A stretch of 59,166 bases of DNA, filler included, from Catajapyx aquilonaris (taxonomy: Eukaryota), in NCBI GenBank assembly GCA_000934665.2. It is 2 parts of 2 records of this genome, joined end to end, with 100 filler letters (N's around TTAATTAATTAA, not from the genome) between each part and the next. Parts side by side here need not be neighbours in the genome. Positions count along the whole stretch, not along the records: positions 1 to 29,524 come from JYFJ02004775.1; 1 more part is not named here. One strand, written 5' to 3'. A program made the translations under genes and the position numbers. Numbering within the stretch: position 1 is the first letter of the stretch; every line of letters starts with the position of its first letter. Of this stretch, positions 1 to 59,166 are shown in pieces. Below the pieces are notes generated by a model that worked only from the letters and a program-made list of their open reading frames with translations, was not told where the DNA came from and did not search any database.

Positions 1-98
1 GAGGGCCTGAAAAAAGTCCTCGTAAGGTTTTCGGTCCTCACAAGGATAGGAAACAAGCGAAAAAAATCCTCACAAGGATAGCAATGTCTGATCACACA
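1..98 (-). mobile_element. End of a (CA)n-associated non-autonomous element, truncated by the window edge
   Basis: Reverse complement of 33695-33793 with about 1 mismatch; repeated CCTCACAAGGATAG motif; ends in CACACA. Confidence 0.8.
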
Positions 99-112
99 TA
101 ACGCACCATTAA

Positions 113-1133
113 AGGGACACTCCACTCAAAATACAAGTTGGCCTCTAAAAATCAGGCAAGGAATCCTGATTCCGAGAATGCGATCCGTTTATCTCTGAGG
201 CGAACGGTAATGACAGGGGAAGAGACGAAAGTCGAAATAAATTCGACTTCTGATCGAGCGTGGAGCCGCCCTCCTGACCAGCGGCCACAGGGGGAAGTTG
301 GGTACTCGCCACCTGGCGGCTGCCTCAGGAAGTAGGGATCGTATCCGCGCGGGTTTGAAAAAATGCAGTTCGGTGGGATATTTCTGGCTGCTGCCAATAC
401 TGTCACGGAGGTGTTACTTTCCAGACCTCGCCTTTGCTTGGCTCCTAATTGTGTACCGGTGGGCTACATCATTCTGTTGCTGCCGCATCAGATCCCCGTA
501 AAATTGGAGTTAGTCATTGAAACAGAGCCATTAGCAATCTTCTGGCCCTATCACATATTAGCTGCTATTCTCAATCGCGTAGCGGTTATTCCAAGATGGC
601 GCAGTCCAGCGCATGGTCCAGCGAATCTATTCCGTAATGGAAAAGGAGAGTACCAGTACGCGACCTGGAATGGAGGCTGCCGAGGGAGATACCACCCCCG
701 AAGTTCGAGGCTGCCCACCCCCTGCCCTAGTGCTAAGCATAAACATGTGTCGCCTTCCAGTCGTTCCCTCCCGGCCTTTATTAGTCATGGGGATCTGATG
801 CGTAAGCAACAGATGTAGCCCACCGGTACCCAAGCAAAGGCGAGGTCTGGAAAGTAACACCTCCGTGACAGTATTGGCAGCAGCCAGAAATATCCCACCG
901 AACTGCATTTTTTCAAACCCGCGCGGCTACGATCCCTACTTCCTGAAGCAGCCGCCAGGTGCCCGGGGTAGGTGTCGCCGGGGGTGGAGGGGCAGGGGGT
1001 TTGCAGCCGGCCTACTTTGCCATTTATTTATCGGATTATCGTTCGCCGTAGAAAAAAACCCATGGTATCACCGGAATCAGGATTTTTTGCCTGATTTTTA
1101 GAGGTCAACTTGTTTTTTGAGTGGAGTGTCCCT
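113..1133. mobile_element. Non-autonomous DNA transposon, Kolobok-like
   Basis: TTAA on both flanks (109-112, 1134-1137); ~60-bp imperfect TIRs AGGGACACTCCACTCAAAA...; a second internal inverted repeat at ~310-470 / ~812-961. Confidence 0.8.
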
Positions 1134-1793
1134 TTAAGGTGTGTTCCCAAGCTCGCGTTTGAATAAATCAAGGCCTCCAAATGCACACGTCTGGGCATGT
1201 GAAGGGAAATGAATACTGGAACATGTCAACTGAATAATTCTTTTGTCAGGATGAACCCTTAGAAGCTGGAACATGACGGTGCGGAAGTACGGTTCAATAT
1301 TCAGTAAAGGGACATGACAATATCAGCTGTTCGGCTGTACCTGTAATGTGTGATTTGTAAACTTATTAAATATATATTATTTTGTTTTAGGTGCAGTGGT
1401 TCACTTACGCACATGTCCTATAACGTGTGCCGGAAATAATCTGTACATATTTATAAATTTGGTTTTTGAGTTTACATTTCTGTGAAAGAGTCAAATTGAG
1501 TTTAGTAACAACAGTCATCATTTTCCAACCATAATTTATTAGCGTCATTCTAATGTTTGGAGGTAATTCGTATTGCAGTTGGGGCACACAATTTCTGGGT
1601 AATATGCTAGTGATCCAGATTTTGTGTAGAGTCGAGATGATTGGTTCCTTAGGTTTACCAATAACCTTGTCAGGTGTAATGGCATATTTAACGAAAAATA
1701 AAGTTCTTGATTGAAATTATTTTTAATCTTTGAATAGTTGCGGCAGACCATGTCTCTGACTTATTCAGCTTAGCTTGATCCAGGTTCTGATAA

Positions 1794-1865
1794 AGTGGCG
1801 TTCAGACGTGGCAACTTGGTTGCAGCCACGTTGCTGCCACCAAGTTGCCTCGTCTGAATGCCACT
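1794..1865. mobile_element. Small palindromic MITE, PIF/Harbinger-like
   Basis: AGTGGCGTTCAGACG...CGTCTGAATGCCACT with TAA on both sides. Confidence 0.7.
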
Positions 1866-2297
1866 TAATTCGACTTAATTAGAAAGTGAATAGATATTAT
1901 TTCGGTATCTCTTCAATTTTCAAATCTAGCAGGCTTATTTGGATGTTTGAGAGGACATCTGATACTTGCTTAAACCAATTTAAAGCACGCTCTTGATTTA
2001 ACATAAGGAAACCCCCAGATGTTTGACCTCTTTTATTCCTGCTCTGCCCCACCCTGTCACACTTGGCTTACTGGTCTGGTTTATGTGCCCAGGAGGCGAT
2101 CTAGAGCCTATTTTGGGAACCCTCTGTATCCCTACCTGTTAATTTTGCTGCCTTCAATCGGCCGAGCCCGTCTGGGGAGTCGCCCGTTCCGCGCAGAGGA
2201 TGAGGAACCCAGTTATATGCAAGGGATAGGGAACTCGGAGGCTCACAGTTATTAGCTCTAGCTATTAGCCACTATTACTAGTAGTCACTGTTTAGAG

Positions 2298-2536
2298 TAG
2301 TGGTTCCCCTCCTGTGGGTCGCGAATTGGTCGCGAACCATTTCCGGGGGGTCGCGCGGGGACCGCTGTAATTTTTACTTGCAATAAATATAGGATTTACC
2401 ATGGAAGTTTTTTTAAATGTTTTAATATGTCCAGACTACATTAATGTTCTACTAATACCAGGGTGGGGGGGGGGGGGGCGCAGGTCACGTTACTATCCTA
2501 AAAGGGGGTCGAGACGCTAAAAAGGTTGGCAATCTA
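2298..2536. mobile_element. Degenerate hAT (Charlie-like) MITE
   Basis: TAGTGGTTCCC start, several GGGTCGCG subterminal motifs, AAAAAGGTTGG near the end; no clear TSD. Confidence 0.45.
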
Positions 2537-3645
2537 TGTATTTTGAAAGAAATGAAGAGGACGTTGAATTAATACTGGTCACTTCATAAAGTTTTACTTA
2601 TTTTGACGTATGCTGAAGCTCATTATAGAAGCTTGAAGCTTCCTTGAACTGCACTAACCTGTCGGCTCAAATTCCTATTTCTCTTCTGTTCCAGCTTGTT
2701 GCTAGAAATATCAAGCGAATCATTTTATTAGAAGCCATTTATTTGCAGGATGATAATATTATCTTTTACGACTGGAATATCGCTTGCATATGATGAAATC
2801 AAGTTACAACCAACGTCTGCTGCCTGATTTTCTTTTCTGCCTCACACTCGGCCTCACAACAGAGTAAGTTAACTTTCCTACATATAAGGCTGGCAAAAAC
2901 AAATTCAAAATATCGTAATTTTAGGGGTACACTGCAGTAATTATGCAATGCCTTCCACCTGATATGAATTATATTAAAATCCAGGTCTCTTTCCGTGCAG
3001 CTGGTTTCATCCCACTGAACTTGCTTTCAATATCTTCGGTATAGAATGAGCTCAAGACAAAAGAGTCGGGTTTAAAAGGCCTACCCGGGCAGCAATGGTC
3101 GGGGTCATCGTACAGCACCTTTGAATCCACCCTCGCACCGCCACCTTATATCCGGGTGACCTTTTCGAACCCTTTCTCACCTTCAACCTTCAAAGCATCG
3201 ATAATCATGCAGCACGATAATGTGGCTTTAATGACACGTGAGATGTATAGGTACACGTGGCATTTGTACAAGCTGTCACATCATGACCACATGATTAGAA
3301 TAATGTAGTCTTCTGTCCAACGGTGGTCGTGCGGTACAGGGTTTGCCTACTCAGGATCCGGTCAAAGGTCATCCCAATGAGAAGCCAAAAACAATAGTTT
3401 TGAAAACCCATACAAGACGACTTCCACGGTCCTTTTCGGCACCCCTTGTATGATACACTGGTCTTTCGATGATTTGATCGTCAGGTGTGGTGTTGGCAGC
3501 CCAAAACTCGTCCACAACTTTTCAGTTCGCATGTGAAATGTATTCACCTCACAAACTGCTCGTATATTTCATAATGACTCTGTCTTGTCAAATATCTCAG
3601 TGCTCCCGAAATTAATGCAATGGTCAGTTGCCATATGTGCTGGAA

Positions 3646-3951
3646 AGTCTGAAAAAGTAGGCCAAGGAGGAAATATGAAGAAGTGATGGCATTCGTTGTC
3701 CCTGGAAATAATTCTGGACGAAAAACTGCAGGAAAACAATGGACACTGCACGGTAATTAGCGCAATTAGGGCGACAATTAACTGACAACTGTACTCTTTG
3801 TCTTGAAGCAGCCACATTAAAAAGAGCTAACGAAAGGGATTGTTTGTGTGGCTTTCTGTGTTTGCACGGGTTGTGTGATTTTTGTGATGTGGCTAATTAA
3901 TTAATATTAACAGATGGTCCTCGAGGCCCGTTTAGGAGGCTGCTCATATAA
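3646..3951 (+). pseudogene. Partial duplicate of the wolframin 5' end (5' UTR, exon 1, intron 1, start of exon 2)
   Basis: Colinear with ~6972-7298. Exon 1 copy 3686-3752 (MAFVVPGNNSGRKTAGKQWTLH) keeps its GT donor; the AG acceptor at 3912-3913 is kept; the exon 2 copy stops at TAA 3949-3951. Confidence 0.85.
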
Positions 3952-4549
3952 TTATGTAACGTGGATTTAAACAAGCCTTCCAACGATATATAACATTATT
4001 TTTTTGCATCATTTGCCTGGGAGTTGTTTCTAGTCAAACACAAGGGCATATATTAAATAAACGGATAGTACGTGTAATTGAGTCAATCACTTACTTTTGA
4101 AGTGTGACGTGGCCACAAGACAATTATTTTTGCCTTATCCATCGATTCAGTGTGGCCTTGAAGGGTTATTATTGCTCAAAGACATTGAACCTATCACTAA
4201 ATTATTGCAAAAACACCTGCTCAGGAGTTTGACACCTCGATTGATTGGGCTTTTAATGGCGCAACACCAGAGATGGTTACACTTTGCCAGAAAGAATTAT
4301 AGGTAGTACCTTTTGCAGCCAACACTCGCCAACATGACGAACAAAAAGTGAAGAGGTATCGATGCGTTTGACATCTCGACACCTGCAACTGAAGCCCTTC
4401 ATGTGAAGAATATGGATGATGTCCTGTTGCATGCAACCTGAATGTCACAGTGACAACAGCAATACGCATTAAGAATCTTGACCATTGCACACACAGGAAC
4501 TGTTCTTAGTTCAGCCCAAGTCTGCCCGGCTTCATATTTGTAATAAGCC

Positions 4550-6466
4550 ATGGCTCTTGCCGACACCAGCAGTGTCGGACGCTACATTATCTGGTCACTA
4601 ATAGTTTTGGGGTCATCCCATATTCAGCTTCAACGAAGAATCACCCGAATGGAACATGAAACAGGCGTGATTTCAACATTTCTTCGTGGACTGATGCACT
4701 ACCTGCATCCAGACTGCGTACTGGTCTTCGCCCACGATTTTGCCAGACACAACTCTCCAGAGAAGTGGCCGCTGACCCGACTCAATTCGGACTACCGGGT
4801 GGTCTTCCACATGACGGGATGGGCAGAAGGAAGTCCAGACCATCAAATGGAACTGGAGACATACTCCAGTCAGAAAGTAGGCAGATGCATGGTGCATTTG
4901 GTCACCAGTCGTGACGTCGAGTCTTTCGGCCCACTACTGACTCACATGAGACGACAGGTCAGAGTTCAGCTGGACCAAGACATCCTCCTGGTCTGGCTCA
5001 GGTCCGGTGACCTCATGGCCATTCTTCTGAGAGGACAGCTCACTGGGTTCAAGTTCAAACTTGGGTTAGAGGTCACTGCTGCCTGTGCAATCCGTCCTCT
5101 GACCGTGTGCTTCTTTTGCCATGAGGGACACCCCAGATTGGTCAACCTCCCATCCTACCACGGAGATGACACCTACTTCAACACAGGTATAGAGATCTTT
5201 CCGGACATGACCCTTGACCTGGGTGGAAGGGCAATCCGGGTCGCATTTATGAACCGAATGGACTTTGACGAGGTCAAATCGGCCTACATCAAGCCTGGCG
5301 GACACAGAGATCTTGAGAGCCATTTCCTCATCTTCTACTGGATAGCCACCAAGATGAACTTTGTCTACACAACAGACCTGATGCAACCGATTGAGCTGCT
5401 GGAGGAACGTCTGGACAACGGATCGTTTGTTGGATCTGTGGATCACTTGCTGAAGGGAAAGTGCGACGTGGCCTACATGTCCAGAAGCTCTGATGAAAGC
5501 CTAAGGTTCATTGACTTTGGGTATCCGATATACTTCGTGACAATGCGGTTCGTGACAGGGAGACCGCGAGTGACTGAATTGGCTTCGTGGGAAGGAGTGA
5601 TTCGTCCGTTCAGCTACGGCATGTGGAGCCTCATATTTGCAACACTCTTGATGTCTGCAGCGTTCCTGGCAGCGATGATGAGAGAAGACTTTAGGTCTGC
5701 CTTCATGTCATCTTTGTCTCATTGTGCCAGGTCACTCATTGAGCAGAATCCGGAGGTTTTGCCACGTAGTGACTCGTACCGTATGTTTTTTGCATTCTGG
5801 CTCTACCTGGGTATGGTGATGGGTTGCGGATACAAGGAGATGCTGTTCTCCTTTCTGACCATACCCGTGAGAGAAACACTGCCACAATCCTTCCAGGACA
5901 TACCGTCGTCTCCGTTCCAAACGGCAATACCATTTGGCCATTTCATATTTCTGAAGTCAAGCGTGGAAGACGCGAAAATCCAGCTTTTCACAGACTTGTT
6001 TGACAACAGCGAGACTCCTGCAGACGAATTCGAGTGCATGAAGCAGTGCTTGGTGAAGCGAACTGCCTGCATTTCCTTTTCCCTGATCCTGGAAATCGAG
6101 TCGGCCTCGTATGTCGATAGACACGGGAAGGACCTTCTTGTGCTGGCCCCTGCCAGAGAATTCTTCATGTATTCCGGCTCGTCATTTCGGAAGGACTCTG
6201 TCATCCGAGGGACGTACAGCCAAGTGGTCAAAGGTCTCGTGCAAGGAGGTCTGATCGACTATACCTTCAGAGTGAGCGGACACATATTTTTCCGCCGTGG
6301 TCTCGCCTCTGCCAGAAATAAGGAGGCATACACCATAAGTGACCTTGTGAAGCACGATCTGAAGTCTCTCGAGTTCGGGAATCTGCACAGTTCCTTCTTG
6401 CTTATCCCGATTGGCTGGTGCCTTGCCATTCTTGCATTCCTTGTCGAATTGTGTGCTATTGGATAA
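4550..6466 (+). CDS. Divergent ionotropic receptor (IR, iGluR-related chemoreceptor), intronless, 638 aa
   Basis: S1-like GSFVGSVDHLLKGKCDVAY and FIDFGYP; pre-M1 RPFSYGMW; M3-like RMFFAFWLYLGMVMGCGYKEMLFSFLTIP; S2 end LVQGGLID; M4 FLLIPIGWCLAILAFLVE. Confidence 0.88.
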   Translation: MALADTSSVGRYIIWSLIVLGSSHIQLQRRITRMEHETGVISTFLRGLMHYLHPDCVLVFAHDFARHNSPEKWPLTRLNSDYRVVFHMTGWAEGSPDHQMELETYSSQKVGRCMVHLVTSRDVESFGPLLTHMRRQVRVQLDQDILLVWLRSGDLMAILLRGQLTGFKFKLGLEVTAACAIRPLTVCFFCHEGHPRLVNLPSYHGDDTYFNTGIEIFPDMTLDLGGRAIRVAFMNRMDFDEVKSAYIKPGGHRDLESHFLIFYWIATKMNFVYTTDLMQPIELLEERLDNGSFVGSVDHLLKGKCDVAYMSRSSDESLRFIDFGYPIYFVTMRFVTGRPRVTELASWEGVIRPFSYGMWSLIFATLLMSAAFLAAMMREDFRSAFMSSLSHCARSLIEQNPEVLPRSDSYRMFFAFWLYLGMVMGCGYKEMLFSFLTIPVRETLPQSFQDIPSSPFQTAIPFGHFIFLKSSVEDAKIQLFTDLFDNSETPADEFECMKQCLVKRTACISFSLILEIESASYVDRHGKDLLVLAPAREFFMYSGSSFRKDSVIRGTYSQVVKGLVQGGLIDYTFRVSGHIFFRRGLASARNKEAYTISDLVKHDLKSLEFGNLHSSFLLIPIGWCLAILAFLVELCAIG

Positions 6467-6741
6467 CAGCACCCTGCAGGCAAAAGCCGTACATATCTCT
6501 GTATCACTCGCACAATCACAAATGCTTGTAATCACACTGATAATGTCAGCAATAAATCTCATACTACTGAACCTCAACATTTTTATTGATTCCTCCTTGC
6601 ACAGTACTCGCACATTGTTGAAGTAAATAATGAGCTTTTATCCTAACTGTATGGCCAACAATGCACCTCAGATGTGCGCAGGGAAGCCTGACAAACAGGA
6701 TGAATGTTGCATTGAAGCCTGATTTTACTATTATGGGTGCC

Positions 6742-6823
6742 GCCATATTGGAGCTCCATGGTCACGTGACTACAAGGTGCTCTCTGATTGGCGAATCGGG
6801 GACTACGAGTTGAAAGATGGCCG
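6742..6823 (+). promoter_or_regulatory. Probable wolframin proximal promoter motifs
   Basis: Palindromic GTCACGTGAC (6761-6770), two ATTGG (reverse CCAAT) boxes and AAGATGGC (YY1/Pho-type), ~180-260 bp before the ATG. Confidence 0.45.
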
Positions 6824-7003
6824 AAAATTTTAAATTTCAAAAATTAATTCTCGTTTACTTTTAATGAAGCTAATCTTCGCGCTGGATTTAATTGCAATAA
6901 ACCATGGGTATAAAAATGGGGGTATGACAGGCTGATGTGGTGTCATGTCTGCTGCCTGCCTCCCACGCACCAGTCTGAAAAAGGAGGCCAAGGAGGAAAA
7001 ATA

Positions 7004-9486
7004 ATGGCAGGCGTTGTCCCTGGAAATAATTCTGGACGAAAAACTGCCAGGAAGCAATGGACACTGCACGGTAATTAACCCTCATTAAGATTGACAATTA
7101 AACTGGCCAACTAACACTTTTGCTTCTTTTTATCTTGAAGCCGCCACATTAAAAAGGGCATCAGGTTAAAGCGGATGGTAAGCTAACAAAGAGGGGATTG
7201 TTGGTGTGGCTTTTGTGTGATTTGCACCCTTGTGTGTGCCGTTGCTATTAATTGTTGCGTGTTAACAGATGGTCCGCGTGGCTCGCTGAGGAGGCTGCGT
7301 GGCCAGTTGGCGGAGGACGGATGCCCCGAGTCGCAGGTGGTGCTGGCCAAGCAGCTGCTGCAGGACCAAACAGGTACGCATCATCGCGACTTGTCATATC
7401 GCCAGAACTGACTGACCATTCGGTTGCAGATTTAGACAACGAGAGCGACGAAAACGGTCGGCTGGCCATCTACTGGCTGATTAAAGCGTCGGAACAGGGC
7501 AGCCTTGAAGCGTCCGACTTGCTACGAACTTGCCTTGAAACCGGCCGAGGCGTGACGGTACAAAACCAGGTTGATATTCAAGCTTGCCTTGCGATGTCGC
7601 AACCGGAGAAAGTAGCTCGACGGGCCGCCCGGGACCTGTTTTCGTCATTGGCTGACGGTGGCGACTTCATAACGAGCGGGCAGCTGCGGGATAAGATTCG
7701 TGAGTGCAGCGGGCTGGATGGCTGTCCGGCCGTTGGCGGAATGGAGAAGATCACCGAAGCGCACTTGGTTCATTCCGCTTCAATGTACACCCACGGACAT
7801 CTCCCACCATTGCATGGGATGCTAGCTCTGGACGAACCAAGCACAGAGGAAAGTATTGTCGAACGGACCGTGTTTCATCCGTGGAAGGCGGTCAAGTCGC
7901 TTTACCGCAAATCGGTCGAGGTTTTGGCCAAACATGGAGCCAGCGTAGTCGCCATTCCGACATCACAGCTCAAAACATTAGCGCTCCTGGCCACCTACAC
8001 GTTGCTTGGTCCTGAGCGATTGCTCGTCCTTGTACCGCTAGTAGCCTAAAAAAAAAAAANGCTTGTTACGTTCAAGATCCTGTACCGCAGACGTGAGCAT
8101 GAGTCGTTCCAAATGTGGTCCGAATTGTTTCGCAAGTATGCCGAACTGGAGCCTGAAGTTGCCGAGAGTGAATTTGGGCGTCGAGATGTCAAGTCCTACA
8201 TTTGGTATGCGGTGTGCCTTGCGATACATCTAATGGCACGTACATACATTGCTGAGACCTGGATACCGCGTGAGGAGATGGCTGTCGTGTCGCTGGCCAT
8301 GGCTATTCTGGTCCTTCTGGGTTGTCGGGATATTTTCGCTCTTGCCGTTGTTGGGCTTAACATGGCCGTTAGAGCCACCGGACATAACATGGTTGCATCT
8401 CTGCCGCATATTGACATGAGCGAGTATGCGTATGTGGTCAAGTCGCACTGGTGCCACTTGGAAGTCACTCCGCAGTCCATTGCGGCCCTGCTGGTGCCAG
8501 TGGCCATACTGAAAATAGCTGGCAGACAGCCTGTCCAAGCACTCTCTTTCAGTCTCGGAATTGCCTGGTTGCAACTGGCCGGGTCTCTCCTGGAAGCGTC
8601 GGAAACCACTGGAATCATACGCGGCACCATCGCGTTGGTCTCGGTGCTTCTTGTGGTTCCAGCCATCGGTTTGCTCCTGTTGCTGCTGCCTGCCGTGGCT
8701 GTAGGTCGCTACCTGCTTGACGTTGGGATTGCCATTCAGGTGGGTGCCACTGTGGCACTGGTGTCGATCTTGGTTGGATGCACCATATGGGCTCGAAGGC
8801 GCATCCCCTCCGTGGTTATGACAACGATGCAAGTTGCGCTCGGTATTGCTGCTGTTGTTACGGTCATACCAGCGCTTGATTGGTCAATACCGCCCGAATC
8901 GCAATCTGTTACGTGGACCGAGTACCAACAACAATGCCATGAACCAGCTTGGAAGCAGTCATCAATCGCGCAAGTGCAATTAAACTGTGTGAAGTTTGCC
9001 GACACGACGGTGCAGTGGGATGCACATGTTTCCTCAGTGCGTGTCCGCAAGCGTGATAATCCCATTGAGACTATTGTTGGCCACATGCCTTACCCGCTAG
9101 ACTACTACGCTTCATGCCTGGCCAACGAGCACTGCCAGCTGTCAGGATGGGATCGAATCACTTTCGAAATCCACGTCCTCTTGAAGGAAGGGCTGTGGCA
9201 ACAAGAAGTGGCAGCCACTTTGATTGCGCCCCACGGATTCAAAGATTTTGCCCTTCGTCTGCGCACTGGCGACCACATTGAGTTCTCAGGACGCTTGGCC
9301 CCTGGGCTCACCCTCGGGGGAGGCAACCCCGAAATCAACCTGCAAGAGGCGTACTGCGTCGCTTGCAAGGACCGTCAATTACGAGGCTTCAAGACACCGA
9401 AAGTCATGGGCCTTTTCCAAGAAGTGCTTCTCGGACTCAAATCCATCGCAAACTTTGCCTTATATCCGCTCATACGACTGCAATAA
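7004..9486 (+). CDS. WFS1: Wolframin ER transmembrane protein
   Basis: Exons 7004-7070, 7269-7373 and 7430-9486, GT-AG and phase-compatible. Motifs RKQWTLHDGPRGSLRRLRGQLAEDGCPESQVVLAKQLL and AIYWLIKASEQG, multiple TM segments, TWTEYQQQC...QLNC and an OB-like C-terminus. An in-frame TAA plus A-run and N at 8047-8060 is probably a sequence artefact. Confidence 0.9.
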
Positions 9487-10037
9487 TGTTTTCCCTACAA
9501 TGGGAGGGGGTGTCCGTAAATTGTGTACGCCTTCTTACCCTCCGCCATAATTAAAAATTGTATGAATGTTGGCCTTGTTTATTGTCTGCTTTGTGAAAAG
9601 TCACACGATCTGCTTCAAATGAAAATGTACAGTGTACATCACTGCCCCCCAATTTAATGCAACTAAAAACCTAGTCAACATATTTTTTCTAATCTAACAT
9701 CGAATTGTTAATAAAGACTGATTATTTCCACTTTGCGTACCCTCAGTTTTATTCGATGGCACAGAATTTCGCTTCCTCCAAAAAAAACAACGGAGTTCTG
9801 TCACCATAGGGACCAGAAATATGACTCACTTTGCATGTAAAAAATGGGGAAAAATGAACAGTTCAAAAAGTCTGGTTTTCCATCCCGATCGCTGTATAAT
9901 GTATAAAAACTTCGGTGACTCGAAATATGATGGCAAGAATGTTTTTTTTTTGACTGGCACATTATCACACAACAGTCCCCCTTTTTCTTTTTGTCCTGAG
10001 CACAACCCCGCCGCTCCCAAAAATAATAATCGATGAT

Positions 10038-11982
10038 TCAATAGAATCTTTTCCTGGAGTTCTCTTGGTGCTTCTGGTAAAATATTATTCCAATTATGAC
10101 GCAGGCAAACACTCCCAAAATCCCAAGGATCATCAGGAAAAGAATTTTCAGTCCCGTCAGAGACGATGGCTTTGGATCCGGAATGTGATCTAGAAAGAGA
10201 CGCAATGTTTATTCGCATGTTATTGCAACATTAATTAATTAACGTTACCTCTTGGCGACTCGAAAAATGCAGCTGATGGCGATATTTGCGATCTGTCCTC
10301 CTCGTTTTCCTAGCGTCAATGAGATTACAATGAGTACACAGAGTACGTGAACATACAACCAAGATGTACCTCCTCAGTATTATCCAACTCATAGAGCTTG
10401 ACGGCAATAATGTCATGGTTGTCACTGAGGTCTCCAGTAGCGGCACTGAACCCAAAGTAGTACCCTGTAGGCAGCCTAACCCCACCAACTCGGACGCATT
10501 CCTTCCAAGAGATCTTGCTCTCCACGTCCGTAGTCACAGTGAGGATGTCCCTCTCATAGCGGATGTTCAGATGGGCATCGTAAGGAATATTGCGGAACTT
10601 GGCTTCACACCCTGCTAGCTGAGTGTGCGTCCCATCACGATCATGGTCGTACTGAAGAGTCCCGTTGTTCACCATTGCAGAGATGTACGGATGGTTATGC
10701 TGAACAGGAAAATATTGACTTGAGTGTCATTGAACACGCGGAATGGAATTAACTCACATTATGAGGCCCGTTGTGATTGCTGTAGGTGTCCATTATGATG
10801 GCCAGCCCGTTGAAGTAGTCTTTGCTGCCAAAAATAGGACCAGGAACCATCCTCTCCTTAGCGTACCAGATGGCAAACCCATCGCCATACAAATCCTTCC
10901 CTTTCCCGTGGACGTTGAAGTGAATCTGAAGCTCCCAATTGCGGACCATACAAGGCTGGAAAAATAACGCAGCTTATGGACGGATGTCAGAACAAATCGA
11001 GCTGAAGCTTAATTACTATGTATTATGAAAATGTAATTAGTGAGAGTCGCAAGGCTGATTGCGACATCCTTCAGTCATACGATATTGATCACCAATTGTG
11101 TGCACACAAATGGAGTTTCTGTTTACATTAAATCACCCCTTGCCAGCCAGCATAAATAATTCATTGCTTTTTTTCCATAGCAGACTAGGACGAGGTCAAT
11201 ACTGTGCACGAAAATAACTGAAGTACACGTCGCACAACAAGATAGGCCTATCAGCCACAAAATTCAGCAACCTCAGCATTTCGCAACTTATTTCGTGCGA
11301 CTTAAAAAATGCATTAAAAAAAACAGCACTTAATTGAACTTACAACAGTGTTCCAAAGGGCTCCAGTTTTGCTCTGTTGGTCTGGCGTAAGCCGAACGTA
11401 ATTGTTGGTCACTATTGTACTCCCCTGGAAGTCCCAGTACGGAATCGTCATTCCCGACGCTGAAAAATTAAATAATCAATCATTTAAGAGAACATAATTA
11501 TGTGTTCTATAAAAGTGGGTGGAAGGAAAATATTAATTAAAAAATTATAAAGGTCATTGCCCCCCGAATGTAACATTGGCTAATCACTACTTATTAAACT
11601 AATTAATTAAATTCTTTTTAAAAAGGCCACTAATTAAGAAGGTGTCCGGATGCACTGCCTGTTGCACAATGCGTTCCATCCGCACTCAAGTGCAACCCGT
11701 TTTTTAAAAATCTATGTAATATTCTGGGGGTGTTTCCTTCCAATATTTTCCTGCCAAGTAATATTATTTCCAGCCAATGCTTCTTCGTTGTTGTTTTTTC
11801 TTTCTTTAAAATGCCGGTTATTAATTTCAGCAATTACACGTACACTGGTATGGCTTGACGAGCGAGTGTTCCCTCTTGAGGTAGTCCTTGGTGTTCCACT
11901 GGGCCAGACAGAAGATCCAAGTGGAGCAGGACACCAGGAAGGTCAGCAGGAGCCAGCAGAACGGCCTACTACTCGCCGCCAT
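10038..11982 (-). CDS. LMAN2: L-type lectin VIP36 (LMAN2/LMAN2L family)
   Basis: Exons 11982-11844, 11459-11344, 10955-10758, 10699-10370, 10309-10249, 10189-10038. Signal peptide, YLKREHSLVKPY, GDGFAIWY, DTYSNHNGPHNH, GYYFGFSAATGDLSDNHD, TM helix, C-terminal RKRFY. Confidence 0.95.
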
Positions 11983-14372
<2,390 letters not shown>

Positions 14373-14770
14373 TCTCTAGAGAAAGAAAAAAAAAAATGCT
14401 TCCAATAATTGTAGCACCTTTTTTCACTACACAACTTTTTTCAAAGCCCTGCGGAAAAGGGGTAATGCAGCAGCAGTCTTTCAAAAAAAAAATGCCTACA
14501 TAGGCTTCACTGTTAGCATTTACACCTCGTGCATTAATGCAAACCACGACTATGCTAACTCTTGTACAAAATAATCGTTATATATCGCAAACATAATCAA
14601 ACGGTAGGACATTTCTTACCACACTTGTTAGGATCCCCCCCTCCCAATTGCCAATATTTTCTTCCAATGATGGCTCTTTTTCTAGGGATTTTAGTCTGCC
14701 ATGTAGAATAAGGAGGAGTAATATTGTGAACAGCATTTATTTCTCGCTTTGGCAGTTACATATAAACAGG

Positions 14771-14896
14771 TAGCAGTTCTCAACCCATCGGCATGACTTG
14801 TGAAGCGATTGGCTATGCGGTATCGCCGGGATGAAGGGACTTGACTAGAAAAAGGTGGATTCGTGCAAACAAAAACCGATGGTTGAGATGATGCTA
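14771..14896. mobile_element. Small inverted-repeat element (MITE-like) in the NMNAT 3' region
   Basis: TAGCAGTTCTCAACCCATCGG ... CCGATGGTTGAGATGATGCTA imperfect TIRs. Confidence 0.45.
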
Positions 14897-16883
14897 GTTC
14901 TAATCATAGATCAGTACAAACATTTTGCATGAAATAAGCTTGTTTCCTGCTGTTTTTCTAGCTGCCCCGTCTACGGAGCTGACTTGTTGTGTTGCAATTA
15001 GACAAAATATGAAAAGCAATTGTTGTCAAGTTCAAGCACTTTTGTGTTGCAATAGTGGATTATTCAGTCCCTAGTTTATGGCCAAGCTTTGAGGCATTTA
15101 ATAAAAACAGAGAGAGAGGGCAATGACACCTGTGTGCATTCATGGCGGATTGCACTGCTTGCGGTATGTCAACCGCTCATTGCTTCATTGTTGCCGAAAG
15201 GGAAATACCCCCTTTAAAAAACAAAAATACTGCAAGCAGTGTATTGCAGCCGAATCCCATACATTATAAGTGGAGTACATATTGCGATATATCACATAGC
15301 AGGAGAAAAAAAAATGAGTGGCCTACTTGAATGGCCCTCTGATTTTCAGGTCATCTGTCACATGTCCACAGAGACAATAGTGGGAAAGCGTGCCTCATGT
15401 TCCAAGGTTGGCAAATAATTATCACCTGATGAATTCAACAGCAACATTCCAGTGTAAGTCATTAGTAAAATCATTTCAAGTACAATGGATAGCGAGTACA
15501 ACGCCATCCATTGTTTCGATCTCAAATTGTTCTCGAACAAGTGGAGGAAATTCCATGCCGGCATATCTTTTCCGAGGAATGGCTGCAGGTATGTCACTAA
15601 TTTGAAGAAGAAGAAAAAATGTGCACCATTGGGTCAGCATGAATCAGTGCAATTCAGTTTCTTCCGTGAGTTTGCAAACTTTCTCACTACAAAATGTTTC
15701 TCTCACACAAGACATAATTCATGTGGCCTTTCAGTCATCGAGTATCAATTCTATAACAATGTGCATGAGTAAAAATTCATACATTGGAGATTAAAAAATG
15801 AACGGGCAAGTTTCATGAATATTGAACACTCGGCAGTGGGATAGTAAATCAGCCCAACTACGTCAGTTCAAAAATGCAAAAGTGTTCCAGACAAAATCGG
15901 CCCAGGCAGCATTAAATTCGCTGAACAATAATTGTTAGTTTATGAAAAACTATCAGATTTCATTGTAGGAAATTGGCATCTAACTACTCGCTCCATAAAA
16001 CCTGTGTAAATGTCATGTTTCTTTTGCTGAAATATTCCATCCATTGGCACTTTGTATTCGCATACATCCGACACTGTGAGGCAGGTCTAATACGCCAACC
16101 TTTTCCGGTATAATTAGAAGTAAAATGCATGTAAATGTAGCAGTAAGTAAATCCACCCTTGCTTAAAATGCCGCCTCTCTCAACATGTGTAATCCTGACA
16201 GCACAAATCAGCGTCTTTCGATACCTTCCATGAGATTCCAGTGTTTCGATAATTAATACAGAATACCTATGAAAACCTGCAGAAATGTATCTCTTCACAG
16301 ATATTCTCTACTTGCAATGTTTGTGTACCCCATCGAAGCGATTGACAGGCTTGCCGCACACCGGCATTCTCTTCGACATTCATATAAAAAGCACTTCAAG
16401 AAACCGTCCCTCTGTATACAATTTAGTTGCAGCATGGTAAATACATGCTCACTATGACCTTCTGTGTAAGAAAAACCAGTTCGCAAGAGATCCAGACCAG
16501 CCTCGTTTTCACAAATGCAATTTCTCCGTCTTCATTGGAGGCAGCTTTTCTTTCTCTCAAGAAAGTATTTTACGGACGTTTGCAATTTTGCCGATTGTGG
16601 TATTTAAAAATCTGCGCTTGTCCTTTTCAGATTCGCGATCCATGGTCCATCACATGAGAAAGCACCTAAACTCATACGAAGGTACGCCTAAACATACTGA
16701 GGTTGCTCAAGCGGCAACCGTTGCCATGCTTTCTCCTATAAAATTTCACATTATATCACAGCGTCTTAAACAGTTGCGAAAAGTTGACATCACAATTCAA
16801 TGTCCCTCAGTAGCACATGCCTCCGAGAGACTGCGACACCCTGGCATCTCTGCGAACTGGTTTTTCTCACACTCGTTCGTTAC

Positions 16884-18015
16884 TCAGAGGGCCTTTTGCC
16901 TGGTGACCTTCCCTGTACCCTCCTTCTCCTTTTTTCTGGTCGTTGCAGTAGGAGGTGCGTCGGAGCAGTCACACCATGGGGACACCACCTTGTCGCACTG
17001 AAGTTCCACGCTGACCACCGTGACCTTTGCACCGTCCACCACCACTTCCCTGACTCCTGCCACTTTGTAACCCACATTGTGCAGCCCCGTCCTTCTGTCC
17101 CTGCGCCTGGTTGCGTCCCTCTGTCCGTAGCACTTTGCCATGTCCCGCCTGCGCACCGTGCGGTTGTGCACATGACGGAACGAGTTCTCCCGGCCGGTAG
17201 TCATGTTGGCTGGCCGCTTCACCTGGATTAACAATCCAAATTATTACACAGTACGCTGGGCAATCACCGCACTGCTTACCTGCACACTTTTTTCCTTCAG
17301 CCGCACGTAGAACTCGTCATCCTCCAATCCCCATCCCCAGTACTGGTTGCTCATCCCATCCACCGACTCATAGTCCTCTCTGGTAAGCAGCAGGATTCCT
17401 CCGACAAAGTTGGGGTAGTGGTAACGAGGGTGCAGATCAGGGGAGGCCACATGGAAGGCCACTCCCCGCCCAGGATAGGCGTATGAAAGGGAAGGGTTCA
17501 GAGGAAGGAGATCCACATCATGCATTGCAATGTAGTCATGGTCACCACGGCTCAGGAGGAACCCCACGTTAATAAGCGACGCACGGTTGAATCGATACTG
17601 GTCCACCTGGAAATGTCAATAGGTTGAACATGTCCGGATTAACGACTGCGGTGTGTCCGACCTGGTTGAGCACGTAAATGTGATGATCCACCCTCTGCTG
17701 CGCTAGGAATGTGTGCATGTACGGTACGAATGTGAGCAGCTCCTCGAACCTATCCCGGAATGGAACAAGCACGGCCAGCTTATGCTCCGAGGTGTTGCGA
17801 CCGTCCCTCTTGGGTTCAACAGCATCCTTGGCCGGCCCGCAGTTGCATTGCTCTGTAATCAAACAGTGGTTAGCGGCTTTCTATTAGTGTGAACCTGCTG
17901 TTGCAGTACCAATGGCAGTGATGGGCATGAGCGCAACCAGGTAGAAGCCGCATGCAGAGCAGGCCAGCACTCCCCAGAGCAGGCAGTGGAAGCGACGCAG
18001 CCTCCATCCCATCAT
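16884..18015 (-). CDS. B4GALT7: Xylosylprotein beta-1,4-galactosyltransferase 7
   Basis: Exons 18015-17910, 17852-17662, 17606-17280, 17222-16884. N-terminal TM anchor, [59 protein letters not shown]. Confidence 0.96.
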
Positions 18016-18658
18016 CAGCGAACCTAGTCCGCTACCTTCCGCATATCCTGGGCGTTCCCTCGCCTCATTATGTCCCGACTAATTACCGGACATGATGTGC
18101 TGTCCATTGTGATTCCGGCCGTGGAATCTTCTGTTACCTTCTCCTGTTCGATTTAGAGACACACGGTGGAATGGCGCCTCTCCGGGGAGACGCCAATTGA
18201 GCAGGGGAGACGACCATTGGGCAGGGGAGGTGCCATTTTTTCCAAAACAGGGTGCCAACAGGGTGCCGGCGGGATTTTTTAAACGGGGCGATGGCACCGG
18301 GGTTGTTCAAATGCTGTTTTGAAATGTATGGGAAGGGGTACCGGGTGCGGAGGGGGTGCCATGGACGATGGTACCGATTGGGAGTGTTGAGGAGGGATCA
18401 ATATATGTCGACCTTGGATGGTTTGGTGGCTGGCTGTCGTCTGCTGCTCTCGTAGCCTCGTTATTTATATAGAGAGGTTTTCCAGTGGACAACGATGGGC
18501 ACTGGGCTGCCCTAGAGTGGGCCGCACAGGTTGTACGACCAACATGTGTCGCTATGTAGTACATATGAAAGTAGTGCATGCAAATGTAAACACAACACTG
18601 ATCCATATATGAATATCCGCAAATGATGCCAACTAGGTCAAGCAATACATTACAAATG

Positions 18659-18768
18659 CCCAGGTAGCACAAAAAGTTGGGCCAATATCGGACGAATGTT
18701 GGCCCAATATCTAAGATATTGGGCCAATATTGGCTCCAATATTGGCCCAACTTTTTGTGCTACCTGGG
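18659..18768. mobile_element. Palindromic MITE, CACTA/EnSpm-like (CCCAG termini)
   Basis: 30-bp perfect TIR CCCAGGTAGCACAAAAAGTTGGGCCAATAT; TG on both flanks (2-bp TSD); internal GGCCAATAT repeats. Confidence 0.8.
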
Positions 18769-19013
18769 TGATTTAGCATGTACTTCAAACAAAGGAAATT
18801 ATCTCAATGAGCCGTTCTTCGTAAAGATAGCCGTGCCCTGTTTGCACCGTCTTACGATGGTGACGTAACTGATAAGGCACATATCCAAAGTCCTGTTTTG
18901 ATGTAATGTTGAAACCAACTTTCTCTCTTGCAGGGCAGAAGGGCTTGCGGAAGACTGCGGAGAGGAAGATATTCTTGTAGCGGCTGGTAGAATAGAGAGA
19001 GAAAGAGCCAAAG

Positions 19014-22000
19014 ATGATGGGGCAGATGATGGCCCAGTTGTCTCAGTTGGGTTGGGGTTGGGTCATTTTGGGAGGTGTTGTGTCTGCAATTGTGGTTTTG
19101 AAGCTGTATCTTCGGTTGACCCTGGGAGTCTGCACCAGCAGGCGGAGGATGATAGGCAAGACCGTCATTGTCACAGGAGCCAACACTGGTATGTGCAAGT
19201 ATGTCACAGGCACTGATGCTGGTAGTGACGTTTCAATTGCAATTTGCAGGTATTGGTTACGAAACAGCAAAGGATTTGGCCGCAAGAGGTGCCAGAATTA
19301 TAATGGCTTGCAGAAATATGGATAAAGCCAGGACTGCCTGCGGTGAGTTGCCCTGCTTATTTGTGTGAAAAAGCACTTCTTGTTCCCTTCTGCTATTCCA
19401 GAACGCATAATCTTGGAGACTGGAAACACAAACGTGGTTGTCCGACTGCTTGATCTGACCTCACTGCAGTCGGTACGGGAATTTGCCAACGAGGTTCTCA
19501 AGACAGAGCCCAGACTGGACGTGCTGGTCAACAACGCAGGGGTCGGGGGGATCACCAGGAAGATCATAACTCAGGATGGCCTCGAATACCACATGGCCAC
19601 CAATCACTTTGGGCCCTTCCTGCTCACTAACCTCCTCCTGGGTTAGTAGTCCGTAGCTAACCAGCAGTAGAGTGAGTCTTAAGAGGTTTTCGTTTGATCC
19701 CTTCCCCGGGCCAGGAGCGATGCGACTCTGTGCCGTTTACAAGTCCTATCCTACAAGTAGAACATTGTTATGAAGAGCTAGCACCTAGCAGAGTAATGAT
19801 GTCATACCTAATTAGTGTTATAGGACTTTTTTGCCGCATTTCTTTCCAATTACCCTCATTATTATCCTTTGCGACTTGCTGAAATGTGATTGTGAAGGTA
19901 GAGGCCACAGAACAAATAACTTTGGTCTTTCACTCTGCGGTGAGTCTGTAGTTTTATTGCTGTCCTTATAAATAAGCACTTTAAAAATATTTCCTGATAA
20001 TACTGCGAAATTTTATCCTAAAGTTACGTTATTTATAATTTAAAATGGTATAGAATGTAAGGTGCTTGCAAAGTTACGGTACTTTTTTTTTTCTAATAGC
20101 AGTCTTAGAGAGGCTCATTATGCAAATTGGCTGAAGACATTCCAGAAATTAGGTACTACAATACCGATTGATTGGTGTTCATTTTTGTGCGACTTGTAAC
20201 GTCATACTTGACCATTTCTTTTCCATCGAGGTTAAGGTTCTCTATGTCTGACAGTTGATGTGTAACATTTTTGTGCAAACAATGCAGCTTTGATAAAAAA
20301 GTGATATTGCAACAGTTTGCAGAGTTAGCTAAAAATGTCAAATATTGACACTTTCATGTGCCGTCCCTTTGCTGATTAAAATGTGTAGCTCTAAATATTA
20401 GATGTCTACGTCAGTTACGCAAGGCTCAAAATATATCGCTTACAATTCAAGCAGCCCTGTAATATTACAATGTATTTGTAAGGACTTAGAATTTTGGAGT
20501 GGACATGCTTAACCTAAATGGCTCTGACTGTATTTTATCCATTGACAGGCCTTCTGCAAAAGTCTGCACCAAGCAGAATAGTGGTGGTTTCATCGTTGGC
20601 CCATCTCTTCGCCAGAATGGAGCTGGACAACTTGAATGCAGAGAGAGTTTATGATAAGGCCAACGTGTATGGCAAATCGAAGCTTGCTAACGTCCTCTTC
20701 ACACGGGAACTTGCCAATAGGCTGGAAGAGACAGGTAACGTCCTATACTTATAAATTTCTCGGCAGGCAGTGTCATTTTCACAGGTGATTCAAATTGGGA
20801 CTAGAAATGTTTCAAGCCGTTACGGTTGGTCACGTGATAACAATTTCTAAGATGCTATTCCCATGCGGCTGTGAACATTCTTTCTTAATCGTGCATTTTG
20901 TACTCATCACATTATTTGTGTTCATGCCAATAGGTGTGACCGTGAATTGCCTTCACCCTGGTGTAGTGTACACAGAATTTCTCAGGTACTCACCTTGGAT
21001 AGTGAAGTTTGTGGGAGAGAACATTTTTCGTGTTTTCGCAAAGGTAGAGTCAATAATTATTGGATGTGGGGGACTATATCATTGTTGTGTATTAGTACAT
21101 GGGATTCATGTGATGCTGCAACGTCCGAGCATACAGTGCATAATATATTCCTGTCTACGTAACATGCCTACCTGATGTGTACTGTCGTGGTAACAGCTTG
21201 GTTCTTCAGTTTACAGGTTGCATAGAATGTTTCCACTTTCCAATGATAAAATTCCTAATGATTCTGGGAATGTGTTCAATGTATATCGCATTAGAAACAG
21301 TCATCCTGTGTATGATAATATCTACCATGGCAATGGAAAGACTAACTCCGTCAATGCTAGCCTCTTCAAGCTCTCATTACTGTATGATTCGGTATGATTG
21401 CATGTTACCGAGAGTAAAATGCGAGTGACTATAATATCTGTAGACGGAAAGTGAGGAAACAGTCTGTGTGCATTATGATTCATTGTATTCTAGGCATATC
21501 AGCCAATTGTCTTCACCCTGGGGTTGTGATGACAGAGTTCTTTAGGCATGTGCCTCTCAGTTCCATACTCATGTCACTGGGACGGTTTGTCTTCAAGGTA
21601 TCGTGTGTGTGTCTGCAGGTGTTTGTGTCCTGTTGTTTGCTGCCTGATGTTTTTGTGTGCATTATTGTTATTTTCCTTTTTCGTGTTGCCTTCAGATGCA
21701 TGCGCAATCTCACATAATTGCTGCTAGTTTTTGTTTTCAGTACTATCGCAGATTTTGTTGTTTCAGGGTGGGTTGCATGATCAATCGTTGGAATCATGTA
21801 GCCCAGCCCAGTGTGTGCTGTGTGTCAGTGAAACCCATTGGAAGGATTTTTTTAAACATTTAAAAAGGGAATTTGTTCAAAATAATCGCACTTATTAATT
21901 CCATGCTCAGATCAGGATGAGCTGCGTCAACTACTTGTTGATATCAATTCTTCAAAAACAAGCACTTCTGAATCGATTTCTGATGAGGAGGGCCTGTACA

Positions 22001-22556
22001 ATATGATGCAACTAGTGCATTAAACGTCCAGTGGAGTACCACATCGCTTAACATTACTTGCAATGACTTTGTGCATGTCGTGACTCGGGGCCTATATATT
22101 TCATAAACATTTGCACAATTGATTTTATTTTTCTGATCTTCCCAACAATGCCTTTTATAGGCACATCATTACAAGCAGAATGTTTGTCGCTTGCGCAACT
22201 AGTTGCATTCATGAAATAGGCCCCTGGTGTTACTAGGCTGACATTTTCCTACATGTGACGAGAGATGTAAATGTAATGATCCGACATTTTTTCCAGTCTG
22301 CTTATGAGGGAGCTCAGACCAGCATTTACTTGGCTGTGTCGGAAGAAGTGGAAGGCATCACTGGGGCATACTTCTCTGACTGCAAGGCAAGTCTTCATAC
22401 TTTTAGTGGTACTTTCGTATTACGTATGTCAACGGTTCATTTGTCTTCCAGGAATGTAATCCTTCCAAGACTGCCCAGGATGACGCCCTGGCCAGGAAGC
22501 TTTGGGAGATAAGCGAGCGCTTAGTTGGTCTGGTTCCAAAGGAAACTCATTTGTAG
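19014..22556 (+). CDS. Short-chain dehydrogenase/reductase, retinol dehydrogenase 11/12/13/14-like
   Basis: Exons 19014-19188, 19250-19342, 19402-19641, 20549-20734, [20934-21043 or 21494-21597], 22297-22386, 22452-22556. N-terminal TM, TGANTGIG, LVNNAG, NHFGPFLLT, VVVSSLAH, YGKSKLAN, LHPGVV, GAQTSIYLAVS, ARKLWEISE. Confidence 0.93.
22087..22223. mobile_element. Harbinger-like MITE in an SDR intron
   Basis: GGGGCCTAT...TTTCATAAA / TTCATGAAATAGGCCCC imperfect TIRs. Confidence 0.5.
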
Positions 22557-24558
22557 GGAATCCAAAAAAAAAAAAGAATGAGGGGGGTCTCAGGATTTTA
22601 TCTCCCTAACATTTGGAGGGGTCGGTGGGGTCAAAAAAGAAACGGTTTAATTGTGACAATATAGGAGGTGAAACAGCTGCAGATTTCTTGCTCTCGATAC
22701 AGTGTAATATCGTGCATGTTCTAGTCAGTTGGGCCATTTGTTAGTACCTTTTTAAGCACATTTTGCATTTCAGGCGATGTTATAATGGTTAAGTCGGAGG
22801 TGGTGTAACTTGACTGGATGCTGCCATGTTGTTGGTTTCGTGATGTCAGTGTGTGGAGGACAAAATTAACACTTTGTGAATGGCTTGTTATGCGAAATAG
22901 TCATTCACACCATGTCAGGTTATATTGCGACCGACTTTAGTACAGTACAAAATGCAAGAACTCGATGGTGATTCACCAAATGCGCTGATTTATAGCTTGT
23001 GCCACACCGAAAGGGAAGAAATTACCTAGTCTGCATTCTGCTCAGTACATCAGTTGTAGCGCTATTCTCAGGATAGCTCTCAGTTAGCCTTAATTTCAAG
23101 TCCATAATTGCAAGTTATAGGATACCAGTCAATTACCGATACCGTGTTTTTTTTTTTAAACTCAACTAGATGAGTACTTAGAATTTATTAAGTAGCTTCA
23201 TTCAATATTTTTAATGGCCTAAGCAGCTCAATAATGGAATCACCTGCATGATAAATAGTCACTGCCTCATTTCCACAGGCATGGTTCATATGTAAAACTT
23301 GTTGGCGGCCGTTGTTGATCAAATTTGCACTATGTAGCTACACACACGTTGTTAAGATTGCATCGTAACTGGAGCCAATTATATGTTGCCACTTAGGGTT
23401 GTTAATTGTTGACGGTGTTGAGGATAGCAGAAAATGGTGTCGTTTTTTGGCTGAAGGAAATGCTGAGCGAGCGAGATTGCGTAGAATTAATTAATGTACA
23501 TGATGCCAAGTTTGCTGCATTCACACTCGATCAGAGTGAGAGCAATATATTTCGCCCTGTCTTACCCACTGATGAGCTTTTTGCACACGACGCATTTGAG
23601 ATCAAGACTTTTCCTTTATAACGGACGCGCGTTGACCACCATTTTCCTGCCAGTGAAGGAAATGAACATTCCTGTCATATCTTTGCTGTTCCTCGCTAAA
23701 ATGCTTTTGAGTGGCATTTGCATCGGAGCTTCGAAAAAAAGAAAGAAAAAAATGTTTTTTAGGATATGCTCATTATAATTGGTGGTATGGTTGTCGTGAC
23801 TTCAAACACTGTACGTCTCAATCGGTATTTTATTAGTGCATTGCTGCCAAGTAGGCAAGAGGTATTTTTGGCAATATTTTCATCCCGTGAATTCCACAGG
23901 TTGGTTATTAAGCACTATTTCATGATAAGACAAAACGAAGAACTGTTAAACAATAATAATTGCAACCTATATACACTTGCTGTTTTATACTGTGCTATAT
24001 TTTCCTATGAACCTGTGAAAGGGCATTATTACTATCCAAAACGACTGTGATTTGGTATCTTCCAAAAATATTTTTCCACTTGGTTTCTCTTATTCCAGGG
24101 GTGGGGGGAAGGGGGGGGGAAGGGGTGGGAGGTTACAAAATAATATAATAATAAAAATAATAAATAATAATAATAATAAAACAAGTAATAATGATGGTCT
24201 GTTCATATATGGACAATCATGAAAACTTTACTGGGAATCTTTTACATTCCACTTGTTCCGTGTTCACAATTAGTCAGTGTTGCTGGATAGCTTTAATTTT
24301 CTTTACACAGTAAATACCAAATAAAATATGTTCAGACTTGAAGCATGCTTGGTCATTCTCATTACGTCTTGTTACAGCTTCGGTCAGGACAATGTGCCCA
24401 CTGGCTAATATGCATGTCCGTGGTCCCGTGGGTATACATGGTTAAGAAATGAAATTGCGGGCGTCTTTGCGAATTTTTATTAAACTAAAATTCGCTTCAC
24501 AATTGGCGTGTTAGGGGGGTTTCCATCTTACGTAAATAGGATCAAATTTGAACATTTG

Positions 24559-25636
24559 TTAAATTTTTTTAAATGCGGGGGAAGTTGATGGGCGACGAGC
24601 TCCTGGTTTATTTATGGTCACCTTCTTAAATCGCTCCAGCTGCTTGGTCAGCTCTACCACACGTTCATCCCTCTGCTTCAGGAGTTTTTCCATCTGGCCG
24701 ACCTGCAACGAAACCAATGTAATTGTTGCGCTAACATTGTGACAAGTATATCGTCTCACTTTGTTCCGCAGGGTCCTGATCTCATTCTCACGACCTTTCT
24801 TCTTGTCAGGCTCCTCCGATGGATGCTGGTTTCCACCAGTCAGCCGTGCATGAGCGGACTGGTTGCAACGGGGAATCTTGGGTGCTACGATTGGAAAAGG
24901 AGTGAGTCCAGCACAAACCGAAGTGGGCCGTAATGAACTTACTTCCTGTAAGGTTTCCTACGTCCACTTTGGCCATGCTGCAACTGACTGCCCTCCTGAC
25001 CCTCTCCTGGCACACTTTGCTCTCTATGACCGGCTTCAGTCTCAAGAGGAACTTCTCAATGGCACCGTTCACGTTAGTGGAAATTTCATGAATCAGCGGC
25101 TGGTCGACAGTGCAGCCAAGCTTACGCAGGACCTGTAACATGGGAGGTCATTGACCTTCTGTAACATGGAAGCCATTGACCTTCTGCAAGGTTGAGGCCA
25201 TTGAACTCCGACCTTTCTGTTGAGCACAGCCCAGCTGATCTCCTTCCTGTGGGTGTTGCTGATCACCGGGTAGTTATGCATCTCCACCATCCCGGGGAAG
25301 AAATGGTGCAGCATCTCCGCACACATGCCTGCGCAACAATTATTGGTTCGCAACGACTTCAACAGCAATGGGCAATCAGTTTTACTCACTTGCATCTGAG
25401 AAGTCCCTGGCGATGTTTTTCTTCGTCCTCTTATTGAATGGAATGGTGTCGATCCATCGGTAGAGGTCTGCCAGCTCTGGAGGAAGCTCTGGAGGAAGTT
25501 CGCTGGCGCTTTCTGATGGTGCTGAGCTGCTGCTGTTGGCTGACTCGCTGTTCGTGTTGACCCACTCTGACGACTCGGTCTTCACTAAATCCTTCTCGTC
25601 CAAGTCCGAATCTGGATCCAAAAAGCTATCCATCAT
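24559..25636 (-). CDS. SPEF1: Sperm flagellar protein 1-like, copy A (CH domain plus coiled coil)
   Basis: Exons 25636-25390, 25328-25213, 25132-24943, 24884-24760, 24702-24559. LYRWIDTIPF..KKNIARDFSD, VEMHNYP, WAVLNRKVLRKL, KVGQMEKLLKQRDERV. Confidence 0.88.
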
Positions 25637-25901
25637 GTCGCTCTCAAAATTTGGAACTACTTGCTTTGACTTGCTTCTGTCGTCACCCTGGACACGTTTG
25701 TCACATTGTTGGTAGTCAACAAGCACACTTGAACAATGGGGACAATCACCATGGTGGTCCTCTTCACTGTTGACGTTCCAATAATTACTATAATAATGGG
25801 TGTTCAAATTGCGGGGCTTTTATTTTGAAGTCAAATAGGTTCCGGTTGCCATTAATGTCGTTTTGGCAACAAATAAAAATGTCCCGCAAATTTTTTTGTA
25901 G

Positions 25902-26935
25902 CTAATAGTTCCTATAGCACGGATTGGAAGGTTGAATGCGTTGCATTGCTTGAGTCTTCAGGGTCAGTTTCTTCATTCGCTCCAGCTGATTGGTCAGCTC
26001 CAGAACATCATCGTCCTTCTGCTTCAGAAGTCTTTCCATCCTCCCAACCTGATGAAGAACCGCAATTAATTCCGGTTGTTAATTGCTTCCCCACATACTG
26101 ATGGCGCACTCACTCTCTTGCGCAGTCCTTTGATCTCGTCCTCTCGAGCCTTCTTCTCTCTGATTAGCTCCTCAATCCGAGTGTTGGTTTCAACAGTGAG
26201 CCTCGCCTGTAAGTGGTATCTACCTGGGGTCAAAGGTTGCTCATCGGAACCGGGTGCTATACGAAAGGAAAAAAGAAACTAAGAGTGGGCAACTTAATTA
26301 TAGCCGGAATGAACTTACGTATCACTTCGTTTATCATGATTGCCCTATGCATATCTTCTTTTCGCAGCTGCCTCTCGATGGCCACCTTCAACTTCAGGAG
26401 GAATTGCTCTATGGCACCTTCCACACCTGTACTTATGTCCTGGATCATCTGTTGGCTTATTGGGCAGTGAAGTTTACGAAGGACCTGTAATGAGCACGAG
26501 GTTCACTGACAGGCCGGCTAAAGGTCATCGACCTCTAACCTTTCTCTTGAGGACCTCCCAATTTTCCGCCTTCTTTCTCGTGTTGCTGACCACAGGGTAG
26601 TTATGCATCTCCACCAGTCCGGGAAGGAAGTAGCCCAGCAACTCCGCACACATGCCTTTGCAACAATGTTATAGCAATGAAGCAAGGGTCATGCCCCCAA
26701 CTATCATAACTTACTTACTAGCATCTGAGAAGTCCCTGGCCACATTTTTCTTCGCTCTATGGAATGGAATGGTGTCCAACCATTTGTAGAGTTTATCCAG
26801 CTCCGGGGGAAGATGGCCCCTGCCTAGTTGTGACCTGGCTGTGGTGATGTAATTAATATCATCGTTGTTTGTGTCTACTAGAGGCGACTTGTCCGAATCC
26901 GAATCCGAGTGTAAGGCAAACGGGAGGTCCATCAT
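25902..26935 (-). CDS. SPEF1: Sperm flagellar protein 1-like, copy B
   Basis: Exons 26935-26719, 26655-26540, 26484-26319, 26256-26114, 26048-25902. LYKWLDTIPFHRAKKNVARDFSD, VEMHNYP, NWEVLKRKVLRKL, RVGRMERLLKQKDDDV. Confidence 0.88.
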
Positions 26936-27090
26936 GTCGCTCGAAGTCTATTCCCGTTGAGTCCCCCAACAATGAAGGATCGCTGAGCGACGACGAACCT
27001 TGTTTATAAGAAAAAGTCAATTTGTACGCCACGTTTATTGGATTTTCCACGTTATATGATTTGTATACAGCAGTCTTCGCAATCAGTCGA

Positions 27091-28085
27091 TTAGTTGAGC
27101 ACTTCCGGTTTGGCTTCGAGCAGTTCCTTACATTGCTGCACCTCTCGATTCAGTTTCTCCACCTCATCATCCTTCTTCTTCAGCAGCTTCACCAGCTTGC
27201 CCATCTGAAGCATCACCAACCCGAAATGACCATCAGCACTATAATTTGCACCAATAATATCATATTCAGTGACTCACCCTGTTGTTCAGAGTCCTGAGGG
27301 TGTCCTCTCGATCCTTCGTCTCTTTCAGAAGCTCCTCGACCTTCAGCTGCTGTTTGTCTCCTGTCTTCTGATGGATGGTGTGGTAGTTGTTTGGAGTGGA
27401 AGGCTTGGAACGAAAATGGAAAGGTGTCGGGTTAGGCGTGAAAGGGGTCATCCTGACCTTCCGAAGGCAGTCCTTCTGCATCTTCCTCTCGATGGCAGGC
27501 TTCAGCTTCAGGAGGAGCTGCTCTATGGTGCCTACCACGCATGCGGCCAAGTTGTGAATCATCTCCTGGTTGATCTTGCAGTTCAGTTTACTCAAGACCT
27601 GCAACGAAGCTCCAGTCATACATAAAGGTCATTGACCTGCAAGTGATAAAGGGCATTGACCTTTCTGTTGAGGACCGTCCAGTTCTGCACCTTCTTCTCC
27701 GTGTTGCTGATGACTGGGTAGTTGTGCATTTCCACCAGACGTGGAAAGAAGTGGCTCAGCATCTCCGCGCACTTGCCTAGATGAAACACACAGAATGGTC
27801 AGTTGTCTAACCAATAACAATGTGCTTTTTTTTGTTACACGTACTAGCGTCGGAGAAGTCCCTGGGGAGGTTCCTCTTTGGTCGCTGGAAAGGGATGGTG
27901 TCCAGCCAGCTGTAGAGATTCCGCAGCTCTGGAGAAAGTTGGGAGCCGCTGTCTGCGCTCATGGTGCTGTTGGTTGAATCGCTCTGTGTGTACACAGACT
28001 CAACAGAGTCATTGCACGGTACCGGTAATTTCAAATCTTCAAAGCCCAATTCCGGGTCCGAAGGGACCTCCATTTCCCGGATCAT
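27091..28085 (-). CDS. SPEF1: Sperm flagellar protein 1-like, copy C
   Basis: Exons 28085-27845, 27776-27661, 27598-27278 (possible 54-nt intron 27457-27404), 27204-27091. LYSWLDTIPFQRPKRNLPRDFSD, VEMHNYP, NWTVLNRKVLSKL. Confidence 0.88.
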
Positions 28086-28100
28086 AATTTGGAACGGCTG

Positions 28101-28129
28101 TGTTTACATTCGCTAGTTACTCTGGTTAC
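28101..28129. promoter_or_regulatory. Forkhead motif plus X-box-like motif upstream of SPEF1 copy C
   Basis: TGTTTAC at 28101-28107; GTAACCAGAGTAAC on the minus strand at 28116-28129. Confidence 0.5.
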
Positions 28130-29351
28130 TCTTCCCACTGTTTTGTGGCGATAACAATGCTGTCGCAGTGAAATGATCACATCCGGATCACACTCCTTGG
28201 TATAAAATGAGGACAATAAGTTCATCCTGCGAGCAAGGCTTCCCACCGCACAGGAGAGCCTTACGTGTAGCTCACGACAGTCAGGATAATTATGATGCAC
28301 ACGTCTTACTATAATGTAATTTATTCCCTAGCGTTATTCCCTATTACAGTACAATGCATCGATATGCCTTCTGGTCGAATCAGTGTAATAAATAAAGGCA
28401 GCGTTCAACTAACTACAATACACAATATTTTATACACTATATTATACAAATAAATTCTCCTTTTTTACTTCATCATAACCGAATCTACGATTTCATACGT
28501 CGTATCGTATTTAATGTCTCTGTCTCTATAAACTGCGTGATGGTTGGCCAATAGTTTCACATCTATCTGTTCTCTTCCGCAGATGCAGGACAGAGCTCCT
28601 GTTCACATGAACCGCCTGGAGGAGGAGCAAGAAATGCAGAGAAGAACGCTCGAAGGAATATTGCAGCACCATCATCACCACCATATATACCTTATAGCAG
28701 AATGTATACATCTATGTGCGATTATGCAGATTAACTTTTTTCATATAACGCGTGTTGGGCCCAAGAACCTTAATTATCCCTCATCCTTGTTGAGATTCCA
28801 GGTTAATATTACGAGTTATAACGGTGTGCAGAGGGAGGTTGGCCAGGTCTTCAGGGAGGCAAGTACAGTACCGTATATTATTAAGGAAATTTATAAGCAA
28901 AAAAGGCTTCAATTTTATAGTATGTGATTGCCTCTACACAGTAAAATACGTTCCTCAAGTATTCGTTCGAGTTAAACATTTATTGGCCCGCATTACAGTA
29001 CTATATAGCTAATTACCCGCATGTGCAGTAATGTTTGTCATGTGTTACATTGATCTCGTGGCTAATATGGAGCTAATAATGGAAAAAAAATTGAACCTAG
29101 AAAAATGTGCGTCATACATGATTTTCAGACAAGCCGGTTCACAACTGCATAAGATAATATCAATCTCGTTGAACCAACCAGGAACCTCCCATTAAATGTG
29201 CATAATAAATGTTTCAAACAGTCGGCAATATTTTAACTGATCCACGTTCATATTTTTAAATAATTTCCGCAAGTCATTATCAGCCTATCTTGAAGTGATG
29301 GCGCCCTTTCTTCACCATAAGTACATGCTGGAGAGAGTATCAGTATCGAGG

Positions 29352-29420
29352 TAGCGCAGTGGTCTAGTGGCTAAGGCGCTCTCTTCGTAACCCGAAGGCT
29401 GAAGGATCGAATCCAGTGGA
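29352..29420 (+). mobile_element. tRNA-derived SINE head or tRNA pseudogene
   Basis: A box TGGTCTAGTGG, B box GGATCGAATCC, anticodon-like TTCGTAA; the acceptor stem does not pair. Confidence 0.6.
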
Positions 29421-29524
29421 AGAAAGACGTCGTTTCTTTTTATCGCTATGGACCTTTCTCGCTGCCTTACTTCATCTCTCATTTCACATTTATTTCTCTT
29501 TCAAGTGCATCTGGTAAATAGGCT

Positions 29525-29624
29525 NNNNNNNNNNNNNNNNNNNNNNNNNNNNNNNNNNNNNNNNNNNNTTAATTAATTAANNNNNNNNNNNNNNNNNNNN
29601 NNNNNNNNNNNNNNNNNNNNNNNN
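29525..29624. other. Scaffold gap containing an artificial TTAATTAATTAA linker
   Basis: N44-TTAATTAATTAA-N44; the linker puts stop codons in all six frames. Confidence 0.9.
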
Positions 29625-30203
29625 TTTACCGAGCATTGTAAGTGTACTATTTATTTCATTTAGACATGACTAAAGATAGCTAGCAGTACCGTACTTATTT
29701 TTCGGCATATTTTTTTTGGCACCCACCCGTAGGCAGATTGACTTGCCAGCGAACCGGAATGAGCCTTCAAGATGGCGGCAGCCATATGGAGGCTCCACTG
29801 GAGGGACATCCGCCATGTTCCGCCATCAGCGCCGTCTGGCCAGGACACAGTTATTAACCTACCGTCATCATACATGTAGGTGGGCTGTGTCAGGGGGCTG
29901 GTCAAAATAGTCATTGCAATCGGACGAGTATTTTTCATCACTTGTATTTTCTAACACTATTGACGATTGTTGATGCAATAATTGCATTTAAAATTCAGTA
30001 TTTCGTCCAAACAAAAAAATAGTGGTATTCAACAGTTCAAAAAGAATTGTCCCGTCGCGTCGACGCGTCGCGTTGACGGGACTGTTGATACACCCCTTCC
30101 CATAGTGTAACGTGATGAAGGTGATCTATACACCAGGGGCTGATAATATTCTCTCAGGACTGCAGTATACATATCGTCTAAGACCTAAGTGTTTATTTCT
30201 ACT

Positions 30204-30910
30204 CTAGCAATAAACTCGTGCTTCGCGTGGGTCCAAACATCTGCCATGACATTATTTAGTAAAATGGTGTCCTGCAGTGACTTGACAGATATAGAGTATT
30301 ACAGGGAAACTTCTACACCCCGAACATCCCTTAGACAAGTTTTTCATAACTTAAACTAATGGCAATAATTTACAGTGGAATTATGCATTTTAGTCTCTAC
30401 AATTCGAAGTTTGCGCCATGTTTGCGCCACTGTTTCCACTGTCGTGCCAAAAGGTTTAAAGCATAAAAGTTACGAATTGAGTCTCGGGTGGGAGGACCAG
30501 GTGACGTTTTTGCATCGCTATAGAGACTATAAAATCATTATTCCGAGCGACAATCTTCTGACGTATTGCCAAAAGTTCATTGCAAACATTTCCCCACGAA
30601 CAATGAAGTAACGTAACAAGGGCACGTGTCATTGTTTATTTAACATGAAACAGTGTGCAAAGATGCGGTATGTCTATGGACATGACTGTTGTTTTTTTTC
30701 TTCTTCTTTTCCGTAACTCCAAGTTTTGTTCCTGATCCTTGCAGATTCGAGTATTAGCAGTTCGCCTGTGTCTTCTTTCGCTTCAAATTGTATACAATGT
30801 GGCATCTCCGTATCGGTATGCCAATTTTCAGCTCTTTCCATAACATAGTCTGGAATGGAGTGACATACAGTAACTCAGACAAACATACATACAAAGTTTC
30901 TGCTTTATAA
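30204..30910 (-). mobile_element. Degenerate non-autonomous Helitron
   Basis: Minus strand starts ...TATAAAGCAGAAACTTTGTATGTATGTTTGTCTG and ends CCCACGCGAAGCACGAG...CTAG, similar to 49258-49825. Confidence 0.6.
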
Positions 30911-33010
30911 AGCCTCTATTCCCTTCGTTCATTGCGTGTTTTAAATATTGGCGTGCTTTCATCTCGCAAAGGAGAAAAATTGCCACGGCAGCCTTAGAAA
31001 TGCGAGAGAAACCAAGGTCCGACTTGTAATACGCAACTTTTTTACCACTTTGTTATTTCAAAAGTCTGCTAATGACAGAAATTTGATGACAGAGAGAGCA
31101 ATAAAATCGCATTCCAATGACTTTCGCCTCGGGGCTTCCCCAGGTTGGCTGATACGCTAATATGTTTTCTCTGACAAAAACCTCATAGCCCAACCCCCAC
31201 GTCTCTTTGTACCTACCGGTAGGCCTATAGGTTATCTTTTCTAGAGAGTGCAGCAAGATGATTAAGGAAAGAGGTCGGCTTATACCGTGTAATAATAAGC
31301 AGACTTCTCATCCTTCCTCTCCACCCCCTCTACAGAAAATTATACGAGGTCACGTACTACCACCAGCACTTCCTCATCTAAAATTTAACAAAAAATAGGG
31401 TCACCGGTGGATTACCAGAATACTTAACTGGCGCATCCTCCAGGCACACCCACTTATCAATTTATACTGACTTCCCGAAGACCCTGTCTCCGACCATCAT
31501 AATGTTTTCATTTTTCCATTGTCACTTTACGACCACCAGTTTTAAGTGTCGTGGTTACACATCCTAATGTAATTTCACGCCGCACTGCAAGCCATACCAA
31601 CCATCTAACTAATGAATAATTGAACGGACCCAATTTGATAGGCTCTCTGGAATGGCCTCGTACGTAGGCTACTTGCCTAGAATTCGAAAGCGTATATTGT
31701 TACTCTGAAGATTAGACGGCTCATGAGCAGCGATTCCAATCTTGTGTTTACCCCACCGTCCCCGCCATTTGAGTCCGTGCGACGCCATTTTGGCCCAAAA
31801 TCCGGATATCCATGCCCACCCAACAACACACTTCTATAATTATACTCGCCCTGTAAATGTCGGCCGAATTGGCTGCCGAGAGTAAGGAACGCGAAAAAAG
31901 AACGAGCGGGGGTAAAATGCAGTGATAAATGTTTGAGGAGCCAAGAGAATACAGGCGCGCTTCACGGCGGCAGAGCTTTTAAAACCAGATTTGGAAGCTG
32001 GGCCTCCGAGGCCCAGGTTGACTTGAAGTGCCCATACTTGTCCCCTTCCGCAGGGGTCGTGAACCAAATTGGAATCGGCATAGTGCATTTCTCTCTTGAC
32101 CACGTCAGCTGTCGCCACGAACGAAAAAAAATTACCGAAAATTCCACAACTAATGAAGAACAATGCTCGAGTGCCAATTTTCTGAGGGATATGCGTAATT
32201 ATTATCAATGGATTGCAACCGAATCATAAATTTTCAGCGGTCTAAGTAAAACGTTCGCGGGGTAGGAAAATTACTCACAAAATGCTTAAAATGTTGCTCC
32301 GGATTTTCCCCCGTCTATGCAGGCTGTAATTTGACCGACACATTGCAATAAAATGATCTAACCAGCATGACAATCCATACATCATTCGCATCCTGCACGC
32401 CAGGTGACCCACGTAGCAGGAATGTCTGGCGGATTGCCTGGCGCGCAGGATGAGCCCTTTCCCTAGAACTAGAACAGGACTACTAAACATGACTCGAGGG
32501 AATTATACCACACTGTAAAGCTGTTTCCATCGGCTTAATATCTGTTCTGTACAAAATGAAAGCCGGAACAATTTTTGTTTCCTTGACGATTTTGTGCAGC
32601 ACTAATAAACACCTGTTCCAACCAGGACAATTTTTCAGTGTTCTTTTCACACAAAAAAGAGCGCTCGGTGGGAAGGGAGCACCCAAAGTTCCGAATGTAT
32701 TTTATTTAAACTGAACCACCTTCTGAAAATCGTTTAGCGTAATTTAAACGTCAAGTGTGCTTGAATTATCGCGAAATAATTCCGATAAGTCCACCGCTGT
32801 TGGCCATCTTGGATTTCCATTTTGCACCGGGCACAATTTGTGAAAAGTTCAAACTTTTGGAATGATTCCAAAGTTTGTTTGATTTTGTGCTCCATTTTTG
32901 TGATTTTCCTCAAATTCTGTTTTTGTGCTCGAAAATTATGCCGGTAGAAACAGGCTTAACTGAATTTAGTTCTGTGTTATTATACATAAAGTAAAAATAT
33001 AATGTCATTT

Positions 33011-33272
33011 GGGCGACGGTGGTGGAGTGGTTAGCACCACAGCCTTCCACCTCTCAGGTCCCGTGTTCTATCCCCGGGTCGGACAGAAGGATACTTATGT
33101 GAATAGAGTTTCGATGGGTTCTCTCCGTGTTCGCGGGCGTTTTCTCGGGGTTGTCGCGTTTCCTCCCACCATCAAAACCCATCAGAGCAATGGTAGTGAT
33201 TAAAGACGAATAATTAAAAGATTATCCCCTAAAAGGCCCAAGGAGGCATACCACGGAGTATCCATTATTATT
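33011..33272 (+). mobile_element. tRNA-derived SINE with a V-domain-like core
   Basis: A box TGGTGGAGTGG, B box GTTCTATCCC, core TTTTCTCGGGG...TTTCCTCCCAC, (ATT)n tail, perfect 15-bp TSD AATATAATGTCATTT (32996-33010 and 33273-33287). Confidence 0.85.
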
Positions 33273-33403
33273 AATATAATGTCATTTAAATTATAAATTT
33301 ATAAGTTACACTCCACATTTCTCCCCCTACATTCTTGACTTCTTTTGGGCTAACTATTGAAGGGTTCTCTGCGATAACCAGGTGTGTTATTGTCTTCAAT
33401 AAG

Positions 33404-33992
33404 GTGTGGGGACGGAAACAGGTGTAACTGTAACTCTGGGGGCGTTGACCAAATTGTGGGGACATTTTAGGTCCCCACAGGGCAAAACTGCTTCACACAC
33501 GAGAATATTACCGTTACAGTGGGGACATGTCCCCACTATTTCGTTTTGCACGGTTTCACAAAAGTCAATTTCTCTCAGCCTAGGTTAGTTAGGGTAGGGT
33601 AGGTTAGGTTAGGTTAGGTTACACTCGCTTTGAAAAGTTGTCTTTTTTACGTCCCCAAACCTTAGTTAAAACAGGTCTGTGTGTGTGTGTGTGTGTGTGT
33701 GATCAGACATTGCTATCCTTGTGAGGATTTTATTCGCTTGTTTCCTATCCTTGTGAGGACCGAAAACCTTACGAGGACTTTTTTCAGGCCCTCGTAAGGT
33801 ACACAGTCCTCACAAGGATGGCGGAAAATCAAACCAAGACCTCCTTTTTACTGTGAAAAAATAGGTCACCAAAATATCGTGTGTTTTTTGTAGGTTAGGT
33901 TAGGTTAGGTTAGGTTAGGTTAGTTTTAAATTTTTATTTTTGCCAGACCCTCACAAGGATAGCACATTATAACATGGGTGTGTGTGTGTGTG
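33404..33992 (+). mobile_element. Two adjacent (GT)n-bounded non-autonomous elements carrying (TTAGG)n tracts
   Basis: Unit 1 has GGGGAC/GTCCCC subterminal motifs and TAGGT repeats at ~33580-33621. Unit 2 (33701-33975) has CTATCCTTGTGAGG/CCTCACAAGGATAG motifs and TAGGT repeats at 33891-33923. GT runs at 33678-33700 and 33978-33992. Confidence 0.7.
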
Positions 33993-34004
33993 TTTGGGTA
34001 TACA

Positions 34005-34630
34005 TATATCCTCCTGAGATCTGAGAAGAATTTTTAACGCAATGTCAGTTCCTATTGCATTTTCTGAACATTTTCCCAATAAGAAACGAGAAAAAAACAG
34101 TTTTAAAATATCGACAAAAATAGTGACAAACAACCAATGAGAACATCGGGATTCATTTGCTGCTACAAAAGCAGAACGGATGAAAGCTGAAAATTGAAAT
34201 GCCACTTAATGGATCACTAACATAGTGCTCTATCCTCAAAACAATGTGTTTTAAATTTATTTGTGGTATTCGTGGTAGCAATTCCTCTCAGAAAACAATT
34301 AAAGATAAATAAAATTATTTTTGAACGCCACCACTCCAGGCATGAGGCTTGCTCCTTCCCTTCTTACCCGCTAGAGTGGTACCTTGATATCCTAGATTTT
34401 AAAACTGAACTACATAGTGCAAAGCACACTTCCTTATGGGTGTATAGGTACAGGCACTTAAGAAAAGTCACAGCCCATTCAGCTAAAAATGCCATTTTTC
34501 GGATGTCCATTTAAATGGGCATTTGGTCTAAGGAAGAAAAGAAAATTACCAGTTCTCTACAGCAACAAAGATTGTCACGGACACACCTTTTCGTACTTCC
34601 TAATACACATTCCTTGCGAATCCCAGGACA
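34005..34630 (+). repeat. Dispersed repeat, copy 1 (copy 2 at ~51112-51703)
   Basis: Colinear blocks shared with copy 2, e.g. TTGCATTTTCTGAACATTTTCCCAATAAGAAACGAG, GCCACTTAATGGATCACTAACATAGTGCTCTATCC, ATTACCAGTTCTCTACAGCAACAAAGATTGTCAC. Confidence 0.85.
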
Positions 34631-34802
34631 TTCACTGCATTGCGAAAATCGCACTATAAATATGAGTAAAAAATATAACTTATCAGATGAGCGCCTAGGT
34701 TCAGCAGCGGCATCTGCCATTTTTATCCGCGATTTAATTTTCGCGGCCCAAGTCAGATATTCGACACTAGGTGGCTACACCTATTGAGGCCAGATTGTAA
34801 CC

Positions 34803-35083
34803 CCCCCCCCCCCCCNCCCCCCCCCCGATGGTATCTCCACCTTATCGTGGTGGTGGGGTTTGCGTTTCTCCAATGACCCCAAGAGCTATGCCGGCGGCTT
34901 CGTCTACTGGTAGGGCCACCCAAGCCGGACAGGTCTTTGGGATAGGAGAAAGACTAAGAGAGATGCCAGTCTTTCCTCTCTTCTTTTTCCTCTTCGTTTC
35001 TCTCTCCATCTGTCCCACCTTTGTGTCTTCTATAGCCAGATAGCCACAGTTGCTTTGGCTTCTTCCGAATAAACCAAAGCAAA
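34803..35083 (+). mobile_element. Short non-autonomous retroposon: structured LINE-type 5' leader joined to a LINE-type 3' stem-loop
   Basis: 13-bp TSD CCAGATTGTAACC (34790-34802 and 35084-35096); no pol III boxes; multi-stem 5' part; 3' hairpin AGCCAGATAGC-CACAGTT-GCTTTGGCT followed by an A/C-rich tail. Confidence 0.75.
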
Positions 35084-35597
35084 CCAGATTGTAACCATGG
35101 GATACCAACATATTGCAGTTCTGTTGGCATCACTAGTTGGCGCAAAAAAAAATCTTTTGCTGATGTCGACATATGTCGACACCAGGTATATATATGAGGC
35201 ATTCCACGTCAAGAGGACCACCTTCCGACAAATCTTTGAGGACCTTGACCAAAATTTAGTGACATGTACTACTCATCTACCTATGCAGGAATCCATATTA
35301 TTATCCCTCTGCGTTGCGTGTTGCATAACTACAGGGTGCGTAAGTTACGATTTTTCAATCATTTTTCGCTGTCGGGCCTTTGAATGGAGGTCCGTAACTT
35401 TTGAATGCCCAAAGTTAATTAAAATGTGATACGTGATTCCGGCAGCTCTTTTAACGGCCTTCAATAATATCGCAGCGAAAATTGCCGTAAAAAATATTTC
35501 GATTACAAGATGGCGGCCAAATTTTTGTTTTTGATATTACTCAACGTTGGCCATTTTTGAGATATTTTGAATGGTACTCAAAATGAAGCTAGATATA

Positions 35598-36001
35598 CAG
35601 GGTGGTCCAACTTCAAGTGTCGTTTTATAACGGCTATTTATAGAAGCGCTTTACGATTATCGTAGCAGCCACGTGTAAAATGGCCCACTTCGGCGCCATC
35701 GAAAATATTAGCTGCCAATAGCAGCACACATGTAATGAACCCTGTGCAACCACATGCGGCACCAATGCCAATCTGGTGCCTGGACATCACCCATTTCACC
35801 CAGGCGCATCGCAGGTCATATGTGCACCTCCTTTTTTCCAGGTCAACCCAGCAGCAGGGTTGATTACATGTGTGCTGCTATTGGCAGCTAATATTTTCGA
35901 TGGCGCCGAAGTGGGACATTTTACACGTCGCTGCTACGTCTTCGCAAAATCACTGCTATTAATCGCCGTTATAAAACGACACTTGAAGTTGGACCACCGT
36001 G
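35598..36001. mobile_element. Foldback MITE, Tc1/mariner-type
   Basis: TA flanks; CAGGGTGGTCCAACTTCAAGTGTCGTTTTATAACGGC termini; inverted arms of ~200 bp. Confidence 0.85.
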
Positions 36002-37536
36002 TATATTCTTCATATTTCCGAAGAGTCCAGGAGGAGCTTTTTGGAATCTCACCCGCTAGCCGGCGCGAGTTTTCGACCTGTACGCTGTCAGTTGGAGGAC
36101 CATAACACCCAGAAGATCTGGTTAAATCTTAAACTTGATATGTGCAATGTAAATGTGTTTTCACGCTCTGTGAGATGGTTATTATCATCCTAATAAAATG
36201 AAAAAAATTGGATCTAAAATGGCAGCCTAAATTATGATTTTCGCATTCATCATTAATCTACCCAAACGATTTGTTTTGAATGGCGTTTGAAATTGTACCG
36301 GAAATGTTTACTCGAGATTGCCGCAAAATCTGGAGCACATAAATGCGATATATGCCAACCATAAAACATTTTGCGCATGTTAGGTCCTTCTGAGAAAAAA
36401 GTCGGTTTCACGATTTTTCGATAATTTTTATTGTCGCGTAAGAATGATTTTAAAAATTTGTCACGGGGTTAAATGGTTAATTTGACATTTTTTGATCCCG
36501 AAATAATTTTAAAACAGTCAATTCAGTAATTGTTCAATGGTTATTAAGCCACAATGTCTCAGGTGATCATTCCAAAACGATTGTGCATAATATATCTCAT
36601 TATGGCATATAACAATTAGGCAAAATTGCGAAAGTGGAGAGGGGGAGAGAGACGCGGACCAGGCAGCGACATCCGACGGCGAAGTACCGAAGTAAGACGG
36701 TGCGGAGTTAGCGCCTGCGACCGGAACGACGTCCATGGGAACTCCGTGGTGGTTGGTTTATTTTTAGGTGGTGGCCGTCTTTTGCGTTTTATAAATTCAC
36801 TGGGCACTATTTCCAAAAAAAAACAAAAGTTTATTGCAAATACAGGACCCTCGGGCTAAATTTTGACATCATTTCCAATGCTGTAGGCCGTACACAGCGG
36901 GAGGAATCGCCATCACAATAGGGTATTAATAATATAAATACCGGTGCAAGGCTAATGTGATTAGCCTTTTTACCACAAAAACACGCCATAGGCCTTAAGA
37001 GATCTCTGATGATGTAGTTAAGAATATTATCCTGCACTTTAAGGCGAAAAGAAGTCTACATACCTGGTTATCACAGAGAACCCTTCAATTATGCTGGCAG
37101 AGGAGAGGGATGTCCCAATAGTAAGAAACACATTGTCTGCAGGCAAGCAGCAATGCTAGCTTATCAACCGGAATGGTGGCATTCCAAGTATTATCGCTCC
37201 AACCGGAGACAGGTACAGTCCCGCTTATAAAGAATGGTAGATACGACTCTATGGACGAAATGTTTATCCTGATGATCGAGCATTATTCCCAACCTTAATT
37301 CGACAAAACCCTATGGACGACCTTTTCTGGACCTCTGGTGACTCGTATGACCCATACCGATTTTTAATTAAAAATTTTAATGACCGAAATGTTCAACCCG
37401 GTGTAATGCTTACTTAGATTTGCTGTGAATTTCCCCCCTAAAATTTTCCTACTTACTTTTGCTTTTCTCTTCTCTTTTTTATTTTATTTTGATCCCCTTT
37501 TCCCGGACTTCCTCGTGACCCCTAAAAACATGCTGG

Positions 37537-37670
37537 TGTCACCGTTAGCCACGCTATGGCGACGATACTAGTGCGTGTCCCCCCGGGGCCCACAACACCA
37601 AAGAATAAGAGAGGGAACTTAGCCTGGACGGACTTTATTTGCGACCTCTCTCTTCCCTCTACAGGTTACG
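37537..37670 (-). repeat. Putative short (134-bp) 3' LTR of the Gypsy element
   Basis: Directly follows the polypurine tract on the minus strand; termini CGTAAC...GTGACA; contains AATAAA. No second copy in the window. Confidence 0.55.
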
Positions 37671-40566
37671 TCTCCCCCCCCCCCCATCAGTTACTCGGTC
37701 CCTATTTATGCCAAAGGTGGCAGCGCTACAGTCACAGGTTACACACCCCCGGCCCAGTCACTTGCACTCCCGAGCAAGAGAAAAAAACAACAAAACAAAA
37801 AAACACCCAAAGGCGCACCAAACAGAACGGCACACCCCAAAAAAATTATCAACAGAGGCTGGCCGTAACCGAAATCAACATAAAACAAACAAACAAGTCT
37901 GAATCCGTCCATAGCAAAAGAAATTGGAATCAATCACTGTATCACTGCACAATGTTTGTACGTCTCAATTAGCCCATCCAACCCCTGAAGCACTTGTAAC
38001 AAGTCCCTCGTCTCCAGGCTTGCCGCAGCCATCGGTACCATAGCCCCTCCAGAAGTGTCGCCAGGCTCCGGAGACGGATCCCTGGTGTCCTGTGGGGAGT
38101 CGTCCACAGTGTATCTTCTCCCAATGGGGCGGTCCGCTGGCCGGTCTTGGGGGCGCTCGGGCAGCACCACAGGCTTTAGGCGGTCCCCGGTTGTCTCTTC
38201 GCATAGAAGCGGCTTGTCGGAATGGCTGCCACCGGTCTTGGGATTCTACTGGGCGGTGGTCGATGGCGCTGTACTCGTCTGCGGCTCGACCCACCGGATG
38301 AGTGGCTGCCCGTTCCCTCTGGGCTGGATGCGTCAGGTGCAGTTACTTCTACTGAGGAAGAAGATTCTTCTTCTCCCTCAGGTACTAGTGGACTTGGCAT
38401 CGTCGTGTCGCTTGTGGCCCCAGACTCTGTACTGGACACCCCACTCGATGCCTCTTCGTCTTCCGTTGGGATGTCCTCAGAGACTTCTTCGGACCCTAGC
38501 TCCCTTGTTGTATGAGTGGGAACCTCTGACAGCAAGGAGGGGAAGAAGGAGTCGGGTGAGGGACTGCCCTGGGATGAAGGGGGTGACCGACTTGGTCGCT
38601 CCCAATGTGGGGGTAGCAACGCCGGCTTAAGGCGGATGAAGTGTACAATCCGCTTGGCCTGGGAGTCTAATGACTCTATTGCGTAATTCACTTCCCCTTT
38701 GCGTTCTACCACCTTGTATGGCCCTACCCAGAGTTTCTGTAGCTTCTGTTTGTGTCCCCGGCGGAGCCATGACAAGGTATGCTTTCCCCGATACAGTTTT
38801 ATCAAACTGCCTCTTCTGTTTATTCCTTGCTTTTTCTAATTTCTCTCTAACCTCAGAATACACTTTCTTCGTCCTTGTTCCTACCTCTCTGACGTAGGTT
38901 TGCATGTTTTTTCCCTCCCCTAGGGGTCCCCTCAGAAGGAGGTCCTCTGGGAGGCATGCTTCCCTCCCATACATCAAGAAATAAGGCGTCTTTGATGTGG
39001 AAGCCTGTACATGCGTCCGATAGGCGAATAAAGTGAGGGCGAGGCGTTCGTCCCAATTTGGACCTTCTTCACTCAAAAGGGCGCGAAGTAGTAGAAGGAG
39101 GGTATCGTTAACCCTCTCAACCATACCGTTCCCCATTGGATGGTCTGCGCTACTTCGTAATTTCTTAATGTCCAATTGACGACATATTCCAGAGAATACC
39201 TCACTCTCAAATTGTGTCCCTTGATCAGATAGTAACACACCTGGGATGCCGAAGCGGCATACAAATTTCCGTACGATCACCTCCGAAACAGAGACTGCAT
39301 CAACACGACGGAGAGGAAATGTTTCTGCCCACTTAGTGAAAAAGGCAATCAACACTAGAATGTACTTGTTCCCAGATGGGGTTTCAGGTAACGGTCCAAT
39401 GATGTCCATCCCCACTATTTGCAGTGGTCCCCCGGCTTCAATAGGTTGGAGAGGAGCCCTGGGAGACTTCCGTGGCGACTTAACCGCCTGACCAGTTAAA
39501 CACTGACTACACCATCTTGTAATCGTCCGAGGGTATTCTCGAGCCCATAGTGCCCACTCGCTAGGTTTTCATGGACCAGTTCAAAGATATACCAGCCCTT
39601 GTGAGTGGGTACTACTGCTTCCTTTTTGGAGTCTTTTGTGGTGTGATACACTATTCCATCCAAGCACACAAGGTTCGACAGATGTCGTTGCCAAGTCTTG
39701 TATATCCCAGGACTCAACGGTTTCTTCTTGTCCAGAAAAGCCCTAAGAGCCCTAATTTCATGGTTCTCTTGTTGCCACATGGAGAGAAGATTCTGGCCAA
39801 CAAGAGTCCCTACAATCCCTGACTCAACCGGGTTAATCTCGACTTCTTCAGCCACTGCCCGTGACAAGGCATCGACATGTTGCATTTTCTTTCCTGGCTG
39901 ATAAGTAATGTGGGGGTGATACTCTTCTAACTGAAGGACCCATCGGGCGAATTTGCCCTTAGGGTCTTTCATACCCCTCAACCACTGGAGCGGGTTGTGG
40001 TCCGTGACTATGACAGATGGTTCCCCGTATATGTATGGCCTGAATGTCTTCAGCGACTGTATCACACCGAGTAATTCCACTCAGCTGGCGAGAGAAGCCT
40101 GCTGTAATATACCAACACTCTTTCGTTGCCACCTTGAACTTGGCTGAGTATATTCCCAATACCATAGCCACTTACATCTGTATAGATCTTGAAGGGCGCA
40201 TCGAACTGAGGGTAAGCTAAGATCGGAGCGGAGCTCAAGGCCATTTTCAACTCGTCAAACGACTGCTGTTGTGGCTCCCCCCAATGATAAGCGACTCTTT
40301 GATGCGTCAGCTCATGGAGAGGACGCGCCACTTCTGAGAACCTATGGATGAAGCGCCTGTAGTAAGAAGCCGTACCCAGAAACGAACGCACTTCACGTAC
40401 CGTTTTAGGTATTGGGAAATGCGTAATAGCTGAGACTTGATCAGGGTCGGGATGGACCCCTTGCTGGCTAACGATATGACCCAAGTACTTTATTTCGGGC
40501 AAAGCGAAATGACACTTGGACGGTTTCATTCTCAGGTTGTACTTCTCCAACCGCAGGAAGACCTGC

Positions 40567-41176
40567 TGTGACGCCAGGTTGAAGGAAGGTTATTTGCATG
40601 CGACACACGGGAGAGTACGGCCAGTATTGCACTGAACCGGACCTGGTTCGGGCTTCCGCCAACCTGGTATGGCTGGTGAGAGGCACTTCGTCTTTTGGTA
40701 CGGTCAACCTCTCATACTGTACACGACCAGGTGGTACAGATCCCTGCGGACCTGATCGTGTAACTGAATAGGTCTTTACACGGCTACCACTTGGTGAATG
40801 GTTGGTGGTACAGATTCCTGCGGACCAACCATTTGCCTAGCGGTACCGACACCCGTACTGTATCTCAGTAATGACAACAACCACTTAACTCATTGAACAT
40901 GGACAGGGCAGATAGTAGGGTCATTACCAGCTCGGGAGGACCGAACCTCTCGCACCGCTGGCTGCCGACCGACTGACTGTCCTGACTCAAAGCACCTTTA
41001 TTCAATACCTCGGTTTGGTCTTCGTTGCTACAACATTGGTTTGGTCACAACAAGGTAACCTAACGATTCTAATAATACACAAAATGAAACTATAGATACA
41101 GTCACTAAGAGAGAATGCATGGAGACAAACAATTACAAATAACGTAATTACAGCAACAATTAGTCCATGCATTACA
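40567..41176. mobile_element. Solo LTR (610 bp) inserted in the Gypsy RT
   Basis: TG...CA termini; 4-bp TSD CTGC; removing it restores EEHLKRLEQ-VFLRLEKYNL. Confidence 0.88.
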
Positions 41177-43557
41177 CTGCTCTAGGCGCTTCAGGTGTTC
41201 CTCGAAAGTAGAGAATACCTGAATGTCATCGAGATATATGAGGCACGTCTCCCACGTCATTCCTGCTAACACTGGCTCCATCAACCTCTGGAATGTCGAA
41301 GGAGCATTCACCAGACCGAAAGGTATCACTGTGAATTCGTACAGGCCGCCACCAGGAATAGTGAAAGCGGTTTTCGGCCTGTCTCCCTCCGACACTTCCA
41401 CTTGCCTTATCCTGCCGTTAAATCCAATGTGGAAAAGAACCTAGACCCAGAAAAAGCGTCCAACGAATCATCTACACGAGGAAGTGGATATGCATCAATG
41501 CGGCTTACCGCATTCACCTTACGATAATCCACACAAAATCGAATACCACCATCCGACTTTGTGACCAAGCAGATTGGACTGGCCCAAGGACTGTCACTTT
41601 TTGTTATTATCCCTTGAGCCTCCATCCCTCGTACTTGTTCCCTGATGATGCGTTTTTGCGCAGGTGCCGTCCGTCTGGGCGGTTGCCTATTAGGGGGGCC
41701 TCCCCTGTGTAAATTCTATGAGTGGCGGCGGCCGTACGTCCTAAGTCGTATGGTCCCGTGCTGAACAAATGCGCGTACTGGCGCAGGAGAGACCCCAAGG
41801 TTCTACCTTGAGATGTAGTGAGATATGTTCCCTACAAGGCTGCCTCAACCCATGGTGCTTCCATGACAGAGGACCCAGCCGCATGTTCCTCAGGCATATG
41901 AACCAACTCATACGCCCCGGGTACTGCTAACTTCTCCTTTCCGGCAATCACCGACCGGAGCCAAACACCCCAACACTGTCGGCCGGTATCACCGAGTTCC
42001 CCTTCAGAGGGTTACTCACACGGATGGGTACCACCACATTGTCGTCTTCTTTGGTTGGGCTTACTAAGCAACGTGCTATTAACAAGTCATGACGCTGCGC
42101 TGTTTCCCACTGTGGATCGACCACCCCTAGTACAGGAGGGCTATAACCCCCCTTTAGCACAAGACACCCCATAAATGTAGCTTCGGTTCTCCCGGGTATC
42201 ACCGTCCTCTCCAGTACCTTAATAGGTACCCCTATCCTTTCACATGTGCCCTTATCCTCAATGGATCGATCTGCCTCGGGGGATGCACAAGTAAGCACAT
42301 CATTCTGGTAATCCACCACACAACCAGACTTCTTTAGGAAGTCTGTTCCCAAGATGATAGGAAACAGGGGTTTCTTAACCACCAGAAACTTAGTGTGGAA
42401 AACCTTTCCCCCAATTGTTACTGGCAACGTGACCGACCCCATCGGCCTCATTATTCTTTTATCCCCCAGACGCAGTACTATCTGCTCTGGCTGGAGATAG
42501 GGCCTGTCCTCCCCTTGAACCTCTTTTACCACCACCTGTATACCAGCCACCGAAAAGCTAGCACCACCATCCAAAAGAGCTGAAAACTTTTTTTCGCAGA
42601 TGGATGCCAACGTGGTGGTTGGAGCAGTTTCAGAACGGGAGTCCGTGTGGGGCCCTTCTTTCAGTTGCGTCGGGGAACGCCCCCTTCCTCCGGCGCTAAA
42701 TCGTTTCCCGGTGACCCCGGTTTCTTCTTTTCCCACTCTTTCAATGCTGCTGCCAACTACCAACAATCCTTCTTCCTGTGTCCAACTTTATGGCAATAGA
42801 AACATTCTACTTGCCCCTGTTTGTTTGGCTTTGGTGGACGTCCCAGTTTTTACTGCGGGGCTGCTGGCTGCCCCTCGACTACTCTGCCTTCCCCGACCGG
42901 CCCCGGACGGGGGTTTCCCACTGGAGAATTGTCCTGACACCGCCCCCGCAGGGGTAAAGGTCGCCTCTGTAAGACCGACATTGGCCTGCCACCTCTCTAT
43001 CCCCTCCTGGAGCTTGGCGGCTTCTAACACTGCCGTCAACCCGGAGAGATTCTGAGTCAACACCTGGTGTTGTGTTCTGGGAGGTAGACTTTCAAACAAC
43101 CTGGTACATGCCAACTGGGAAACCATTTCGGCACTAGCCGTAGGAAAGACCTCTTTATAGAATCTTTAAGGCGGACGACGAACCCATCAAGAGTTTCCTC
43201 ATGTCGCCTCCGCAAGGAAGCAGCTTCACTCTGCTTCAAAACCAATGGGGTAATAGGCTCACAAGCCGTCCCCAATGCTTGGCTTACTGTTGCATAAGTG
43301 TCTCCCTCTGTAGTGGTTAATTGTTTCTACCATTGAAACGAGTTTCCTTCCAAAAATAGAGGGAGCCTAGCCAACTTCTTTCCATCATCCCACTCCATTG
43401 CAGTGGAATATAGATCAAACAGATCCCTCCAGTCATGGTAGGACCCAATCCCAGCATACTTAGGTATCGGAGGGATACCCCCTGACGCCATGCTGTACTC
43501 TCAGATGCCAAACAAAATACCACCAAAACCGGAGCGGTTTGCTCCACACAATTAGAG

Positions 43558-44650
43558 CGGACTGCTCAAGGTAAAACAAGGAGCGAGTGCTCCACAGGCA
43601 GACTGGAGGGGGGAGGATGCCACACGTCTCACCTACAAAGGGAGACGCGCACCGGACCCTCTCGTGTAGACTTTGTAACCCGTACCTTTCCAACACACTA
43701 TTTATACTACACAGTATAATATACACTCAAATCACACTCGTACACATACGTGGGAATGAGCATGGGTGTGGCTGTGTTTATGTAGGAATAGGTGTCCATA
43801 GGATGAGTACACATGAGCAGGTGTACCCCTAAGGTTAGGTACTCGTAGGGTAGGAACTCGTAGGTCAGGAACTCGTAGGTATGGTACTCGGACAAATAAG
43901 CGCACAAAGGTTTGTGCACTCCCAATAACCGGCACATATAACCACAACAATCCGAAAAGTGCCCTCAGCACCAAATACTCATAACCAGAAGTACTCGTCA
44001 CCAGAGTAACCAGAATGGTACTCGCAAACGCGATAAAGAACTCGTAAACCAAAGCACTCGTAACCAATGTACTCGTAACCAATGTACTAGTAACCAATGT
44101 ACTCGTAACCAAAGTACTCGTAACCAAAGCGGACTGCTCAAGGAAAAACAAGGAGCGAGTGCTCCACAGGCAGACTGGAGGGGGGAGGGTGCCACACGTC
44201 TCACCTACAAAGGGAGACGCGCACCGGACCCTCTCGTGTAGACTTTGTAACCCGTACCTTTCCAACACACTATTTATACTACACAGTATAATATACACTC
44301 AAATCACACTCGTACACATACGTGGGAATGAGCATGGGTGTGGCTGTGTTTACGTAGGAATAGGTGTCCATAGGATGAGTACACATGAGCAGGTGTACCC
44401 CTAAGGTTAGGTACTCTTAGGATAGGAACTCGTAGGTCAGGAACTCGTATGTCAGGAACTCGTAGGTATGGTACTCGGACAAATAAGAGCACAAAGGTTT
44501 GTGCACTCCCAATAACCGGCACATATAACCACAACAATCCGAAAAGTGCCCTCAGCACCAAATACTCATAACCAGAAGTACTCGTCACCGAAGTAACCAG
44601 AATGGTACTCGCAAACGCGATAAAGCACTCGTAAACCAAAGCACTCGTTA
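43558..44650. repeat. 572-bp tandem duplication in the Gypsy leader region
   Basis: Near-identical units offset by 572 bp (ORFs at 43587 and 44159 differ by one residue); internal 12- and 15-bp subrepeats vary in number. Confidence 0.95.
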
Positions 44651-44838
44651 AACCAATGTACTCATAAACCAATGTACTCATAAACCAATGTACTCATAAA
44701 CCAATGTACTCATAAACCAATGTACTCATAAACCAATGTACTCATAAACCAATGTACTCATAAACCAATGTACTCATAAACCAATGTACTCATAAACCAA
44801 TGTACTCATAAACCAATGTACTCATAAACCAATGTACT
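44651..44838. repeat. Minisatellite (AACCAATGTACTCATA) x ~12
   Basis: Perfect 16-bp period with no spacers. Confidence 0.95.
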
Positions 44839-44854
44839 CCTGATTATCCCGTTT

Positions 44855-46240
44855 TTATTGGCCTTTGAGAATGCGCCTTCTCAACTGCTGCTCCCTTAGC
44901 ATCCAGACTTGACAATGCGCCGCCCACATGGGATGGTCGACCTGAGGGTAACCGGCCACCATGAGGTGATGACAGGCCGGGGTTTTACTCGTGCAGTCAA
45001 CGAGCTGGTGATCCCCCGCACAGAAGGGACAGTGCATCTTCGCCTCGCAACCCTCCTTTACGTGACCATAGGCCGAGCACCGGAAGCACAGATCATGCCT
45101 GACCAAGTCCTCCACGCGGTACATGACCAGGTCGATCTGGAGTCCCCTTTCTTCTAGAACCTTAGCGTGCAGCGCCGGTGACATTTCTCTGACATTTTCT
45201 CTGATGGGGTTTGTGCAACTTCGGTGTGATAATCACCCGTACATGGTCACTGACAGGCTGATGGTCCGCCAAGAGCTCATGGTTTCCGGACTCCAATTGC
45301 ACCAGCATGGCCTCGTTCAACAGCCCCATGACCACTCCAGTAATACGCATGGTGGGGCGACCCCCCCCCCCCCCNNNNNNNNNNNNNNNNNNNNNNNNNN
45401 NNNNNNNNNNNNNNNNNNNNNNNNNNNNNNNNNNNNNNNNNNNNNNNNNNNNNNNNNNNNNNNNNNNNNNNNNNNNNNNNNNNNNNNNNNNNNNNNNNNN
45501 NNNNNNNNNNNNNNNNNNNNNNNNNNNNNNNNNNNNNNNNNNNNNNNNNNNNNNNNNNNNNNNNNNNNNNNNNNNNNNNNNNNNNNNNNNNNNNNNNNNC
45601 CCCCCCCCCCCTGACTGCCTGAGAAAAGGTGGGGTGCACATGGGGGCCACGCATGGGCTCCACCCTGTTGCCAACCTCGCTACGCAGCTCGGCATTGTCT
45701 GCCCGCATCTCTGCCATCTCCGCCTCCAGATTAGCAAATCTCATCTCCGATGCCACCAGCTTTAGCTCCGTCTCGTGTCTCTGTCCAGCTGTCACACTCC
45801 TCGATTCTGAAAAATCCGTCCGTAATCAGCGTAATCCGTATACTTCGTCTCCATCGCCACTAGCTTCAACACCAAATCCTGTTTCTGGCCCACAGTCACA
45901 GCTTCGACATCCTTCAATCGGAGGACCACCAGACATCCGTTGATGTATTGTAGACGTCTTCTTGCTGCCATTCTCAGTAATCACTGCCTAGACCACTTCG
46001 TCAAACAACGAGGCCGCCTCCACCAGCAACCCTTTGCCATCCATCTCTGTCAGACCATCCGGGGACTGCTCGGCACCTCCTTTGCTCTCAAAGAAACACC
46101 TCCTCGGAAGCCAAGACATCCGCTCCGTCCTCCGTTCCACTCCCCGTGCCATCAACAACCTCGCGATCAGCAACTGTTTCCTAGTCCTTGCTCTTCTTCC
46201 GCTTCATCTCCTTATCCGTATCCTGCTTTGGGCGCACCAT
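44855..46240 (-). mobile_element. Degenerate non-LTR retrotransposon ORF1 (gag-like, R1/I group)
   Basis: Three zinc knuckles: CFRCSAYGHVKEGC, CPFCAGDHQLVDC, CHHL...H....AHC. Coiled coil followed by TFSQAVR. Assembly gap at 45375-45599; no ORF2 follows. Confidence 0.8.
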
Positions 46241-46867
46241 CGCCTCCCACGTTCGAAATCAAGGTATACAAAAGAAATTTTACTGTTGATATCCCATCGA
46301 ACAAACTCAACTCCTCGGCAACCACCAATCTAGTGAGGACACAAAAAGGCCAAACGGAAAACATCACCCCATGGTCCCAACCGCTCACATGGTACAAAGA
46401 TTCGTAGACTCTCAGATGCACCAGACTCTTCGACTCCCGTCAGCAACAAAAGAAGGGACTCAGGACAGCAGCAAGTCAAATCAGGAGCTCCACAACAAAA
46501 CCCAACATAGGATTCGGAAGAGTTTGTTTACTTTGGACCGAGTGGACTGTAAATCAGCCTCACTCTCTACCAGAAGGGCATAATCACCTGCATATAGAGC
46601 AGGTGGCTAACCACCTCATCACCAAAATGCATTCCCACACCATTAATCAGAGATTCCCTTACACAAGCATCTAAGTAAAAATTAAACATCCAGGAGATAT
46701 GACACAGCCATGCTTAACTTCAATACAAATGTTAATCCAATCAAATTAAGCCACGCTAGTTCTAACATAAGCTCTACTCTCCTCACACGAGGACTTCACT
46801 GCCAGCAAGCATCCTTGCACACCATATATGCTCAACACCTCCCACAACCCTTCTCTACTTAGTGTCA

Positions 46868-47024
46868 AGGTGCGTTTACATGTGAGCGATAACAACGCTG
46901 AGTAACTCGAATTGTTTGAGGCGAAAATCGATTGTTACTTTCTCCTCAAACAATATTGGTTACGTCACTCGGCGATGACTTCGCTCCGCTTAGCTTGTCA
47001 AATCGCTCACATGTAAACGCCGCT
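46868..47024. mobile_element. Harbinger-like MITE
   Basis: GCGTTTACATGTGAGCGAT / ATCGCTCACATGTAAACGC TIRs; TCA on both flanks. Confidence 0.75.
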
Positions 47025-47191
47025 TCATACGCTATTTATAAGTCAACAAAGGCAACATAAACCTTCTTGCCAACAGCTAAGTACATCCCAATCACTTGTG
47101 CCGCATACAGAAAATCTGATCCACACAACTCTTACTTGACATAAATCCACTCTGGATATTCAATATGACTAGTAACCTTCTTGGCTTCTAA

Positions 47192-48743
47192 TGTGAGGCT
47201 TGACCTCCTCGGGTCATCTCTCTGACCCTGCAAGGTCACGCAGAGTCGTGGTCCGGAGCAACCGTTTATTAGACCGGCCTGCTTCCCGGCCATTTCACGA
47301 CTGAATACACAAAAGAGCTCTCCCCCCCAGGTCCCCCACGGCAAGTGGCCCCAGACGCTACTGCCATCTAGTGAGAAACGTCCCCCCTCACAAAAAACAT
47401 GGGACCCAGGGAGAAATCCAAACCATTTACAAATTCTTAAAACCCTTCCAAAATAAAATAAAAATCAAGTTCCATTTGCTGAACACATTGCACAAGTCAA
47501 AACGCCAAACACGGACTCCAAAATCATCTTCGGAGGGACACACTCCCCAAATCAGACCATCCAGTCAAAAGTGATCCGGAATTATCGACTGGCACCCCTC
47601 AAACCTCGAGGGCACCGGTCCCCGGCACCAGGAACTTAGGAGCAACAGGCCGCACACATATTAAGTCAGACAACAAAACAACAACACCATCACGACATTT
47701 CCCTATAACGCTATAAGGGGTAGTCAGCGATGATGGGAGACGGAAATAACGACAGCCCCTGAAAGTTGCCGCAGTGTCCAGCCCACGCCCCTGGTACTGT
47801 GAGAATCTGACTTGAACCACAGTATGCAGGCGGCCAGCAGCCCTTGCCCAGTGACAATAAGGTAGCGCTTCTGCTAACTACCACGCCACCCAGGCGTACA
47901 GTACTGCCAAACGCTCACCTCCTTGGCGGACCAGGAACCCAACAATGCCAATGCATCGAACCCGATGCAAAATGAAACACGGCTACATCAGCCGCCGCCA
48001 GCCGCCGTATGGCCTCTGACCAGGAGGTCCGACCAACCTACTGTGATGTCACCCACGCCCGCAGGCCTCCAGGATGACACCACCTTCCACACGTACGCCT
48101 CCAGAATTTACTGGCAAATATCAGGATGACCATCATCCAACCAAGTTACCAACAATGGTCTAGCTGGACATTCCAGCCCAGCGTTTCTCAACCGTTTTAC
48201 CCTTGTGGAACCCTTGTAATCATATTCAAAGAAGTCCAGCCACTTCAACACACCGCCCACACATCCGTAGCTACAGGCATCCTGGAGTGTGAACCCCGAC
48301 ATGCAACGTCGTATTCGTCACTAAACGTTGCCACTGCAATTCGCGTGGCATTCTACTCAGCCATGACAACAGTCATGCTGACCCGGTGCCTCCTCTCACA
48401 GAGGTCACACCTCTGCTCAAGGGCACCAACCACCACAACACTATGACAGCGACAACAATCACCATCATGTCCAACACCCTGGCTAGCTCATCCTAAACAC
48501 CCCTCCATACAGGCTGCACCAGTTCATACTCAACAGACTGAAACGTACCCAGTCCAAACATATACCCCACTGGGAGCAACACTCACCGGGCACCGGACAG
48601 TGTTGCATAGGCCAAACTCGGAACGAACGACTCATCCCAAACACCTGGACGCCATTCCAAACTCACAGCTGGGCGCCAACTGTGAGGTTTGACCTCCTCG
48701 GGTCATCCCTCTGACCCCGCAAGGTCACTCAGGGTCGTGGTCC
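47192..48743 (-). mobile_element. Probable 3' portions of R1-like LINE copies (decayed ORF2 end and 3' UTR)
   Basis: 62-bp direct repeats at 47192-47253 and 48681-48743; decayed minus-strand ELQWQRLVTN...DACSYGC...WLDFFE segment resembles an ORF2 C-terminal zinc-finger region. Confidence 0.45.
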
Positions 48744-49257
48744 AATAATACAACGGGTGCACTTAACAAGCTGATGACACGATAATTCTTGCAGTAACAC
48801 ATCTCCCTTATACTACTTTATAGAGGTAATATTTTTACTCTCCATAACCAAACGCATAACGCTCTCAGATGCTCTCACAATGAGAGTGAGTGACGACTTG
48901 GGCGCACAACAGACTGCGTTTACGCAGCGAGAGCATTTTTTTCATTGTTCCCGTAGTTCGATCGACTGTTTGGTCAAGGCCGAGTTTGGTGGTCCGAATT
49001 GCGAATCGGGGGGGGGGGGGGGGGGGGGNGGGGGGGGCTTTAAAAGCATCATTTTTGCAGCTTTTTTACTAAATTCAAAACTGCACTTTTCGTCGATTTT
49101 TTTCCCGCGGATCGATATAGCTAGTTCGTAGAAAACTAATGACAGAATCTTTTGAGACTGAGAACTTTAAAATTATGGAAGTTACACAGGAAAAACCTAT
49201 TCGGGTTCCGCCGTTGGAGCCTTTCCTATGTTTTTATATTTTATTTATTTATTATTA

Positions 49258-49824
49258 CTAGCAGGATACTTGTTCTTCGCACGGGAATGGGGTCCTCGCC
49301 TACATTTTGCAAACCAATGTAGAAAAATCGTCCTTATTTTTAAATGAATTTTTGTGTTTTTTGTTTGAAGCAATACGTACAGTATTAGTTTTCGAGCTGG
49401 GAGCGATCTCAGATCATATTAATTATACGGTATCGTATTGCCCTCTGACGTCACTGGCTAAACAGATCGGTGTAGGGGCAGGAACGCACCCGGGGCTACT
49501 CTGTTCCTTTGTTTGTTTGCGACCCCATATCAACGGAATCGAACGGGCCGCTATAACGCTGCTGCACTGGTCTGCTGGTAACTCCGTTGCCATGGAAACT
49601 ATGTTAACCTGATTACTATGGTAACCCCGTCGCTACGGTAACCCGTTGCCATTGTAATCCCATTGCTATGGTAACCCAGTAGCCATGGTAAACCTGTTGC
49701 CATGGTGGAGTAGGGTAGGGTAGAATGTAGGGGAAAAGGGGAGGGGAGATAGAGGGGAGGGGGCGGTAGAGGGCAAGAGGCGTTACAGGACAAACATACA
49801 AACTTTCCCTTTTATATTCGTAAG

Positions 49825-49825
<1 letters not shown>
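49258..49825 (-). mobile_element. Non-autonomous Helitron
   Basis: 5' TCTTACGAATATAAAAGGGAAAGTTTGTATGTTTGTCC; 3' CCCGTGCGAAG...CTAG; A|T insertion site. Confidence 0.8.

Positions 49826-49885
<60 letters not shown>
49826..49885. repeat. (ATT)n microsatellite
   Basis: About 20 perfect units. Confidence 0.95.
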
Positions 49886-49886
<1 letters not shown>

Positions 49887-50735
49887 CTTATATCTATAAA
49901 TGAGGATGTTTGTGTGCTTGTTCGCTATAGAAATCCAGGGGAATGCCCGTACATCGCCTTAAACTTCCTTTTTTGAGGAATTTAACGCCGCATGTTTCAG
50001 CTTCCGAAAATAAGCCTAACTCCCACAACACCCTATACCTCCTCTCCTTGCACCATTATCCGACAACAACATCAACAATATATTATTTTTGTTTGAGGGC
50101 ATCTCTACGGAAACTTGAACCCCTGATTCCTGTTTCTCAATCAAATGCCTCCAAAGAAGCGTTACACGTTTGGACAATCTCCTACTGCCAAACGCAAACG
50201 AACTAAAAGGCAGCATGAAGCAGACAGTCAACGCCAGTCCCGTCTAGAACTTAAAGCAGCCAGACAAGCTGCACAGAAGCAACAACACAACAATGGCTTT
50301 CCATTTCTACATACTAAGAAGTCGTGTCTAACAATAGACACACTAACATTACAACATGTGCAACAGCTTTGGCTCTAGCATCATCAAGAATTGCTGCAAT
50401 AATATTGAAGGGTATGGTGCAAGAAAGGGTATGTAAATTGTTAATCGGAGTTCATGTAATGGGTAGACTAGATTGATAAAAAATTGCCGGGTCATTTGGT
50501 ACAAGAACGGGAATCATCGCCCTGTGCAGGGTGACACCCTCTGCCCTCCACAGGTAATGACAAACTTTGGCTTATTGTTTGCAATTAGCCTACTACACAA
50601 TGGCCCATAAGACCAGTTTTAAGGCATATCGAGTGCAAATTTAATGAACAAACTTCCTAAATATAATATAGATATGGATATCCCGACCACTACCACCACA
50701 ACATACCCAGGCAATTCCGGGTAACCTGAGACTAG
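49886..50735 (+). mobile_element. Non-autonomous Helitron with a remnant of an N-terminal ORF
   Basis: 5' TCTTATATCTATAAATGAGGATGTTTG; 3' hairpin TACCCAG-GCAATT-CCGGGTA then CTAG|T; MPPKKR...KRKRTKRQHEADSQRQSRLE peptide. Confidence 0.8.
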
Positions 50736-51111
50736 TTATTATTATTAACTATTATTTATTAATTCCATGGTAACACCTGGAGTCACTCTGTGGGCATCTG
50801 ACGTGATCTAGAAAGTTTTACTTTTTTGGTCAATGGAGAAGTTAAGGAGAACTGCATGTTCTACTGTACTAATTTTGATTCGGTTTCCTTTCCAAGTTTT
50901 ATGCATGTTTGAAGTTTTGAAGTAGGTGGTAGGAGGAGGGTTACAAATAGTGATGTAAGACTTGCAATTGTTAATTTAAGGGGTATCCATAACAAGGAGG
51001 ATATTGTTCGAAGAGCTTTTGCTGATGCTCAGTTAGATATAATGTGCTTGTCTGACACCTTCTGTGCTTCAAAAACGGATTACCACTCGCTGCTTAACAG
51101 TCGTTGCTTCC

Positions 51112-51703
51112 ATATCCTCCTGAGACTCGAGAGGAATTGTGTAACACAATGTCAGTTCTTGTTGCATTTTCTGAACATTTTCCCAATAAGAAACGAGAAA
51201 AAAATTATAGTTCTAAAATATTGACCATAATAATGACAAAAAAACAATGAGCACATTAGGATGAAAGCTGAAAATTTTAATGCCACTTAATGGATCACTA
51301 ACATAGTGCTCTATCCTCCAAACAATGTTTTTTAAATTCATTTGTGGAATTAGTCATAGCAATCCATCTCAGAAGACAATTAAAGATTAATTAAAAATTC
51401 AAGTCCAAAACTTCAGGTATGGGGATTGCTCCTTCCCTTCTTACCTCCTAGCATGGTACGTCGCTATTCTAGATTTTAAAACTGAACTGTAGTGAAAAGC
51501 ACACCTCCTTGTGGGTGTATAGGTACAGGCACTTAAGAGAAAAAATTACAGCCCATTCAGCGGAAATAATTTTTTTTCGGATGTCCACATGGACATTTTG
51601 TCCCAGTAGGACAAGACAATTACCAGTTCTCTACAGCAACAAAGATTGTCACAGACACTTCTCTTTGTATTTCCTAATACACATTCCTTGCGAATCCCAG
51701 GAC
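51112..51703 (+). repeat. Dispersed repeat, copy 2 (see 34005-34630)
   Basis: Colinear similarity to copy 1. Confidence 0.85.
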
Positions 51704-51841
51704 AATCAACAACAATGAAATACTGGCTGTCAAAAGTTTGCAGGCAATGATGCAATCAGGTCTTACGTTAGTCAAGGTAACAATTGCTGCAATTTCAGCT
51801 GTATCTGTGTCTGGGTGTTTATGAACCATATAGTCTAAATA

Positions 51842-52279
51842 CAGGATGAAGGGAAACTCGCACCTAATCGCCGGGTAGACTCATAGCACTCGCAAAACTA
51901 ATAGGGATGCACAATTACTTTTGGGTGCTGTAGCATAGTTAATGCGTACGGCGCATTTAAAGTTTCGTGACATCACATCCGCTCTGCCAGTTTCAAAGAA
52001 GTAAAAGCCAGCTCGAAGGCCTCCGAATTATCCGGCCTTGGTCCCCTAATGCATCTTCCATGTGCAATAGGCAAATCAAATCCCGTCAGAGTAAGAATCC
52101 GGGTGCGACACCCATGCACTTTGTCGTTTTTACCTCATATTTTACCAGGGCCCCTACACTTTAAAGGCGCCGCATGCATTAACTACGCACCGGTGCCCAA
52201 AACTAATTGCACATCCCTGTTAGTTTTGCGTATACTATCAGTCTACCTGGCGATTTGGTGCGAGTTTCCCTTCACCCTG
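51842..52279. mobile_element. Tc1/mariner-type MITE
   Basis: ~120-bp imperfect TIRs CAGGRTGAAGGGAAACTCGCACC...; TA on the left flank. Confidence 0.8.
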
Positions 52280-52305
52280 TGTAACTGGATTTTTGTATCT
52301 ATTAA

Positions 52306-53400
52306 CCTCTTGAGCCCCAGCTATACCTCCATCGCCTAGATTTTCGTTTCTGTTAAATTTACATGTACTCTAAAGATAAAAAATAAGATATTTTACCAAT
52401 AATAACAGCTATACTTACACATTCATGCTCTATGCTATGTATGTGTTTGGAACCAGTTTAATCGTCTACAAGTCCCTAAATTAATTTCCAAAAAGATCAC
52501 TGTAAATTCCATCGCCTAGATTTTCGTTTGCACTTACTCTGAAGATAAGGACAAGATATTTCACAAATAATAACAGATACACTTACACCTTCATGCTCTA
52601 CACTATGAATGCATTGGTAACAATTTTCACTTGTCTAGAAGTCCCTAAATTAATTTTAAAAAGTAATAACTTGTAATTCAATTACTACTGACCAACTGTT
52701 ACCCCATAGCTTAGATTTGCCCTTACATGTTCTCTGAAGATAAGGGCAATATATTTTACAAAATAATAACAGCTATACTTACATGTTCCTTGAAAATGCT
52801 ATGAATGTGTTTGAAACAGTTTTCCTCCTCTAGAAGTTCCTAAGTTAATTTCCAAAAAGATCGCTGTAAAAAACTGGAAATTCGAGAACTGCCGGCCAAC
52901 TGTTAGGCTGATTTAATTATGAAATAGGCCTACATTAAAATATATGGAATATTAACCTTGTATGGAATATTAACCTTGAGAACCTTGCCAGACTAAGTTG
53001 CTGAAATCGTCGTACTTCGTGAGAAATAAATGAATTAGGGAGATTTCCAAAGTAACAGGAAAGCCGCAGATAAGAAATAATTTATTTCTCGCTAAGTACT
53101 ACGATTTCAGCAAATTCGTCTGGCACTACAATATTGTTATTCCGTGTATTTTAACGTATTTCATAATTAAATCGGCCAAGAATTTGGCCGGAAGTACTCG
53201 AATTTCGAGTTTTACAGCGATATTTTTGGAAATTAATATAGAGACTTCTAGACAAGGAAAATTGTTCCAGACACATTCATAGTGTTTTCCCTGATCGGGT
53301 AAGTATATCTGTTATTTTGTGTAAAATATCTTGTCCGTATCTTCAGAGTACTCGTAAGTGGAAAACTAGGCGATGGCGGGTATAGCTGGGGCTCAAGGGG
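52306..53400. mobile_element. piggyBac-like foldback element
   Basis: TTAA flanks; CCYCTTGAGCCCCAGCTATACC termini; three ~180-200-bp subrepeats on the left and one inverted copy on the right. Confidence 0.85.
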
Positions 53401-54015
53401 TTAAGTTCACTTGTAGGGATGAAAAAAAGATATTTAAAGTCCAATTAAAATTAACATTCTGGAGGGTTTCTTATCATCTCCTGTAGCTATATGCAGCAAG
53501 AAAAAAGTAAATTGGCGATTTTAAAAAAATGTTTCACTATGTCATCTAATATACTTATTTTACTGTTAGATATAACTTTCACCAATAATTATCATCATGC
53601 AAAACAAATTCAACCCTGAAGCAGATCCTTTTCAAAAGAAAATGAAATGGTCATTACTTTTTTTAATCATTTCAGTGTCTCGGAGAAATCAAAACCAGAA
53701 ACTAAATCTTGCTTTGGCTAGCTGCAACAATTACTGCATTGCACCAGTTGGCCTTTTGGCAGGCAATACAGCGGGATATTAAGAGCAAGACATCAGATCA
53801 TTTAAAATATCTCGATGGGAGAAGTACATCAGGATCCTCAATCTAGGGGGTGATATCCTTCACTGTTGTAAATGTACAGGCACATAAAGTTGGGGCATTG
53901 ACCCATACTGATTCCTGGGATATATGAGGATATACACAGTATGAACATCCCTGTACCATTTTGAAATTCTAAATACTCCCAAGGGTTTCTTATAAGAGAG
54001 ATTGTGTACTTTATA

Positions 54016-54720
54016 AGAGGGTGAATCAAACAGTAATTCACAACTTTTTTATTTCCGAAGCTTCTCAACAAAAACTGAAACCGAGATATATACATATGAA
54101 AGGACAAGTCTTTCTCTAATATTAGACATATTCACCACACACTTTGGTACACTTGTCCTACTGGGACGCGACATTTTCCATGACACGACAGGAAAAAGCA
54201 TCACGCTGGCTGGGAAGCCAGAGGCTGACAGCCTCTCTCCCTTCCTCGTTGTCGCTGAAGTGCTGACCAGCCAGGTGCTTCTTCAGTGGTACGAAATGAA
54301 GGTCTTAACCATGCTCTACCATCTCTTCAGACAAAAAATGAAGCCCTGCCTTGTCAAGACCTCAGCGACTTGAAAAAAATGTCTGGGAAGCCAGTGGCAG
54401 ATGGCCTCTTTCCCTTCCTCGATGTCTCTGAGGTCTTGACAGGCCAATGCTTCTTTTTTGGCCCAAGATATGATAGACCATGGTAAAGACCATCATTCTG
54501 CACCAATGAAGAGGCACCTGGCTTCCCAGCCAGCCTGACGCTTTTTCCTGCCGTGTCATGGAAAAGTCATGTCTCGGTGGGACAAGTGTACCAAAGTGTG
54601 TGGTGACTATGTCTAATATTAGAGAAAGACTTGTCCTTTCATATGTATATCTCAGTTTCAGTTTCTGTTGTGAAGCTTCTGAAATGAAAAAGTTGTGAAT
54701 TACTTTTCGATTCTCCCTCG
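54016..54720. mobile_element. Mariner-derived foldback MITE
   Basis: ~205-bp inverted arms; (C/A)GAGGG termini; arms encode a mariner transposase C-terminus (SRWDKCTKVCGDYV; LKKHLAGQHF on the minus strand). Confidence 0.85.
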
Positions 54721-54820
54721 AATTAATCTCTCTCTAAGTTTGCAACCATGTCATGTTTCTGTGCAATTGACTGAACAAGATCACCAGCGTAATATACATT
54801 CTCAAAATAAATACCACATG

Positions 54821-55157
54821 GGGAGGTGTGGTGGCCGAGATGGTAAGTCTCGGCTTGCTGAGTGAAAGGTCCCAGGTTCGATCCCCGCCTGGGAGTTTCC
54901 TTTCACCTGCGTCAGGAGGGTCTCTGACCTGCACCAAGGAGGTGTCTGGCAACCTAACCTCCTGGGGAACAGCACATTACCCCTTTTCAGACATTGCACT
55001 TGCACCAATGTTCACTCCCCAACTATCCCTATCATTACCCTATGTCCTTGATTCCTTGCACCGGAGAGTGAAGAAAGCTATACACACACTAGAAAACTGA
55101 TGGTGGTGTGCCACCCCCCTATAAGGGCTTTGAGCTCTATCATGGGGTAAAATTAAA

Positions 55158-55232
<75 letters not shown>
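54821..55232 (+). mobile_element. tRNA-derived SINE with an (AAT)n tail
   Basis: A box TGGCCGAGATGG, B box GGTTCGATCCC, (AAT)~23 tail at 55163-55232. Confidence 0.8.
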
Positions 55233-55233
<1 letters not shown>

Positions 55234-56613
55234 TGGTGATCATACCAGAGCTGTAAAAAAGTCATGTTAACCTTACTTTCATGGTAAATTTGCGATACAC
55301 AATGTGTTCAAAGTATTGGGGTCCTTTTATCACAATTTTTGCCTGAAGTTGTTATTTTTGTGTGGCTCTTTGCACCCAGATCTTGGTGCCCAATTATTCT
55401 TTGATGCAGTTGAGTATCACAGCTGCTACATAACTGACTGTGAGCATCCGTAACATTTCCCCCCAGATTTACATCAAATTATCCGAGTACAAAACTTTCT
55501 CAGCCCAGCAGAACTATTGTACCAGTTAGAGATGTTTATAATATTACAAAAACATTTGTGGTTAAGGCATAAGTATCAGTAACAGGTAATGACAAGGCAT
55601 GAAAATTATGATGACAATAATGAAATGATCCATGATACTGTCATGTCACATGAAGAATAATTTGTGATTACGACACAATGTTTACACTATTCAGAGCAGA
55701 TGATGCTTCACTATGGTACTTGTTATCCCTGACGCTCTGGTCACTGCCACAAGTTTCTTCCAGACCTTGACAACACTGCTTTGTATACCATATGAATAGC
55801 CTACCGGTATTTGTTCATAAGTGTTTTTCTAGCATTATGATGAAGCCTTCAGAGAGGAAAGTTACTATACACTTACTGAAACATTTTTATATGTACTTGT
55901 AAAAATGAATAACTCCACACATGCTTAGGTGAAACAGTACATGGTATTGCTAATGGCCTACAAATAATCCAATGCTTTCAAAACCAGGGTATACCAAAAC
56001 CAGTGCCAATCTTGTGTAATCAGGAAAATCTGCAGCAACCTACTTTATCATATTGCACAGTTGATTAGTCAGTAATTCCCATATGTTAGAAAAACTTGAC
56101 CACAGGTGTGGATACTGATCATTGTCCCACTCGTGAAATCCTGTCTACTGGTAATGCCAAATAATACTACTGACATAAGGGAATTATTGCAGCATATCAA
56201 ACAGCTATTCATCTTAACCCCACACCAATCTCAACTAGACTCTGCATCAAGTTGTTGCCTACTGCAAAATACTTGCCTTCCTCCATCCCCTCTTCTTCGG
56301 TAGGTTCATCATCAATGGAATGGTCCATCTGGTCTTTCTCCGCCGATTCCAGGTCCATAACTGTGGGTAACAGGTGCCTGCAATTGCCGTTCAATCTCTG
56401 TTCTTGTGGAAAAGTAGTACAACCGACAACAAAAGGCAAACGAGATGTTGAGCGTCTCTTCATCTATCTAGGCAACCTGACTGGCTGCGACACTAGCGGC
56501 AAGCAGGTCAAGCAGGAAAAACAGGCTGCTCGATATGGCTTCTCTCCTGCCGCCTATTTACAAACACTCGCTGGGACGTCAGCGTCAGGGCTAAGGGGCA
56601 GGGTCATGTAGGC

Positions 56614-56764
56614 CAGGGGTGGGCAAACTACGGCCCGCGAAGACAATTTGTGCCGCCCGCGCAAAAATTTCGGTACCGGTATTCCTGAAAATGTCGAAAA
56701 ATTAAAATTGCAAAATTTCATGCCTGTGCCTTTATTTTTACAGCTTTTAAATTCACAAAAATAT

Positions 56765-56811
<47 letters not shown>

Positions 56812-57019
56812 CAGGCCATTTTCATTAATATATTTAGCTAATTTTATCGATTTTTAGAGAATTTAATGATAATTTATACAATTAACGGAACTTCATTTAA
56901 AACGATGGATAATTATTTTTAACTTTTTTATAAGTTGAAATCTCTTTTGTTAGATGCGGCATGTCAATTTTTTTTAAATCTCTATGCGGCCCACGGAGAA
57001 AAAAGTTTGCCCACCCCTG
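56614..57019. mobile_element. hAT MITE
   Basis: 16-bp TIR CAGGGGTGGGCAAACT; perfect 8-bp TSD ATGTAGGC; internal (AT)n. Confidence 0.92.
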
Positions 57020-57799
57020 ATGTAGGCTAATAAATCGGGGCTTTCTTTAAGAGGGAGATCGAGCGAGATAGAGACTGCCCTTTCTATTGGAAATAAAATT
57101 AGATACCGGTACCGTATTTCCATTTTAAGAACGGGACACATATTGCTTTTATTTATCTAATATCCAGTAGATAGTGCTGTGTGTATAGCAGATGATAAAA
57201 ATTATAAGAAACTGAATACTACGCGCAGGCAACGTTAGCATTTCAGCAAGGCTGACAAGCAGTTTGCGCTGAAGACTGAAGTGACACACAAGATTATAAC
57301 CCTGTACCGCTCATTGTGGCTTGAGGGCAACAATTAATTTGCCCAGGCGCCATAAACTTCAACGTTGGTCCTGGAAACCACAGTGTGACTGGTGTGACCG
57401 TGTGACTTGATGTCGCAGTTAGTTTGTTAGCTTCCGCTAGATGACGGGCAATGTCGACAAATGACACGGTCAGGATACGGTATGAAGCGGAGAGAAGCCA
57501 AGGTCATTGAAAATGGCGCAAAATTTGAATTTGCTGAAGCAGCAATTGTTTCTGGAGCTGATTAGATATAGGTGCAGATAATAAATATCCAATTGCATGT
57601 GTAACACTGCAAAGAGTAGCTCTCTCGTCGCCATTTGAGGCCATTCTAATTTTGCCAGCACAATTTCATCACAATTTTTTGGCGGCGCAAGCGCAATATT
57701 GCTTGAGGTTGGAGTCCTAAGTCATTGTTCGTATTTTTATTCAAAAACGGTAACAGGTAGGCTACAGATTTGACCATTACCGGTACTATACCTTTTTAA

Positions 57800-58056
57800 G
57801 GTCCGGCGATTACAATTTAGACTGGAATATAGATGGCCCTGTCAAGGGGAGCCGGAAAACGATAGGGGATCGTGACCCCCCCCCCCCATCCCCCCCCCCA
57901 TTCCACCCCCACCCCCCCACCATGATACGACGCGTCGCGACGCGTCGTATCATGGTGGGGGGTGGAATGGTGGGGGTTATGAATCTTATGATCACTGGGC
58001 CCCCTTGCGATATGGATGCCATCTATATATTAGATCAAATTGTAATCGCCGGACGT
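57800..58056. mobile_element. Palindromic MITE with TTAA flanks (Kolobok-like)
   Basis: GTCCGGCGATTACAATTT TIRs; perfect central palindrome CCCCACCATGATACGACGCGTCGCGACGCGTCGTATCATGGTGGGG. Confidence 0.75.
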
Positions 58057-59166
58057 TTAAAACTGATTAGCAAAGGTCATCTCTGTATGTGTTACCGTTT
58101 TTTAATTAAAAAATACTCGCCGTGACTTTTGACTCAGCCCATGTAACTTCAAAGTCATTGGGTCAGAGATCACCAAAACATAATAAAAACCATCCTTACG
58201 TCGCTTATGATGAGAAAAAGGAGTTATAATTTTTTTCTTCCCAAAATCCTAAATGTGTGCAGTACTGGTACAGGATTAAAATCACCAAATTAAAATCATG
58301 CTACCGGGAATTATTTAGTTGTGTGTATTAAGTTAGTTTTTTTTAATCCTCCAAATTCAAGCACCTTATTCGCGACTATACCAACACAAAGAAGAAAAAC
58401 AAATAAATACAAGGAAAAGCTGAAATAACGGTGTCATGTAAATTTCTGTTTTATCTCCGATAAATATATGAACCAAGTATATACTGTAGCATCCAAGAAA
58501 TGTGGCGTATTGAGAACATTAGAGTAGAATTCCAGATTCTTTGTGCATGAATGTCATGCAAAATTTCTTATTTGTCCTTTTTATGGGGGCACTGGGGGAC
58601 AAGCCACGATTCAGATAATCATGTGCAAACAACCAAAGTGTGCAAGAGAAAGAACAAGAAGTATAATAATTATATAGTACCGGTGTGGAACAATGTATGT
58701 TTCGATGCAACATTAATTCCCAGGTGTGGTCGAATATAACATCGAGTGTAATATTTGGTGCAGTTTGCCACCTGGTGGTCTCAAGATCGGGGCGCAAAAG
58801 CTACACAAAAATAACAGTTTCGGCGAAAGTTCCAATAACTAAAGGGATCCCTATATACACGCTATACTCCCGATTATTCGGGTGTGAATTATCCGTGTTG
58901 TGGATTATCCTTGCATCACCAAAAAAAAAAGTTATAATTAAAAGTCCGAAAAAAATGTCAATATATCACGCAAACAAAGAATTAATGTAACAGACTTTTT
59001 CCAGAAGAAAAACTGTAAATTTATGGTAAGTTTTATTATTTTGATTCCACCTTTTTAAAGCAGCATATAATAATTGAAGGGGTCGGTGCAATACTGCCCT
59101 AACCCTCCAAAACCTGATTTCGAGAAAAACGCATTTGAAAGTTTGAGATGACCCATAAATCACATT

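Follow-up and report, generated by a model that had tools for sequence, protein, structure and literature searches.

The window, i.e., the whole stretch of 59,166 nucleotides from Catajapyx aquilonaris that was analysed, carries a gene of seven exons on the + strand (19014-22556), which was delineated from the sequence together with spliced RNA contigs and whose exon borders are canonical except for a GC donor after exon 6. Exon 1 (19014..19188, +) carries the ATG and encodes a hydrophobic anchor at the N-terminus, together with the first part of the TGANTG(IG) cofactor motif, and it ends in phase 1 at the donor ACTG/gtatgt (a slash marks the exon border here and below); since this exon is without an RNA contig, its start codon is a predicted one. 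Exon 2 (19250..19342, +; 93 nt) runs from phase 1 to phase 1, exon 3 (19402..19641, +; 240 nt) contains the NNAG motif, and exon 4 (20549..20734, +; 186 nt) contributes the catalytic Ser (VVSSLAH) and the Tyr-x-x-x-Lys motif (YGKSK) before ending in phase 1. Exon 5 is present in two versions, 5a (20934..21043, +; 110 nt) and 5b (21494..21597, +; 104 nt), with an intron of 450 nt between them (21044..21493, +). The peptide of 5a is (G)VTVNCLHPGVVYTEFLRYSPWIVKFVGENIFRVFAK, which would give an isoform A of 332 aa, and that of 5b is (G)ISANCLHPGVVMTEFFRHVPLSSILMSLGRFVFK, which would give an isoform B of 330 aa. Exon 6 (22297..22386, +; 90 nt, phase 0 to 0) encodes 30 residues, corresponding to helix G, and is followed by the GC-AG intron, after which exon 7 (22452..22556, +) supplies the coding end, with the stop codon TAG at 22554-22556 and a 3' UTR that extends past 22700. 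A search of 18800-22800 for Rfam families found none.

Each version of exon 5 lies between an AG acceptor (...ccaatag/G for 5a, ...attctag/G for 5b) and a GT donor (AAG/gtagag and AAG/gtatcg, respectively). Both lengths are 2 mod 3, and the difference of 6 nt amounts to two codons. The Gly codon that exon 4 leaves split in phase 1 is completed by either 5a or 5b, both of which end in phase 0, and when translated each isoform is open, with no stop inside 5a or 5b; joining 5a to 5b, or exon 4 directly to exon 6, leads instead to premature stops. The original prediction had given these coordinates, translations and AG/GT borders for the two exons, all of which proved correct, and its claim that both run from phase 1 to phase 0, such that using both or neither breaks the frame, was borne out by the translations. 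Neighbouring position, similar length, a matching splice pattern and frame, and peptide homology without a stop are the criteria set out for mutually exclusive exons in the relevant passages of Pillmann et al. 2011 (PMC3228551), with mechanisms covered in those of Hatje et al. 2017 (PMC5740500), and all of these features are found in 5a and 5b. In the same passages, exons whose length is no multiple of three are given for 60% of the clusters of mutually exclusive exons in humans (PMC3228551/PMC5740500).

The peptides of 5a and 5b are identical at 16 of 35 aligned residues (46%), and their local BLOSUM62 score of 82 compares with 17.8 ± 3.7, and a maximum of 47, in 2000 shuffles (z = 17). When each exon was used as a tblastn query against the 59-kb window, its sole non-self match below E 0.7 was the other exon (1e-6 and 3e-5); there are two copies of exon 5 in the window, and one such gene. 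The homology that had been proposed for the two exons is therefore upheld, at about 17 SD above shuffles, and so is the proposed division into a kept HPGVVxT core and a diverging loop behind it, given that 11 of 12 residues of the core NCLHPGVVxTEF are identical between 5a and 5b vs 2 of 13 in the tail (aligned from its end).

That the two copies might be an artefact of assembly, e.g., alleles or a collapsed paralogue that ended up side by side, is scarcely credible. The window does contain gaps (316 N letters), but the nearest of them to the gene is at 29525 and none lies inside it, the three introns around and between 5a and 5b have no repeat elsewhere in the window, and the flanking introns of 5a and 5b do not align to each other. 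Furthermore, allelic copies would be nearly identical, whereas the two exons are only 46% identical in protein.

Substitutions are unevenly distributed along the exons. Within the core (12 codons), differences fall on 5.0 of 7.8 synonymous and 3.0 of 28.2 non-synonymous sites (Fisher p = 0.006, from rounded counts), and over the first 21 codons the corresponding figures are 11.2 of 14.8 and 12.8 of 48.2 (p = 0.002). On these codon counts the core is under purifying selection in both copies. The tail shows about as much non-synonymous (0.62) as synonymous (0.70) change, a pattern that would fit diversification and would also fit relaxed constraint.

A tail without clear purifying selection is what might be expected if only one copy works and the duplication left the other behind as a relic, spliced never or else rarely and unproductively, a reading that we regard as improbable. 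A frame of 34-36 codons, taken alone, does stay open by chance in 24-45% of simulations of neutral drift (100000 runs each at 30% and 45.5% changed sites), but the frame stayed open together with intact AG/GT borders and 11 or 12 of the 12 core residues in 4 runs at 30% and in 0 runs at 45.5%, i.e., in at most 4/100000 once at least 30% of sites have changed. In the core, change at synonymous sites approaches saturation, yet 11 of the 12 residues have been kept, together with the borders and the frame, which is not the pattern of a copy that has been dead since long ago, and the difference in length between 5a and 5b, being in whole codons, likewise counts against a leftover. Across the 37 exon columns of 98 relatives, the best match was 18 residues for 5a and 20 for 5b, a likeness similar to that between the two copies themselves, and as such neither copy looks degenerate. 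Silencing of one copy in the recent past is still conceivable.

The RNA data consist of spliced contigs of one run (X1), of low depth (3.6 and 12.2) and unrecorded library type. They confirm three junctions, i.e., 2-3, 3-4 and 6-7. Contig 2 has the last 15-16 letters of exon 2 as a loose end, followed by exon 3, and 19641 is joined to 20549 with GT..AG ends. Contig 4 (1687 nt), which spans 22450-22700 plus ~1.3 kb beyond, joins 22386 to 22452, an intron that has GC..AG ends after the listed cut is shifted within its 3-letter ambiguity. No contig of this run covers 5a, 5b, exon 1 or most of exon 2; the lack of both 5a and 5b would agree with a leftover copy, although a gap in coverage is uninformative on expression. 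The places at which the contigs end speak the other way. Contig 2 covers exon 4 and ends at 20735, one letter past the exon, this letter being the G with which both 5a (GT..) and 5b (GC..) begin, and the 5' end of contig 4 holds three letters upstream of exon 6, of which two agree with the genome and the third differs from it, and which match the AAG tail that 5a and 5b have in common. By the logic of k-mer assembly, breaks on both sides at the last letters common to the two exons hint that both forms are present, and such ends are not expected from one spliced form. We take this as a weak hint, not proof, that both isoforms occur in RNA. Given the borders, frame and homology described above, it is probable that 5a and 5b are a real pair of mutually exclusive exons.

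Turning to the protein, exon 3 alone matched the Pfam family adh_short (PF00106) with 36.6 bits vs a cut-off of 26.6, and the homologue P0038 reached 130.5 bits; the exon-5 peptides, when searched alone against Pfam, gave no match. The SDR motifs TGANTGIG, NNAG, VVSSLAH and YGKSK are all present, together with PGVVYT in 5a and PGVVMT in 5b, and the list of classical SDR motifs reads TGxxxGxG, NNAG, catalytic Ser, YxxxK and PGxxxT (PMC10889806). The adh_short match of exon 3 and these motifs support the RDH-like dehydrogenase of the original prediction, and the gene product would be a membrane-anchored, RDH11-14-like short-chain dehydrogenase, the names of its relatives being automatic ones. 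Like RDH11/12/13/14-like animal SDRs, it combines a length of ~320-335 residues with an N-terminal anchor, TGxxxGxG, NNAG, S/YxxxK and HPGxxxT, and it also has their C-terminal ...EGAQT..YLA... helix.

Structure was judged on P0086, which is the nearest relative of full length (57% identical) and for which an AlphaFold model was used (mean pLDDT 93.7). On this basis a Rossmann-type SDR fold is predicted, the solved folds closest to the P0086 model being the mycobacterial SDR 3rd5 (E 3e-22, TM 0.84 by target) and light-dependent protochlorophyllide reductases. The equivalent of exon 5 in the model (residues 223-259) consists of a strand (224-229), the PG pair (231-232), a loop and a helix (246-257), and confidence is lower here (77-81) than anywhere else in the fold. 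By comparison with P0086, exon 5 would accordingly supply strand F and the PG motif, plus the substrate-binding loop, or lid, that leads up to helix G.

A lid need not act on the substrate, and a further reading is that both exons are used and that their swap tunes another property of the lid, e.g., membrane/lipid or dimer contact, opening rate, stability or regulation. The gene product does have an N-terminal hydrophobic anchor, which is a helix (2-28) in the P0086 model, and in the protochlorophyllide reductases found among the nearest folds the corresponding region is also involved in membrane and oligomer contacts. The tails of 5a and 5b, moreover, have the same net charge (+2 each, as counted from the translations) and differ mainly in bulk and polarity. 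What weighs against this reading, which we hold to be possible though rather unlikely, is that SDRs bind their substrate with the loop that follows the PG motif; in the loop passages of PMC10449848, the substrate-binding loop of HSD17B13 (P218-T239) begins at the Pro of the same PG motif, and such loops are described there as flexible and as the most variable part of HSDs. The same passages and the P0086 model agree with the location that had been predicted for the substrate loop, i.e., after the PGxxxT of beta-6. In bird orthologues that are at least 90% identical elsewhere, the exon-5 segment falls to 67-83% identity. With the substrate-binding loop lying behind the PG motif, altered substrate handling is the simplest expectation from an exchange of exon 5.

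The original prediction had also proposed a look for the exon pair in orthologues, and none was found among the relatives covered, the nearest of which is 57% identical. With exon 3 as query, a large protein collection yielded 4014 relatives, of which the best was ~65% identical, and the window's own protein was absent from it; the closest full-length relatives were P0086, which is transcript-derived (57%), and P0132, a 'retinol dehydrogenase 14-like isoform X1' of Periplaneta americana (56%). A swap of exon 5 was seen in 0 of 20 homologue clusters (90% identity), for which 77 of 90 listed members were aligned (44 of 57 plus 33 of 33), the remaining 13 being fragments of <200 aa or fusions of >600 aa. 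Across 169 pairs of proteins that are at least 90% identical outside the exon, the drop within the exon occurred only in the window's own isoforms. Among 32 metagenome loci, 0 had two exon-5-like segments; a single one was found in 11 by tblastn and in one more by motif scan, and 29 of the 32 are intron-less genes of bacterial type, with the other 3 too short to judge. An exhaustive search of the representatives with 5b gave 6 matches at E <= 0.001, the best being 60% identical over the core only, and when 5a was extended to 41 aa with its in-frame flanking codons, the protein collection held no candidate sharing three words with it. The absence of the pair from all relatives examined is a further point for a leftover copy, to be set beside the joint conservation of core, borders and frame.

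Vertebrates also have isoforms made by homologous exons, e.g., pyruvate kinase M1/M2 and the exon 3 variants of acyl-CoA oxidase 1, in which regulation or substrate range changes with the exon. The arrangement found here resembles these in that one homologous exon would be exchanged and the catalytic machinery kept, but both are enzymes with a different fold, from different families, and have been demonstrated by experiment. As in known clusters whose mutual exclusion works through frame-shift and NMD, 5a and 5b are homologous, encode the same structural element and are non-productive when included together. By the validation rule in the passages of Hatje et al. 2017, RNA must connect each exon to the flanking exons while skipping the other, and the two must not be included together productively (PMC5740500); unlike the clusters validated there, the present pair is a putative one, known from the gene sequence. 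It differs from the host genes found in the literature in that its host is an SDR: no SDR gene with such an exon pair was found there, and the main texts of PMC5740500, PMC9741552 and PMC8373072 name none. It differs too from its RDH11-14-like relatives, where two versions of exon 5 occurred in 0 of 20 clusters. The part exchanged is, as in HSD17B13 and other HSD/SDR loops, the flexible and most variable segment from the PG Pro onwards, according to the loop passages of PMC10449848; the diversity of those loops comes from separate genes, however, whereas here it would come from splicing of one gene.

As to how one exon might be chosen over the other, steric exclusion is ruled out because the intron between 5a and 5b, at 450 nt, is too long. 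Incompatibility of U2 and U12 sites was considered and rejected, the donors being GTAACG, GTAGAG and GTATCG and a TCCTTRAY-like branch site not being found. The introns had been proposed as a place to look for competing pairings, but their complementarity was not above that of shuffles: duplex energies equal to or better than those of the best real intron-intron duplexes were obtained in 52, 23 and 55 of 60 shuffles, and 13 inverted pairs, short and imperfect, occur in the introns. There is no sign of control by steric exclusion, by U2/U12 sites or by RNA pairing.

Our favoured reading, which we consider rather likely as a whole, is that of an old duplication of exon 5, of which exactly one copy is used at a time, giving two lid variants chosen by tissue or stage. 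Exon 5 would have been duplicated in tandem long ago to give two interchangeable versions, and every mRNA would carry just one of them; since the use of both or neither shifts the frame into early stops, such transcripts would be lost, i.e., mutual exclusion would be enforced by frame-shift and NMD. The resulting products of 332 and 330 residues would have the cofactor site and the Ser-Tyr-Lys centre in common and differ over 35-37 residues, and inside the swapped segment the part belonging to the catalytic core would be kept and the lid helix exchanged. Such a switch would most likely serve to make two enzymes with a different lid, and hence a different range of substrates or access to them, chosen by tissue or stage; regulated exon choice and differing substrate preference are what we infer from the pair, and the preferences named in the original prediction (retinoid, steroid or other carbonyl) are likewise conjectural. 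It is a good deal more doubtful that the two forms serve distinct classes of substrate through a tissue-specific swap of the lid, e.g., retinoids of the visual cycle vs steroids/ecdysteroids or lipid aldehydes, all from one SDR gene.

SDRs are among the largest enzyme families, and animals usually diversify them by gene duplication. Homologous mutually exclusive exons that are kept apart by the reading frame are well known and are common in arthropod genes; as the device itself is not new, the advance would lie in a new host family and not in a new principle, and an exon switch of this kind seems not to have been described before in the RDH-like enzyme family. If one gene does yield two lid variants, it would offer a compact natural test of the weight of the loop from strand F to helix G in substrate range. 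Should the substrate classes differ, this would be the first splicing-programmed switch of a substrate loop described in the SDR superfamily, and a natural 'loop-swap' experiment on the extent to which SDR specificity is set by the lid alone. In annotation, a model of the gene with one exon 5 would miss an isoform, and a model with both would break the frame.

Some smaller observations concern the surroundings of exon 5 here and in relatives. A stretch just before exon 6 (22195-22296) was considered as a third copy of the exon and rejected, its likeness to 5b being weak and not significant (a score equalled or exceeded by 23 of 2000 shuffles) and a stop being contained in it. In Acanthoscelides, a 7-residue indel falls within the exon-5 segment, with no exon swap. 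Isoform X2 of Periplaneta has another C-terminus after the exon-5 segment, likewise with no exon swap, and its isoforms X1 and X2 diverge exactly after the ...FAK of the exon-5 equivalent, consistent with the cockroach having an exon border in that position too.

The two versions of exon 5, 5a (20934-21043, 110 nt) and 5b (21494-21597, 104 nt), lie in a short-chain dehydrogenase/reductase (SDR) gene of seven coding exons on the + strand (19014-22556), of which the others are exon 1 (19014-19188), exon 2 (19250-19342), exon 3 (19402-19641), exon 4 (20549-20734), exon 6 (22297-22386), which encodes helix G, and exon 7 (22452-22556). Splice borders are canonical, with the sole exception of the GC-AG intron behind exon 6 (22387-22451, 65 nt, AAG/gcaagt), which is confirmed by a spliced contig. 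The product has a hydrophobic anchor at its N-terminal end and carries the SDR motifs TGANTGIG, NNAG, the catalytic Ser, YGKSK and HPGVVxT, and exon 3 by itself exceeds the Pfam adh_short cut-off (36.6 bits vs 26.6). With exon 3 as the query, a protein collection yielded 4014 relatives out of 4138 candidates, the gene's own protein being absent from that collection; the best 120 of the 4014 come from arthropods, molluscs and vertebrates, are at most about 65% identical and for the most part bear the name 'retinol dehydrogenase 11/12/13/14(-like)'. At full length, P0086 (unnamed, 57% identity) and P0132 (cockroach, 56%) come closest, and a tblastn search of the whole window found no second gene of this family.

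The original prediction described 5a and 5b as homologous, mutually exclusive exons, and its coordinates proved exact to the base. Each exon is open, preceded by AG and followed by GT, begins with G and ends in AAG, completes the Gly codon split from exon 4 and ends in phase 0, giving products of 332 residues with 5a and 330 with 5b. Of 35 aligned residues, 16 are identical between the two peptides, with a local score of 82 (17.8 ± 3.7, maximum 47, in 2000 shuffles), and across the whole window each exon is the other's only tblastn match below E 0.7 besides its own place. Since the flanking introns neither align to each other nor are repeated elsewhere in the window, and the gene contains no N, an assembly artefact was rejected, and the pair is, on these sequence features, an old duplication. 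No third copy was found in the window by tblastn. The 102 intronic nucleotides directly before exon 6 (22195-22296), which in the exon 6 frame faintly resemble 5b (ATSCIH... ...RHFFQ), were rejected as one, with a stop inside and a score reached by 23 of 2000 shuffles; the resemblance is either chance or the remnant of a very decayed copy.

Because both exon lengths are 2 mod 3, joint inclusion or skipping runs the frame into early stops, as had been predicted, and such transcripts would presumably then decay; exclusivity would in this way be kept by a frame rule. Steric exclusion was rejected because the intron between 5a and 5b is 450 nt long. Donor sites read GTAACG, GTAGAG and GTATCG, and a U12-type branch site was looked for and not found. 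Competing intron pairings, for which a folding check had been proposed, found no support: the intron-intron duplex energies were no better than those of dinucleotide shuffles (52, 23 and 55 of 60 equal or better), and the 13 short inverted repeats in the introns are unremarkable.

Selection appears to have acted on both copies. The 12-codon core (NCLHPGVVxTEF) shows changes at 5.0 of 7.8 synonymous sites vs 3.0 of 28.2 non-synonymous sites, the latter all in one codon (Fisher p = 0.006, rounded counts), and in the first 21 codons the figures are 11.2 of 14.8 vs 12.8 of 48.2 (p = 0.002). Synonymous change is near saturation, and a copy drifting freely over a comparable time should have lost the core motif. 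We simulated 100000 neutral copies, counting as survivors those in which no stop arose, the two splice dinucleotides persisted and no more than one of the 12 core residues was lost: 0.4% of runs survived at 20% changed sites, four copies at 30% and none at 45.5%. The exon tail, aligned from its end, has 2 of 13 residues the same, and its non-synonymous change (0.62) about equals the synonymous (0.70), so that the claim of a kept HPGVVxT core followed by a diverged loop is borne out. The tail pattern would fit diversification of the lid (the exon-encoded loop and helix that run up to helix G) and would also fit relaxed constraint. Compared with 98 relatives over 37 columns, the best matches were 18 for 5a and 20 for 5b, and neither seems degenerate beside them, though it is possible that one copy was silenced recently.

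RNA evidence came from one public run, X1, of low depth and unrecorded library type. Its contigs leave out 19642-20548 (GT..AG) as well as the 65-nt intron behind exon 6, and one places the end of exon 2 before exon 3; X1 thus derives from RNA and confirms three of the model's junctions. Neither 5a nor 5b occurs in any X1 contig, which is uninformative by itself. The contig of exons 3-4 (443 nt, all letters accounted for) runs one letter past exon 4 and stops at 20735; that letter is a G, with which 5a (GT...) and 5b (GC...) both begin before they part at their second letter. The contig of exons 6-7 starts three letters 5' of exon 6; two of these match the intron AG and the third mismatches the genome, where the intron ends CAG and both exons end AAG. 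A k-mer assembly breaks exactly where two sequences diverge, and one spliced form alone, or together with unspliced RNA, would be expected to break contigs elsewhere. As the contigs end where 5a and 5b diverge, the contig ends of this one low-depth run give a hint that the sample contained both forms.

Two further X1 contigs map to the locus. One (246 nt, depth 3.8) is unspliced at 21845-22089 in the intron between 5b and exon 6, the remainder of which has no X1 cover; every one of its six frames is interrupted by stops, Rfam gives no match, its folding is unremarkable (z -0.6) and the window has no second copy of it. It could come from an intronic transcript or a poison exon, or from a repeat whose expressed copy lies elsewhere. 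The other (242 nt) covers 18900-18981, ending 33 nt 5' of the ATG; its next 17 letters are found nowhere within 18900-22700, which may reflect splicing in the 5' UTR or a different transcript.

The role of the swapped segment was considered on a fold of P0086, the closest relative, in place of the window isoforms themselves (44 homologues, mean pLDDT 93.7). The exon 5 equivalent (residues 223-259) comprises a strand (224-229, VTVNSL), then H-P-G (230-232), a loop that includes a short turn, and a helix (246-257) leading to a nearly invariant Lys 259, after which comes helix G. The exon 5 equivalent is the part of lowest confidence (77-81). Among solved structures, the model comes closest to a mycobacterial SDR (3rd5) and to light-dependent protochlorophyllide reductases. 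A study of HSD17B13 places its 'substrate-binding loop' at P218-T239, beginning, like the loop here, at the Pro of the PG motif, and its authors call such loops the most variable part of HSDs (PMC10449848). Among bird orthologues in our set that are at least 90% identical elsewhere, segment identity falls to 67-83%. With model, HSD17B13 loop and bird variability in agreement, the structural premise that the substrate loop follows the PG motif holds, and in the model the swap would replace the lid and keep strand F and the PG motif. By analogy with such lids, it is plausible that the isoforms differ in substrate preference; a serious rival is that the lid swap serves a role other than substrate choice.

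The exon pair was not recovered in the relatives examined. None of 20 homologue clusters (90% identity; 44 of 57 listed members aligned in the first set, fragments and fusions dropped, and 33 of 33 in the second), which include multi-isoform RefSeq genes of crayfish, flour beetle, cockroach and snail, holds two segment versions. Leaving the segment aside, 169 protein pairs agree at 90% of residues or more; a fall to 46% within it is seen solely in the window's own two isoforms. A scan with exon 4 gave 32 metagenome loci (29 intron-less bacterial-type genes and three contigs that have introns but are too short for a verdict), none with two exon-5-like segments; an exhaustive comparison of 5b with 1.84 billion representatives gave six matches at E ≤ 0.001, all to the core motif only. 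With relatives at most 57% identical and no related animal genome among them, this is absence of evidence and not a sign of a young pair. In the cockroach Periplaneta americana, two annotated isoforms, X1 and X2 (P0132, which is X1, and P0083), part immediately behind the segment, with an alternative C-terminus that starts exactly after ...FAK; an exon border at the matching position of that gene would fit this. Annotated variants of the beetle Acanthoscelides obtectus (P0018/P0139) differ by a 7-residue indel (VPAPFSW) within the lid.

Mutually exclusive exons are common, above all in arthropods. The pair shows every sequence feature listed by Pillmann et al. 2011 (PMC3228551), namely similar length, a shared splice pattern and reading frame, and homology; the RNA criterion of Hatje et al. 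asks for junction reads that connect each exon past its partner (PMC5740500). Among the papers listed by our literature search, judged on title and opening of the abstract, there was no description of mutually exclusive or duplicated exons in retinol dehydrogenase or short-chain dehydrogenase genes, and the main texts of three exon surveys (PMC5740500, PMC9741552, PMC8373072) name no dehydrogenase besides a GAPDH control. The device of exon swapping being known, what seems new is its SDR host. Mutually exclusive exons that swap a substrate-binding lid are the best explanation of the locus; mutually exclusive splicing, taken alone, we regard as probable, and we lean with rather less assurance towards the whole statement, in which the lid also brings a functional difference.

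The window is animal DNA, with spliced genes and an LTR retrotransposon. Besides the SDR gene it holds a wolframin-like gene (7252-9486, +; WSLR and WEF-hand, Atlas WC-rich/WCOB), an L-type (legume-like) lectin gene (10325-10723, -), an NMNAT-like cytidylyltransferase exon (12531-12899, +) and a beta-1,4-galactosyltransferase exon (17244-17612, -). A 639-residue open frame (4547-6463, +) has no Pfam match at E ≤ 0.001. The LTR-retrotransposon-like element (38176-42787, -) carries ORFs for integrase (rve) and for RT RNase H, split over several frames.
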